Assembly: GCA_026770705.1 (NCBI GenBank)
Contig: JANJGN010000026.1
Coordinates: 35,340,001 to 35,404,000 of the forward strand
Origin: Isurus oxyrinchus
Taxonomy: Eukaryota
Length of the DNA stretch: 64,000 nucleotides
Direction: 5' to 3'
In this document: in pieces, positions 1 to 64,000 of the stretch
Layout of the letters: each line of letters starts with the position of its first letter
How positions within the stretch are numbered: position 1 is the first letter of the stretch
Translations under genes and position numbers: made by a program
The notes under the pieces: model-generated
Told to the model about the DNA's origin: nothing
The model's database searches: none
The model's input: only the letters and a program-made list of their open reading frames with translations

Positions 1-2102
1 CCTGGAAGATCAGTGAATGAGGTCCCCCAGATGAATAATTTCAGTGTCGTCTGGTCTCACTCGTTAAAGATTTGTATACCTCGTCTACAGATTAGCCCTG
101 TGTCTGTATGCTTTCAGACACCTACACAATGCCGAATATAAAGTTGAGGTCAAGAACGATGGACGATGCATAGGGAGTTTGATAAAAATGAGACTCAGTG
201 TGGTGATAATGCAGAGAAACACTAACAGAGGGACATAAATGAAGGTGAGATTGATAACATTGAGTGGCAGAGAGACATATTAACAGAGAGAGATGTATAA
301 TGCTGAGGTGAGGACAGTTAGTGGTACAAATCTAGAATAGCAGAAAGGTATTAATGCAGAAATGTATTTATAAATATAAAGGCACAGAAAGTAAACAGTT
401 GATAATGGCTATTCTCCCATATGACACTTGGTGCAGTAAACTGCGGGAAAGGGATCATCAGTGCTCTGTGTAATACAAATGGACAAGAGAGACTAACACT
501 GACTGAAGTTATGGGATGCACACACAGTCTGTAGACTCCTCCGTGACACCAGGAAATATGAAATTTGGAGAATCCTGGGGATTTCAATCAGGAAAATGGG
601 GATGACGCTAAAGGAAACAATGGGAAACAAAGGCAAACATTAGCACACAGCTAACAGAAAAAAAGCAAGTTAAAATGAAACAAACTCGTGGTATAGGAAT
701 CTGAGCATCTTTACTGTGACGTGAGTGATGGTCACCTCGGTGTATGAGTTCAGTGTCTGGCTGCACACAGTTACTCTTGGATTTAGCAATACTCATTTAT
801 TAGCGCACTATACAATCCCTCTGTTTATATTAAACCAGACGTCACCTCATTTATTACTGCACTGCACTGCATGATGTCTTAGCTAGTACTGCATTAGATA
901 GGCCTCCACTTATGTTAGAAGAGGCCCTATTTTTGTTATTACTGACTACAATATTTTAATGCTTATGCTTATATTACACTAGACACTGTCCCAATGGAAC
1001 TACACTTGACCACATCTCACTATATATTGCATTCGTCCCTTTTTTCAGTTATTTGCAAAAGGATCCAATTCTGTCTATGTGATCCAAGGTGGTATCTCAG
1101 TTATTATTGCAAAATGTCATCTCCATTAGTGTTAGGCAACATCCTGTCTCAGTATTACTCAAGATAATGTCACTCTTGATATTACAATAGCCTGTGTCTC
1201 TGTTTACAGTGCATGAGCCCCAACCTCATTTATTGCGGCATTACTCATGTCTGTTTGCATTACACTCGGCCATCCCTGAATTACTACTGCTTAACAAGGC
1301 TTTGAAGTGTTCGATCAGCCATGATTGTATTGAATGGCGGATCAGGCTCGATGGGCTGAATGACCTTCTCCTGTTCGTATGTTCCTAAGCTTCCATATCC
1401 CATACTATTGGTATTATTCCGAAGCAGACACTAGCCACCTAGCCAAGTAAGGTAACGAGCTGCCAGTTATTCTTTGTCTATGTTGTGTACATTTGCCAGG
1501 ATATTGGTAATGTCACTGGACTCCCTCATATTGCAACCTGGGCCAGGGAAGATGCTGGGTCTGAGGCGCCGACCTTCAGATCAGAAATCTAACTGAGGTC
1601 CCGCCAGTCCATTCAGGGTGATGTTAAACAATCTCCGGAATACTGGGGTAAGACCCGGGCGCGGGGATTCTCCTGGTGTCCTGGGCCCACATTCCACCTT
1701 AAACAAGTATCACCCAATACAAACATAGGCACCGACCTCCCAGTTCATTACTGTGGGGAAAGGAAGGCGGCAGCACAACTGGCAGAAAGAAAAGCTCCCC
1801 TCCCCCACCCCTGTACACCATAGTATTGTGGGAGGGGCTTTCACATCTGGATCACAATCCAAATGTAGAGTCAGAAAATTGCAGCCTCCTTTTATAAACA
1901 TGTCTCTTATTCACATACACTTCGCCAGCGACCCAAGAACAGTGCGGTCCATCAATGATCTCAAACACACTGCCCTGTGCAAATCAACTCGATCCCCCTA
2001 AAGTACTTCAGTCCAGCTCTGAGGTCCGGTCTCCCAGTGCAGTCCAGGGCTGCAGCCTCCAGTTCCCCGTCATATAAACACTCAGCTCCAGGCAGCAGAA
2101 CG

Positions 2103-2570
2103 ATGGGAATCCTCCATGTTTTCACCCTGTGTGTCTATTTACCCCGTGAGTACCGATCAAACAAACCGACATTGTGTGGGTTTAATATAAAGCTGCCCGA
2201 GTCCATTCCATTTACAGACACTGTCCGGAGTTTTAACCCCGTTCTGTGGTTCGGCTCTGATAGTCCATTAAACTCTAATTTCCAGGCTCTTTCAGTCAGT
2301 CAGTGACACAGACCCCGGCAGCGGTGACCAGGAAGGAGTGTCAGTCTCTCACCATCACCTGTGTTTTCTCCGCTGCTTCGTGGCATTATTTCCAAACGGG
2401 ACATTTCTTCAAACAAACACAGACTGGGACTGAGCGGGAGCGGATCTCCAGCTGGGGGAGATTTGTTGTTTCGGTGAATAAAGCACGAAAGACATTTTCG
2501 CTGGAAATTCAGGATGTGAGAGTTGAGGACACCGCCACCTATTACTGTAAAGCTCAGTACCAGCACGACA
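2103..2570 (+). CDS. NAR-TCR V gene segment (IgNAR-like N-terminal V domain); leader exon 2103-2145, V exon 2286-2570
   Basis: Leader MGILHVFTLCVYLP|gtgagt, acceptor ttccag ending 2285. V exon SQSVTQTPAAVTRKECQSLTITC...ERERISSWGRFVVSVNKARKTFSLEIQDVRVEDTATYYCKAQ. The CDR2/C'-C'' region is deleted as in IgNAR V, the end is YYCKA, and there is an extra Cys at 2339-2341. An RSS follows. Confidence 0.9.
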
Positions 2571-2608
2571 CACAGTGATGGGCCTCGGCTGCCCGCGATA
2601 CAAAAACT
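2571..2608 (+). other. Recombination signal sequence of the NAR-TCR V (22-nt spacer)
   Basis: cacagtg (2571-2577) + 22 nt + acaaaaact (2600-2608). Confidence 0.92.
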
Positions 2609-2927
2609 CTCTCTGCCGATTATCACAGAAACAAATGAAAAAGCGGAGTTAATCTGCAGTTAAACTCCAACAGTTGCGCCTCACACATTCTGCCCCACAG
2701 TCTAGTTTATAATGAGATTGGATTATTGCTGTTAACATCTTGAGTTTTATAAATGCCGAGTGTGTGCGGATGGTGATGTCTATCCCGGGATTGGTGTCAA
2801 TGAATGGGGATTGGGATCCCAGTTGCAAACCCCGAACGCCATATGTGATTCTGGTCTAACAGCTGGAACCGGGAACCGCAGTCTCCGCTGTTTAACTAAT
2901 GTCCACAAATCTCAACAAACACCCGGG

Positions 2928-3001
2928 GGATTTAATACTGACTTTGTAACACTGTGTGGATGGATGGGGGAGTCACAATGGGAGAGACCTGAGCAAATAC
3001 A
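2928..3001 (+). other. NAR-TCR D segment (core 2957-2973, tggatggatgggggagt) flanked by 12-type RSSs
   Basis: 5' heptamer cactgtg (2950-2956) with a weak nonamer 12-13 nt upstream. 3' heptamer cacaatg (2974-2980) + 12 nt + gcaaataca (2993-3001). The G-rich core is open in all three frames (WMDGG, GWMGE, DGWGS) and lies between V and J. Confidence 0.8.
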
Positions 3002-3308
3002 ATTTAAATATAAATTCTCCGGGCCTGGATAGTGAATTGTCGGGTTGATCTTATTATCGCTGGAATCTGGTTACATTTCATTTTAATTCCCACCATTCAG
3101 TTATCTTTCTTTGATATTTTTCTCGGTTTATATGAAGCGAACATCTAGTTCCCGGGACCATTTACTCAGTGCTCAGGGCCTCACAAAGGACGGTTTGAAC
3201 CGACAGAGACTTTGAAACGTTGAATATTGTTTATTTATTTAAATCCGCTGAATAATTGCGCAGTTTCTACTGTCTGATGATGATTTCCGGGCAGGTTGCG
3301 GTGTCGGT

Positions 3309-3400
3309 GGTTGTTGTACCTGGGAGACTGAGAGCGGTGTTACTGTGGTGGGTTACTGATTATGCGGATGGATCCGGGACAGTGGTGACTGTCACAGCCG
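3309..3400 (+). other. NAR-TCR J segment (3348-3400) with 23-RSS (3309-3347)
   Basis: ggttgttgt + 23 nt + tactgtg, then WVTDYADGSGTVVTVTA and a phase-1 donor G|gtaagt at 3401. Confidence 0.9.
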
Positions 3401-4339
3401 GTAAGTGACTCCAACCCACGCCGCGTTACAGACTGTCCCGGATAATGTTATTGATATCAGTGGAGTTTGGGTGGGATGTGGGAGTTGACAGAATCTGGAC
3501 AATTATTGGTTTAATGGGCACATCGGGGACAACATCAACATCAACATCACGGACTCTCACACGCTGAATCGCTTTTAATGAGCACAGGTTGGCGACAATC
3601 CGGACCCCACACCTAGCGTTAACTGTGACCGAGGGAGCTCTGTCTGTCCCTTAGAACCCGGGACCGGGGTCACAGAGCTCTCTCCTGGGCAGCAGATTGC
3701 AGTCCGAGCCGCGGAATGTGAATGAGGTACCGGGTGAACAAACTCAACACAACTGCGGCCAGTTCGGGTACCTGCAGCGGCTCGTTCAACACCTGACCCG
3801 GGAGAAAAACGGGACAGTGACACAACGGACTCCAGATATAAGAGATCCTGATATGGGTCCAGATGGAATTTTATTATTGGGCAATCAGTGACTGAAATTT
3901 GTGACATTGCCCCCTCCATTTCTTTCAGTTGCCTCCATATAACCAATCAGTTTCCTCCTTTTCTGTCTTCAGACCGAAATATGAATGATTGGGACTGCAG
4001 GCACTTCTCTATCTTGAATGCAGATGTTTGAAAGATGGGATTGCAGTAATTTATCTGTATCCCTGATTACTATGAATTGAATCAACACAGTGCAGTGAAC
4101 GAGTGAGGGTAATGCATTAATCTTATGAATGAGTACAGGGACAGAAGGAAACAATTATAAACAGGGGGAACGTTCGTTGATAACCAGCAAGAAATAATTA
4201 ATCGAAAGGGAGAGAAGGATTGGCTGAATTCTGGGTGCCTTTCAAAGTACAATCCGACCCCAGGGTGGTGGGTGAGGTTTATGGAGGGAAGGATTGAAAT
4301 AGACTCCAGTCCAGAATGCTGTGTAAAATTCTGTTCTCC

Positions 4340-4850
4340 TTACAGAAGATAGATCAACCTGCATTGGAAGGATTGCAACAAATGTTCTTCAGACTGATTC
4401 CTGAGATGAAGGGATTGTCCAATGGGAAGAGATTTAGTCGCCTCGGTCTATATTTCCCAGAGTTTAGAATAAAGAGAGGTGATCTCACGAAAACATATAA
4501 TATACTGAAGGGTTTTGACAGGGCAGATTCTGGCTCGGAGTTTCCCCAGACTGAGGAGTATAGAACTCGGGGTCACAGCTTCAGAATAAAGAGTCATCCA
4601 TTAGAACTGAGAAGCAAAAAAATCTTCAGTCGAACCATTGTTGTGAATGTGTTGCATTCTGTAAATCAGAGCGCTATGGATGTTCAGTATCTGTTTGCAT
4701 TGAAGGCAATATTTAATTGGTTTGCAGACACTAAAATATCAGGGATATGGGGAGAATGCGGAGATGTGCTGTTAAGGTTGTAAATCAGCCAGGATATTAC
4801 TGAATGGCTGAGCAGGTTTGAAAGGTGATCTGGCGACTCCTGCTTCTATT
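4340..4850 (+). mobile_element. CR1-clade LINE 3' fragment (HER1-like)
   Basis: ORF 4316-4783 has degenerate CR1 ORF2 C-terminal motifs (RLGLY..EF...RGDL.KTY.ILKG.DR; RTRGHSFRIK), followed by a typical 3' tail. Confidence 0.8.
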
Positions 4851-6316
4851 GATTGGATTCTCTGCTTTGATTTCTTACACCCCTGAGAAAAGAAATCAGC
4901 AACAATCCACATCTCTCTGGGAAGATTGAACAGGCTGGGTCTTTTTTTTCTGAAAAACAGAACTACAAGGAGAATCCATAGAAATCTTTTCAATAATGAA
5001 CGGTTTTATGGTGGAGAAATTTTTCATTTGTGACTAAGTCCAAGGCAACATCCGTCAACATATAACAATCATTAACAGAACAAATAAAATATTTAAGACA
5101 AATGAATTGAAACAAAGGCAGGTTAGAATGTGGAACTTGCTGCCACAGGGAGAGGTTGGGGATAGTATTGATATATTTATTGGAACACTTGGAAATACAG
5201 GAGGGAGAACGGAACAGGCCAACACAGGGAGCTGGATGTAAATGGTCAATTAGATTTCTGGTGGGGTCCGGCTGGAATTGATTATATACACAGGCTGAAT
5301 GGCCCATTCCTCTTCTGCACTCTTCTTCCTCTATAATGTAAAACTGAGAGAAAACTCCACCCAGTGAACCGGGGAGAGAATCAGTCAATGGGAGGAAAGA
5401 ATGAAATTTTCAGAGAACTGGAAGAGGCAGTTCTCAGTGAGTAACAGTAAAACCACTGTGGAAACTGAACAGACAACTGCGAAACTTTGGGGCAAGTTCC
5501 CACGGTTGCAAAAAGTACAAACAGCACAAAATAAATGTCAAATAAAGGGAATGTGAAATTAAAGAAATAAAATGAAATTAATTGCACCTACTTGAAATTA
5601 AGCTGAACTGGAGAAAATTGGACCCTATTGATAGAACATAAAGGAATAGAGCAAAAGGCAGATAGAAATTTCTGAGCAGTTTTAAACAGCAGTGAATGAT
5701 TGACCTTTCACCACGAGAGATGCACACTCTCGGTTTGGCCCAATCGGTGCTGATGAACCCCATCCGTTTGTGTTGGATCTTGCTGTGCACAGCGTTTCCA
5801 CGCAGCTGTGTTCCTCTCCAACACACATGCTTTTTGGAAACTGGTTGCCTCGCTGAACATAAAATGCTCCCTCGTGTTGGCCTCTCACCAAGGAAAATAG
5901 AAACGGGAATGTAATATAATTCATAGAATTGTCCAGCACGAAAGGATGACATTTGGCCCATTGCTGACCCTTTAAAAGTGCAATCCAATTGTTCCCACTG
6001 CCCATGAATTTTCTCTATAGCTCTATATTTGTATTTACATTTCCAGCACAGATCATTAACCGTTTGAAAGCCACGACTGAATCTATCCCCAACACCAATT
6101 CAGACAGTGCTGTCCTGATCGGAAGAATTCGCGATGTAAAATAAATCATCACCTCATTCCCCACTTGGTCATATTTTTATAAGAGTGAACACGGTTCAAA
6201 CAGGCTTCCAGGAAATAAAATTACTGCAATAAGCAGAGCTATTCACGCGATTGAGAGATTCTCCTGGACAAACAGTGGTTGAACAAAAATATAGTGTTCA
6301 TTTGTTTATCCTATAG

Positions 6317-6621
6317 ATTCCAGTTCCATGATTTCCCGGATGTCGCCTCTACAAACGTCTGCTGCTAGTGACAGAGTTACTTTAATCTGTGGGTATTCAG
6401 GTATCTGTCAGTACACAGTACACTGGTATTGTCAGTCCCCAGGAGAGGCTCCGGAATATCTTCTTCAGAGATACACTTCAGGAGAAGAGAATGAAGAAAA
6501 CTTTGCAGGGAAAGAATTTCTGCTTCTATCGATTCTTCCGAGAAAATCAGCCGGTTAAAGATCTCCAAACTGCAACTGAGCGACTCCGCTGTTTATTACT
6601 GTGAACTGAGTCAGCGCACAG
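6317..6621 (+). pseudogene. Leaderless supporting TCR-delta V segment of the NAR-TCR cassette, with a 1-nt frameshift near 6510
   Basis: Acceptor ctatag ends 6316, in phase with the J donor. DSSSMISRMSPLQTSAASDRVTLICGYSGICQYTVHWY...PEYLLQR; after a -1 shift RISASIDSSEKISRLKISKLQLSDSAVYYCELSQ. CDR1 Cys at 6406-6408. No leader exon recognised upstream. Perfect 23-RSS at 6622-6660. Confidence 0.85.
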
Positions 6622-6830
6622 CACAGTGATACGGAGCACGGAGAGAACCGTACAAAAACCTGAACATGGTGCAGAGTGACACAGAAACCGGAGGGCGCTG
6701 TACGAAAACCTGAACATGGTGGGATTACAGAAACACAGTGATACAGAGCACGGAAAGAGTTGTACAAAAAACTGAACATGGTGGGATTACAGACACACAG
6801 TGATACAAGGCACGGAAAGAGTTCAAATAA
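6622..6830 (+). repeat. Tandem array of four 23-RSS-like units (50-62 bp period)
   Basis: Heptamer/nonamer pairs: cacagtg 6622/acaaaaacc 6652; cagagtg 6672/acgaaaacc 6702; cacagtg 6734/acaaaaaac 6764; cacagtg 6796/degenerate nonamer. Shared linker ctgaacatggtg. Confidence 0.88.
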
Positions 6831-7139
6831 TTGCCCATTTTCGGGTTTATGTTGAAAGGAGCATACACACACACACGCAAACCCACATACACACACAGAA
6901 GAGGGATGGGGCTAGGGAATCACTCCACCAATGTATTTTCAATTGACCTTATAATTTTGTGTCACAGAATAAAACCGTTAAACACATCAAGGTCGCACGT
7001 TCTTTCTGGCTCTGCAGAGCCTTTAACATTTTTATACTTCGAGCCGCCTACAATACTCCCGCCAAAATAATTCATTCAATTATCCATTCTTCAACAAGCG
7101 ATATGCACTTTATGGGCATAAATGATTGAAGGTGGCCTG

Positions 7140-7470
7140 ACAGCCTGAGAAAGTGGTGCTAAAACATTAGGAATTATCGACATCATAACAGCGGCATAGA
7201 GTCTAAAAGCAAGGGAATACTACTGTTCCCCTGGAAATCACTGGTTCCCCCTCAACTGGAACATTGTGTCCACTTCCGGGCATCGCACTTTAGGAGGGAT
7301 GTGAATGGTTTAGAGAGGGCGCATGTAAGATTACTAGAGTCATCCCAGGGATGCAGAACTTCAGTTAATTGGATAGATTGGGGAAACTGGGCTTGTTCTC
7401 CATGGAGAATGGAATGTTCAGGATAGATCACATAGACGTGCTCAAAATCATGTAGCCTTGGGCTCAGTTG
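7140..7470 (+). mobile_element. Degenerate CR1-clade LINE fragment
   Basis: Resembles the ORF2 region 'IEYKSK..LL.LYK.LV.PQLEHCV.FW.P.FR.DV..LER' seen in the better-preserved copy at 17452-17841. Confidence 0.65.
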
Positions 7471-9170
7471 ATCAAAACAAACTGTTTCTATAGGTGGGAG
7501 GGTAGAGAAGAGCAGGAGGCTGGTTTTCGATTCTCTTCCTTGGTAAATGGGCCGTGGAAGGGAGCGGCTCCAACAGTTCTGTGCGGCTGGGAAGGAGCCC
7601 TATCTGTGGCACAGGGAGTGCAGGTGGCACTCTGCGAGAATTGTCCGCAAATTCGCGGCTGTTCAAACCATCGCTTTTGTCCACTAAGACCGAATGTTTA
7701 TATTGAAGTCACTTTTCGTATAAATCAAGCCTTTTTCCCCGCATTCACGTGAGACATGCACAGCCTGCTGTATCACACACACATACAAGGCCGACTGTGT
7801 GTCACAGAAATCTGGCCTCCGGTTTTCAATGGCTCAGGGCAAAATATTGTCAGCAGGACAACAGCACCGTGATTAGCTCTTTCTCCCCTGATCCGGTGTC
7901 AAGAGGTGACGGTGTATTTTCAGGCTCCGCCCAGCATTAAAATTTCCAGCTTGTAAATCGTGTAACTTTTGACCCGGTACATGGAAGAGGGATAAAACCG
8001 CAGTTCTTAAAGGGGCTCTGCAGCGCTCGAGCTGTTTGGCTAAGTTTCGTATTTAGGAGGGGTGATTAGTGGTTGAAAAATGGATCAGAAGAAAGTGACA
8101 CTTTTTAATGCATTGATTCAGTCAGTTGGCTGAACATCAATTGTTCATTTTTAATAACTAACAATGATTTCGTACAGTCAACACATAATGTAGAAACAGT
8201 AGTTTTCGTGGAGTACATGCCATCAATCCAATGCAATGTTGTTGTAAGAAACACGATCTGGATCTTGTTTATTGCTGTATCCTCTTAAAACACAGCATAT
8301 GGACTCGGGAATACAACAAAGTTAGGATGAATGCTAACAGAGACAGAGCCTAGTGTAATACTCAAAAAGGAAGTGTAAAATAATGGGGATCCATTAAAAC
8401 ATTCACAGAGAAAGAGCCTAACATCATAACCAAGGAGCCTAGGACTGGTACGAAAATATCTTAATATTTCCTTATGTGACTTAATTCCAATTTTGTTTTA
8501 TTGTGCCCTTGTGAGGCGCTTGGTAACATTTAAAATGTTTTAAAATGTTATAATACATGTTAAACCTGTGCAAATGCGCATTGTTGTTGTGAGATTATGC
8601 TTTGTGTTGTGTGGATATTCGTTGGCTACTGCTGGCATAACTTGCATTGTGTGGATATAACTTGCATTGTGTGGGTATAACTTGCAATTTCTGGGGACCT
8701 TATGTGTTGTGTGTGAGTCTAACTTCTATCATGTCAGTACATTCGGCAGCATTTAACTTTCACTGTCATTCTGATTCTTACCTGGTCTCATGTAACTGAG
8801 CAGTGCTGGCTTCGGCCTGATGGCTATCAATGTTTCTTTCAGTGTCTCCCATAAATGAACGTTCCACATGACTAAGTGTACTTTAGATCTGCGCAAGCAC
8901 TAACAAGTTACATTCAAAACTACACTGGGCTGCATGAGGCATCAAGGCTCGATAATCGTCTCCCAAGTGTCTCCCAACATTCAACCACCTCCCAAAAATA
9001 ACATGAAAAACAATTGCTGACTTTATTTGTTCGGGTAACTGTAAATAATTATGGAAGGTAATTGTCTCTCTGTAGAATTCCAACAGTATAAATAAGGGTC
9101 TATTTGAGCTTATCACAGAGAATCTCTGTCATCAACTATCACCGGCAGAGAACATCTCTTCTCATAGAAA

Positions 9171-12100
9171 ATGCACGGCCGAATATCTGGTGTAGTTTAT
9201 GCCATTTACTATCCAATTCTTGCTGCTATTGGAGTTCCGGGTAAGTCTTTGGGCTAAACCATCAATTGGACAAAGCACTGTTTTATGGATTTCCAGCATC
9301 CGCAGTGTTTTGGTTTTATCTCTGTGTTTAATTGACTGCCACTTTACTTCAAGAAATATCTACCTTGAAGAAGTACGGCTCTACTCTCTGACAAGATTTC
9401 CGTATCTCTCTTTTGCCTTGTTCACTGCTTGCTTGTCCCTACAACCACACTCCCCACTTCTCTCCCCCACCCCACCCCCACCTTAAACCAGTTTATATTT
9501 CACCCCTCTCCTAATTTTGCTCAGTTCTGTTGAAGGGTCATGAGGACTCAAAACATCAACTTTATTCTTCTCCGCCGATGCTGCCAGACCTGCTGATATT
9601 TTCCAGGTAATTTTGTTTTTGTTTTGGATTTCCAGCCTCCGCAGTTTTTTGTTTTTATAACTGTTTTATGAAGCTGGTTCTGTCAATGGCAATTAGAAAT
9701 TGTGATATAGTCATCTTCAGGCATTTCTTTAAACTCATTTTTTCAGGGATATATAAACTTTCCACCGTTTTAATATTTCTTTGTTTTAAACTCAAGCATT
9801 AATAATTAAGTCTCTGAAAAACCCAAAATTCTGCGTCTATTCCTTTACACCATCCCATGCTGAGGCTGCACAGGTTGCTAGATTGAATTCTAAAAAGTAA
9901 TATTCTGGTAGCCTTTTCAAAATCTATAGTTCACGGATATTCTTCTACAAGTGAATAACTGGAGAATACATATCCAGTGATACCAACTTTGGGTAGAGGT
10001 TGATTTTGTGTTAGTCTAAAAATAGCAATTGCCGTTGTTATATCTGCCTTGAATTATGGTTCCATTGTTTTCAGGTGAATTACAATTCTGGAGTGATGCG
10101 GAATGAGCTGCAGGTTCATTAATAGCCATTTCACATTTGCGCCTGAAGTTAAGCTTCACCTGCTTGAAATGGTTGAGGGGTGAAATTGGCCTTGAGCTGT
10201 TAAGCAAGACAGTTTTACCCTCGATGCAGTCCTCTGTCCAATTGACATTGGAGGCTTGGAAATCGGACCAAGTGTAAAACTGTCAGCTCATTCGATCCAG
10301 CCTAAAAACGGTTCCTGCCCCATGGAAGTCAAAGGGTATCGGGTTCAGGTGGGAATGTGGAGCTGTGGCCATGCTCAGGCTAGCCATAATCTTATTGAAT
10401 AACGAAGCAGGCTAGAGGGACCGAATGGCCTGTCTCTGCTCCTGATTCGTATGTTTGTATTTCCTTGAAATGCTCGCCCAAGGCTATTGAATTAATAGTT
10501 TAGTGGCATAGTCAATATAGTTATCTTCCCTTTGAGTTTGGGCTTCTTTACGTTATGCCAATCAATCACTATTTCCCATTCTGCGCTAAAATTGCCCTTT
10601 AATTTGTCTCTTTGTGGGTATGCTTTTATAACGAAAGCCATGAAGTTATGAACTAAATGCAGTTTAAAAATCAATGCGGAGATCTGATCAAAAGAATCAC
10701 TGGTGTCAAATGTTTTTAATTACAAAGTCAATCATTATACGTACGGAGTAAGTTAACGCTTTCATGAGAAAACCAGGTGAATATTTACTTTTTGTAGCGT
10801 CTCTTACTGAGGCACCGCTACTTTGTTCTAATGGCTTTGCTAGTCTGTGTTCTGAAACATTTTTCTCTGGCCAGAGCTGGTTGAGCGAGGAAGGAAATGC
10901 TGTTGTGTTGTTTCATACATGACAAAATCCCCGGTAGATAACCGACATCAGACGTGTTTGCAGAAAAATCGTTGTGGCTCAGCAAAGGAATGTATAACTT
11001 AACATAGACCTTTCATGCCAACCAGGTTATGTTCCGCGAGCGGAAGCTCATGCTTACGTCACTGGATTAATGATCCAGAGGCCTGAGCCAATGACATGAG
11101 TTCCAATTCTAATTCTACTAATTAATTTAAATGGAGATAATAAATAACTCGAGTAAAGTTGAAGTACCAGAAATAGTGATCAGGTAACTACAAGATCATC
11201 GCAATAAACTCTACCCGGTTCACCAACGTCCTTCAGGGAAGGACATCTACTCCGGCTCAGATATGATTCCAGATCCACAACAATGTGGTTGAACATTAAC
11301 CGCCTTCTTACATGACCCAGAAAACCATTCAATCGGTAGGTGGCGGCTGGCCATCACCCTCTGAAAGGCAGTTAGTGATGGACAATAGACGCTGTTGCTC
11401 CTAAGTCGCCGAAATCAAGTGAATGAATGAATGAATAAAAAGGGCCAGGGTGTAGGAGGGGCTAGAGCGCTTACCCTACATCCGGAAAGCTGGAAAGTAA
11501 GTCGAAGCTGCTGTTAACTTGAGAATCAGGCATTGTGCCGAGCCGTGCACCACTAGAACAGACATACATCTGAGCAGCTACCTGCGTGTATATGAACAAT
11601 GGGCAAGTTCTATGTTTCTGTCATTATGTGTAGCTCTAAATGAACATGATAAGGTTTTAGTGATAGACAACGCTTAGATATGTACCAATAGGCTGCAAAA
11701 TTTGCATTCCGCTCAGTGGGAGATGAAACGTGGTGAATAGGAAATTCACATAGAACCAAACGTTCCCGATATTGGGGAGGCATAAAATCGGTGATCAGCA
11801 TTGGGATATCCGTTTGATGCCCTGAGGATCTCTAGACTGATGTTAAGAAAGATTATTCTATCTTCAACCAAAAACGGTTGTTGCCCATTGGAGTCAAAGG
11901 ATATCGGGGGCAGGTGGGAATGTGGCATTGAGGCCGTAATGAGATCATCCATGATCTTATTGAACGGCGAAGAAGGCTAGATTGGCTGAATGGCCTGAGT
12001 CTGCTCCTGATTCGTTTGTTTGTACGTCCCTGAAATATTCGTCCAAGGCTATTGAATTAATAGTTTAGTGGAATAGCCACTATACTAATCATCTATTCAT

Positions 12101-14952
12101 TGCGGTTACAGGGCACAGATCGGCACGCTCCATACTTCAGCCGTTCAAACGTCAGAATTCACCTGGGAGTGAAGACAAATGTTAGAGATAAAATTCGTTT
12201 TTCCTGTACCTCAGAGTGAGAGAGGTTCCAAGCAAAATTAAAACCATGCCGGATTTTTACTTCAATCATTGTGCATTGTCCCAAAGAAGAATTTCAGCGA
12301 CAATATTTTGTTTGCCTCCTTTGGGGTATTGAATTGCCTTTTGGTCAATGGGCGTGAAGAGTGGGAGAAGAACTACGGATGTGATTCTGGTTACACATAG
12401 GGGTGCAGATTAAAGGCTTTTAACTATTTTAAACAACGATTGCTCTGGGTCCGAAATTCAGCCCCGCTTCTTCATTGGTGTCACAGGGCCTGATAATTAT
12501 CGCTCCCATTTTGAGGCTCTCTAAAGGCAAGTGGTATTCATGAAAATCGCCTCATCTTTATTTTATTAATCCAAATTATATCACCTTGGACACCAGCAAT
12601 TTGTTGATTTGATTAATGCCATCGGAATGTTAAAGTATGTCATGCATCCACGCTTACAGGTAGCATAGCCACCGGGATCTGAGATACATAATCCAATCCA
12701 GGGGGGTGCTCAGCACTGAGTACCAAAAATATACTGAAAGTTATCTGGTTTACATATCCAGATTGACGATGTGTGATGACCTGGGAGGTGATCATTGTCG
12801 TGCTATATATACGTGGTCATTTGCTCTTACAGCTGCAGATTTACATATGGCACCACGTGCGCTCCATTCTCGCTGTGGTGTGATTGATGTCTTTCCGGAA
12901 GATCAGACAAGTTTGTATACAAGAACACCAGCGATAGAAGCAGCAGAAGACCATGCAGCACGCCGAGCCAGCTCCTCCGTTAAATTAAATCATGGCTGAT
13001 CCTGGTCTTCAATCCACTTTCCGCTGGGTCCACATATCATTTGATTCCCAGAGACGCCAACAATCTGTCTATCCAAGTCTGAAATCTTCTCAACAATGAA
13101 ATATCCACAGACCTCTGGGTATAGAATTCCAGAAATGCACAAACTTTTGAGTGAAGAAATTTCAGCTGATCTCCATTCGAAATGATCACTGTCTTATCCC
13201 GGGACTGTTCCCGGAGGCTTTAGATCTTCCAGTCAGCGGGAAAACCCTCCGCATGTCTATCCCGTCAAGCCCCTTGAGAATAGTGCATGTTTCCATGAGA
13301 TTACCTCCCATTCTTCTAAATCCCTGAAAATATAAGCCGAAGTTATTTTGCCTTTCATCGTCGGGCAATAAACATCACGCCTCCGCAGAATGGGAACTGT
13401 AGAAACGTAGACATGTCGCCTCCAAACTAGCAGTATTTCAGATATAAATCGTTTGGTGCTTCTCCAATTGCATATACCCGACACATCCTGCTTCCTAAAC
13501 ATCCTCCCGTGGAATCCTAACGAGCCACTTTAAACAATGTCACAGTGTACCTTTCAACAACAGAAAGATAATTAATATGTTTACTGTATTTAGAGGAAAT
13601 GCCCTGTAACATGATGCAATATCCAAAAGCTGAGTGCCAAATATTACAAGTAACCTCGAGGCCTTCAGCTGTTATGTCCTAAGCTCTCTTAAATTCACTC
13701 CCTAAAACACTCTGCCTCTCTACTGCACTCTCTTCCTTAAATCGTCCCTTAAACCTATATCATTCTCATTCTTTTTCGTCATTTGGCATAATATCTCCTT
13801 ATGCGGTTGGATATTAGATTTTGCTGTATCACTCTCCTGTGACACGCTTGGGCCACGTTTTTACGTTAAAGGCGCTACATAAATGCAGCCTATCCTTGTT
13901 GTTTATGTTGAAACAGAGATGACATTGGAAAGCTATTAATAATTAATTTGGTTGTCTTCTATAAACGAGGATGAAGTATCAGAAGCCTGTAACATTCACA
14001 TCCCTGCTTGAACTTTACAATGTTAATTTTGTTATTCCTCTCAGTTAACTTGGTGGCGATTGTGATCCTATCCCGAGGAAGGTGTGGTCTCTCCAAATGC
14101 ATCACTCGGTACCTGGTGTCCATGGCAGTGACGGATCTCCTAGTTGTTGTGAGCGCTGTGATATTCAATCGGATCATTGGCATTTATGTTCCCGTTAGTT
14201 TTATGTCCATGACTCCAGCCTGCACTCTCAGTACTGTGCTAATCTACGCAGCCACAGAGAGTTCTGTTTGGTTAACCGTCGCTTTCACCTTTGACCGATA
14301 CATAGCCATTTGTTTCCAGAAGGTGAAAACAAATTATTGCACTGAGAGAGTGGCAGCTGTGGTTATAGGAACTGTCTGCCTGTTAAGCTGTTTAAAAAGT
14401 GTTCCCTGGTACTTTATGTATGAACCACTCTATATAATGAACAATGTATCGTGGTTTTGTAATGTAAAATCAAGCTTCTACACTTCACTCGCATGGACAG
14501 CCTATGATTGGTTTGCACGTGTTTTAAATCCGGTCTTGCCATTCCTCCTGATTCTGTTGTTCAATGCTCTGACCGTCAGGCACATCCTCGAGGCCAGTCG
14601 AGCCCGCAGGAGACTCCGGACTCACCACAGTGGAGAGAAGCAGAGTGATCCAGAGATGAAGAACCGGAGAAAGTCAATCGTTTTACTCTTTACCATCTCG
14701 GCAAGCTTCATTTTGTTGTGGATGACGTACGTTGTAGATTTCCTGTATATGAAAATTACAAACGAACCTTATTTCACAGGTTCCAATTTCAATGACCCCA
14801 AATTCATTCGCCAAGAAAGTGGAAACATGCTTCAGCTCTTGAGCTGCTGCACCAACACGTGTATTTATGCAGTGACCCAGAGAAAATTCAGAGAGGAGCT
14901 GAAAAATGCAGCAAAATATCCTTGGAATCTAATTGTGAATTTAGTAAACTAG
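9171..14952 (+). CDS. GPR139: GPR139-like class A orphan GPCR, two coding exons (9171-9240, 14045-14952), about 325 aa
   Basis: Exon 1 MHGRISGVVYAIYYPILAAIGVP-G|gtaagt splices in phase to ctcag|tt-NLVAIVILSRGRCGLSKC. Seven hydrophobic segments, AVTDLL (TM2), FTFDRYIAIC (TM3), CTNTCIY (NPxxY variant). The two-exon layout and TM1 motif match the GPR139/GPR142 group. It is probably a lineage-expanded paralog rather than the 1:1 ortholog. Confidence 0.85.
12960..13360 (-). mobile_element. CR1-clade LINE 3' fragment in the GPCR intron
   Basis: Minus-strand ORF 13186-13368: FGLYFQGFRRMGGNLMETCTILKGLDG. Confidence 0.7.
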
Positions 14953-15899
14953 GAAAGTCACAGGCCTGAGTTTTGGATAATCTCAAAATGTATATTTTTA
15001 TCTCTGCGTTTTTCTCCCTGACATGTGGGGTGAAATTGGTCTTGCACAGCCGTGCAAAACGGCTCTAAACAACCTGCCACCAGTTTGCATCCTGCTTCAC
15101 TGACGTGTCAAGTGAAGAAAATCGGACTGGATGTAAAATCCACAGCCAGTTTGTGATCGCCAGGCTTGTGTGACCAGCCCCTCCAATCATGTCCCGCCCT
15201 CCTTTAGAGGTTTCTCCTTAAGAACATAAGAAATGGGAATAGGGAGGGCCAAGCAATTCCTCCAGCCTGCACTTCATTTAATACAATCGTGACCGAACTT
15301 CGATATCAAAGCCACGATTCTGCTCTGTCCCTTTATCCACTGACTCCCTTAGTGCCCCAAAATCCATCAGCTTCAAACTTGAATATGCTCAGCAATTGAA
15401 TGCCCACAGTCTGCTAGCATAGAGAGTCCAAAAATTGGTAACTCTTAAATTTCTCATCATCCAAGACCCACATTCCTTATCCTGAAACTATGACCCTTAG
15501 TTACCCACTATCTAGATGAAGAAACATCTTCTCGGTGTCTGCTTGTAGAGTTCCCAAAGAAATTGAAACATTTCGATGAGATCACTTCTCATGCTCCGAA
15601 ACTCTGAGACTAGAGGCCCATTCTACTCAATCTTCACCCTGTCTCTCTGGCACAAAACAGATCTGTCCCAGTTCCTTCCTCCGGATACCGAAGGATAGCG
15701 TAAAGTGACCTGGTGGATTTGCAAGTCAGTAAAGGTCACAATTGAACACCTGAAATTGCAATGCATTACTTGGTGATGCACATTTACATGGGCCATTAAG
15801 GTATTTCAAACAAATGTGCTAACAGCTGTAAGGAATCATTTACACACCAATATTAAACCTTCAAGAAGAAAATTCACCATCGGCAGATCTGTCTTCCTG

Positions 15900-16900
15900 T
15901 GTATATTCCAAGTTCTCTTTACGGGAACATATTTGCCTTGTACTCCGGCTATTCCCCCATTGGATTCCCAATGCTCTGACACAGTTTTCCCTGCTCATAG
16001 CTGCTTCCAGTCCACTTGGGCGAAATCATATCTCATCTTAGTAAAGTCAGCCTTTCTCCAGTTTAGAACTTTTATTCCTGGCCCAACCTTATACTTTTCC
16101 ATATATATCCTAAATCTAACTGAGCAATGGTCACTATTCCCAAAATGCTCCCCTACTGATACGCTTTCCACCTGCCTGGGCTCACTTCCGAACATTAGGT
16201 CCAGAACTGCCCCTTTCCTTGTTAGGTTTTTTACATACTGCCTAAAAAATGTTCTCCTGGATGCAACTTAAGAATTTTGCTCCCTCCCTAACTTGCAGAC
16301 GAAAACTCTCCCAGTTAAAATTTGGGTAGTAAAAATCCTCTACTATTGCTGTCTTACTATTCTTACACAGCTCTGAAATTTGATTAAATATTTGATCCTC
16401 TATGTCTCCCTAACTATTTGGGGGCCTATAGTACACACCCAACAGCGTGTTTGCCCCTTTTGTGTTTTTTCAGTTTTGCCCATTTGGCCTCATTTGATGA
16501 TCCTTCAAGGATATTATCTCTCTTCATTGTTATAATTCATTTCTTGATCAGTATTGCGGCCCACCATTCTCTTCTATCCCCCTCTTGATCTTGTCTGAAT
16601 ACCCTATAACCAGGAATGTTGAGCTGCCAATCCTCCACTTCTTTTAGCCAAGTGTCGGTCATAACTATGATATCATATTGCCAGGTGTCTGTCTATGCCC
16701 TCAGCTCGTCTGTCTTATTCCTCAGGCTCCCTGCATTAAAATATATTCAATTTAGCCTGGCTAAACTCTCTTCTTTCTTATCTAGCCTATGATCTCTCTG
16801 CCTTCCAGACTCACTTACTAGCATTTTAACTTCTAATTCCATCTCAGCTTCTCTCCCCGTTGAACTACGTTTCAGGATCCCATCACCCTGCCAATTTAGT
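15900..16900 (-). mobile_element. CR1-clade LINE ORF2 endonuclease-region fragment
   Basis: Minus-strand ORF 15995-16195: VGEHFGNSDHCSVRF...VLNWRKADF (APE endonuclease SDH motif). Confidence 0.8.
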
Positions 16901-17199
16901 TTAAATCCAATTCAATTTAAATGAATTCATCGCTACATTGAGAGTCACAGAGCCATTCCTGAAAGATCACAACAAAACATGACACTCAACAACAAGAGGT
17001 TAGGAACCTTGCCAGAATTATATTATTTGATTTCAATTTGCACTTATAATATAACCGACCATTATAAGTTTATTTACTTCAATTTACATAATGTATTTTA
17101 CGGCAGTTTCTGAGCCTGACTGTAATATTGATCAACCTTTCCCCACATCCCCTGTCAGTGTCCTACATACTTTGGCTGCAGCCTGTTCACGGACTTCAT

Positions 17200-17950
17200 T
17201 TAGAACCATAGAACCATAGGAAAGTTACAACAGAGGAGCACATTCGGCCCCTCTTGTCCATTCCAGCCCGAGGACACCCAGGTGCCCTTTCTAATCCCAT
17301 CTTCCTGCACCAGACCCATACCGCTGCAGCTTACAGCACTAATGGTGCAGATCCAGGTATTTTTAAAAAGAGTTTAGACTTTCTGCCTCTACCACCAACT
17401 TGGGCAGCGAATTCCAGACACCCACTACCATCTGCCTAAAAAAGTTCTTCCTCATGCCCCCCTACATCCTCTGCCACTTATCTTGAATCTATGTTCCCTG
17501 GTTCTAGAATTCTCCACCAAGGGAAACAATTTTATCCTGTCCACTCTATCTATTCCCCTCATAATTTTGTACATCTCAATGAAGTCACCTCTCAGCCTTC
17601 TTTGTTCTAAGGAAAATAACCCCAAACTATCCAATCTCTCCTCGTACATACACTTTTTCAACCATGGCAACATTCTTGTAAACTTCCTCTGCACTGTCTC
17701 CAGATCTATTAGGTCCTTTCTGTAATGTGGTAACCAAAACTGCACACAATACTCCAGTTGTGGCCTCACCAGTGTTTTATACAATTCCAACATTATATCC
17801 TTCCCTTTATATTCTATACCTCTGCGAATGAACGAGAGCATTCCATATGCTTTCTTTACAACCTTGTCTGCTTGAATGCTGCCTTCAGAGACCTGTGTGC
17901 TTGTACGCCAATATCTCTCGCTTCATCTACCCCTCTCAGTATATTCCCAT
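17200..17950 (-). mobile_element. CR1-clade LINE 3' end (RT C-terminus, 3'UTR, short tandem tail)
   Basis: ORF 17452-17841 LYKTLVRPQLEYCVQFW.PHYRKD...LFSLEQRRLRGD; tail (tagaacca)n at about 17200. Absent from the paralogous block at about 43750, so it inserted after the duplication. Confidence 0.88.
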
Positions 17951-18609
17951 TTAAGCAGGGCGTGTTGCTGAGTTAGAGAGTATTTATACAAAATGAACAG
18001 ATTTCACAAGACAGTGCCTGTGATCTTTAAAGCAAACCCCAGATATAGATGATCTTTAGAATATTTCCTTAATGCTGGAATGTTTTCTGTCACCATTAAC
18101 AATCCAGAGTTTGCTGGCGACAACGAACAGCCGAGGATTACACCCTGCTCCCCACGCCCTCCCCCCCAGCCCCATCTCCACAAGTGCAGCCATTCCTGTA
18201 TTAGGCCACTGACTGTAGTCCAGCTCGCGGTGTTTCCAGTCAGTGTCAGTCACCTCACGACCGATGGATCGCCCAGGCCCGCGGAGACACAAAGTGAAGA
18301 GAGAGCATCCTGAGACACGACAGCAAATTATTGGGGGTGGGGATTAGAACGCGCGTCTTCGAATCTGATTCTGTGATGGTCTCTAGGTCGAATCGGATTC
18401 TACAGTTTGTGTTCCAGCCGCTCCTGGAAATAGTTGATGACAGTTTGATCCGAAGTTAATTTAGTTCCCTCTCGGTGTGTGCTTGAGCTGCTGACAGCGT
18501 GGGTGCGCCTTGCAGCTGCGATTCTACACAAGCCCCAACAGACTGAAACTCCTTTTCACAGCGAAAAAGCAGTTTTTGTACAGGGGTGAGACTGTTTTCC
18601 ATCACCGTG

Positions 18610-19084
18610 AGTCTATGGGAGCAGTAATACACGGCAGCGTTAGTCAGCCGCAGACCCGAGATGATCAAGCTGGTGAATTTGCTCGCGGTTTGGAGCTTGA
18701 CTGAGAAACGGCTTTTGGCAAAATCAGCTTTATCTTCAGCACCGGCCGAGTGTTTCCACAATATAAACTCGGGCTGCGAATCCGGGTGTTTCCGGTGCCA
18801 GTATAAATAATAGCCGCTCATTGTAGTGTCATAGGTACAGCTTAAAGTCACCGCATCTCCTTCTGTGTTTACACCTGAGGACAACAGCTGAGTGACAGAA
18901 TCTCCATGACTCAGATCTGAAAAACATGTTCAAGCTGAAAAAGATCAGGTCGAGGACTGGTTAAACGTGTTAAAATTCACGTTTAAATAATTCTTGAAAA
19001 ATGAGAGAAAATATAAAATACGTGTGGTCCACAATTATCTGTCAGAAATGGTCCCCAAACAACCCAGATGCGGAGTAGCCGCAT
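18610..19084 (-). pseudogene. TCR alpha/delta V (family A); V exon 18610-18916 open, but leader (19039-19084) donor mutated GT>AT
   Basis: LSHGDSVTQ...VTLSCTYDTTMSGYYLYWHRKH...AAVYYCSHR. RSS cacggtg/23/acaaaaact at 18571-18609. Leader MRLLRIWVVWGPFLT is followed by ataatt where paralogs have gtaaa. Confidence 0.85.
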
Positions 19085-20579
19085 TGTCGCTGTCCGCTCT
19101 GTAAAAGGGGAGTTGGTTATTTGAAGATACCCGTTCTAAACCCCAGCCTTAATAATCTGCTGTCCTGTCTCAGGATGTTCTCATCTCAGTACCTGTGCCC
19201 CCAGTGGTGATGTCTGGACGCCAGTTGGTGAGCTGGCTCCCAATGCATTGAAACATCCCGAACTGGGCTACAGTCAGTGTTCTTATAGGCAAAATGGTTT
19301 CGCAGTTAGACACGTGAGGCAGGAGACTGAAACCCTTGTTTAGTTACTGTAACCGGGAACATAAAGTTGCTGATAGTGTTTGTTATTCTGGTGTGAATCC
19401 TTCAGCTCCAGTTCCAGTAGTCTTAACAACAGGACACAGGTAACCGTGACTCCAGTGAGGTTTCCCTCCTCAATCAATAAAATAGTGAACTAACAGTCAT
19501 TTCGCATTTTTCCAGAGTGGTTTTTAGATTCGTTATGTTGAAAGATGATATCTGCTGTTACTGAACATACAACTGAGTAAAATAAATAATAAACTCTGGC
19601 TGTAATTTAATCAATGTTACCAGAACTGCCCTCTTTTTTAAAGTTTGCATTTAAAATTCTGTTTCAGTTTGTTCTATTGAATTCTGACATCAGTTGTGTC
19701 CGTGATGATTAATCTAAGCATCCATAATCTACAAAATTAGAGGATTAGAATTTGTGACGAGAGAGAATTTGGGGTCCGCCGCATCTGTGCTTTTTTTTGC
19801 AATTTGCCTCTCATCAGTTTGAAGTGTTTGGGAACAGAGCGCAGCGAGCGGGTTCAAAGCCTCCAGAATGAAGTGTCGAGCGCGTTTTCATGAACAAGAA
19901 CACAACACCAGCAGGACTGTTTTTACAACTTTAGCAGGGTTAGGAAAAAGCAGTGGAGCAGAAAAAGAAATAAACCACATAAGTTTTTAGTTTGTCTTGC
20001 GTTCCTTTAACACCCATTTCCACCATTGGTGCGGTTAGAATTATTGCGATCGGACGCCCTCTTTTGGGCGCTCTGAGAAATTTTCGGGCGCCGTTCATCA
20101 GGTTACAAGAGATTCTATGTTTCAGCACTGACCTGATGTGACAATTCATTGTCGTATTGTTCGTTTGAGCGGTCCCGACTTAATATTCTGAGCAGAAGCA
20201 AAGGTTTTATATAATTAAACTAAAGGCTGCAACAAGGATGGGGGAAGTGTTCTGAGTAAAAAGTGAAGACAAGCCATGAAAGGCAAGGGAAAGGCAAAAT
20301 ACATTAAAAGGCAAAAGGCCAGTTCAGGTTCGACAGGTGTATCTGTAAATTTTATTTTTATTATAGGTGTGAGCTTTTGAAATAATTTTACAAGTGGAAC
20401 TCGCCTGTTCTTGTTCAGTGTTGTGCTTCATTTCAGTTTTTAAAAATCCCTGTGAATCTCACGTGGTGGCTGATTTAGTGCATTCGTTTTATTGGTGCGG
20501 CAGCGCCCTCTACTGACTCTAACCGGAACTCCCAGTGTGGGTTTTTGTACAGTATCCGCTGTACCTCTGCAGCACTGTG

Positions 20580-21036
20580 GGGCTCATGGCACAGAAATAC
20601 ATGGCGGTGTCGGAGAACAGGGCATTGCTAGTCGTTAACTCAGTAGCTTTGGCAGCTTTACTAAACGTAGAAGAGAATTGGTCTGTAAAGTTTGGCTTCC
20701 ACTTTGCTATCCCCCCACAGAGGTAAATCACAAACTGTGGGGTCTGCCCGGCTGCTGACTGTAACACTGGGCTAGGATCGCTTGTTTTCAAGCTGCAGTT
20801 TATGGCGTCATTCCTTTCCTCTTTAACTGTCATTTCAGGTACCGACTGCTCCACTGAATCGTCATGACTCCATTCTGACATAGACAATGACGATATTTAA
20901 CATTGCATCATCAGGACAAGCATTTTGCCATAAATAATGCTTGCGATACAGCAGCCAGGGGGAGAATTACTTTGTACTGGGAAATATACTTACTGAGAAG
21001 TGACATAATAACGAATGTTCTGAGATAGTCCCACAT
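20580..21036 (-). pseudogene. TCR V (family B); leader 20994-21036, V exon 20580-20874; conserved Trp region deleted
   Basis: WSHDDSVEQSVPEMTVKEE...INCSLKTSDPSP, no WY motif, ...SDTAMYFCAMSP. RSS cacagtg/24/acaaaaacc at 20540-20579. Confidence 0.85.
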
Positions 21037-21888
21037 GATGCTCCCTGCATCTGTTACTCTGTTGACCACGAATCCTCTGTCAGGGTAGAAATAGAGGTCT
21101 CCTCCCCACTGGACTCCTGATCCAACCAATGTCAAACAGGGAAAAGCGGCAACAATCTCTCCAATGAAACAGGGCAGCCAAGGCAGGTCAGAGCGAGAAC
21201 AGCAGAAGGAAGCTGTGCGCGGGGCTACTGCAGGCAGCGTTGTTACATGTCGGATTTATGTACAAGGAACTGAACTCAATAATAATCACAGCATCGAAAA
21301 TTATATAACTATTCCTCTCTGTAAGAACTGTAGCTTAATCTTCATTCCATATTGCTGGCCAGCAGGCTCGCAAAAGCAGAGTCAGAGTTAGTAAATTATT
21401 CAATAGTAAGCGTCATCTTCATCAGCGATGCGGATTGAAACCAGGACCGCATACATGAGCAACAGGTTTCGGAGTGGTTCTGAATTAACGTATAAGATAG
21501 TAGAAAAAGCTTTAAACGTTTATATTAGTGAGGGAAAAAGGAAATGTATGCAGTTTTCAGAAAAGACTGAAGACACGAATGATAAGAAACATTTAGGAAG
21601 GGAAAGGTGTCGAAAACCAAAAAGGGGAAATAAGGCATCGCAGACCGATTTTTCAATCTCATATCTAATAAAAATACAACGTGCAATCACAAACCAGTAT
21701 GACTGTGCAAGTGGACCTCACCTGCTGCTGCTATTGAGTCCTGTGTTTTGTTGCAATTTTCAGAATCTCCCTGTTACTCTCACTGTGGAAACTGAATTAC
21801 CGGTGTGTGCGCGCCCTCTGGTGAACACATGGTGGTACTGCCAGTGAGGGTTTTTGTACGGGATCCGCTATATCTCTGCAGCAGTGTG

Positions 21889-22367
21889 GGCTCCATGGCA
21901 CAGAAATACACGGCGCTGTCGGGTGTCAATGTGTTACTGATCGTTAGCTCGGTAATCTTGTTATTTTTATTCAACGTGGAAGAAAACCGATCATTGAGGT
22001 GGGTGTCCCTTTGCACACTCTGGCCAATAAGACGAAACATGTACATTGGAGGTTTCCCGGGGCGCTGACTGTACCAGTGTGCATAAGGGTTAGAATCACT
22101 TGTTTTGAAGGTGCAAGTTAGTGTGACATTACTTTCCTCTTCAGCAGTTATTTCGTCAACCGGCTGCTCCACTGTGTCTTGATGACTCCATTCTAACAGA
22201 AATAATAATAAAAACGACAATCAATATCAATCAACACCATCATTATTATTTTACCAACAATAACATCTGGGTAGTAGCAGCTAGGAGGAGAATGGAGTTT
22301 TACTGGGAAGGAAACACTTACTGACAAGTGACATAATGATGAGGATAGGAGCTAGACTGTTCCCCAT
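21889..22367 (-). CDS. TCR alpha/delta V gene (family B), apparently functional; leader 22322-22367, V exon 21889-22192
   Basis: MGNSLAPILIIMSLV|KWSHQDTVEQPVDEITAEEESNVTLTC...YAHWYSQRPGKPP...DSAVYFCAMEP. Canonical splice sites. RSS cacactg/24/acaaaaacc at 21849-21888. Confidence 0.9.
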
Positions 22368-22869
22368 GATACTTCCTGAGTCAGTAACTCTGCAGAGCGA
22401 GAGGTCCTCTGTCGGAGCAGAAATACATATCCCCGTTCCACTGCACTGCTGATCCAGTCAATGACAGGAATGGACCAGCAGCAACAACCTCTCCAATAAC
22501 ACAATCAGGTCAGAGCGACAGCAGCAACCAGAAGCTGTGGGTGGTGATACTGTAGACTCAAAACTGAGTGAAATGTGCCGTGACTCTCAGCTGCACTCGG
22601 AACTCATGGAGCAGAAATAGTGACAGTTGAGTCCCCATAAGTCCCTGACCATCCTGCACCTGCTCACTGTTCAAGTGACTGAGAAAAATAGTGGGAGGGA
22701 CAGGAAAGGACTCGAATCATGGAATTTTAGAGCAAGCAACGGCTGATAGGAACAAGCGTCCTAGGATGTGGAGGATGTTGTGTGAGTTGGACGTGCTTTC
22801 GGCTAGACAGCTGAAGAAGAGGATTTACGGAGAACAATCCCGGTTTCTCTGAGGCCCTTACCCATGGTA

Positions 22870-23290
22870 CCATTCTGATGTATCGCTTTCACACTTCCTC
22901 CAAAGGCCTTACATTCATTTCTAATTCGTGATGCCCAGGATTGGACACTGTAATGGGGCGCCCCCTGGCAAAGCCAATATTTGCTGTCCAAGCCTAACTG
23001 TCCGAAAACTGCATACTTCTGAGTCAACTGCATTGCTATGAGTCTGGAGTCACATGTAGGCCAGATCAGATAAGGATCACAAATTTCCTTCCCTACATTC
23101 CTTACAACAACGGATGATAGTTTCATTGTCACTATTACTGAGATTGTTTTTATATTCCAGATTAATGAATTGAATTTAAATTCCTGCAGCTGCCATGGTG
23201 GGACTAGAACCCATGCTCCCAGAACACTTTCCTGGGCCTCTGAATTGTTAGACCAGTGATATTATTAATACTCCACTATGTCTCCACATT
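22870..23290 (-). mobile_element. LINE 3' fragment plus shark SINE (HE1-like)
   Basis: SINE core agtcacatgtaggccagatcagataagga...gtccagtga recurs at about 30020-30240 and, in the opposite orientation, at about 11050-11400 and 52400-52620. Confidence 0.6.
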
Positions 23291-23650
23291 TGTCATCACT
23301 TTCTGGCATTAGCATGAGAAACAATACTGACAGTGTTTAATCAAGTTAGACTTCTGAGAGATATTGTCTGACATTCGCGCTTTAACATGTAAATCAAGAA
23401 ATCTAGTCAATGACCCCATTCTAAACCGGACTGAACAGAATTCATCAGCAGCGGGCGCCAAGGGCATCGCAAATTCACGTGTCACCAACGGTAAAGCCAA
23501 TAGGGACGGTTTCCAGAGTGAGGTCACAATGGGCCTGGCCCCCTGCAGTATGTGTGTGGAACAATGAGCTGAATAGTTTGCGGGTGAGGGAACTCCTTCT
23601 CAACCTCTGACTCAGTCCATTCACATTCACTGACCGAGTTTCAATCAGAC

Positions 23651-24214
23651 ATGTTTCTGATAATACTAGCCACTCTCTGGGACAGTAAACACTCGATTTT
23701 GGTAATCAAGACACGTTAGCAGATTGATGCAATTGCAGCTTGTACAGGAGTTTAATGTTGTTTGCGATCCTATATTATGGTTATTATGGATAGTTGAGAG
23801 GTGGGAATTAATACAAATTCACACAGCTAGACACAGAATTAGATCGATCCTGTTTAATCTGCTGCTCTTTTGTTCCTCTTTCTATCACAGACGGACAATG
23901 TGCAGATCCAGTAACACAATATCCAATGGCAATAAACGTGTCAGAAGGGGTTTGGTGAAGTTATATTGCGAATACAAAACCATGGATATACACCATAGCA
24001 TCGGCAAAAAAAAAAAAAGCCTCCAAGCTGGATCATTAGCAAAGCAACAACACTAAAGTGATTCGAAATCTCAGGACGATATCTGGTGGCTGCTGACAAG
24101 TCTAAACAGTCCAGTTACCTCAATATTAACTGCCTGAGTGTGGTGGGCGGGCCGGTCAATTACTATGCAGTGAGGCATAGCGTCAGATAAGAGCCAAGAT
24201 CCCGTACAAAAACC
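23651..24214 (+). pseudogene. TCR V pseudogene (family C), paralog of 34914-35441
   Basis: Leader 23651-23684; exon from 23891 (CADPVTQ...). Frameshifts, a poly-A expansion and lost Trp/Cys. RSS catagcg/23/acaaaaacc at 24176-24214. Confidence 0.85.
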
Positions 24215-25479
24215 TGAGTGAGTGTTCCAGGCTTTATTCAGTGCTCTTTGGCTCTTTTACGCGTGGGAATCCTGACCCCAAGCAAACTGAGATCAAATAT
24301 TGGCAGATTGGCTTTTCAAACAGTTTTATTGTTGTTGTTGCCCTTGTGCACATCAAAGGGAACCGGTCTGGGAAATCTTGAGCCATTTGTTTATGTCCAC
24401 AGCTCTCTCTCCTCGGTAAGGGTCTCCAAGTTCATCCGGAATATTGATATTTGAACAGAGGCAGAGAAAGCTTTTCGGAGGAACAGCAACTAAAGCCTAA
24501 CATTACGAACCTCTCTTCCAGACGTCTAACTCAGACAAACTCGGGGAGATTCTGCGCCACTCGTTCCTGTAACAAAATATAGAATTTGACAAAGTCGGGG
24601 ACTGGGTGTAACACATGAAATATGCAATGACTATTTGAACATACACTCGCCATATAACATCACCAGAAAGGAACGTGGGGTGTATCAGGTTTCGATTTTG
24701 ACAGAAAATAACTGAATTTTAAAGGTTTTTTTATAGTTTTCTTCCGATGTTAAAGAATAAACATGAACTAGGGGCAGGCTTCATATATTGGGATGCCGAG
24801 GGGGAGTATAATATGTAAGAAAGCTCTCTGATACTGGCACAGGTTACAAACGGTCATATGAACAAACATAAGAGGTGCCTTTTTTGCCAGTCGCTTGAAA
24901 GTAAATGTCTCGGGTCTTCCCCGGATACTGGATGTACCAGAACAATGTTGAATCAGTTTTCAATTAACTGTGCAGCTCAAAGTAAAGATCTGCCTTTCCT
25001 GAAGCATTACGAAAGACGGATTCCAGGGCACCCATTCAGCCCTGTTTATCTTCAGAATGAGTGAATCATCTGGGTATAAATATAACCCTTGAAACACATA
25101 CATGCATTGATCATTTGAACATAGACTCTCTGAGCAACACGAAAAATAGTAAGAATAATATGAACAAGAAGAATGCGACAGAATAATGCAACCAAATCCT
25201 TCAGTAATTTAAGGCATTACTGAATTTCCAGGCAGTTGCCATTTACCTCACAGCCACACGAGACGGCGCTGCATCATCGTTTTTGGATGTTGCCTGCAGC
25301 AGATCAGTCAAAAGACTGGGGAATGAGGAAGGCCTTTCGTCCCATCTTATTTCGTCCGTCTAGAAATGCCCCGCACTCCGACAGTTTCCTCTGGTAAATA
25401 CAAAACTAATTCCTCGGTTTTGAATTCTGTTACTCTGGAATGCTCAAGAGGGCAGAATGGGAATAACACAGAGATCTTG

Positions 25480-26280
25480 GAGGATTGTGGAGCTCAAGGA
25501 GATGATAGAGATCGGGCGGGGCGCGGCCATGGGGAGAGAGATTTGAAATCAAGGATGAGAATTTTAAAATCAGTATGTTGCTTGGGTAGGAACTAATGTA
25601 CGTCAGGGAGCATAGGCTCTATTAACGAAACAGGACTTGTTGATAGTCAAGTCACTGAAGGCCGATGTTTTAATGAGACCAAATTTACCGAGAATGGAAT
25701 GTTGGAGACCAGGCAGGAACATCTTGCAGTTGCTGAGTCGAGAGGTAACCAAGTTATAGTTGGGGGTTTCACCAGCAGATGGGCTGAGATGGGGCAAAGT
25801 GCGGCGCTTATATGGAGGTGGAAAAAGGCGGTCTCAGAAATGGCACAAAGATGAAGTTGGAAACTCATCTCAGGATTAAATGTGACAGCAAAGTTGCAAA
25901 TAAACTGGCTTAATATCAGAATGTTGCCATGGAGAAGGATGGCGTCTTTAACTAGGAAATGGAGATTGAATCGGGGACTGAAAACAGTGGCTTCAGTCTT
26001 CCCAACATTTGTTTGGAGAAATTTCTGCTCGTCGGGACTGGAAGTTGGATAAGCATTGTGATAATTTACCAGCAGGGAAGAGGTCGACAGTGGTGGTGGT
26101 GGTGGTGAGGTAGAGTTTTGTGTTGTCAGCGTACATGTAAAAACTGAGGTTGTATTTTCAGATGACACCGCCAAGGGACAGCATGTAGATTCGAAATAGA
26201 AGGACACCAAGCAGAGATCCTTGGGGGACAACAGATGAGCAGGAGAAAAAACCATTACAAGTGAATCTCTGGCAACTGTT
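25480..26280 (-). mobile_element. Degenerate L2-clade LINE RT fragment
   Basis: Minus-strand ORF 25647-26255 with remnants N..KTE..VF, FFHL, and V.SRL..C (25603-25797). Confidence 0.65.
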
Positions 26281-26465
26281 TGAGTGACGATCCATCTCTT
26301 GATCTTAGATCTAAACTTACATTTTACTGGATTGAATCTGTATCAACTTGCAATATATTTCAAGGGAAACTCTTGCCAGATGACCTGCTGTTTTAACTCC
26401 CTATGTTACTGACTTAATTCCCTTTCCTGGTATTCATGCTTTCATTTTAATCACTGTCTTCCGCA

Positions 26466-26890
26466 TTGTCTCTTCCTCTGTTTCTCCCGCTGACTCTTCA
26501 TTCGTTTCTTTACATTTATCAGATTCTATGTGTTCCTCCCTTCCTGTATCTTCATCTAGTTCCCTCCTTGCTCTGTCGTTTCTCTCAATATCTCTCCCTC
26601 TTTTTAACTCGTTGTCTCTCCCACATTTTCAATCTTCCTTCATTTCTCTTTTATTCTTTCTCTGTCTCTGCCTCGGCCGATCTCCCTGTACTTCCGCCCC
26701 TTTACTCTGCTGCATGTCCCTCTTTACTTGTTGTTCTCTCTGTTTTTCTCAATTTCTCTCCTTCATTTCCTCCCCTTATCTTTGTTTCCCTTTCTGCCTC
26801 TCCCTCAGTCTTTCTCCTAGTATCTCTTTCTGTGTTGCTGTCTCCATCTCTCCATCAGTCATTTCCCCTATGTCGCTCCCTGTTTCCTGA
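26466..26890. repeat. CT-rich low-complexity tract
   Basis: Pyrimidine-rich (tc)n-like sequence that produces spurious S/L/F-rich ORFs. Confidence 0.8.
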
Positions 26891-27978
26891 GCAATGGATC
26901 TGTCAAAGTGCTTTACAGCCACTGAAGCAGTTTTGAACTGTAGCTGCTGTTGCCGTATAAGAAACTTTGTAGCCAGAATGTGCACAGCAAGATTCCACCA
27001 GCAGTAATGTGATAATGACCAGCTAATTTCTAATTATGGTGTTGAGTGAGGAATAAACATTGTCCAGGACATTGGGGATAATTTCCCTTCTTCAGAATGC
27101 TGCCAGGAGTTCAATTACATCCACCAGAAATGACAGCTGGGACCTCTATTTGAAGCTTCGCCCGAAAGATGGCATCTCAGATAGTGAAGGAATCTCTCAG
27201 TAATATACAGGATTTGCAGCCTTGACTTTGTATTCAAGTCCTGCAGTGACCATGGCTTCCTTTAAAAACAAGTATTAACCCGTTTGATGCTTGTGTTGCA
27301 TTGAAAATATTTCCATTGCATATCATTGCCGGGAGATTAAACTGGATTGGGTGAACGTTCATTATGTGCCTTTGTAGCCACTGCAATCTGTGCCACACGG
27401 GTGCAGGGCTCTACTACAACAACAAGCCCCAAAACCACAGTGTAAAAGTTAAAACAGTCTGCACCCAAGGCCATATACTCGATTCATTGCTTCAATTTGA
27501 ATGCAGGAACATACCAGTTAGCAGAACTGATGTGCCCATTCCCCGTCAGAAAATATATGCCCCTAATTTGTGTCTCCATTGGGTTTTGAATCAAATCGGG
27601 GTGAAAGGCCATTGTCTGTGCCGTTGACGTAATCGGTTCCCATCAAAGGTCACTATTGCATTCAGTCTAGGGTGAATTTCACTCCAGGCCCAATATTGTC
27701 AAAGGAGAAGCGTCTGACTCACCATGTCAAAATGTTCTGCTTGTTCTCAGAGGGCACCGTTGTTTGGTGTCAAGTAATGAGAAACAAGGCCCCCAGAGGG
27801 CGTGTCAGGGAAAATCTCATCGTTGGATGGTTCCCCTTCCCTCGGTGAGTATATAAGAGGCACTTGCCTTCATACCAAGCAGGAAATAATATAATCGATT
27901 GCATATCAGAATCATTCCGAATTAAATCGATTTTCCTGTAATATTCCAATTCCCCCGCCCAAAATCCAGGAAAACACA

Positions 27979-28383
27979 ATGAGTGAAATAGTGACTTTCA
28001 ATTTATTGATTTTAGGTGAGTGTTTTGTGCTGAAAATCGGTGTTACAACTTTTTTTTTGCTATTTCTTTGTTTCACTTTTCCCTGTCCTTCATTCTCAAC
28101 AGTGATCGGCGGAGAGGCTGCGATTCACCAACCACGGCAGATGTTTGCAGAAGAGGGACAATCGATTGAAATCCGGTGCAATGCAACGACAAGAGGTATG
28201 GAGAGCACCCACTGGTACAGAGAACTGGAAGGCCGTGGCCCGAAATTTATTCTATCTGCTATCAGCAGCAACTCCAGTGACGGACGGTTCACTCTCTTTA
28301 TTGACCCAACAAGAAGTTATAACATTCTTGGTATTGGCAGCACCGTGGTGTCAGACGCTGGAGTGTATCACTGTGCAACGAAG
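27979..28383 (+). CDS. TCR alpha/delta V gene (family D, short CDR2), apparently functional; leader 27979-28015, V exon 28103-28383
   Basis: MSEIVTFNLLIL|VIGGEAAIHQP...IEIRCNAT...THWYRELEGRGPKFILS...SDAGVYHCATK. RSS cactgtg/23/acaatatct at 28384-28422. Confidence 0.85.
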
Positions 28384-29000
28384 CACTGTGAGACAAAGAC
28401 TGAGCGCTTCAATACAATATCTACTGCAGGCTCTTATTAGACAATCTCAACGCGTCTACCTGCTCTCCGAAATGTTTTGGCTCACATATTGTTGCACATC
28501 TATCCTCAACAGGTTGTTCAGACTGTCCTGAATATGCATACTCTTTTATGGCATGTGGTTGTACATCTCAGTTCATCCTAGAACAAAGCGGTTATTCAGG
28601 CTGAGCTGAGTATTTTTACTCCTCTGCGTGGTAGAGTTAAACATGCTCCACCTATTCTGTCGGAAATAATTTTTACTGTATTCGAACTTACGGCACCAGA
28701 AAAGTCCATTTCGATGGTCACCATCCCAAAGAAATTCTGTTCCCCTCACTACCCTCCACAAGTATAAGAGGCACGTGCTGATCTTTAGACAACTAACCGC
28801 GGATGAAGGAAGCAGACAATCAACAATATTACGTCGTGAGTGAAGAATGCCCATTTCCAACCAATCCAAAAGCAGAAAGCCCACCTGACTGAAAATTTAA
28901 CAGGGTGGCTCTGACTATTCAATGTGTTTCCCTCAGTTCTTGTTCTCCTGATGTGAGTTGTGTGTCGTTTTCTTATTGCTATCTGAACTGCAAGGATGTA

Positions 29001-29437
29001 GTGACTGTACCACTCGTCATTCTGGTGCTGCTAACTTGTAGATGCGAGATCTGTACTCAATAATTCAGTGTTTATTTTCTGCAATCACCTTGCTCCCGTG
29101 TCTCATTGTTTGGATGTTTGTACAGGTCGATGTCTCTCGACCGAGTGCTGCAGTCTCCTGCTTCGCGAATAGTCCTCGGGGGGATTCGGTGCAGATAAAC
29201 TGCAGCTATGATGTGTCCAATATTTACGCTCCTGCATTGGTACAAGTGGAAATCCGGCCTCAGACTGGACTGGTAATAAAGCAAGCATTCGCTGGCAGGG
29301 AGAAAAGCGACGATGTGAATTGGGCCTTTCCACTGCGGAGAAATGGGGTGATTGAGAGCATGGAGAGTGCGGATACCTCTCTGTATTACTGTGCGTTAGA
29401 TCCCCACACTGAGAGGAAAGGTCACTGTACAAAAACC
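29001..29437 (+). pseudogene. TCR V pseudogene (family E), paralog of 32597-33012
   Basis: Leader start is GTG (29001). Exon from 29126 has frameshifts; GDSVQINCSYD and ESADTSLYYCALD are retained. RSS cacactg with spacer shortened to 17 nt, acaaaaacc at 29429-29437. Confidence 0.85.
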
Positions 29438-32400
29438 TGCTCCTGTTTGCAGTTACGGAACAGCTGCAGCAATGTCTCCAATAGCATAGGGCAGGCAAGA
29501 TGGTACAGAACGGGAGCAACAAAGAGAGGCAGTGAGGGTGGCTGCCGTGGGCAATGATAGCTCAAAGTTTGTATCTAACTCCCAGTTGAATACTGTTTTG
29601 ATCAAGAATCTTGGTCACATCATAAAGTATCGGACTGAGAAGGCAGTCACTCAGTGAGTGCAGTCTTTAGTGTGAGGAAAGCTTTCCCATTACATTAATG
29701 TGGGGTTATATTGAACGGTGACTTTAATGGGTGTTGGTCTATTTTAAGGCGATGTTTGGAAACTCATTGAAAGCGTCAACATAATCCTATTAATACGAAA
29801 GTATTCACACTGCGCTACAGTTACACTCTGCACCTGAAACAAAGAAGAAAAACTGTCTGAAAGAATGACATTGTGATAACGCTAGAACAACTTTTGAGTT
29901 TTACCCAGAGAGGCGAAAGGGAACCTTCCCCTTGTTTATCGCAGCGTATGGTTAATGAAACTCCACCCTGTGTTAATCATCTCAGTCTGTTGAGTTATAG
30001 TGATTGAAACGTTTCTAGAGTCACATGTAAACCAGACCAGATAAGGACGCCATATTTCCTTTCTTCAAGGGCTTTAATGAAACAGGTAGGTTTTTACAAC
30101 AATCGGTGATAGTGGTCGTGGTCAGCATTACTGATTTATAACCCAGAGTTGCTCTTTGAACGCGTGTCCCCAGAGTACTTCCCTGGGCCCCTGGATTTCC
30201 AGTCCAGTGATACCAATTTGCCACCGTCTCTCCAAACATGGATCACCTACATTCAATGCTACATTTTGTCAGCTTTGATATCATCTCTTACGAGTAACAT
30301 TCAAATCGGTGGGTAATTCCTCGGAGGGGGATTACAGCCCCTTCTCCAAATATCTGTGAAATTAGAGCCGGATGCCCATGTTCATTGTTTGTACAGGGCT
30401 CCAGTCTGTCATTGTGTTTTCCTCTCATATTCCCCTATTTCAAGTGATTCCTTTCTCAGCCTCAGTGAAGATTAATCCCGGGTGACGGAACTCCTTCTTT
30501 CAGAGGGAGCAATGACCGAGGCTCCGAGAGGCCGCTGCCCCCCTGCCTGACACTCATCAGCTTCATCACCTCTATAAAAGACTTTCACTGACCTACACAC
30601 TATATATTCATTGTCAAAAGTGTACAGATATCTTAGAATTCCCACCCCAACAGCCAAGGTTCATGACATCCCGGAAAAAGAGAATGCTTTTTTAGTGCCC
30701 AGATTGAAATACTGGTAATTATGTTCAGGTCCTGAATTTGAGGTGGAATCCACAATCTACTGATTCTGAAATCAGAGTCAAGTTGCTTCAGCTACTAAAC
30801 TGCTGAAAGGTTTAAGATAGACCATTATGACTACAATTGTGCCATAGCATTCGTTAACGCAGTTGCTGTTAAGCTTTCCTTTGCTAATTTCACGAATAAA
30901 AACGTCAAAAGCATAATTATAGAACGTTTGATTAATAAAAAATCAGTTCAAATAATTATGAAATGTCACAGCAAAGATGGAAAATATTCTTCTCACCAGA
31001 ACCATGTCCTCACTCTGAATAAAACTATCCAATTAGCTCCCCTCTCCACTTTCTCCAAAGGCCCACACATCTTTCACTTTCATGTATAAGTACAATTTCC
31101 TTTTGAAAGTGAAGCTGATTATGCTTCCTTCTCCAGACCGGGAAAGGTACTTCAGCTCATTACAACTCGCTGCATAAAAAAATCTAATTTACCTCTTTAG
31201 TATTTACGAATTGTCTGAACTCCGAGTGCTCTACCTATTATTCCTTCTGCCAGAAATATCAATATCTCACTAACAACTCTGTTAAAAGCCTTCATAAATT
31301 TAAACACGTCCATTACATCATTCTTTCCCATTCTCTACTCTAGGCAAACCAGTCGCAGTTTCTCTAATCTCTTAACATAACCGAGGCCCCTCATCCATGG
31401 TATAATTCTCGTAAACCTATTCTCGACCCACTCCAAGGCTAGGACATGCTTCTGAAAGTGTGGATTCAAATAAACTCAATCATTCTTCTCCTTCAGATAA
31501 TTTCGAATGATAAATGTTCTCTTAGAATTAAGCTGAGCAGTAATCTATGTAATACCAATATTGGTAACAATGTGATGTTGCTTTCTCCAAAGTGCTCAAC
31601 AAAATTGGTTTCTCTATCATTCAGGTGTCAGTAGATCACTGTCGCCACCTGCTGACGAACAGCTTCTTCTATAGGCCCCGGAGTTTCTCGGAAATGGTTC
31701 AGAATTCTTTCCGCAACCACGTCCTCTTATTGATTGATGTTCATGCACAGGAGTTTCTTTGAGCAAATCACGAGGGGCAAGAGATCAAGAGGAATTATAT
31801 GCAGACGGACCAAAATCGTTATCATAAATTATGAGAAATATTCCAAAGGAAAGTGAGCAGAAATGGAAAATGATAAACTGACACAGTCCTGAATTTGGTT
31901 TCTTTTCCCGCATCACATCCTTTGCTCATTTGTGTTAAAGCTGCGAGGGCAGACTTTCATGCCCAGCTTTCGTTCACTTCCTGTTATCTATAGCCCACCC
32001 TATCCCTCGCCCTAGGGGGGGTTTGAACCAGCTCCACGGTCAAAGCTCCCAGGAACTGTGCGCAGCTGTATGATGAATTACCGAAAAGCGCCAGTGCGGT
32101 TCTCCTTCAATTCTGTCCCGACACAAATTCAAAAATCTTACAGTTATGGTAATTTGAATATACAATTCCAGCACGAGAACTGATATGATAGGATTTCATT
32201 CCTTAAGACAATCTTTGTCCAGAGTTTCAAATGTTTGCAAAAGCCCGGGAGCCACGTTTGTCCCTTTGGAGAATCAGTGCCGCAGAGTTATTGCGTTCCG
32301 CTCACTTCCCACCACAAGGAGTAAAGGAAATTCCTGGCGTTTCGACAATTGACATGACGCGATGGGAACCGATGGCGAAAGGAGCAGGGGATCAAAAACA

Positions 32401-32596
32401 ACATCCTTACGTCACGATAACAAAGTCTATTTCCCACCTACCCAAGCGCAGCAAAACCACGTGACTGGAACATTATCTCTGGCTGTTAAATTAACCGGCT
32501 ATTGACCCCGTTCAGGCGCTCTGTGCTCTGCTGATGTGAGCTCTGCTTCCTTTTCTTACTGATACTTGAATTGCAAGGATGCATTACCCGGTACAA

Positions 32597-33012
32597 ATGA
32601 ATCTACTCCCTGTCATTTTATTGCTGCTAACTTGTAAGTATAGGGGATATGTCTGTAACCTGTAGAGAGTGTCTATTTATACTCACGTTGCTCCAATGTC
32701 TCATTGTCTGAATGTTTTTACAGGTCGATGTCGGTCGGAACAAAATTCCCAGTTTCCCACTGCGAGAACAGTCCAGAGCGGGGATTCGGTGCAAATAAAC
32801 TGCAGCTATGACATGTCCAGCACTTACGGAATGCACTGGTACAAACAGAGACCCGGTCAGGGACTGGAGTGGATAATGAAGCGAATATTGGATGGCGAAG
32901 AGAGAAAAGACCGATTCGATTTGGAACTTTCCACTGCAGACAAACGGGGCCAGTTGGTTATTGAGAAGACGGAGAGCGCGGATACTGCTGTGTATTACTG
33001 TGCCATAGACCC
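32597..33012 (+). CDS. TCR alpha/delta V gene (family E), apparently functional; leader 32597-32633, V exon 32724-33012
   Basis: MNLLPVILLLLT|CRCRSEQNSQFPTARTVQSGDSVQINCSYD...MHWYKQRPGQGLEWIM...ESADTAVYYCAID. RSS cacaccg/23/acaaaaacc at 33013-33051. Confidence 0.9.
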
Positions 33013-34913
33013 CACACCGAGAGGAGAGGCGGCAGTTACTGAACAAAAACCTCCCTCCTGTTTACAGCCCCGGAACAGCTGCAGCGATCTCTCCAATCAC
33101 AGGCAAGGCGGGTCGGAACGAGAGAAGCAAAAGGGAGGCTTTGAGCAGGGCTGCGGTGGGCTTCATAATATCCTTCAGATCGCGGCTTTGATGAGAGATT
33201 GCTCCAGTCACAGCATAAAGGATCCGAAAGCAGAAACAGTCACTCACTGTACGCGGTCTCGTTGTGAGAAAATCTTCAGCATTGCTTAATTGTAGGATTA
33301 TAATCAGTTGAGTCGATTCGGACATTTTACTAAATATGTGTGCATGTGATTTTGCTGTGTGACGGCTGATCCGAAATTTTAACAGTGATAATTCTTGACT
33401 CTGTCGCTCTTCAGTTTGGGAAATTATCTGTCAGGTCATACAAGCATAAGAACAAATAGCAGGAGTAGGCCATTCAGCCCCTCAAGCCTGCTCCGCCATT
33501 TAATAAGATCATGGATGATCTAATTTTAACCTGAAATCTGCACCCCATCTACCCTGATAAACTATCACCCCCTCCCTTACGAAGAATATATCCATATCTG
33601 TCTTAACATATTCAAAGTCTCTGCCTCCACCGCTTTTTCCGGAAGAGAGTTCCAAAGACTCACGATCCTCTGAGTGAAAAAAAAATCCCCCTCATCTCTG
33701 TTTCAGATCAGGTCCCTGGTTCACTGTACTGCTGATCTATCCAATGGCAAGAACAGACCAACGGAAGCAATACCCCAACAGCAAAATCAGGTCAGAGGAC
33801 AGGTACAAACGGAAGCTGTGGCCGGGGATGCCGCAGATTGAAAACTGAAAAAAGTGCGCGACGGTGATCAGCTGAAGCCGGAACTGATGGAGCGGAAATA
33901 GCGACGGTTGAATTTCCAGGAGACTGTGAGCATCCTGCACCTGTTCACACATCAGGTGACTGAGAACAAATAATGCGGGAGGGGCAGGTGGGGGCCAGAA
34001 TCAGAGGAAGATACAGGGCAGAATAAAGACTCCGCTTATCGTATCTGCGTCTATTCGAAAGAGCCATACCAATCGTCTTTCGCAAGCCACATTTTCTACG
34101 TTCTTTTCCTTTTTCTACTAATAAACAACTCCATATTGAAATTTACATTTGGATCCTCTTCCCGCATCATTTCAGGCACCGTATTCCAGACGGTAAAACA
34201 CACAATGTAATAAATAAAACAGATCTTTCCCTCAGTTTTTTCATGAAATCGAAATGATTTGGTTATTCAATCTTCTGATAATGGGAACAATTGCGATCTA
34301 ATATGTCAAAAGGGCATAATTTTTAGCACATCAATTGAGTCTCTCTTCTACCTTCTTTGCTACGAGGACAAGAAACCAAATTTCCGTATCCTGTTCGCAT
34401 AAACTTCCTTCGTCTCTGGTACCATTCTGATGTGCAGCGTCCGCACTTGATCCAAAATCTAGACATTCCTTCTACTTATTCACACCCATGATTTGGGCAG
34501 AGAACTCCAGCAACGATTTCTCAAGATTTAACATCACATTCCCACATGAACATCAGCAGCACAAAAGACTTTGTCTGAACAGCTCCAATTTACAGCTCCA
34601 ATTTAGAGTTTTGGGATCATTCGTGCCTTGATGTGCATTTCAATAAACCTTGGGTCCAATCAACGGCCGCACCCGAACACGGATTGAGCCGAATTCACCA
34701 GTGGACGGCACCAAATTCAAGAATGGGCGTCACCAAGCCACGTGGTAGAAACGAAAAAGCCAATAGGGATGATTTCCTGAGTGATGTCACAATGAGCCTG
34801 GCCACCTGCAGTGTGTGGGTGGAACAATGAGCTGAACAGACTCCGGGTTCCGTCCCTCCTTCTCAATCTCTGGCTCATTCCATTCACATTCATCAGGAGG
34901 GATTCATTCGGAC

Positions 34914-35441
34914 ATGTTTCTGATAATACTGGCGGCACTGTTGGACAGTAAGTACTGGATTAAGTTAATCAAGGCAGATTAGTAGATTAATGTACAGCGA
35001 TTGCGGTAGTATTTAAAACAATTAACGATTAGAAATATCCACATGATGGACAGCTGGGTAGATAGTAAGTTCCACAAAGTCACGGAGCTACAAACACTTT
35101 AGATCAACACTGTTTAACCGCTTGATATTTCATTCCTCTGCCTCACAGACGGATTCTGCGCTGATCCAGTAACTCAGTCCCCAGGCTCAATAACGGTGTC
35201 AGAAGGGGTTTCGGTGCAGTTAGACTGTGAATATACAGATCGGAATATGTACAACATGCAATGGTATCGGCAGCAGACGGCACAGCCACCAATTTGGATT
35301 ATTACCAATGCCTTAGCACAGAAGAAAAATGAAATTTCAGGACGATATCTGGCGGCTGCTGACAAGTCTCAAAAGAACGGTTACCTCAATATAAGCGAAT
35401 TGAGTGTGGAGGACGGGGCAGTGTATTACTGTGCAATGAGG
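34914..35441 (+). CDS. TCR alpha/delta V gene (family C), apparently functional; leader 34914-34947, V exon 35149-35441
   Basis: MFLIILAALLD|NGFCADPVTQSPGSITVSEGVSVQLDCEY...MQWYRQ...EDGAVYYCAMR. RSS cacagcg/23/acaaaaacc at 35442-35480. Confidence 0.9.
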
Positions 35442-35789
35442 CACAGCGTTTGATCGCAGCTAGAAGCCCGTACAAAAACCTCAGCAGTTTTTGCTCCCGG
35501 GTTCCAGAGAAGGGAAACAGACAGGTCTATTTACCGCAGGTTTATTGCCCTGTTTGTCCTTGTCCAAATCCACAGAGAAGCAGTTTTGGGAAATATGTAA
35601 ACTTATCTCCATGCCACCATTTATAGTGGAAATAGTTCCGAACTTATCCTGAAAGTGGGTTTTCCAACAGAGGTAATGATGGGTGGATTGATCATCTTAT
35701 TCTACTTATTTAGACAAGCACTTAATTTAATTTACATTGTAAATATCATTATGTTAACTTTATTCTTGCTTTGGAAGCTGTTTCTTTTC

Positions 35790-36095
35790 GCTGGGAAAAA
35801 AATCAGAAATTGGTTTCTCGAGAACGCAAGAACAACGATTTTGCGTCAACATAACTCTACTTTCTCTGCACATGAACTTATATTCTTGAACCGGCAACTC
35901 TCCAGTAGAGCTCCCGAGTATTTCTTCCTCATATTCAGTGATGAAAGAGTTGACGGAAGATTTGAAGTATCTGCGGACCGTGGGAAAGGCTCTGCTACTC
36001 TCACTATTCACTCAGTTCAGTTCTCCGATGCTGCCGTTTAGTACAGTTCGGTGAAGCAGGGGGAGGCAAAGAGTTGAGGAAACTGTACCAGAACT
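35790..36095 (+). pseudogene. Degenerate TCR V pseudogene
   Basis: RQLSSRAPEYFFLIFSDERVDGRFEVSADRGKGSATLTIHSVQFSDAAV*YS. Cys and Trp lost; degenerate nonamer accagaact at 36087. Confidence 0.75.
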
Positions 36096-36429
36096 ACTCG
36101 ACATGGGGACTGGGGACACAGTCAGGACATGGGCTTTAAAAACGAGATCGATACAATTCAATTCTGCAAAGAAAAAGCAGCTCATCATCCGAGTGATTTA
36201 ATGGAATGAAAATATTTTTATTTGTAATAACATAACATACAGATTATCTCTTTGTACAAAATAAATCTCACATGGAAAGGATCTTTCCTCTTGTAGGCGA
36301 ATCTAGAACTTGGGGTCACTTAAAATAATGGGTCGCCCATTTAAGACAGAGATGAGAAGATTTTTATCTGTCAAAAAAGTAGTGAGTCTTTGGAACTCTC
36401 TTCCTCAAAGGGCAGGGGTAGCAGTGGCT

Positions 36430-39400
36430 TTGATTGCTTTCAAGGCAGAGGTAGATCAGTTTTTGATAAACAAGGGAGTGGAAGGTAACCGGGGTTAGGT
36501 GGGAGGTTACAGTCAGATCAGCCTTCACCTTATTTAATAGCGGAGTAGGCTCTAAGGGCAAACTACTCCTGCTCCTATTTCCTATGTTTGCAGATGCTTG
36601 CCATCCTGAAATTTGATTGATTTTCTACTTTGATGATTAAGGTGCTCGCAAGCCTTATATTCTTCCACAATGAACAATCACAACCTCATCAGTTGCGGAT
36701 TTAAGAATTCATGAACCAGAATTTCATCTACTTATGCAAATGAACACGTACTTTCTTAATGACGTAGGCAAGTCAGAAAACGGAGGTAAATAATCTCGGG
36801 CTGAATATTAAATAGTAAAAGTAGCAGAAGCAAAAAAATGGAAATAGAGAAGTAATAATAAAATCAGAGCCATAAAAAACCATAATAACGTGGCAGAATA
36901 ATCATGCAGCAATATTCGAGAATAAATTGAGAGTCGTTGTTTTACAGGCAAGATTCCACGAGTTGGCACTCCAAGATCTTATCTTTGGAGAAAACTTAGC
37001 AAGCCGTCAGTTCACTACTCTGACAGGTGACAGCTGGGGATTACAGGAAATATTTAGGTGCCGTGACACGTTACTGTAAACAATAGTGCATATAGGGCAA
37101 GAATCAATAGATTAAGTCCCGACTTAGAGTTGGAGCCGTATAAATCATTATATTTCATGGTCAATTTCACTGCACAGTCCGAAATAAAATGTTACCAAAA
37201 TGAGAGACAGAGAGAGACAGAGAGAGAGAGAGAGAGAAAGAGATAGACCGAAAGAGAGAGAGATCAGTCCATTTTTCCGTGACCGAATATTTTGGTCACT
37301 ATTGGCCACAGCTTCAAAGTATCTGGAAAATACTTGGACACTCAAATCCCTTCAGTCCACTACAAAGGTCAGAGAGTTAAACATTCCCACTGCCCTCTGT
37401 GTAAACAATATTACTAACATCACAACAGCGACTAGACTGGAAAGGTACTTCCTTAGGTTGGAAAGTGGTTACTGACACCCTGAGTCTGTGAAAGGCGATT
37501 TCTCTTTTCGAGTGATGTTTGATTCCAGGTGTAAAAATTTAATGCCCTCAATGTTTCCATGGTGTCCAGTAAAGTTTAATTTTCCGAATTCCCTTCTCTT
37601 TAATTCAATCCTTTTCCCTGGATTGTGTTGATGAAGGGTCAAGACGTCCTGGGATTATCAGGATTCTGTCTCCGGTATTTTCACAGATTCTGTCCACTCG
37701 ACGGGACACTGTTAATGTGTCGGAAACGACAATCCGGGAATTTACTAAGGAGCCCCTGACGGAAACTGGCTTCCTGTTCAGAGAGCCCCAGTGATCGAGG
37801 CGCCTAGAGGCCACTGCGACCCGTATGTCAATCAACAACCTGATCACCACTATGAAAGTCTTATACTCATGTACCTGATCGTGTATATATAAATTATGCA
37901 TTCACTTTCAGGAAGCTGCACATGCATAACAACACAAAGGCCATTCTGCAAACACTACATCTCAGCCGCAGATTCAGATATTCGCCCTATCGCCTCTGAA
38001 CAAGACGTTTCAGGCTTCTGTCCATTTCTCGAGGCAGAGTCTATACTGATACTTCAGTTCAGTCCTCAGGGAATGGTACACCGTTAGAGGGGCCGGCTTT
38101 CGGATGAAATGTTAAATCGAGGACACCGTCTATCCTTTCAGGTGGACATAATTGATCACATGAGCGCTATTTTGGAGGAAGAAAGGGAAATTGGCCCGGA
38201 CAATATTTCTCCAACAATCACCGTAACCGAAATGGTTGTAGTTGTTGAATGTCAGCCATCTCAGCTCCAGGACAAGCAGTGGTAGATCGATTTTTGATAA
38301 GCAAGAGAGTGGAAGGTAACAGGGGATAGCTGGGACGTTACAGTCAAATCAGCCATGAACTTATTGAATGGCGGAGCAGGCCTGAAGGGCCGACAGGCCT
38401 ACTCCTTCTCCTATTTCCCATGTTCGTATATATTTAGCATCCTGAATTTTGGATGATACGGGTACTCTCAAGCCTTACTTTCTTCCGAACTGAACAATCA
38501 TAACCTCATCAGTTGCGGATTTAAGAATTCATGAACAAGAAATTTATCTATGCAAGTGAACACGGACTGTCTTAATGACGTAGGCACGTCGGAAAATTGA
38601 GGTAATTAATCGAGGACTGAAAATTAAATAGTAAAAGTAGCAGAAGCAAAAGAATGGAAAGGCAGAAGCTACAGTGATAATACAACTAAAGCCATAAAAA
38701 ATAATGTGGCAGAATAATCATGCAGCAATTTTCGAGAATAAATTAAGAGCCGTTCTTTTACAGACAGATTTCCACTAGATGGCGCTCCGTAACCTTATCT
38801 TCGGAGAAAACTTACCAAGCGCTCAGTTCACCGCTCTGACAGGTGACAGCTGGGGATTATAGGAAACGTTTTGGCGTCGTGACACGTTACTGTAAACAAT
38901 AGTGTAAATAGGGCAAGAATCAATAAATTAGTTACACAAGATACTGAGAGATGGAGCCCTATATATCATTGTATTTCATGGTCCAAATTCACTGCGTAGT
39001 CCGAAGTAAAAGGCTACTACAATGCGAGAGAGACAGAGAGAGAGAGAGAGACAGAGACATAGAGAGAGACAGAGAGAGAGACAGAGAGACAGAGAGAGAT
39101 CAGTCCATCTTTTCCTGACCGAATATTTTGGTTACTATTGGCCACAGCTTCAAAGTATCCGGAAAACACCTGGACACTCAAATCCCTTCACTCCACTACA
39201 AGGGCCAGAGTGACTTTCTGGCAGAGAATTAAACATTCCCACTGCCGTCTGTGTGAACAAAATTTCTCACATCACAGCAGCGACTACACTGAAAAGGTAC
39301 CTCATTGGGTTGGAAAGTGCTTACCGACACCATGAGTCCATGAAAGGCGATTTCTCTTTCTGAGTGATCTTTGATTCCAGGGGTAAAATTTAATGGCCAC

Positions 39401-40100
39401 CTGCTAACAGGGGGACCAGTAAAGTTTATTTATTTACATTTCCTTCTCTTTATTTCGATCTTTTTTCCTAACTTGTGTTATTGAGGGATCACCACGTCAT
39501 GGGATTACCAGGATACTGTTTCCTTTCTGTTCACAGACTCTCCGCTCAACGGGACATCCTACTCTGTCGGAAGCAACAGTCTGGCAATTTACTGAGGAGC
39601 CCCTGATGGAAACTGGCTTCCTGTTCTCGGAAGGCCAGTGATTGAGGCACCGAGAGGCGACTGCACCCCGTATGGAAGATTTGTACTCATTTACCTGACC
39701 GTGTATATATAAACTATATATTCATTTGCAGGAAGGTGCAATTGCATAACAATACAAAGGCAATTCTGCAAACACTAATGTCAGCCGGGGCTCAGTTATT
39801 CACCCTATCGCCTCGAAACAAGGCGTTTCAGGATCCTGTCCCTCTCCGGAAACTTGACCCCCAGGATCTATGCCGATATTTCAGTCCTCTGAGAAATAGG
39901 CATCGCCAGAGAGACTGGCTTTCAGATGAGATGTTAAATCGAGGGCACCGCCTAACCTCCCAGGTGGACATGATAGATCACATGAGCATTATTTTGAAGA
40001 AGAGAATGGGAATTGTCCTGAACAATATTTCTCCTCCAATGATCGTCACTGGATCTATTGTGGTTGTTGAAGGTCAATCACCTCAGCTCCAGGATATCAC
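36430..40100 (+). repeat. Tandem duplication of a ~1.83-kb unit (about 36430-38270 and 38270-40100)
   Basis: Two colinear copies, each starting in a CR1 3' tail and containing a (GA)n tract (37201-37262; 39026-39100) plus near-identical motif blocks. Confidence 0.85.
38771..38786 (+). promoter_or_regulatory. Predicted CTCF site
   Basis: tccactagatggcgct matches the CTCF core CCASYAGRKGGCRS. A degenerate paralog lies at about 36955. Confidence 0.55.
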
Positions 40101-40650
40101 TGCAGGAGTTCCTCAGAATAATGTCCTCGGCCCAACCACCTTCAGCTGCTTCATATCCACCTTCCTTCCATCATAAGATCAGAAGTGGGGATATTTTGTG
40201 GATAATTGCACAATGTTCAACACATTTCGCGACTCCTCAGATACTAAAGCAGTTCATGCCCATATGCAGCAAGATCTGGACAACATCAGACTTGAGCTGA
40301 CAAGGGGCAGATAGCATTCAAGCCGCACAAGTGCCAGGCAATGAACATCTCCAACAAAACAGAATCTAACCATCGTCCCTTGACATTCAATGGCATTACC
40401 ATCACTGAATCCCAAACTGTCACCACACTCGGGGTTATCATTGACAAGAAACTGAACTGGCCTAGGCATATAAATACTGTGGCTACAAGATCAGTTTGGA
40501 GGTTAGGAATCCTGTGGCGAGCAACTCACCTCCTCACTTCCCAAAGCCTGTCCACCGTCTACAAGGCACAAGTCAGGGGTTTGATGGAATATTCTCCACT
40601 TTCCCGGATGAGTGCAGTTCTCACGGCACTCAAGAAGCTTGACACACACC
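40060..40650 (+). mobile_element. LINE reverse transcriptase fragment (CR1/L2 group)
   Basis: ITAGVPQ..VLGP..FSCFI; LGVIIDKKLNW..HI; YKAQVR..MEY. Confidence 0.85.
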
Positions 40651-40839
40651 GACGTCCACGAGACCGCCCCCACACCTCGCCTGCACCAAAGTGGGTCCGC
40701 CCCGCACTTTATCCTGAATGTTTAAAACATGAACAATATTCCAGTGAGAATGCATGAAATTCCATCCTTCCAGCGCCGCCTCCACCATTACCGTCGTACA
40801 TCGGCTCAGTACCTGTTTGGCCTCAATGGTTAAAAACCT

Positions 40840-41500
40840 GAGATATTTCCCTGTGAAGATCAACGAAAGAGGCCCCCATGCCGTCTTCTCTCACTAGTTA
40901 AAGATTTCAATCATTGAGCTGTGACAGGCGAATAGCACCTGGTCTATGGAGTAGCTCTGTGTCTGTCTGCATGCTTTGAGACACGTACAGAATGTGGAAC
41001 ATGAAACTGAGACTAGGAACGATGGGTGATGCAGAGGGAGTTTGAATAAAATGAGACCCAGTACGGTGCATGTGCAGAGAAACAACAACAGAGGGACATA
41101 GGTGAAGGTGAGATTGAACACATTGAGTGGTAAGGAGACACATCAACAGAGAGAGATGCAAAATGCTGAGGTGAGGACAGTTAGTGATATAAAGAGTGAA
41201 CAGCAGAATGATATCGATGTGGAGATGTGTTGATAAATATAAATGCACAGAAAGTAATTGGTTGATAATTACTGTTCTCCCACATGACCCTTGGTGCCAT
41301 GAACTGCGGTAAAGCGATCATCACAGCTCTGTGTAATAATAATAGATGAAAGAGACAAACACTGACTGAAGTTCTAGGGCACACGCACAATCTGTAGTGA
41401 CACCAGGAAACATGAGAATTCGTGAAACCTGCTGGTTTTAATAAGGAAAATAGGAATGACGCTGGAGGAAACAATGGGAAACAAAGGCAAAAAATAACAA
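40840..41500 (+). repeat. Dispersed repeat or duplication, paralogous to 1-660
   Basis: Colinear similarity (gaagatca..gaa.gagg.cccc; gggacata..tgaaggtgagattga; ggaaacaatgggaaacaaaggc). Confidence 0.8.
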
Positions 41501-43084
41501 ACAGCAATGTAGGTGGAGGTTTATTATTCCATATATTATACTGTTTCAGGCCGTGGCAGAGCAGAGCTCAGCTCTTTAATAGAACCTGACTTGTGAGTGT
41601 AACAGCCCATAGCATGAGCGAAACTAGCCAGGGTTTCCTGTCCGCTCTGCGCTCATTCTGCCTCTGAGGTTTGCCAGAAAAGGACAAAGGTAAAGGGCTC
41701 TTTATTCTGATGTGACAATGGATGACGCAATGGCTCCTTCACTGAGGGGCCTTGAGTTCAAACACAAACGACCCAGGACTGCCAAAGAAACCCTGTCAGG
41801 GAAAGGGGAAAAATCATGTTATTGGGAAAATGCAGCGGTGTGGAGGAGCCTTGGAGAAAATCATTCATCAAAGTCCAAATTAATTCATCATCATTCAACA
41901 TTTGTTCGCAATTTCACAAAGAATATTTTAGAGTATTTTTCTAATAATTGACAGAAAGTGTTTATAACAACTGGACATCACCTTGAGAAAAAAAGTACAC
42001 GGGAACAGAGAAAAGTGGGGTTTAGTGTAGAGAGAAGAGAACAATTGAGTGCAAAACAAGGAACACTTTAATGCTAGACATCTGGAATATTCAAACAACT
42101 GTGAAAATCTAAGATATATTTCTATTACAGCCAGAATCACCTCACACACTTCAAATCGCATTTATCTGTTTCCTTTGTTAACTGAAGACATTTTACTTTG
42201 AGAATTGTCAAGAGGACATATTTTATATTCATACCATAGTGATCTTAATAAACGGATGTGGAAAATCCATGGCGTTGGCCATTCAACGGGTCATATGATA
42301 AAGGGCTGAACCAAAGTTTTATGACGTGAGGAATTTATCTAGGCCTTACTGTCCACGAGACGTTTGTAGATTTTTCCAACCGCTTCAGCCAGATTTAAAT
42401 GTGAATGGATTGAATCTTCTCACTTTCACCAGAGTGACGGCAGTGCTGTGGAAAATAGTGAAGAGGAACGGGATGATAAATTTAGAAGCGGTTATTCAGG
42501 TGTTGTTGCTCTCTTCTTCGTTGTCTTCAATCCAGATGTAGTCTGAGAAATCTACGAGAGTGTAGAGGAGAAAAGCTAATCAGATGGGTTAATAACCCGG
42601 GCACAATATTAGTGTAGATTCTCTTTTCTCCTCCTGAAGGTACATGTTTCTTCTCTTTTCAATGTGCATCTTGTAGTATGTTAATCACTCTGAACAATTT
42701 CTCTGTTTCTATCTCCACTGCTGCTCTTCCTGAATGATCCTCTAAGTCACACTGAAATATTGAATTCTGATACTAATCACTGGCAAGGCGCGTGAGTGAA
42801 AGGTTTGGGAGATTGTGAAATAGATACTAAACTGTGGAGGAAAGATGCGCTCCGAGATGGGTGCTGCCAGTTTCGGATCTGGGTTTAATATACGACTAGA
42901 AGGATGAAAATATTTAGAATAATCTGTTATTTCCTGTCGAATTCTAAACCAGACACTATGAATTCCCCCATGTTCCTTCCTGATGAAACTGGCCTTACTG
43001 CCTGGTGAATCTATGTTTAATTAGTGTGTTATCCAGGTGTTGTATTGACCTCTGAGTTTGAAGCATTCTGGATTTGTGCTACAG

Positions 43085-43416
43085 CAACAATTAGCGATGA
43101 TCCAGTGTTCCAGGATCCTTCTGAGTTAACGCTTCGGGAAAGGCAGACTTTAGGTACTCGACAAGCTAACTTGCCCCCACTCTGTTCCGGTATATTCAGT
43201 GTCCCGGGGAAGTTCTAAGATATTACTGAAGATATATAACTTGGGGAATGAAGCGAGGTCTCCAAACTTACCAAACAGGTTATTTGCTGATTTTCACAAT
43301 GGAAACAAAACGTTTCCTCTAACTATCGCAAGAGTGATTCTCGCCAAGAGCGCGGTGTATTTCTATGCTATGAACCGACATTGTTGCAGAGATATAGCGG
43401 ATCCCGTGCTGAAACC
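43085..43416 (+). pseudogene. TCR V pseudogene with family-B-type RSS
   Basis: DDPVFQDPSELTLRE... frameshifted; FR3 RLFADFHNGNKTFPLTIARVILAKSAVYFYAMN. RSS gacattg/24/gctgaaacc at 43377-43416. Confidence 0.8.
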
Positions 43417-43439
43417 CTCACTGGGAGTTCAACTGTGTT

Positions 43440-43454
43440 GCCACCAGAGGGCGA
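43440..43454 (+). promoter_or_regulatory. Predicted RSS-proximal CTCF site
   Basis: gccaccagagggcga, 23 bp past the nonamer. Homologous sites at 20503, 21811, 46279 and 47593. Confidence 0.6.
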
Positions 43455-44398
43455 TCTCGCACCGATAAAGAGAAACAATAATTCAATCACCGCAAAGAGA
43501 GTCAAAGGGACATTCCTGAGAGATCATAACAAAACACAACACTCAACATGAAGAGGTCAGGAACACTTGCAGAATTATATTAGATTATTTAAATTCGCAT
43601 TTGTATTATAACCGACCCTCATAGGTTTATGTACTTTAATTTACACAATGTATTTTACTGCAGTTTCAGTGCCTGTCTGTAATATTGAACAACCATTTTT
43701 TAATCTCCCTTGTCAGTTTCCTGGAGCCTTATAGCTAGAGCTGTTCACAGGGTTTATTTGATCAGAGTGTGTTGCTGGGTCAGAAAATGTTTATGCACAA
43801 TGAACAGATTTCACAAGGGTGCGTTCTTTAAAACAAACCCCAAGTACAGATTGAGCTTCAGAATGTTTCCTTAATGCTGGAATGTTTTCTGTCACCATTA
43901 ACAATCCCGAGTTTGCTTGTGACAATGAACAGACCGGGATCTCATTCCCCCAACCTCCGTCTCTACAAGTGCAGCCATTCCCCTATCAGGGAACTGACTG
44001 CAGTCCAGCTCGGGATATTTCCCTTCAATGCCAGACAGCTCACCACCGACGGATCTCGCAGGCCAACGGAGACACAAGGAAGTGAAGTGAGAGCATCTTG
44101 AGACACGACAGCAAATTATTGCGGGTGGGGTTTAGAATGGATGTCTTCAAATCAGATTCTGTGATGGCTCTCTCGGTCGGATAGAGTTCTGCAGTTTATC
44201 CTGTCGGTCGCTCCTGGAAACGGTTAGTAACAGTTTGATCCGAGGTTAATGTAGTTTCCTCTCGGTTTGTGTTTGAGAGGCCGACAAGCTGACACTGCAT
44301 CTGCCCGAGATTCTCTGCAAACCCCAACAGACAGGAGCCCTTATTCACAGTGCCAAGGCAGGTTTTGCACAGGGGTGAGACAGCTTTCCATCACTGTG

Positions 44399-44862
44399 AG
44401 TCTGAGAGCGCAGTAATACACGGCAGCGTCAGTCAGCTACAGACCAGAGATGGTTAAACTGGTGAAGTTATTCGAGGTCTGGAGCTCTGCAGAGAAACGG
44501 CTCTTAGAAAAATCTGCTTTATCTTCACCACCGCTCGAGTGTTTTCACAATATAAACTCAGGCTGTGGGTTTGGATGGTGCCGGCACCAGAAAAAATAAT
44601 AGTTGCTCATTGTCTCATAGGTACAGTTTAAAGTCACCGCTTCTCCTTCTGCCTTTCCCTCTGAGGACAGCGGCTGAATGACATAATCTCCACGACTCAG
44701 ATCTGTACAACATGCTCAAACAGAAAATGGTCGGACCGAGAACTGTTTAAAATTCACGTTTACGGCATTTTTTGACAAATAGGGGAAAATAGTAAATATG
44801 TCTGGCTCATATTTACCTGTCAGAAATGCTTCCCACACAACCCAGATGCTGAGTAGCCGCAT
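44399..44862 (-). pseudogene. TCR V pseudogene (family A); leader 44817-44862, V exon 44399-44702
   Basis: MRLLSIWVVWEAFLT|DLSRGDYVIQPLSS...LNCTY...FWCRH...EFIL* (TGA at 44545-44547)...DAAVYYCALR. RSS cacagtg/23/gcaaaacct. Confidence 0.88.
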
Positions 44863-46352
44863 TGTCGCTGTATGTTCTGTAAAAAGGGGAGTTGAATATT
44901 TGAAGATACCCGTTCTAAACCCCACCCTGAACAATCTGCTGTCGCATCTCGTGATGTTCTCACCTCACTCTCTTCTGTCCCCAGTGGTGATGTGAGGACG
45001 TCAGCTGATGAGCTGGCTCCCAATGAGTTGAAAAATCCAGAGCTGGGCTACAGTCAGTGTTCTTATAGGTGAAATGGTTTTGCAGTTAGACTAAAACCCT
45101 TACTTAGTTGTTGTAACCGGAAGCATGGGTTTACTGATTTAGTTTGTTTATTCTGGCGTCAATTCTTCAGCTGAAGTTCCAGTAGCCTTAACAACAGGAT
45201 ACAGGTAACCGTGACTCCAGTGAGATTTCCCTCCTCAATCAGTGAAGTAGTGAACTAACAATAATTTCGCCATTTTGCCAGTGTTTTTTGGATCCGTCAC
45301 ATTGAAAGGATGATATTGCTGACACTGAACATACCCTGAGTAAAAATTAATAATAAACTCGCGTGTAATTTAATCAGCGTTGCCAGCACTGACTTTTTCT
45401 GTGATTTGCATTTAAATTTCTGTTTCAATTTGTTCTGTGAATTCTGACATTCTTCGTGTTTGTGATGATTAATCTAACCATCCATTATATACAGGTTTGG
45501 AATTTGTGATGAGAGAGAATTTGGGGTCCGGCGTTTTTTAAGCAACTTGTCTCCTATCGCTTTAAAGTGGGCGGGAACGGAGAGCCAGAGGGGGTTCAAA
45601 GCTTCCAGGATGAGCTGCAGAGCGGGTTTTTATTAACAAGAATTGAGTACCAGCAGGACTGTTTTAATAACCTTAGCTGGGGTTAGAAAATGGCTGTGGA
45701 GCAGAAAAAGAAATAAACCAGAGACATTTTTAGTTTGTCTTTCGCTCCTTTAATATCCATTTTCACCATCGGTGCAGTTAGAATTACTGCGACCTCACGC
45801 CCTCTAGTGAGTATTCTGAGAAATGTTCGGACGCCGCTGGTCAGATTGTGAGAGATTCTTTACTTAATCACTGATTTGATGTGACAGTTCATATTTGTAG
45901 GATGTTCAGTTTCAGCGGTCCTGACTTAATATTCTGAGCAAAAAAACAAACGTTTTATATTACTGAACTAAAGACTGTAAGAAGAAATAAAAAGGGCGAT
46001 GATTAAATAATAAAGCCAGGCGATGAGAGGAAACAGACTGGGAAAATATAGGGAAAGGCAGGTCAGTTAAGATTCCACAGGTGTATCTGTAAATTTAATT
46101 TTTATATAAATGTGAGTTGTTGGTATGATTTTACAAGTGGACGTCCACTGTTCTTGTTGAATGTTGTGTTTCATTGCAATTTTAAACGCCTATGTAAATC
46201 TCATTGTGGTGGCTGAATTATTGCTTCCGTTTTTATTAAATTTATTGAATTATTTCTTTCCGTTTTATTGTTGCCTCAGTGCCCTCTAGGGACGCAAGTT
46301 GGAGCCGGCTTGGGTTTTTGTCCGTGATCCTGCTTATCTCTGCAGCATTGTG

Positions 46353-46834
46353 GGGCTCCAAGGCACAGAAATACACGGCAGAGAGCAGGGTTTTGCTAAT
46401 CATTACCTCAGCAGTTCAGATAGTCTTGCTAAAGCGTTGAAAGAACTGTTCTGTAAAGTCTAGGTTCCGCTTTATTATCCCTCTGCAGAGATAAAACACA
46501 AACTGTGGAGTCTGCCTGGGCTGCTGACTGTACCGGAACACATAAGGGCTGGGGTGGCTTGTTTTCAAAATGCAGGGCATGGTGACATTCCCTTCCTCTT
46601 TGACAGTCATTTCAGTTACATACTGCTCCACTGAATCCTGACTGCTCTGTTCCGACACAGATAATGACAATATTTATCGTTACTTCATCATTACAAGCAA
46701 TTTGCTATAAAGAATATTTGGCATACGGCAGCCGGGGGGGAGGGGGGGGGGGGGGAGGAGGAAAGAATGTTTTTTTTTTACATATACTTACTGAAATGCG
46801 ATATAATAATGAGTGGCCTGACATATTTCCACGT
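46353..46834 (-). pseudogene. TCR V pseudogene (family B)
   Basis: Start ATG>ACG, acceptor AG>GG, Trp>Arg and FR3 frameshift. RSS cacaatg/24/acaaaaacc at 46313-46352. Confidence 0.85.
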
Positions 46835-47670
46835 TGTCCCCCGAGTCTGTTATTCTGTTGTCCTGGAATCCTCTGTCAGCTAAGAAACAGAGATTGCCTC
46901 CCCACTGCGCTGCTGATCCAACCAATGTCAAACAAGGCAAAGCAGCGACAATCTCTCCAATAAAACAGGAGAGACAAGGCAGGTCAGAGCGACAACAGCA
47001 AATGGAAGCTGTGGGCGTGGCTACCGCAGGCAGTGTTGTCACACGTAGGATTTATCTACAAGGAACTGAACTGAATAATAATCACACCTTCGAAAATTAT
47101 ACAACTTTGCCTCTCTCTCACAACTCAGTTTATACTTCATTCCATATTCCGAGCCACATAGATAGCAACAGAAGTGTCAGAGTTAGTATATCATTCAGTA
47201 GTAAGCGAAATCTTCTTCAGCACTGCGGATTGAAATCAGGACCGAATACCGGATTGGAGTGGTCCTGAATGAATGTAAAAGGAAGTCGATAAAACTTAAA
47301 TGTTTATATTAAACACGGGAAAAGGAAACGTGCACAATTTTCAGAAAAGTCTGAAGATGAGTGGTCAGGAAAACTCAGGAAGGGAAAGGTGTCGAAAACC
47401 AAAAAGGAGAAATTAGGCATGGCAGGCCGATTTGTCAATCTCATATCTATTAGAAATACAAATTGCAATCACAATCTAATGAGACAGTACAAGTGGACCT
47501 CGCCAGTTGCTGTTATCAAGTGTTGTGTTTTGTTGCAATTTTCAGAATCTTTATGTCACTCTCACAGTGGAAACTGAATTACCGGTGTGTGTGCGCCCTT
47601 TGGTGAGCACTGGCTGGACCTGCCAGTGAGGGTTTTTGTACAGAACCCGCTATATCACTGCAGCAGTGTG

Positions 47671-48208
47671 GGGTCCATGGTACGGAATTGCACGGCGGTA
47701 TCGGGGATCAGTACGTTTGATAAAAATAACAAGATTACCGAGCTAATGAGTAATGGATCGTTAGCTCGGTAATCTTGTTATTTTTATCAAACATGGAAGA
47801 AAACCAATCATTGAGGTCGGTGTTTGTTTGCACATTCCGGCTAATAAGACGAAACATGTACATTGACGGATTCCCGGGTCGCTGACGGTTCCAGTACACA
47901 TTAGGGCTTAAATCACTTGTTTTGAAGGTGCAGGTCACTGTGACATTACTTTCTGCTTTTGCCGTTATTTTAGGAACCCGTTGTTCCACAGTGTGTTGGT
48001 AGCTCAATTCAAACAGAAATAATAGTAACAAACAATCAGCGCCAGCCTCCTATTGATCAACATAATCACCAACACGTCCATCACTATTATTTTAACAACA
48101 ATAACATCTAGATTACAGCAGTCAGGAGGAGAATGGAGTTTTACTGGGAAGGGAATACTTACTGAGAAGAGATATAAAGATGAGGAGAGGAGCGAGAAGG
48201 TTCCCCAC
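47671..48208 (-). pseudogene. TCR V pseudogene (family B) with an internal inverted duplication
   Basis: LSYQHTVEQRVPKITAKAESNVTVTCTFKTSD...VYWNRQRPGNP. Start codon and acceptor mutated; 32-bp inverted repeat in FR3. RSS cacactg/24/acaaaaacc at 47631-47670. Confidence 0.85.
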
Positions 48209-48519
48209 AATACTTCCTGAGTCTGTAACGCTGCAGTGCAAGAAATCCTCTGTCGAAGCAGAAATACAGACCCTGTCCCACTGCATTGCTGATCCAACCA
48301 GTGAGAGGAATGGACCAGCGGCAGCAATCCCTCCAGTAACACAATCAGGTCAGTGCGGCAGCAGCAAATGGAAGCTGTGGGCAGGGATAAGCAGACTCAA
48401 TTTTGAGGGAAATGCGCGGTGACTCTCAGCTGCACCTGGAACTGGTGGAGCGGAAATAGCGACGGTTGGATCTTCAGAAGTCTCTGACTACCTTCCGCCT
48501 GCTCACGGCCCAAATGTCT

Positions 48520-48965
48520 GAGGTTATGACGAGAAGGAAAAGAGGCTTTTAGTAGGTACCGGTGAAGCAAATCAGCAGAGGCATTACTGGAGGACAGACA
48601 GTGCAGGGTGGAGCTGAAGAAAGCAACTAGGAGAGCAAAGAGGGGATATGAGAAAGCACTGGCTGGTAAAAGTAGGGAAAATCCTAAGATATTCTACAAG
48701 TGTATCAATGGGAAGAGGAAAACCAGGAAAAGAGTAGGGCCCATAAGGGACGAAGGTGGTAATCTATGGGTGGAGCCAAAGGACATCGCTAGAGTGTTGA
48801 ATGAATACTTCACATGTGTCTTCACCCATGAGAATGAGGATGAAGGTATGGAACTCAGGGAGAGAGACTGCGAGGTTCTTAAGCAAATTGATATAGGGAG
48901 TGACAAGGTATTGGAGGTGTTGGCGGGCTTAAAAGGGGACAAATCTCTAGGTCCGGATGATTTGT
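48520..48965 (+). mobile_element. CR1-clade LINE ORF2 internal fragment
   Basis: RRAKRGYEKALA...ENPKIFYK..NGKRK...LNEYF..VFT...KS.GPD. Confidence 0.85.
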
Positions 48966-49599
48966 GAACAGAGGTAGAGAAATCTCTCGAATGAACAGTA
49001 ACTAAAGCTTAATATGAAGGACTGTTCTTCCAGACTGTTAACTCAGACAGACCAGAGGACATTCTTTGTCACTCCTGTAACAAAATGCAGAATTTGTCAA
49101 ATCTGGGACTGGATGTAACATATGAAGTGTACAACTACTTAAACATAGACTCACCGTATAACAAGACCATTGCTACCAGAAGGGAACGTGGAGAGTATCT
49201 GATTTCGATTTCGACAGAAAATAACTGAACTTAGAAAGTTAGTTGATATTCTTGCCCTGATATTAAAGAGTAATCACGGATCAGGGGCAGGAGTCACTTA
49301 TTGAGATGCCGTGGGGGAATGTTAATGAAAACCCAGCTCTCTGAAAACGGCACAGGCGACAAAATGTCATAAGTGCTCGGCTTTGCCAGCCGCTGGCAAT
49401 TTAAAACATTGAAATGTGAACCGATCACCGATCCAGATGGTTTTCCAGACAAACGAACTGGCTGGAATTTCAGAACCAATTTTCTGAAATATGATGCATC
49501 CAATTGGGATATTCACCATTTTATTTCCACAGGGCTGTTCTGACTTAAGGAAACTCGGTTGGAAAATAACGCTTGTTTGGCATGTTTAGCTTGCATTCA

Positions 49600-49917
49600 C
49601 TGGGCCCTGTGGTAGGATTGGATAACCCTAAGCGAGCAGGGGACCAAAGGCTGGTGGAGCCAGAGGTTCAAATCCAGCTACAAGGCGCAATGATTGGATT
49701 CGGTGGTACCGAAAATTATCACTCTCGACAGCAGAATTTATAATCTACATCTATCAGAGCAGAGCAACTGAGGAGAGCGGACGGTTTGGAAAGTGTCTTG
49801 ACAGGAAAAAGGTTATAACACTGTTTGTGGGAAGGAAATGGTGGCTTCACACACAAGGGTGTATGGCTGCGGGAGGATACACATTGTGGAAACGGTTACT
49901 GATCCTGTACAACACAC
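49600..49917 (+). pseudogene. Degenerate TCR V pseudogene (family D-like)
   Basis: WIRWYRKLSLSTAEFIIYIYQS...SGRF (Trp at 49704), -1 shift in an A-run, then GYNTVCGKEMVASHTRVYGC, which aligns with YNIL...VVSDAGVYHC of 28103. RSS-like cacattg/22/acaacacac. Confidence 0.65.
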
Positions 49918-50159
49918 ATTCTTCTCAATCGTTGAGTTAATTACTTTCATCCTCACCATCTCGAGTATCACTTTGTCAGTACAACAAATGAGAATTGTCA
50001 TATTGTCTTCTAGTCTCATCTGACAAAGATCTGAAACGTTAAGGGTTCCGATGCTGTGGGTCGACACATTTGTAGGAGCGTGAAAGGATCTGCGATTACC
50101 CAGCAATCGTGATTTCACCTGGATACATCAAATATAATGGGTCAACTGAGGCAAAGGTG

Positions 50160-50163
50160 GTAA

Positions 50164-50250
<87 letters not shown>

Positions 50251-50395
50251 TGTGTGATTCCGGCAGTGTCCAGCAGAGGATAGATTTCTAAAGGCGTTTG
50301 TGTGTGTGTATGTGTGTGTGTGTGCGTGTGCGCATGGTTTTGAGTGTTTGATTTTGACAGTGTTCAGCAGAAGGTAAATTAGTGAAGGTGTGTGG
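50160..50395. repeat. (TG)n microsatellite with interspersed ~40-bp conserved core
   Basis: (TG)n at about 50166-50248; cores cagtgtccagcagag at about 50260 and 50355. Confidence 0.9.
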
Positions 50396-51539
50396 GAAAA
50401 CCAGGGATGCATTGTGGATTGATGTTATATTTCTGCTGTTTAGCTGTATACCTCTGGGATTTAGCTCCCTTGTTACACAATGGCCTAGTGAACCTGATGA
50501 CTGTTGCAAATAACGTGTTAATCAATACCTCTGGAACCAACTGCTCCTACTGAACAAGTCACCAGTTATCTCCAACGTTACGTTTAAAGATCAGAAGTTT
50601 ATGTGAGGAATTTAATCTCTATTCACAAACGGGTAAGTTTGTATTATTGCAGTGAATGAAGTTAGTTAAAAACAACCAATTGCAGTGAGCTTGTTTATGT
50701 TTTGTGTGAAATCACCAGATTCAACATTTCAAATCAAGAATGAAACACTAGTTGATATCTGCAGGGGAAAGTGAGCGGTTTCTGTTTGCCTTTAACTCCA
50801 TCGATCTCCTCTATCAATACACCGAATGGTTGCAGAATCGTATCTGCAAGATGCACTGCAGGAACTCACCAAGTCTCCTTTGACAGAACTTTCCAAACCC
50901 CCGGCCACTACCATATAGAAGGACGAGGGCAGTAGATGGATGGGAACACCACCAGCTGGACGTTCCCCTCCAAGTCACTCACTATCCTGACTTGATATAT
51001 ACCGCCATTCCTTCATTGTCGCTGGGTCAAAATCTTGGATCTCCCTCCCTAACAGCCCTGTGGGTGTACACTACTGCAATGAAGATTTCAATTTTTTGAA
51101 TGAGTCTCTAGCAGCAATATGAGGGAAATTGCGCTCTCGAAATTTCTGAAATTTAACCAAAAAATATCAGCAACATCTTCTGTGATCACCTAATGTGGCT
51201 ATTTGAATGCATATGTGTGTTTGTGCTTGTGTGTTTATCTGTATGTATATGTGCGGTGCTCCGATGTTCTCCAGCGGATTACTCAATAGCGATCATGTTT
51301 CCCAGCTACTGGAAGAGGTTTTTTATTCATTCATGGGATGTGGGCGACGCTGGTTGGGCCAGCATTTCTTGCCCATCTTTTATTGCCCTTGAGAAGGTGG
51401 TGGTGAGCTGCCTTCTTAAACAACTGCCGACAGTGCTAGTAGGCAGGGGGTTCCAGGATTTTGACTCAGTGACAGTGATGGAACGGCGATATATTTCCAG
51501 GTCAGGATGGTGTGATGCTTGGAGGGTAACTTCTAGAAG

Positions 51540-51609
51540 GTGTTGTGTGTTTGTGTCTTTATGACAGTATCCAGCAGAGGGTAGCTTGCTAAAGGTCTGC
51601 TTGTGTGTT

Positions 51610-51650
<41 letters not shown>

Positions 51651-51772
51651 CTGTGTATGTGTATGTGCGTGATTATAGCAGTGTTCAGCAGATGGTAGAT
51701 TGCTGCAGAGGTGTGTGTTTGTGTCTGTGTGTGTGAGGTTATGACTGTGTCCAGCAGAGGGTAAGGTGCCAA

Positions 51773-51842
<70 letters not shown>

Positions 51843-52000
51843 ATATATGATTATGGCAGTGTCCAGCAGAGTGTAGGTTGCTAAAGGGGTGTCTGTATGT
51901 GAATGTGTGTGTGAGTGTGGATGTGTCTGTGTGTGTGCGTGTGTGTGTGTGTGTGTGTGCGTGTGTGCGTGTGATACCAAAAGTGTCCAGCAGAGCAGCA
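51540..52000. repeat. Composite minisatellite: conserved core separated by (TG)n tracts
   Basis: Five copies of a core like gcagtgtccagcagagggtag.ttgctaaaggtg; a further copy at about 54563. Confidence 0.9.
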
Positions 52001-52962
52001 AATGGCAATGTCGAATTGAAGGGCCGCATCAATATTAAGGGAACCGTGTCGTTTTCTTTGTGTAAAACAGCAGATGCTATTACTGGGACTTAGCGAACAT
52101 TTACTCCGTCACTGAGCTCCATGACTCAGTGAACGCCTCAGAGCTTCTGCCGATATTGGAGGTGGCAAAACAGAATTGGCGGAGGTTGCCAAGTAATTGC
52201 AGTGCAGTGATATCCAGGGCAACATACAACCTCTTCATTCTGAAAGAGGTTCTGAACCTGAATCTTCGCCATTTCTTCCTGAAAGCAAAGGCAGAATATT
52301 TCAAACGTAAGGGAGTAACCCTGGAAAACAGGCTGACTCTTCAAACCTCGTTTCACTGTGCAATTTGAGTTCTCTAAATAATTTGGAAATAAAAGTCTAA
52401 TGATGCCTACGGAACCATTGCCGATTGTCGGTAATAAACCCATCTCGTTCACTAATGTCCTTTGGGGGCGTAAATCTGCCGCCCTTACCCGTTCTGGCCT
52501 ACATGTGACTCCAGGCCCACATGAATGTGATTGACTCTTAAACGCCCTTTAGCAAGGGCAATTGGAGCAGGGCAATAAATGCTGGCCTAAAAGCGACACC
52601 CATATCCCATGAATGAATCAAAGCAAATGTTTAGAAGATCCATTTTCTTCCATTCTCTCGGTGCGAAGATTTTCTACGTGCAGTGCCCGATAAACAGTAG
52701 GTGTTCGAATTGGTAAAAGGTAATCACCACAGCTCAGAGATAGGTTAAACATAGCAGTTCAAATCGCTCATGAAACGCTGAGAACCACAAATGCTTAGAA
52801 ATAAAAGAACAGAACATTCTGGAAAAAATAAAGTTTAGCCGGATAGGATGCCTCTCAGTGGAGAGAAAATCTGAACTAACGTTTCTGATCGGGTGACTTT
52901 TTATCCGAACTGAAAAATCTGGAAGTGAAATAAGTTCTGTTCAATCGTTTGGCAGGACAAGG

Positions 52963-53110
52963 TTTCATTGTACGGGATCCGGTTAATCTCTGTAGCAGTG
53001 TAGGGTTCATGGTGCAAAGGCACACCAGTGGCAGAGGGAAGTTCCCAGCGATATTTAAAACAATCCTTGTGATTTCCTTTAGCAAAGCAACAGATACCTT
53101 TCCGGAGTCA
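52963..53110 (-). pseudogene. 3' relic of a family-B V with RSS
   Basis: Minus-strand ...LCTMNP followed by tacactg/24/acaatgaaa; the spacer is homologous to family B spacers. Confidence 0.6.
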
Positions 53111-53295
53111 CAGGGACCAGGCAATAGAACGGGTGCCCTCAAATATATGACTGTCCTTTTACAGATCGGACAGTTCCAATGCGATCTTTGGAATGGGTGC
53201 CTTCACTTGAGTCACGTCATCAAATTGTTGAGGGCGGGGTTTAGAATGGGTGCCTTCAAATATGCGAGTGCCCTTTGAGTGAGCGGAAAGTGACA

Positions 53296-53799
53296 ATGCA
53301 GCTGCTCGGCACCTTGGTTGTGCGGGGGAGTATTTATCACAGGTAATTGTGAACTGAACATCAAGTCATCTTTTCTCCTGTTTCCCAGCCATGGTTCAAG
53401 TCATGTTTAATCAGCCACCGTTCATATCCTGCCCGCTCTTATTTTGTTTCCAGATCTAAGTGATGGTGATTCAGTCACTCAGCCGCTGTCCACACGTGTT
53501 AAGGCAGAGGGAGAAGGGGTGACACGGAGCTGTAGCTACGATTCTACAGCGAGCAGCTTTAGTCTATTCTGGTACCGACACCACGCAACACACAGCCCGA
53601 GTATATGGTCAGGAAGGATAGTGACGGTGATGAATTTAAAGCAGATTTTGCTAAACTCGCTTGTCTTCGAGTCTCCAGACCTTCAAGAAAGTCATCTGTT
53701 TATCCATCTCGGGTTTGCAGCGGACTGACGCTGCTGTGTAATACTGCGCTTTCACGGACTCACAGTGACGGAATGCAGCCTCACTCCTGTACAAAATTG
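53296..53799 (+). pseudogene. TCR V pseudogene (family A); leader 53296-53342, V exon 53454-53760
   Basis: LSDGDSVTQPLSTRVKAEGEGVTRSCSY...LFWYRH. Leader out of phase, frameshifts, stop before Cys. RSS cacagtg/23/acaaaattg. Confidence 0.85.
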
Positions 53800-55209
53800 C
53801 GACTGAACTGCGGAGTGGGATTCACTGACCGTTGAGCATTGTGGTGAATCTCGGGCACATTTAGCCTCTCAAAAACACACCGGAAGGAAACCAAATGAAC
53901 CTCGGAACAAACTGTCACCCAACAGTTTTCTAAGAGAGGCTGAGAAAATAAACCTTCAGCTTCTCATCGGGCAGAGAGACACAGAAGAGAATCCTATTGG
54001 AAGGGAGCCGTTCAGATCCCTTCCCTCACTGACCTGCTGCCGTGTGAGAACTGTCGATGCTGAGCTGCATGTCAGTGAACGGAAACACCCCAAGCTCGGC
54101 TACTCTCAATGCCCTGAGCGGAGTAATGGCTTTGCTGTTCGAGATCCGGGTGGAAGTGGGAACGCCAGGCCCAGTGCTGATCAACAGGAAAGCAAGTTTA
54201 ATGGAGAAGAAAACTGTTCCAACGTTATGAAGACTTGCTTGTGTTTGTTTTAACGACCATAGTCACTAACTTGCAAGATCTTCTGCCTGTGTAAAAAGTA
54301 CTCTGATCCAGTGTCAGGAATATAAAATAATTTTCGTAATGTTATTAGAAATTATTGTTAAGTGGAGTAACAGTGGGGTCTGGGGTCTGTGCGTGAATTA
54401 ATTCAATTAAAGGCAGATGGTCTGAAGACTTTGATGTATTGGAAGATAAGCTCGGTTTGAAAAGTGAACGTTTCAGTGGGTGTTTTCGAATGTGTGCGTT
54501 TGTGTGTGCGGGAGCTGTGTGTGTGTATCTGTGTGCGTCTATCTGTGTTTGCGAGTGTGTGTGTGATTCCGGCAGTGTCCAGCAGAGGGTAGATTTCAAA
54601 AGGTGCGTGTGCGTTTGTGCATGCGCGCAGTCGGCCGCTGAGACACACAAAGTGATAGGAAATCAAATTAACCTCGGATCAAACTGTCAGCCAACTGTTT
54701 CTCGCAGCGGCCGAGAATATCAAACAGACTGCAGAATCCGATTGGACAGATTGACATGGAAGTGAATCATACCTGAAGAAATCCTGTCCAATCCACATTG
54801 GTTGTTCACCTGTAAATCAGGGTTAATGGGGGAGGGAGACATTCTAGAGTGAGGGACACATCCTCAAACAGAATACACATTAGGGGCGCTCTTCCTTCAC
54901 TGCCCCGTTCCTTCTTTGCCGCTGTCTCAGAATACTGGATCTTTCTCCCTAACAGCGCGGTGGGTGTACACCGCTGCAATAAAAACAACAAACTCATGAA
55001 TGAGTCTCTGGTGGCGACTGAGGTAAATTGCGCTCTCGCAGCTTCTGCAATCAAAGAAAAAAATTAGCAACATCTATTTCTGGCCACCGAGCGTGACTAT
55101 TTGAATATATATGCATGTGTGCCATTGTGTGTTCCGATGCTATCCAGTGGAGGGCGCTCGCTGATCACTTGACAGCGATATTTTTGCTCAACAGCAGAAA
55201 GAGTTTTTC

Positions 55210-55720
55210 TCATTGATCTGCCAGCTGCGGGCTGCATTGGCTGGGCCAACATTTATTGCCCATCCCTAGTTGCCCTTGAGGAGATGCTGGTGAGCTGCCT
55301 TCTTAAACGCTGCAGCCCATGTGGTGTAAGTGCATCCACAATGCTGTTAGCGAGGGAGTTCCAGGATTTTGACCCAGTGACAGTAATGCAATGATTATAT
55401 ATTTCCAAATCAGGATTGTGAGGTATTTGGAGGGGAACATCTAGGTGGTGGTGTTCTCATCTATCTGCTGCCCTTGTCCTTCTAGATGGTAGTGGTCGTG
55501 GTTTTGGATGGCCCTGTTGAAGGAGCCTTTGCGAATTCCTGCAGTGCATCTTATAGATGGTACTTCCTGCTATTGCTGTGCGTCGGTGGTGGAGGTAATG
55601 AATGTTTGTGGTGTGGTGCCAGTCAAGTGAGCTGCTTTGTCCTTGATGGAGTTGAGCTTCTTGAGTGTTGTGGGAGCTGTGGGAGCTGTAATCATCCAGG
55701 CAAATGGAGAAGGTTCCGTC
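55210..55720 (-). mobile_element. LINE 3' fragment (same family as 40060-40650, 58450-59600 and 63250-63600)
   Basis: Minus-strand PTTLKKLNSIKDKAAHL..., IHYLHHRRT..IYKMHC, plus the shared 3' tail. Confidence 0.8.
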
Positions 55721-55858
55721 ACAATCAAGCGAATATTTGGAGAACGGGCCCTTATTCCCAATCGGGATGTTACCAACATTGTCAAAGAATTGGCACCTGG
55801 GTACCACAAACAGACAAACTGTGTGTTTGAATTATCATAATATCTTCCATTGTCGCAG

Positions 55859-56165
55859 GAGTATTTGACATAAGCGCAGAAGGAACGTTAAAAGAAACCA
55901 CGGGCCACACTTACTCTGAAGAGCGGACATTATTCACTCTCTGCTCAATTTCCCCCCTTATTGGCGATGAGAAAGATTATTTCTTCATAGTGTGGTACGT
56001 TCAAGCTAGATCAGAACGGTCTATGATAAATCGCTGCTATGTGCAGTTAACTATAGAACTAAGAGAGGTGGATAACTGCATCGTTCACTGGTTACAGTGA
56101 ATCCTCTAGTAAGATTTCCTCTCGCCCCCTCTAAGCTGACATTAATGTGTTCTTTGTGATAAAAT
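55859..56165 (+). pseudogene. Highly degenerate V-like relic
   Basis: Acceptor tcgcag ends 55858. TLCSIS, DYFFIVWYVQ, FTGYSESSSKIS and DINVF occur in shifting frames at V-like spacing. No RSS seen. Confidence 0.45.
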
Positions 56166-56480
56166 GTTCCAAGAAAGTAAGGATCTTATATTTTTCCAGG
56201 AATTAATGACTTCAAGAACCTTCATTAAACCATTTCAGATGTTGCTACACAGACAGGAATTGGAGCAATCCCTGCTTTTACCTGATGCTCTGATATTGTC
56301 ACAAACGGAGAGGCCATGTGCGGAGTCCCTCTCAGCTCTTTATATTTGATGTTCCGCAGGAAGTGACATCGGACCAATCCCGACTCTTTCCCGTAGGAAG
56401 GTGACATTAGTGCTTTTTGATTGGATATTGTGCAGCTCCCTGAGACACAGAAAAGACCCTGGGATTCTGAAGCAGCAGCA

Positions 56481-57574
56481 ATGTGGCTCTCTCTTAACGC
56501 TGTGATCTGGGGGCCATTCATTGGCGGAAAGAGGATGAAACATTTTTAGAAAGTAACATTAATTTCAGGATGAATCAACGTGAAAAGCAGAGAGTTGGTG
56601 TTATCCTTTCAACAGCACGCTGTTCGACCACATTTGCAGTTTCACCAAAAGCAAATAGAAGATCAGGAGCAATTTAGGGGGAAAATATTTACCAAGACGA
56701 GAACAGAATTGAGAGACAACATCGATGAGGAATAATTGGAGATGGTAGGGTTCTTCTCCACAGTTAAGTCAGGACTGAGGGACTAGCTGACAGAGATCCG
56801 TAAATAGATGAAAGAGGTTGATAGGGTTGAAATGGAAAACTTTCCACATGTCACGGATTATAGAGCTACGGGGCACAAACACAAGAGTGCGAAAAAATAT
56901 CCAATGGAGTTTTCAGGAGAGGGTTTGCACCCAGGGAATGGTTAGAATGTTCACTTCACCTTCACAAAGAGGATTTCGGGTGAACAGTGTCCCTGATATA
57001 ATTGGACAGGTGATGGGAGAATGAAGAGGAGGATATGATAGTAGAGTTAATGAGGAGTGATGGAAGGTGATGCTGGCGATTGTAAACACCCGCAGGCACT
57101 ACTTGCGCCCAATAACCTTTTCTATCGCCCAATGATATCTCCGTCTAAGTAAAACTCTCTGTGAATTATTGCCGTCAGTTCAGTTGAAGTTTTAATCGCT
57201 GATTTCCGCTTTCTTTAACCGTGCGTTCCAGATCCGATCGATTGGGATTCTGTTTCTCAGCGGGAATCCTCACTCACACAGACAGAGGGAGAAGGTATCA
57301 CTTTAACCTGCACCTATACCGGCGCTGGTTATTATTTATTCTGATACCGTCAGTACCCCGGAAAACAGCCCGAGATTGGAGTCCAGATATACACGGAAGG
57401 CAGGGCGGAATATAAGGTGAATTTCGCTCAGAGCCGGTTTTCTGATACAGCCCAGCAGTCAGACAAGTTGTACCGATTGACCATCCCGGAGCTGTGGCTG
57501 TCTGACACCGCGGTCTATTACTGTGCACAGAGTCTCACAGTGAAGGGAACGAGTGCAAACCTCGTACAATAAGT
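56481..57574 (+). pseudogene. TCR V pseudogene; candidate leader 56481-56526 (donor GA), V exon 57232-57535 with Trp>TGA
   Basis: DSVSQRESSLTQTEGEGITLTCTYTGAGYYLF*YRQYPGKQPE...SDTAVYYCAQS; TGA at 57342-57344. RSS cacagtg/23/acaataagt at 57536-57574. Confidence 0.85.
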
Positions 57575-58449
57575 GCTGCAGCTTTCTGGGTCAAAGCTGC
57601 TGTCTGCTGAGTGTTGTTTATCACAGACATGACACGTGAAAGCAATCCTGTGGGCAAAAAGAACAAGCACAATCCACATATACAGCAGCTGAAATCTTTC
57701 CGTTTGAATGCTGACCCTCTTCCTGTTGATTGTTGTGGAGGCTGAATTGGCTGCTCGCCAGTTCCCATTTGCCAGAACAATCTCCAGCCCCTTTCCTGAA
57801 ACCAGTTCTACCAGTTTACCGCTGCTTCAGGGACAGCCCGTGGCAAGGGGACAAGGAATCATTGTGCTAAAAGATTAGTCTGCAGCGTAAACAGAAGTAT
57901 GCCAAGGGGAGAAGGTCATGATAATTATATGAACCTCATTAAATGTTCCGAAATGTTAAAGACATTTGAACATATTAATACAAATCATGTACAATATAAG
58001 CCGCCCCTGAGGGTTTGCTGCCATCTGGCGGGAGAAATCAGAATTGTTCCTGTCATTGTTTCCTTCAGTTCAGAGGGCCGGTGTTGCGGAATTATGCTCC
58101 GAAGACAATCGAAAGACCACACAGGCGCCGGGGGCGATAAACATAACCACCATCCAATTACGTTCACGTTGAACACTGGCTCTCTCTCTCTCTAATGATT
58201 GCATTAAGGCAATGAGGGCAGAATTGGCGGCTCGTCATTCCCGTTAAAAAAACAAACTCCCAACCGCTTTCCTGGAACGAGCTCTGTCGGTTTCCGGCTC
58301 CTTCAGACAAAGCTGTAATAATTGGTTTTATATACCAGCCTGCAGGGGAAGCAGGAGTCCGCTAGCTGGAAACGATCGTAATAATTATGAGCCTGATTAA
58401 ATATCCCGCGATGTTAAAGACGTTTGACATCATTCAATGATTGTATTCT

Positions 58450-59600
58450 TTTTCGATTCATGTACGGGATGTGGGCGTCGCTGGCTGGGCCAGCATTTAT
58501 TGCGCATCCCTAATTTCCCTTGAGAAGATGGTGGTGAGCTGCCTTCTTGAACCGCTGCAGTTCATGTCGTGTAGGTAAACCCACAATGCTGTTAGGAAGG
58601 GAGATCCAGGATTCTGACCCAGCGACAGTGAAGGAACGACGATATATTTCCAAGTCAGGATGGTGTGTGGTTTAGAGGATACTTCCAGCCGTTGGTGTTC
58701 CCATCTATCTGCTGCCCTTTCACTTCTAGATGGTACGGGTCGTAGGTTTGGAAAGTGTTGTCAATAAGGGCCTTTGTGAATCCCTACAGTGAATTTTGCT
58801 GCTACTGTGCATCGGTGGTGGAGGGAGTGAATGTTTTTGGATAGGTTGCCAATCAAGCGGACTGCTTTGTCCTGGGCGGTTTTAAGCATTTTGAGCCTTG
58901 TTGGAGCTGTACATATCCAGGCCAGTGGAAAGTATTCCATCACACTCTTGACTTGTGCCTTGTACATGGTGCACAGGCTTTGGGGAGTTAAGAGGTGAGC
59001 CAATCGTCACAAGATTCCTACCCTCTGACCTGCTTTCGTAGCTATGGTATTTATATGGCTAGTCCAGTTCAGTTTCTAGTCAATGGTGACACCCAGGATG
59101 TTGATAGTGGGAGATTCAGTGATGGTAATGCAATTGAACATCAAGGGTTGATGCTTCGATTCTCTCTTGTTGGATATGGTCATTGCCTGGCATTTGTTGG
59201 CCGTGAATGGTAATTGCTATTTGTCAGTCCAATCTTAAGTATTGCCCAGGTCTTGCTGCATTTGTACATGGGCTGCCTCAGTATCTGCACAGTCACAAAT
59301 GGTTCAGAACATTGTGCAATCATCAAAGAACATCCCTACTTCTGGCTTTACGGTAGAAGGGGGGTCATTGATGAAACAGGTTATTGATAAGCAAGTGTCA
59401 CATGATAGCAATGTTGGTAACCTCTTTTATTACTTTACTGATGATGGAGAGTAGGCTGATGAGGCGGTACTTGACCGGAGTCAACTTGTCTTGCTTTTCG
59501 TGTACAGGACATGCCTGGGCACTTTTCCATATTCCCGGGTAGGTGCCAGTTTTGTGGCTGTACTGGAACAGCTTGGCTAGGGGCGCAGCTAGGTCTGGAC
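58450..59600 (-). mobile_element. LINE RT/3' fragment
   Basis: Minus-strand HLLTPQSL.T.YKAQVKSVMEY.PLAW...QDKAVRLIG. Confidence 0.85.
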
Positions 59601-60314
59601 CACAAATGGCATCACGATGTGAGAAACTCTCAGGGGAGATCCAATCCAGCTGCCCTGGGAGCCAGCAGTGCCTTTTGCATTGACGGTGATCATGGTACTT
59701 TAACTCCTTGCAACAGGCTTATTCCAGGCAGCCTGTGGAGATCTCAGAGGGATAATGTCGCCTGCTCCATACCATTGCATCAAGGCGTTCACAGATGTAA
59801 TGTTCTGAAGGGCTGGAAATTACATGGACAGCCATGCACCTTTATAAACAGGAAAGATTTACACTTGGTCAATGTGCAGCTGGTGTGCCACCATTAGGTG
59901 GCGTCCAGTGATCATGAAAGGCACTATATTCGTGCTTATATTTTTGTTATGAATTATAGGCGCAAAATAAAAAGTGTCGGATTGAGCCAATGAGACATAG
60001 CTTTCCAGACTGACCCTAAATCCAAGCAGTGGGCGAAGCCGCTCAGCACCCTGGAATAAAAGAACTATCCATTCTTCAAAACCTCCCCTCCCACCCTCAC
60101 TGCTGCTTCAACATAGCCCTGCATTTTATTTCCATTGGAGACCATGTCTCCATTGATAATGGATTAGACCCTATCCAATTGTCCTACTTAGGTTACCCTG
60201 GAGCATGACGCCTGTTGCCATGGTTTTCACACCTCAGCACTGTTGTAATTGACGTGAACTGACAGAGCTTCTGGTCTACAAGGCAGGTGCAGTTTCATGT
60301 CAGGGATGTTGCTA

Positions 60315-60846
60315 AGACTCTCAATGAGTACTTTCGATCAGCACTTTCGGTCAGCTGCACACTCGGGATGGGCGAAGTGAACAATTTCTGCAAGCTGTGG
60401 AACTCTGCAGAAAAACAAACTATCTTCTCTCAAAATCTGTTTGCCTTCATAACCGCAGGTAATTCTAGCAGGGTAAAATTGGGATGAGTTATGGCCGATA
60501 CCAAGGGAAACAATACCTGCTGACGTGAGCATTACTATGGGCGCAAGCTAAAGCCACTCCCGCTCCTTCCATCTTAATTTCTGAAGGCAGCGACTATGTG
60601 AGCGAATCTCCATGACCCGGATCCCGAAATCAGGCTGAGAACGAGCAGATTAGATGCACACACGTTAAAACAAATAGATTCAAAAGACGTTGGGAAGGAG
60701 GGTGAATAGACCCACCAACATCAGCACCCGATTGCCAACTGTAATATCCACAGTAGTTCAGACAGTGGGAGAATAGAATTCTATTCGGCAGCAAAACATA
60801 GCGAGAAGTGAAATAATAATGAAGACCGGCGCTAGAGAGTTCCACA
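60315..60846 (-). pseudogene. Degenerate TCR V pseudogene (family-A-like exon about 60315-60622 behind a family-B-like leader about 60800-60846)
   Basis: PGHGDSLT*SLPSEIKMEGAGVALAC...FPWYRP*...FSAEF...VQLTESA; leader relic WNSLAPVFIIISLL. Confidence 0.65.
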
Positions 60847-62299
60847 GATTGATTCCTGACTCTGTAACTCTCCGGGATGCCCGCGGTCGGAGAAGTGATG
60901 TAATTACCCGTCCCACTGGATTTCTCATTCATGACAAACAGGGAACGCCGACAGAAATATTCCTGATATCAGAGCGGGCAAGGCGGGACAGGCAGAGAGA
61001 GCAAACAACGGAAGCTGTTGCTGGGCCGAGGCAAGACAGATGTAATACATATACAATCTGAAAGGATTTCTCGCGTCATCCTTGGCTTATATCAAAGCGT
61101 TTGGATGCTAATTCAATTGAAAGAATCCAGTCCCAGGAGACAGACTACAGTACTTGTGTCATGTAACAGTCGGCTGAACAAAAGACCACGCGATAGAATA
61201 GTGGTAATGCTGCTGATGAGAGTAATACAGAGCATTAATACTCTGGAGATATGAGTTCAAAGCGAAACAAAGATCATGGAAGTGTCACATGGTTATAAAA
61301 CCGCACCTGGTTCACTAACCTGCCTCGGATAAGGAAATCCGTCACTTTTGCCCATGTGACGGCAAATTCACAGCAATGAGCTTGCTTCATTACTGCGCCC
61401 GGAAATTTCCTCGCAGGCCACTCATTTGAATCAAGCCACCACAGAAGAATAGGACTGTGTGTGCATCTACATCACAGACAAGACAGCTCACCATCACCTT
61501 CGCAATGACATGTCGCAATGCACGCTTAATTTTGCCCATGCCGGCTGTGTTCAATTCTAAAGAACGAATTAAAAATTATTTCAATCACCACCCCATCCGA
61601 GTGCCCCAATGTAGCCGTATCAGGCAGTGGCTGTGTGGAAACGTACCCTACAGCAATATCCTCAATGGAAGTGTTGAAATAAAACTGGAGAACATTGATA
61701 AAACATATAAGAGCTCAAAATGCAATATCAAGATATCTTTCGTACACACAGGGAATAACGAATATGTTCTAATTACGTTCAGTGAGAGTTAGGGAGGAGT
61801 ATCACCTGGACAAGTTTAAGGGAACTCTTGGGGAAGAAGAGAGAGAGGGAGTCCCGGAGAATTGAGTTAAAACATGAAAAACCGACATGAAATAGATTTC
61901 ACCATTTCAAAACGAGAAGCAGTGCTTCATTTTCTACATTCTTGTTGTCAAGGAGAATAACCTTTTTCTTCGAAATGTGTTCAAGTTTACCATTTTCGTG
62001 CATTGACAAACAACCGCCCCTTTGCAGCCTCTCGATAGCTTAATTTCCACCATAGCTCTGCATAATCAGAAAGCCTGGAAACATTATATCTGTTCCTTCT
62101 CCATCTTGATAACGTCCAGTTGGACTCCATCGGATCAGGAAGGATTTCTTCCCCAATCCTGCACTGTAAATCCGAATCGATTCCCTCTGTAAGGATAGTG
62201 AGTGTAATCCAGGTCAAGGCGCTTCGAGTTACTCTCTGCTCTCTCAAAACCTGGCGTTCTCGGCTCACCACAGGGGACACAGGAAGTGAGGTGTGAACA

Positions 62300-62360
62300 T
62301 CCTGAGACAGAGCAACAGATTATCGAGGGCGGGGATTAGAAAGGGTGTCTTCAAATATCG
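62300..62360 (+). promoter_or_regulatory. Conserved family-A V promoter block (GC-box gggcgggg followed by gtcttcaaata)
   Basis: The same block lies 30-90 bp upstream of the family A ATGs at 53296, 19084 and 44862. Confidence 0.55.
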
Positions 62361-62390
62361 AGCAGCCGTTTGGCAGGGCGGACAGCGACA

Positions 62391-62858
62391 ATGCGGCTAC
62401 TCAGCATCTGGGCTGTGTGGACAGCGATTCTGACAGGTAAACGTGAAGGGAATACACTTCATCTTTTCTCTCTTTTCTCAGGCATGTTTTCAATCAGATT
62501 TCAATAAGCTATCGGTCTTAACTTTACTGTTTTAATACATCTTTTCCAGGCGGGACTCATGGAGATTCTGTCACTCAGCCACTCTCATCAGATGTTAAGA
62601 CCGAAGGCGAAGAGGTGACTTTGAAATGTAACTATGATACTACAAGTGACAGCTATACGTTATACTGGTACCGGCAACACCCAGACACACAGCCCCAGTT
62701 TGTACTGTACAAGGATGATTATGGCAGTGAGAATAAAGCAGAATTTGCGAAAAGTCGTTTCTCTGTAAAGCTCCAGATCTCCACTAAATTCACCAGTTTA
62801 ACCATCTCGAGTCTGCAGCTGACTGACGCCGCCGTCTATTACTGCGCTTTCTGGGACG
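62391..62858 (+). CDS. TCR alpha/delta V gene (family A), apparently functional; leader 62391-62436, V exon 62550-62858
   Basis: MRLLSIWAVWTAILT|GGTHGDSVTQPLSSDVKTEGEEVTLKCNYDTTSDSYTLYWYRQHPDTQPQFVLYK...TDAAVYYCAFWD. RSS cacagtg/23/acaaaaact at 62859-62897. Confidence 0.92.
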
Positions 62859-63249
62859 CACAGTGATGAAAATCAGTCTCACCCCTGTACAAAAACTGCC
62901 TATGCACTGTTAGTGGGAACTCCAGTCTGTTGGGGTCTGTGTCGAATCTCGGGTAGATGAAGTGACAATGCTCAGCGGCGTTGCCAGCCGCTCAGACACA
63001 TAGCGACGCGAAACCACATTAACCTCGGATCAAACTGCCGCCCAACTGTTCCCAGGAGCGGCCCAGAAAATCAAACAAACTGCAGAATCCGATCGGGCAG
63101 ACAGACATGGAAGGGAATTTGACCTGACGTCCGATCCTCATTCGTTGTTCATTATCACCAGTAAATCAAGGTTAATGGAGGATGAGGGAGACATCTGCAA
63201 ACAGAATGCAAACCGAGGGCGATCTATGCTTGGTTCAGTAATCACAGGG

Positions 63250-63600
63250 CTGGACTGCACTAGCCATATAAATACTGTGGCTACAAGAGCTGGTCAGTGG
63301 CTAGGAATCCTGCGACGAGTAATTCACTCCCCTATTCACTAAAGTCTATCCACCTTCTGCAAGGTAAAAATCAGGAGTGTGATGGAATACTCCTCACTCG
63401 CCTGGATCGGTGCAGCTCCCAAAACACTCCAGAAGCTGGACACCGTTCAGGACAAAGCAGTCCGTTTAATTGGCACCACATTCACAAACATTCACTCCCT
63501 CCACCACCAAAGCACCGTCGCAGCAGTGTGTACCATATACAAGATGCACGGCAGGAATTCACGGAGGCTCATTCGACAGCACCTTCCGATAACAGATGGA
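63250..63600 (+). mobile_element. LINE fragment
   Basis: MEYSSLAWIGAAPKTLQKLDTVQDKAVRLIG...IYKMH. Confidence 0.85.
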
Positions 63601-64000
63601 TGGGAATACCAGCAAAAGTAGGACAGCAAAAGGTAAAAAAAAGATATAGAGACATTTCTGAAATTCAAGTTCGGTTTATATTGTGAGTTGAAATAAACTA
63701 CTCTAAATCCGGTACTGATTGTCACCTGTATTGAAAGGGAAAAATATAGATAAAGGAGTAGAGACTGGTTTCAAGGGAAGGCATCCCTGAAATTCATCGT
63801 GGAGCCTGAATTCTTCCTCCTCCTCATTGGTGTGAAGGAGCCCTCTTATGCGCACTGACTGGAATTCTCAGTGTGAGGCTTTCTACAGGCTCCTGGAAGA
63901 CATGTTCAATTGTTATTCATTCATGGGATATGGGCTTCGCTGGCTGGGCCAGCATTTATGACCTATGTGTAATTGCATTAGAAGTTGGTGGTAAGCTATC

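Follow-up and report, generated by a model that had tools for sequence, protein, structure and literature searches.

V segments are described with one recombination signal sequence (RSS) each, and a V segment that is followed by a row of such signals raises the question of what the additional ones do. Such a segment lies in the 64,000-nucleotide stretch analyzed here (the window, C26:35340001-35404000 in a genome of 4.98 Gb), behind what an earlier note had called a supporting V; the note had suggested that the extra RSSs might raise local RAG capture, act as decoys, or allow serial attempts at joining, with neutral slippage as the fallback. The answer reached in the present study is that the array is a 62-bp RSS minisatellite standing behind most supporting V-deltas, whose extra units probably reflect, for the most part, near-neutral repeat turnover.

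The gene content of the window is that of a cartilaginous-fish TCR alpha/delta region. NAR-TCR cassettes of cartilaginous fish were reportedly described by Criscitiello in 2006. In the available parts of PMC1845163, PMC5931798, PMC12227049, and PMC3457774, a NAR-TCR cassette consists of a leader and a NAR-type V, D, and J, followed by a supporting V-delta with a Cys in CDR1 and its own 23-RSS, and two separate rearrangements take place; the features of the NAR-type V, as far as the accessible text of PMC1845163 goes, are a Cys in the a-b loop and a WYRK motif without Trp. The window shows the same arrangement (Table 1): a NAR-type V with its leader, carrying an extra Cys in the a-b loop and no Trp at the WYRK position, is followed by its own D and J with their RSSs, the D having poor nonamers on both sides, and then by a V with the CDR1 Cys. 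The V at 6318..6621, which has its splice acceptor at 6316-6317 and both halves of which match Pfam V-set with scores below the Pfam cut-off, is a presumably leaderless NAR-TCR supporting V-delta, and the cassette is shark-type. What differs is that the RSS of the supporting V is here a variable-number tandem repeat, which is absent from the available parts of the four accounts cited above, and that the window copy is a pseudogene. Spacers of NAR-TCR V RSSs are 22 nt throughout, in the window (2571) and in paralogs. Four other V segments on the minus strand of the window (20579, 21888, 46352, and 47670) share an RSS spacer of 24 nt with a common spacer motif and a perfect nonamer.

Table 1. 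Features of the NAR-TCR cassette and of the RSS array in the window
Feature	Position	Strand	Remarks
Leader exon, NAR-type V	2103..2145	+	ATG 2103, hydrophobic peptide, GT donor 2146
NAR-TCR V exon, open	2286..2570	+	Pfam V-set E 4.6e-10; translation
22-spacer RSS of NAR V	2571..2608	+	
NAR-TCR D segment	2957..2973	+	5' heptamer 2950-2956 (minus orientation), 3' 12-RSS from 2974
23-RSS of NAR-TCR J	3309..3347	-	
NAR-TCR J segment	3348..3400	+	splice donor 3401; in paralogs, RNA-like contigs show a J-to-V splice
Supporting V-delta exon with CDR1 Cys, pseudogene	6318..6621	+	one base missing near 6506, TAA 6556-6558
Array unit 1	6622..6671	+	perfect 23-RSS and 11-bp linker (12 bp deleted beside heptamer 2)
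Array unit 2, 62 bp	6672..6733	+	CAC broken (third base G), 23-nt spacer, one nonamer mismatch
Array unit 3, 62 bp	6734..6795	+	perfect heptamer, 23-nt spacer, one nonamer mismatch
Terminal half unit	6796..6821	+	heptamer and 19 nt of spacer, without nonamer

In the window, the array has three full RSS units with 23-nt spacers, followed by a half unit, and its four heptamers (6622, 6672, 6734, and 6796) lie where the earlier note had placed them. As the note had also stated, units 1 and 3 are well formed: the heptamer starts with CAC in units 1, 3, and 4 and not in unit 2, and a 23-nt spacer with a near-consensus nonamer is found in units 1 to 3 and not in unit 4. Judging from these motifs, two of the units are likely cleavable by RAG. 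Tandem Repeats Finder reported a period of 62 at 6699-6823, and a terminal half unit like that of the window also closes many of the paralogous arrays. In 200 mononucleotide shuffles, RSS-like matches occurred at 0.11 per window, and two of them within 200 bp in 0 of 200. An origin as a RAG transposition product, which according to the available part of PMC2193153 would be marked by an inward 12/23 RSS pair with a flanking 5-bp target duplication, was rejected, because all the array units are 23-type and point in the same direction, with no opposite-strand RSS nearby.

The claim of the earlier note that a TGA at 6627-6629 stands in frame with the V holds for the second half of the V, but not for the frame from the splice acceptor, which stops at the TAA at 6556-6558 after the loss of a base at about 6506. 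The same one-base deletion and the same array layout recur in four copies on other contigs that are 96-98% identical (L002-L005), so that neither is an error of the window contig. The supporting V of the window is a pseudogene, no join to it is productive, and the array has no productive role here; the further claim that only the first RSS gives a productive join therefore fails for this frameshifted copy, for which no RSS does, while its other half, that distal joins are non-productive, is valid for the family. The V frame of 39 of 39 supporting Vs meets a stop codon within heptamer 1, and a distal join consequently gives no protein; the same stop rules out a read-through of distal joints to a longer CDR3. 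A distal join would, on the other hand, leave RSS1 behind.

The array is also found in DNA from elsewhere, as a comparison of species proposed in the earlier note had called for. Array back-joints of about 60 and 124 bases were seen in short-read contigs of a second organism, which shares about 30% of words, in two studies, and a single contig from a third organism has a back-joint of 63 bases. The array persists in one further species at least. An assembly artefact might be suspected, since duplication at the locus is extensive, part of it is unplaced, and none of the short-read contigs listed spans the window copy, but the units differ from one another, the layout is repeated in four other contigs, and tandem units occur in short-read contigs of two species, which leaves this explanation practically negligible.

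Comparison of the 3' flanks of other cassettes, also proposed in the note, demonstrated that the array is not unique to the window copy, a uniqueness that formed part of the conditions under which the note would have abandoned its reading. On C26, 39 supporting Vs were found by a DNA search and a V-end pattern, 37 of them with a NAR V no more than 7 kb upstream, and nine further ones were found via array and J patterns, three truncated Vs being left out. Before units were counted, L069 (an off-locus chance match), one insertion row in L046, and the last rows of L066, L067, and L068 were dropped, and 33 terminal partial units were also left out. At least two complete units stand behind 39 of the 48 supporting Vs (34 of the 39 and 5 of the nine further ones), and these multi-unit arrays have two to ten. 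Among the first 39 Vs, five have one complete unit, ten have two, nine have three, four have four, and six have five, and the longer arrays are one each with six, seven, and ten units and two with eight. The repeat unit of this minisatellite is 62 bp, made up of heptamer, 23-nt spacer, nonamer, and 23-bp linker. A generic tandem-RSS pattern gave 86 matches in the whole genome, a lower bound as only exact matches count, and all carried the spacer and linker of NAR-TCR supporting Vs (control, 1+1), while 13 other candidate V ends in the window all lack a repeated RSS. The tandem RSS array is exclusive to the NAR-TCR supporting-V family.

The way in which the arrays differ is that of a variable-number tandem repeat. 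Copy number runs from 1 to 10 complete head-to-tail units among 39 related arrays, and near-identical Vs differ in unit number (L034 with 5 and L036 with 8; L060 with 5 and L041 with 8). Unit number is without relation to V integrity (p 0.41 for 4 frameshifted versus 17 other representatives, a small sample). Helical phasing, for which 62 bp would correspond to about six turns, was set aside because unit periods of 50, 57-63, and 67 occur among the arrays. Most array indels are 1-bp changes in runs of A or G or 2-bp slips in CA repeats, and higher-order duplications in L036, L062, and L087 resemble unequal exchange. Most probably, a short RSS duplication in the ancestral cassette, before its amplification, became a minisatellite, which would then have grown and shrunk by slippage and unequal exchange; unit 1 would do the work, while further units would be copied and then decay. 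The well-formed ones among the distal units may at times be cut by RAG, and the resulting joints would be non-productive, with RSS1 left for a second try as a by-product.

Some cassettes show further rearranged forms. In L075 and L077, the supporting V breaks off at about 85 nt and continues directly in the spacer of one of the array units, of which 3-6 are left. The array ends soon after a nonamer, or within a spacer in L066, in L032, L047, L059, L063, L066, L071 (first V), and L086 (first V), and the different flank common to these arrays is probably an inserted repeat that truncated them. Nine nearly identical cassettes (L039, L043-L045, L049, L056-L058, and L073), indicative of recent amplification, have an open supporting V and two units, and their NAR D region is apparently deleted.

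The restriction of the array to the one V family that needs a second rearrangement speaks for a functional explanation. One possibility is that the array is a selected device for RAG capture and retry, in which a distant 12-RSS D or J could be captured by each of several RSSs and a silent distal joint brings the V to the D-J, where RSS1 completes the reaction; such a device would raise the odds that both NAR-TCR rearrangements succeed. The layout of the locus agrees with this, because the cassettes, which occur in either orientation, cover about 17 Mb of C26, while a different contig carries the TCR J cluster with 12-RSS (C242 669-694 kb), and RSS strength governs long-range capture in mouse, according to the available part of a preprint (bioRxiv 10.64898/2026.10.10.757971). 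The persistence of the array in at least one further species is likewise in its favor, as is the fact that 43 of 98 distal units are well formed and look cleavable, with at least one good distal RSS kept in 24 of 39 arrays. Against it, 9 of the 48 supporting Vs, several with open frames, have one complete unit only, and arrays behind pseudogenes or without any V are equally long.

Selection on the array was examined through the conservation of its units. CAC and the A5-A7 core of the nonamer are the bases that RAG needs most. A perfect RSS is present in 23 of 26 unique first units versus 22 of 74 unique distal units (p 2e-7), and an intact nonamer alone in 23 of 26 versus 31 of 74; the first-unit heptamers were partly fixed by the search pattern, the nonamer had no part in finding the Vs, and all p values are soft because the units are not independent. 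Distal nonamers have accumulated substitutions at 0.069, versus 0.073 in the linker (p 0.86). Their A5-A7 positions have a change rate of 0.086, versus 0.013 in first units, and CAC of the distal heptamers changes at 0.063, versus 0.030 for the remaining heptamer, and is therefore no better kept. By these comparisons, only unit 1 is clearly under selection. An excess of conservation is nevertheless found in the distal heptamers as a whole, which lends some support to the capture and retry device: 23 changes were observed versus 43 expected, a separate comparison with the linker gives p 0.025, and their pairwise divergence is 0.04-0.05, whereas flanks and intron reach 0.14-0.17 and four-fold sites 0.137. 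The linker, at 0.11, lies slightly below the flanks (0.14-0.17). The idea that the array is twice as conserved as neutral DNA (intron, 0.142 from the majority) was discarded, pairwise divergence being 0.11-0.19 versus 0.14-0.17.

The same question was put to a simulation, a toy model in which units duplicate and are deleted with only unit 1 constrained. The observed ratio of motif to other changes, 0.77, is one that neutrality would give (5-95%, 0.61-1.38). Under 90% constraint, far lower values would be expected (0.03-0.23), and the half-constraint range just reaches the observed ratio at its upper end. The fraction of perfect distal units, 0.30, compares with 0.25-0.32 under simulated neutrality and 0.50-0.56 under half constraint, and neutral turnover also reproduces the observed copy numbers. 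For the ratio of heptamer to other changes, the observed 0.53 does not exceed the 5th percentile under three of the four neutral settings (0.56-0.74) and slightly exceeds it under the fourth (0.52). Within the model, a constraint of 90% is rejected, half constraint fits poorly, and a weak constraint on the heptamer is compatible. Distal RSS motifs thus decay at near-neutral rates across paralogs, and this favors slippage, the fallback reading of the earlier note, over the capture, decoy, and serial-retry functions that it had put first, while the mild excess of distal-heptamer conservation leaves room for weak selection. With distal nonamers, A5-A7, and CAC unprotected and strong constraint rejected by the simulation, a selected capture and retry device seems rather unlikely, though it is the alternative that we take most seriously. 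A more elaborate form, in which the array acts as a tunable multi-copy antenna for RAG that works as a two-step ratchet, with repeat number setting the usage of each cassette and selection at the level of the heptamer maintaining the array, is doubtful.

Whether array signals are cut at all is a separate matter, on which the germ line offers a record. At C26:29964813 (L071 6994-7007), a 23-RSS array and the 5' 12-RSS heptamer of a NAR-TCR D meet head to head in an exact fusion, the D, J, and supporting V being missing, and this is the sole exact match in the genome. A second copy on C242 (L086/L092) has one substitution in the fusion and lies in blocks about 88% alike, so that the event is old and inherited. 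A signal joint is recognized by the exact fusion of RSSs (PMC2193153, in its accessible part). As far as the sequence itself can tell, the fusion is an inherited precise signal joint, for which RAG would have cut an array RSS in the germ line; an array RSS was, it appears, a real RAG substrate, and the D of the cassette a competing and destructive partner. The 3' flank nearest to that of the signal-joint array is only 75% alike, and the cut may have fallen at any of the units. The two V-less arrays at the joints now hold 3 and 6 units, which indicates that turnover continues without productive use.

The signal joint bears on two further explanations. One is that the distal RSSs are decoys, which make productive use of the supporting V less frequent or take up pairings with nearby 12-RSS D segments that would be harmful. 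Distal joins are indeed non-productive, many partners of the 12-RSS type are near (the D of each cassette and the IgH-like Ds, C26 25-40 Mb), and the D-to-array signal joint indicates that such pairing has occurred. A distal RSS joined with the 5' signal of the cassette D would, however, from the anatomy of the cassette, delete the V just as RSS1 would and protect nothing, and the bases needed for cleavage are without constraint; a decoy is accordingly very improbable. Scattered between the NAR-TCR cassettes (C26 25.3-40.0 Mb) are about 27 IgH-like Ds whose 3' spacer measures 22 nt, and a search for TCR-delta Ds gave no match with a strict pattern and only IgH-like Ds with a looser one.

The other explanation is that RAG, acting in the germ line, seeds the array and turns it over, through blunt signal ends religated out of register and open-and-shut joints that trim the linker beside the heptamer. 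The array begins at a RAG cut site, the 12-bp deletion in the window has one end precisely at a heptamer, an array RSS took part in an exact germ-line signal joint, pre-joined NAR V-J cassettes are common, and a heptamer-dependent process could explain why only the heptamer is conserved. The prevailing indel types and the higher-order duplications described above speak against it, however, and the events at unit boundaries are small in number, each probably going back to one ancestral event, which makes RAG-driven turnover improbable, and slippage with unequal exchange is still the reading that we prefer. In BLAST layouts, the NAR V stands directly against J without RSSs in L034, L035, L036, L038, L054, L062, L067, L068, L078, and L082, and directly against D without RSSs in L037 and L061; these layouts are likely germ-line-joined NAR-TCR exons. 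Two NAR J segments precede a single supporting V at C26 29979512/29983361, 30055783/30060826, 31158721/31163741, 33153164/33157409, and others, and in L083 and L085 an unjoined and a pre-joined NAR module precede one supporting V.

Evidence of use came from reads, for which 5 of the 8 runs guessed to be RNA were examined and four were aligned to paralog L038; none of the runs listed as containing the sequence was registered as RNA. In the putative RNA runs on L038, each of three organisms gave one end resembling a coding joint at unit 1, the trimming being 0, 3, and 6 nt, and three putative RNA runs, for paralogs, contained J-to-V splice ends. Among the listed loose ends of RNA contigs, in which rare forms are dropped and transcripts of distal joints would carry a premature stop, none resembled a coding joint at a distal heptamer, which does not count against such joints; two loose ends inside the array (X17 at 1956 and X16 at 1912) were considered as distal joints and read instead as diverged germ-line units.

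Minisatellites, or VNTRs, are known for head-to-tail units, changes in copy number, higher-order duplications, and a degenerate edge unit. The array shares all of these, with units of 50-67 bp, but each repeat in it holds a whole RAG recognition signal, and its first unit is under purifying selection. A second RAG-mediated try after a failed join is known from VH replacement via a 3' cryptic RSS (PMC3526766) and from serial TCR-alpha rearrangement (PMC5931798), both according to the available portions; in the array, by contrast, the spare signal is a full RSS of the same V, the first join would be non-productive by design, and the retry is putative. For sharks, the accessible part of PMC2193153 describes inherited RAG joints in Ig-type clusters, where coding and hybrid joints are supported and germ-line signal joints postulated; the fusion described here is likewise an inherited joint with exact RSS fusion, but it is a precise signal joint in a TCR cassette and exists in two diverged copies. 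Our literature search found no description of RSS arrays behind V segments, although figures or supplements of the primary nurse shark genomic-clone papers may already show one, and a family-exclusive RSS minisatellite in NAR-TCR cassettes is apparently undescribed.

A V family with a variable tandem RSS is unusual even if the repeat is neutral. For annotation, gene finders driven by RSSs would call false segments at such arrays. The inherited signal joint would document, directly in the sequence, that RAG has cut a TCR cassette in the germ line and that D and supporting V have paired in a self-deleting way. The arrays also form a natural dose series, with one to ten RSSs on near-identical Vs, in which it may be asked whether RSS number changes long-range RAG capture, and the series bears as well on how NAR-TCR achieves two rearrangements in one cassette.
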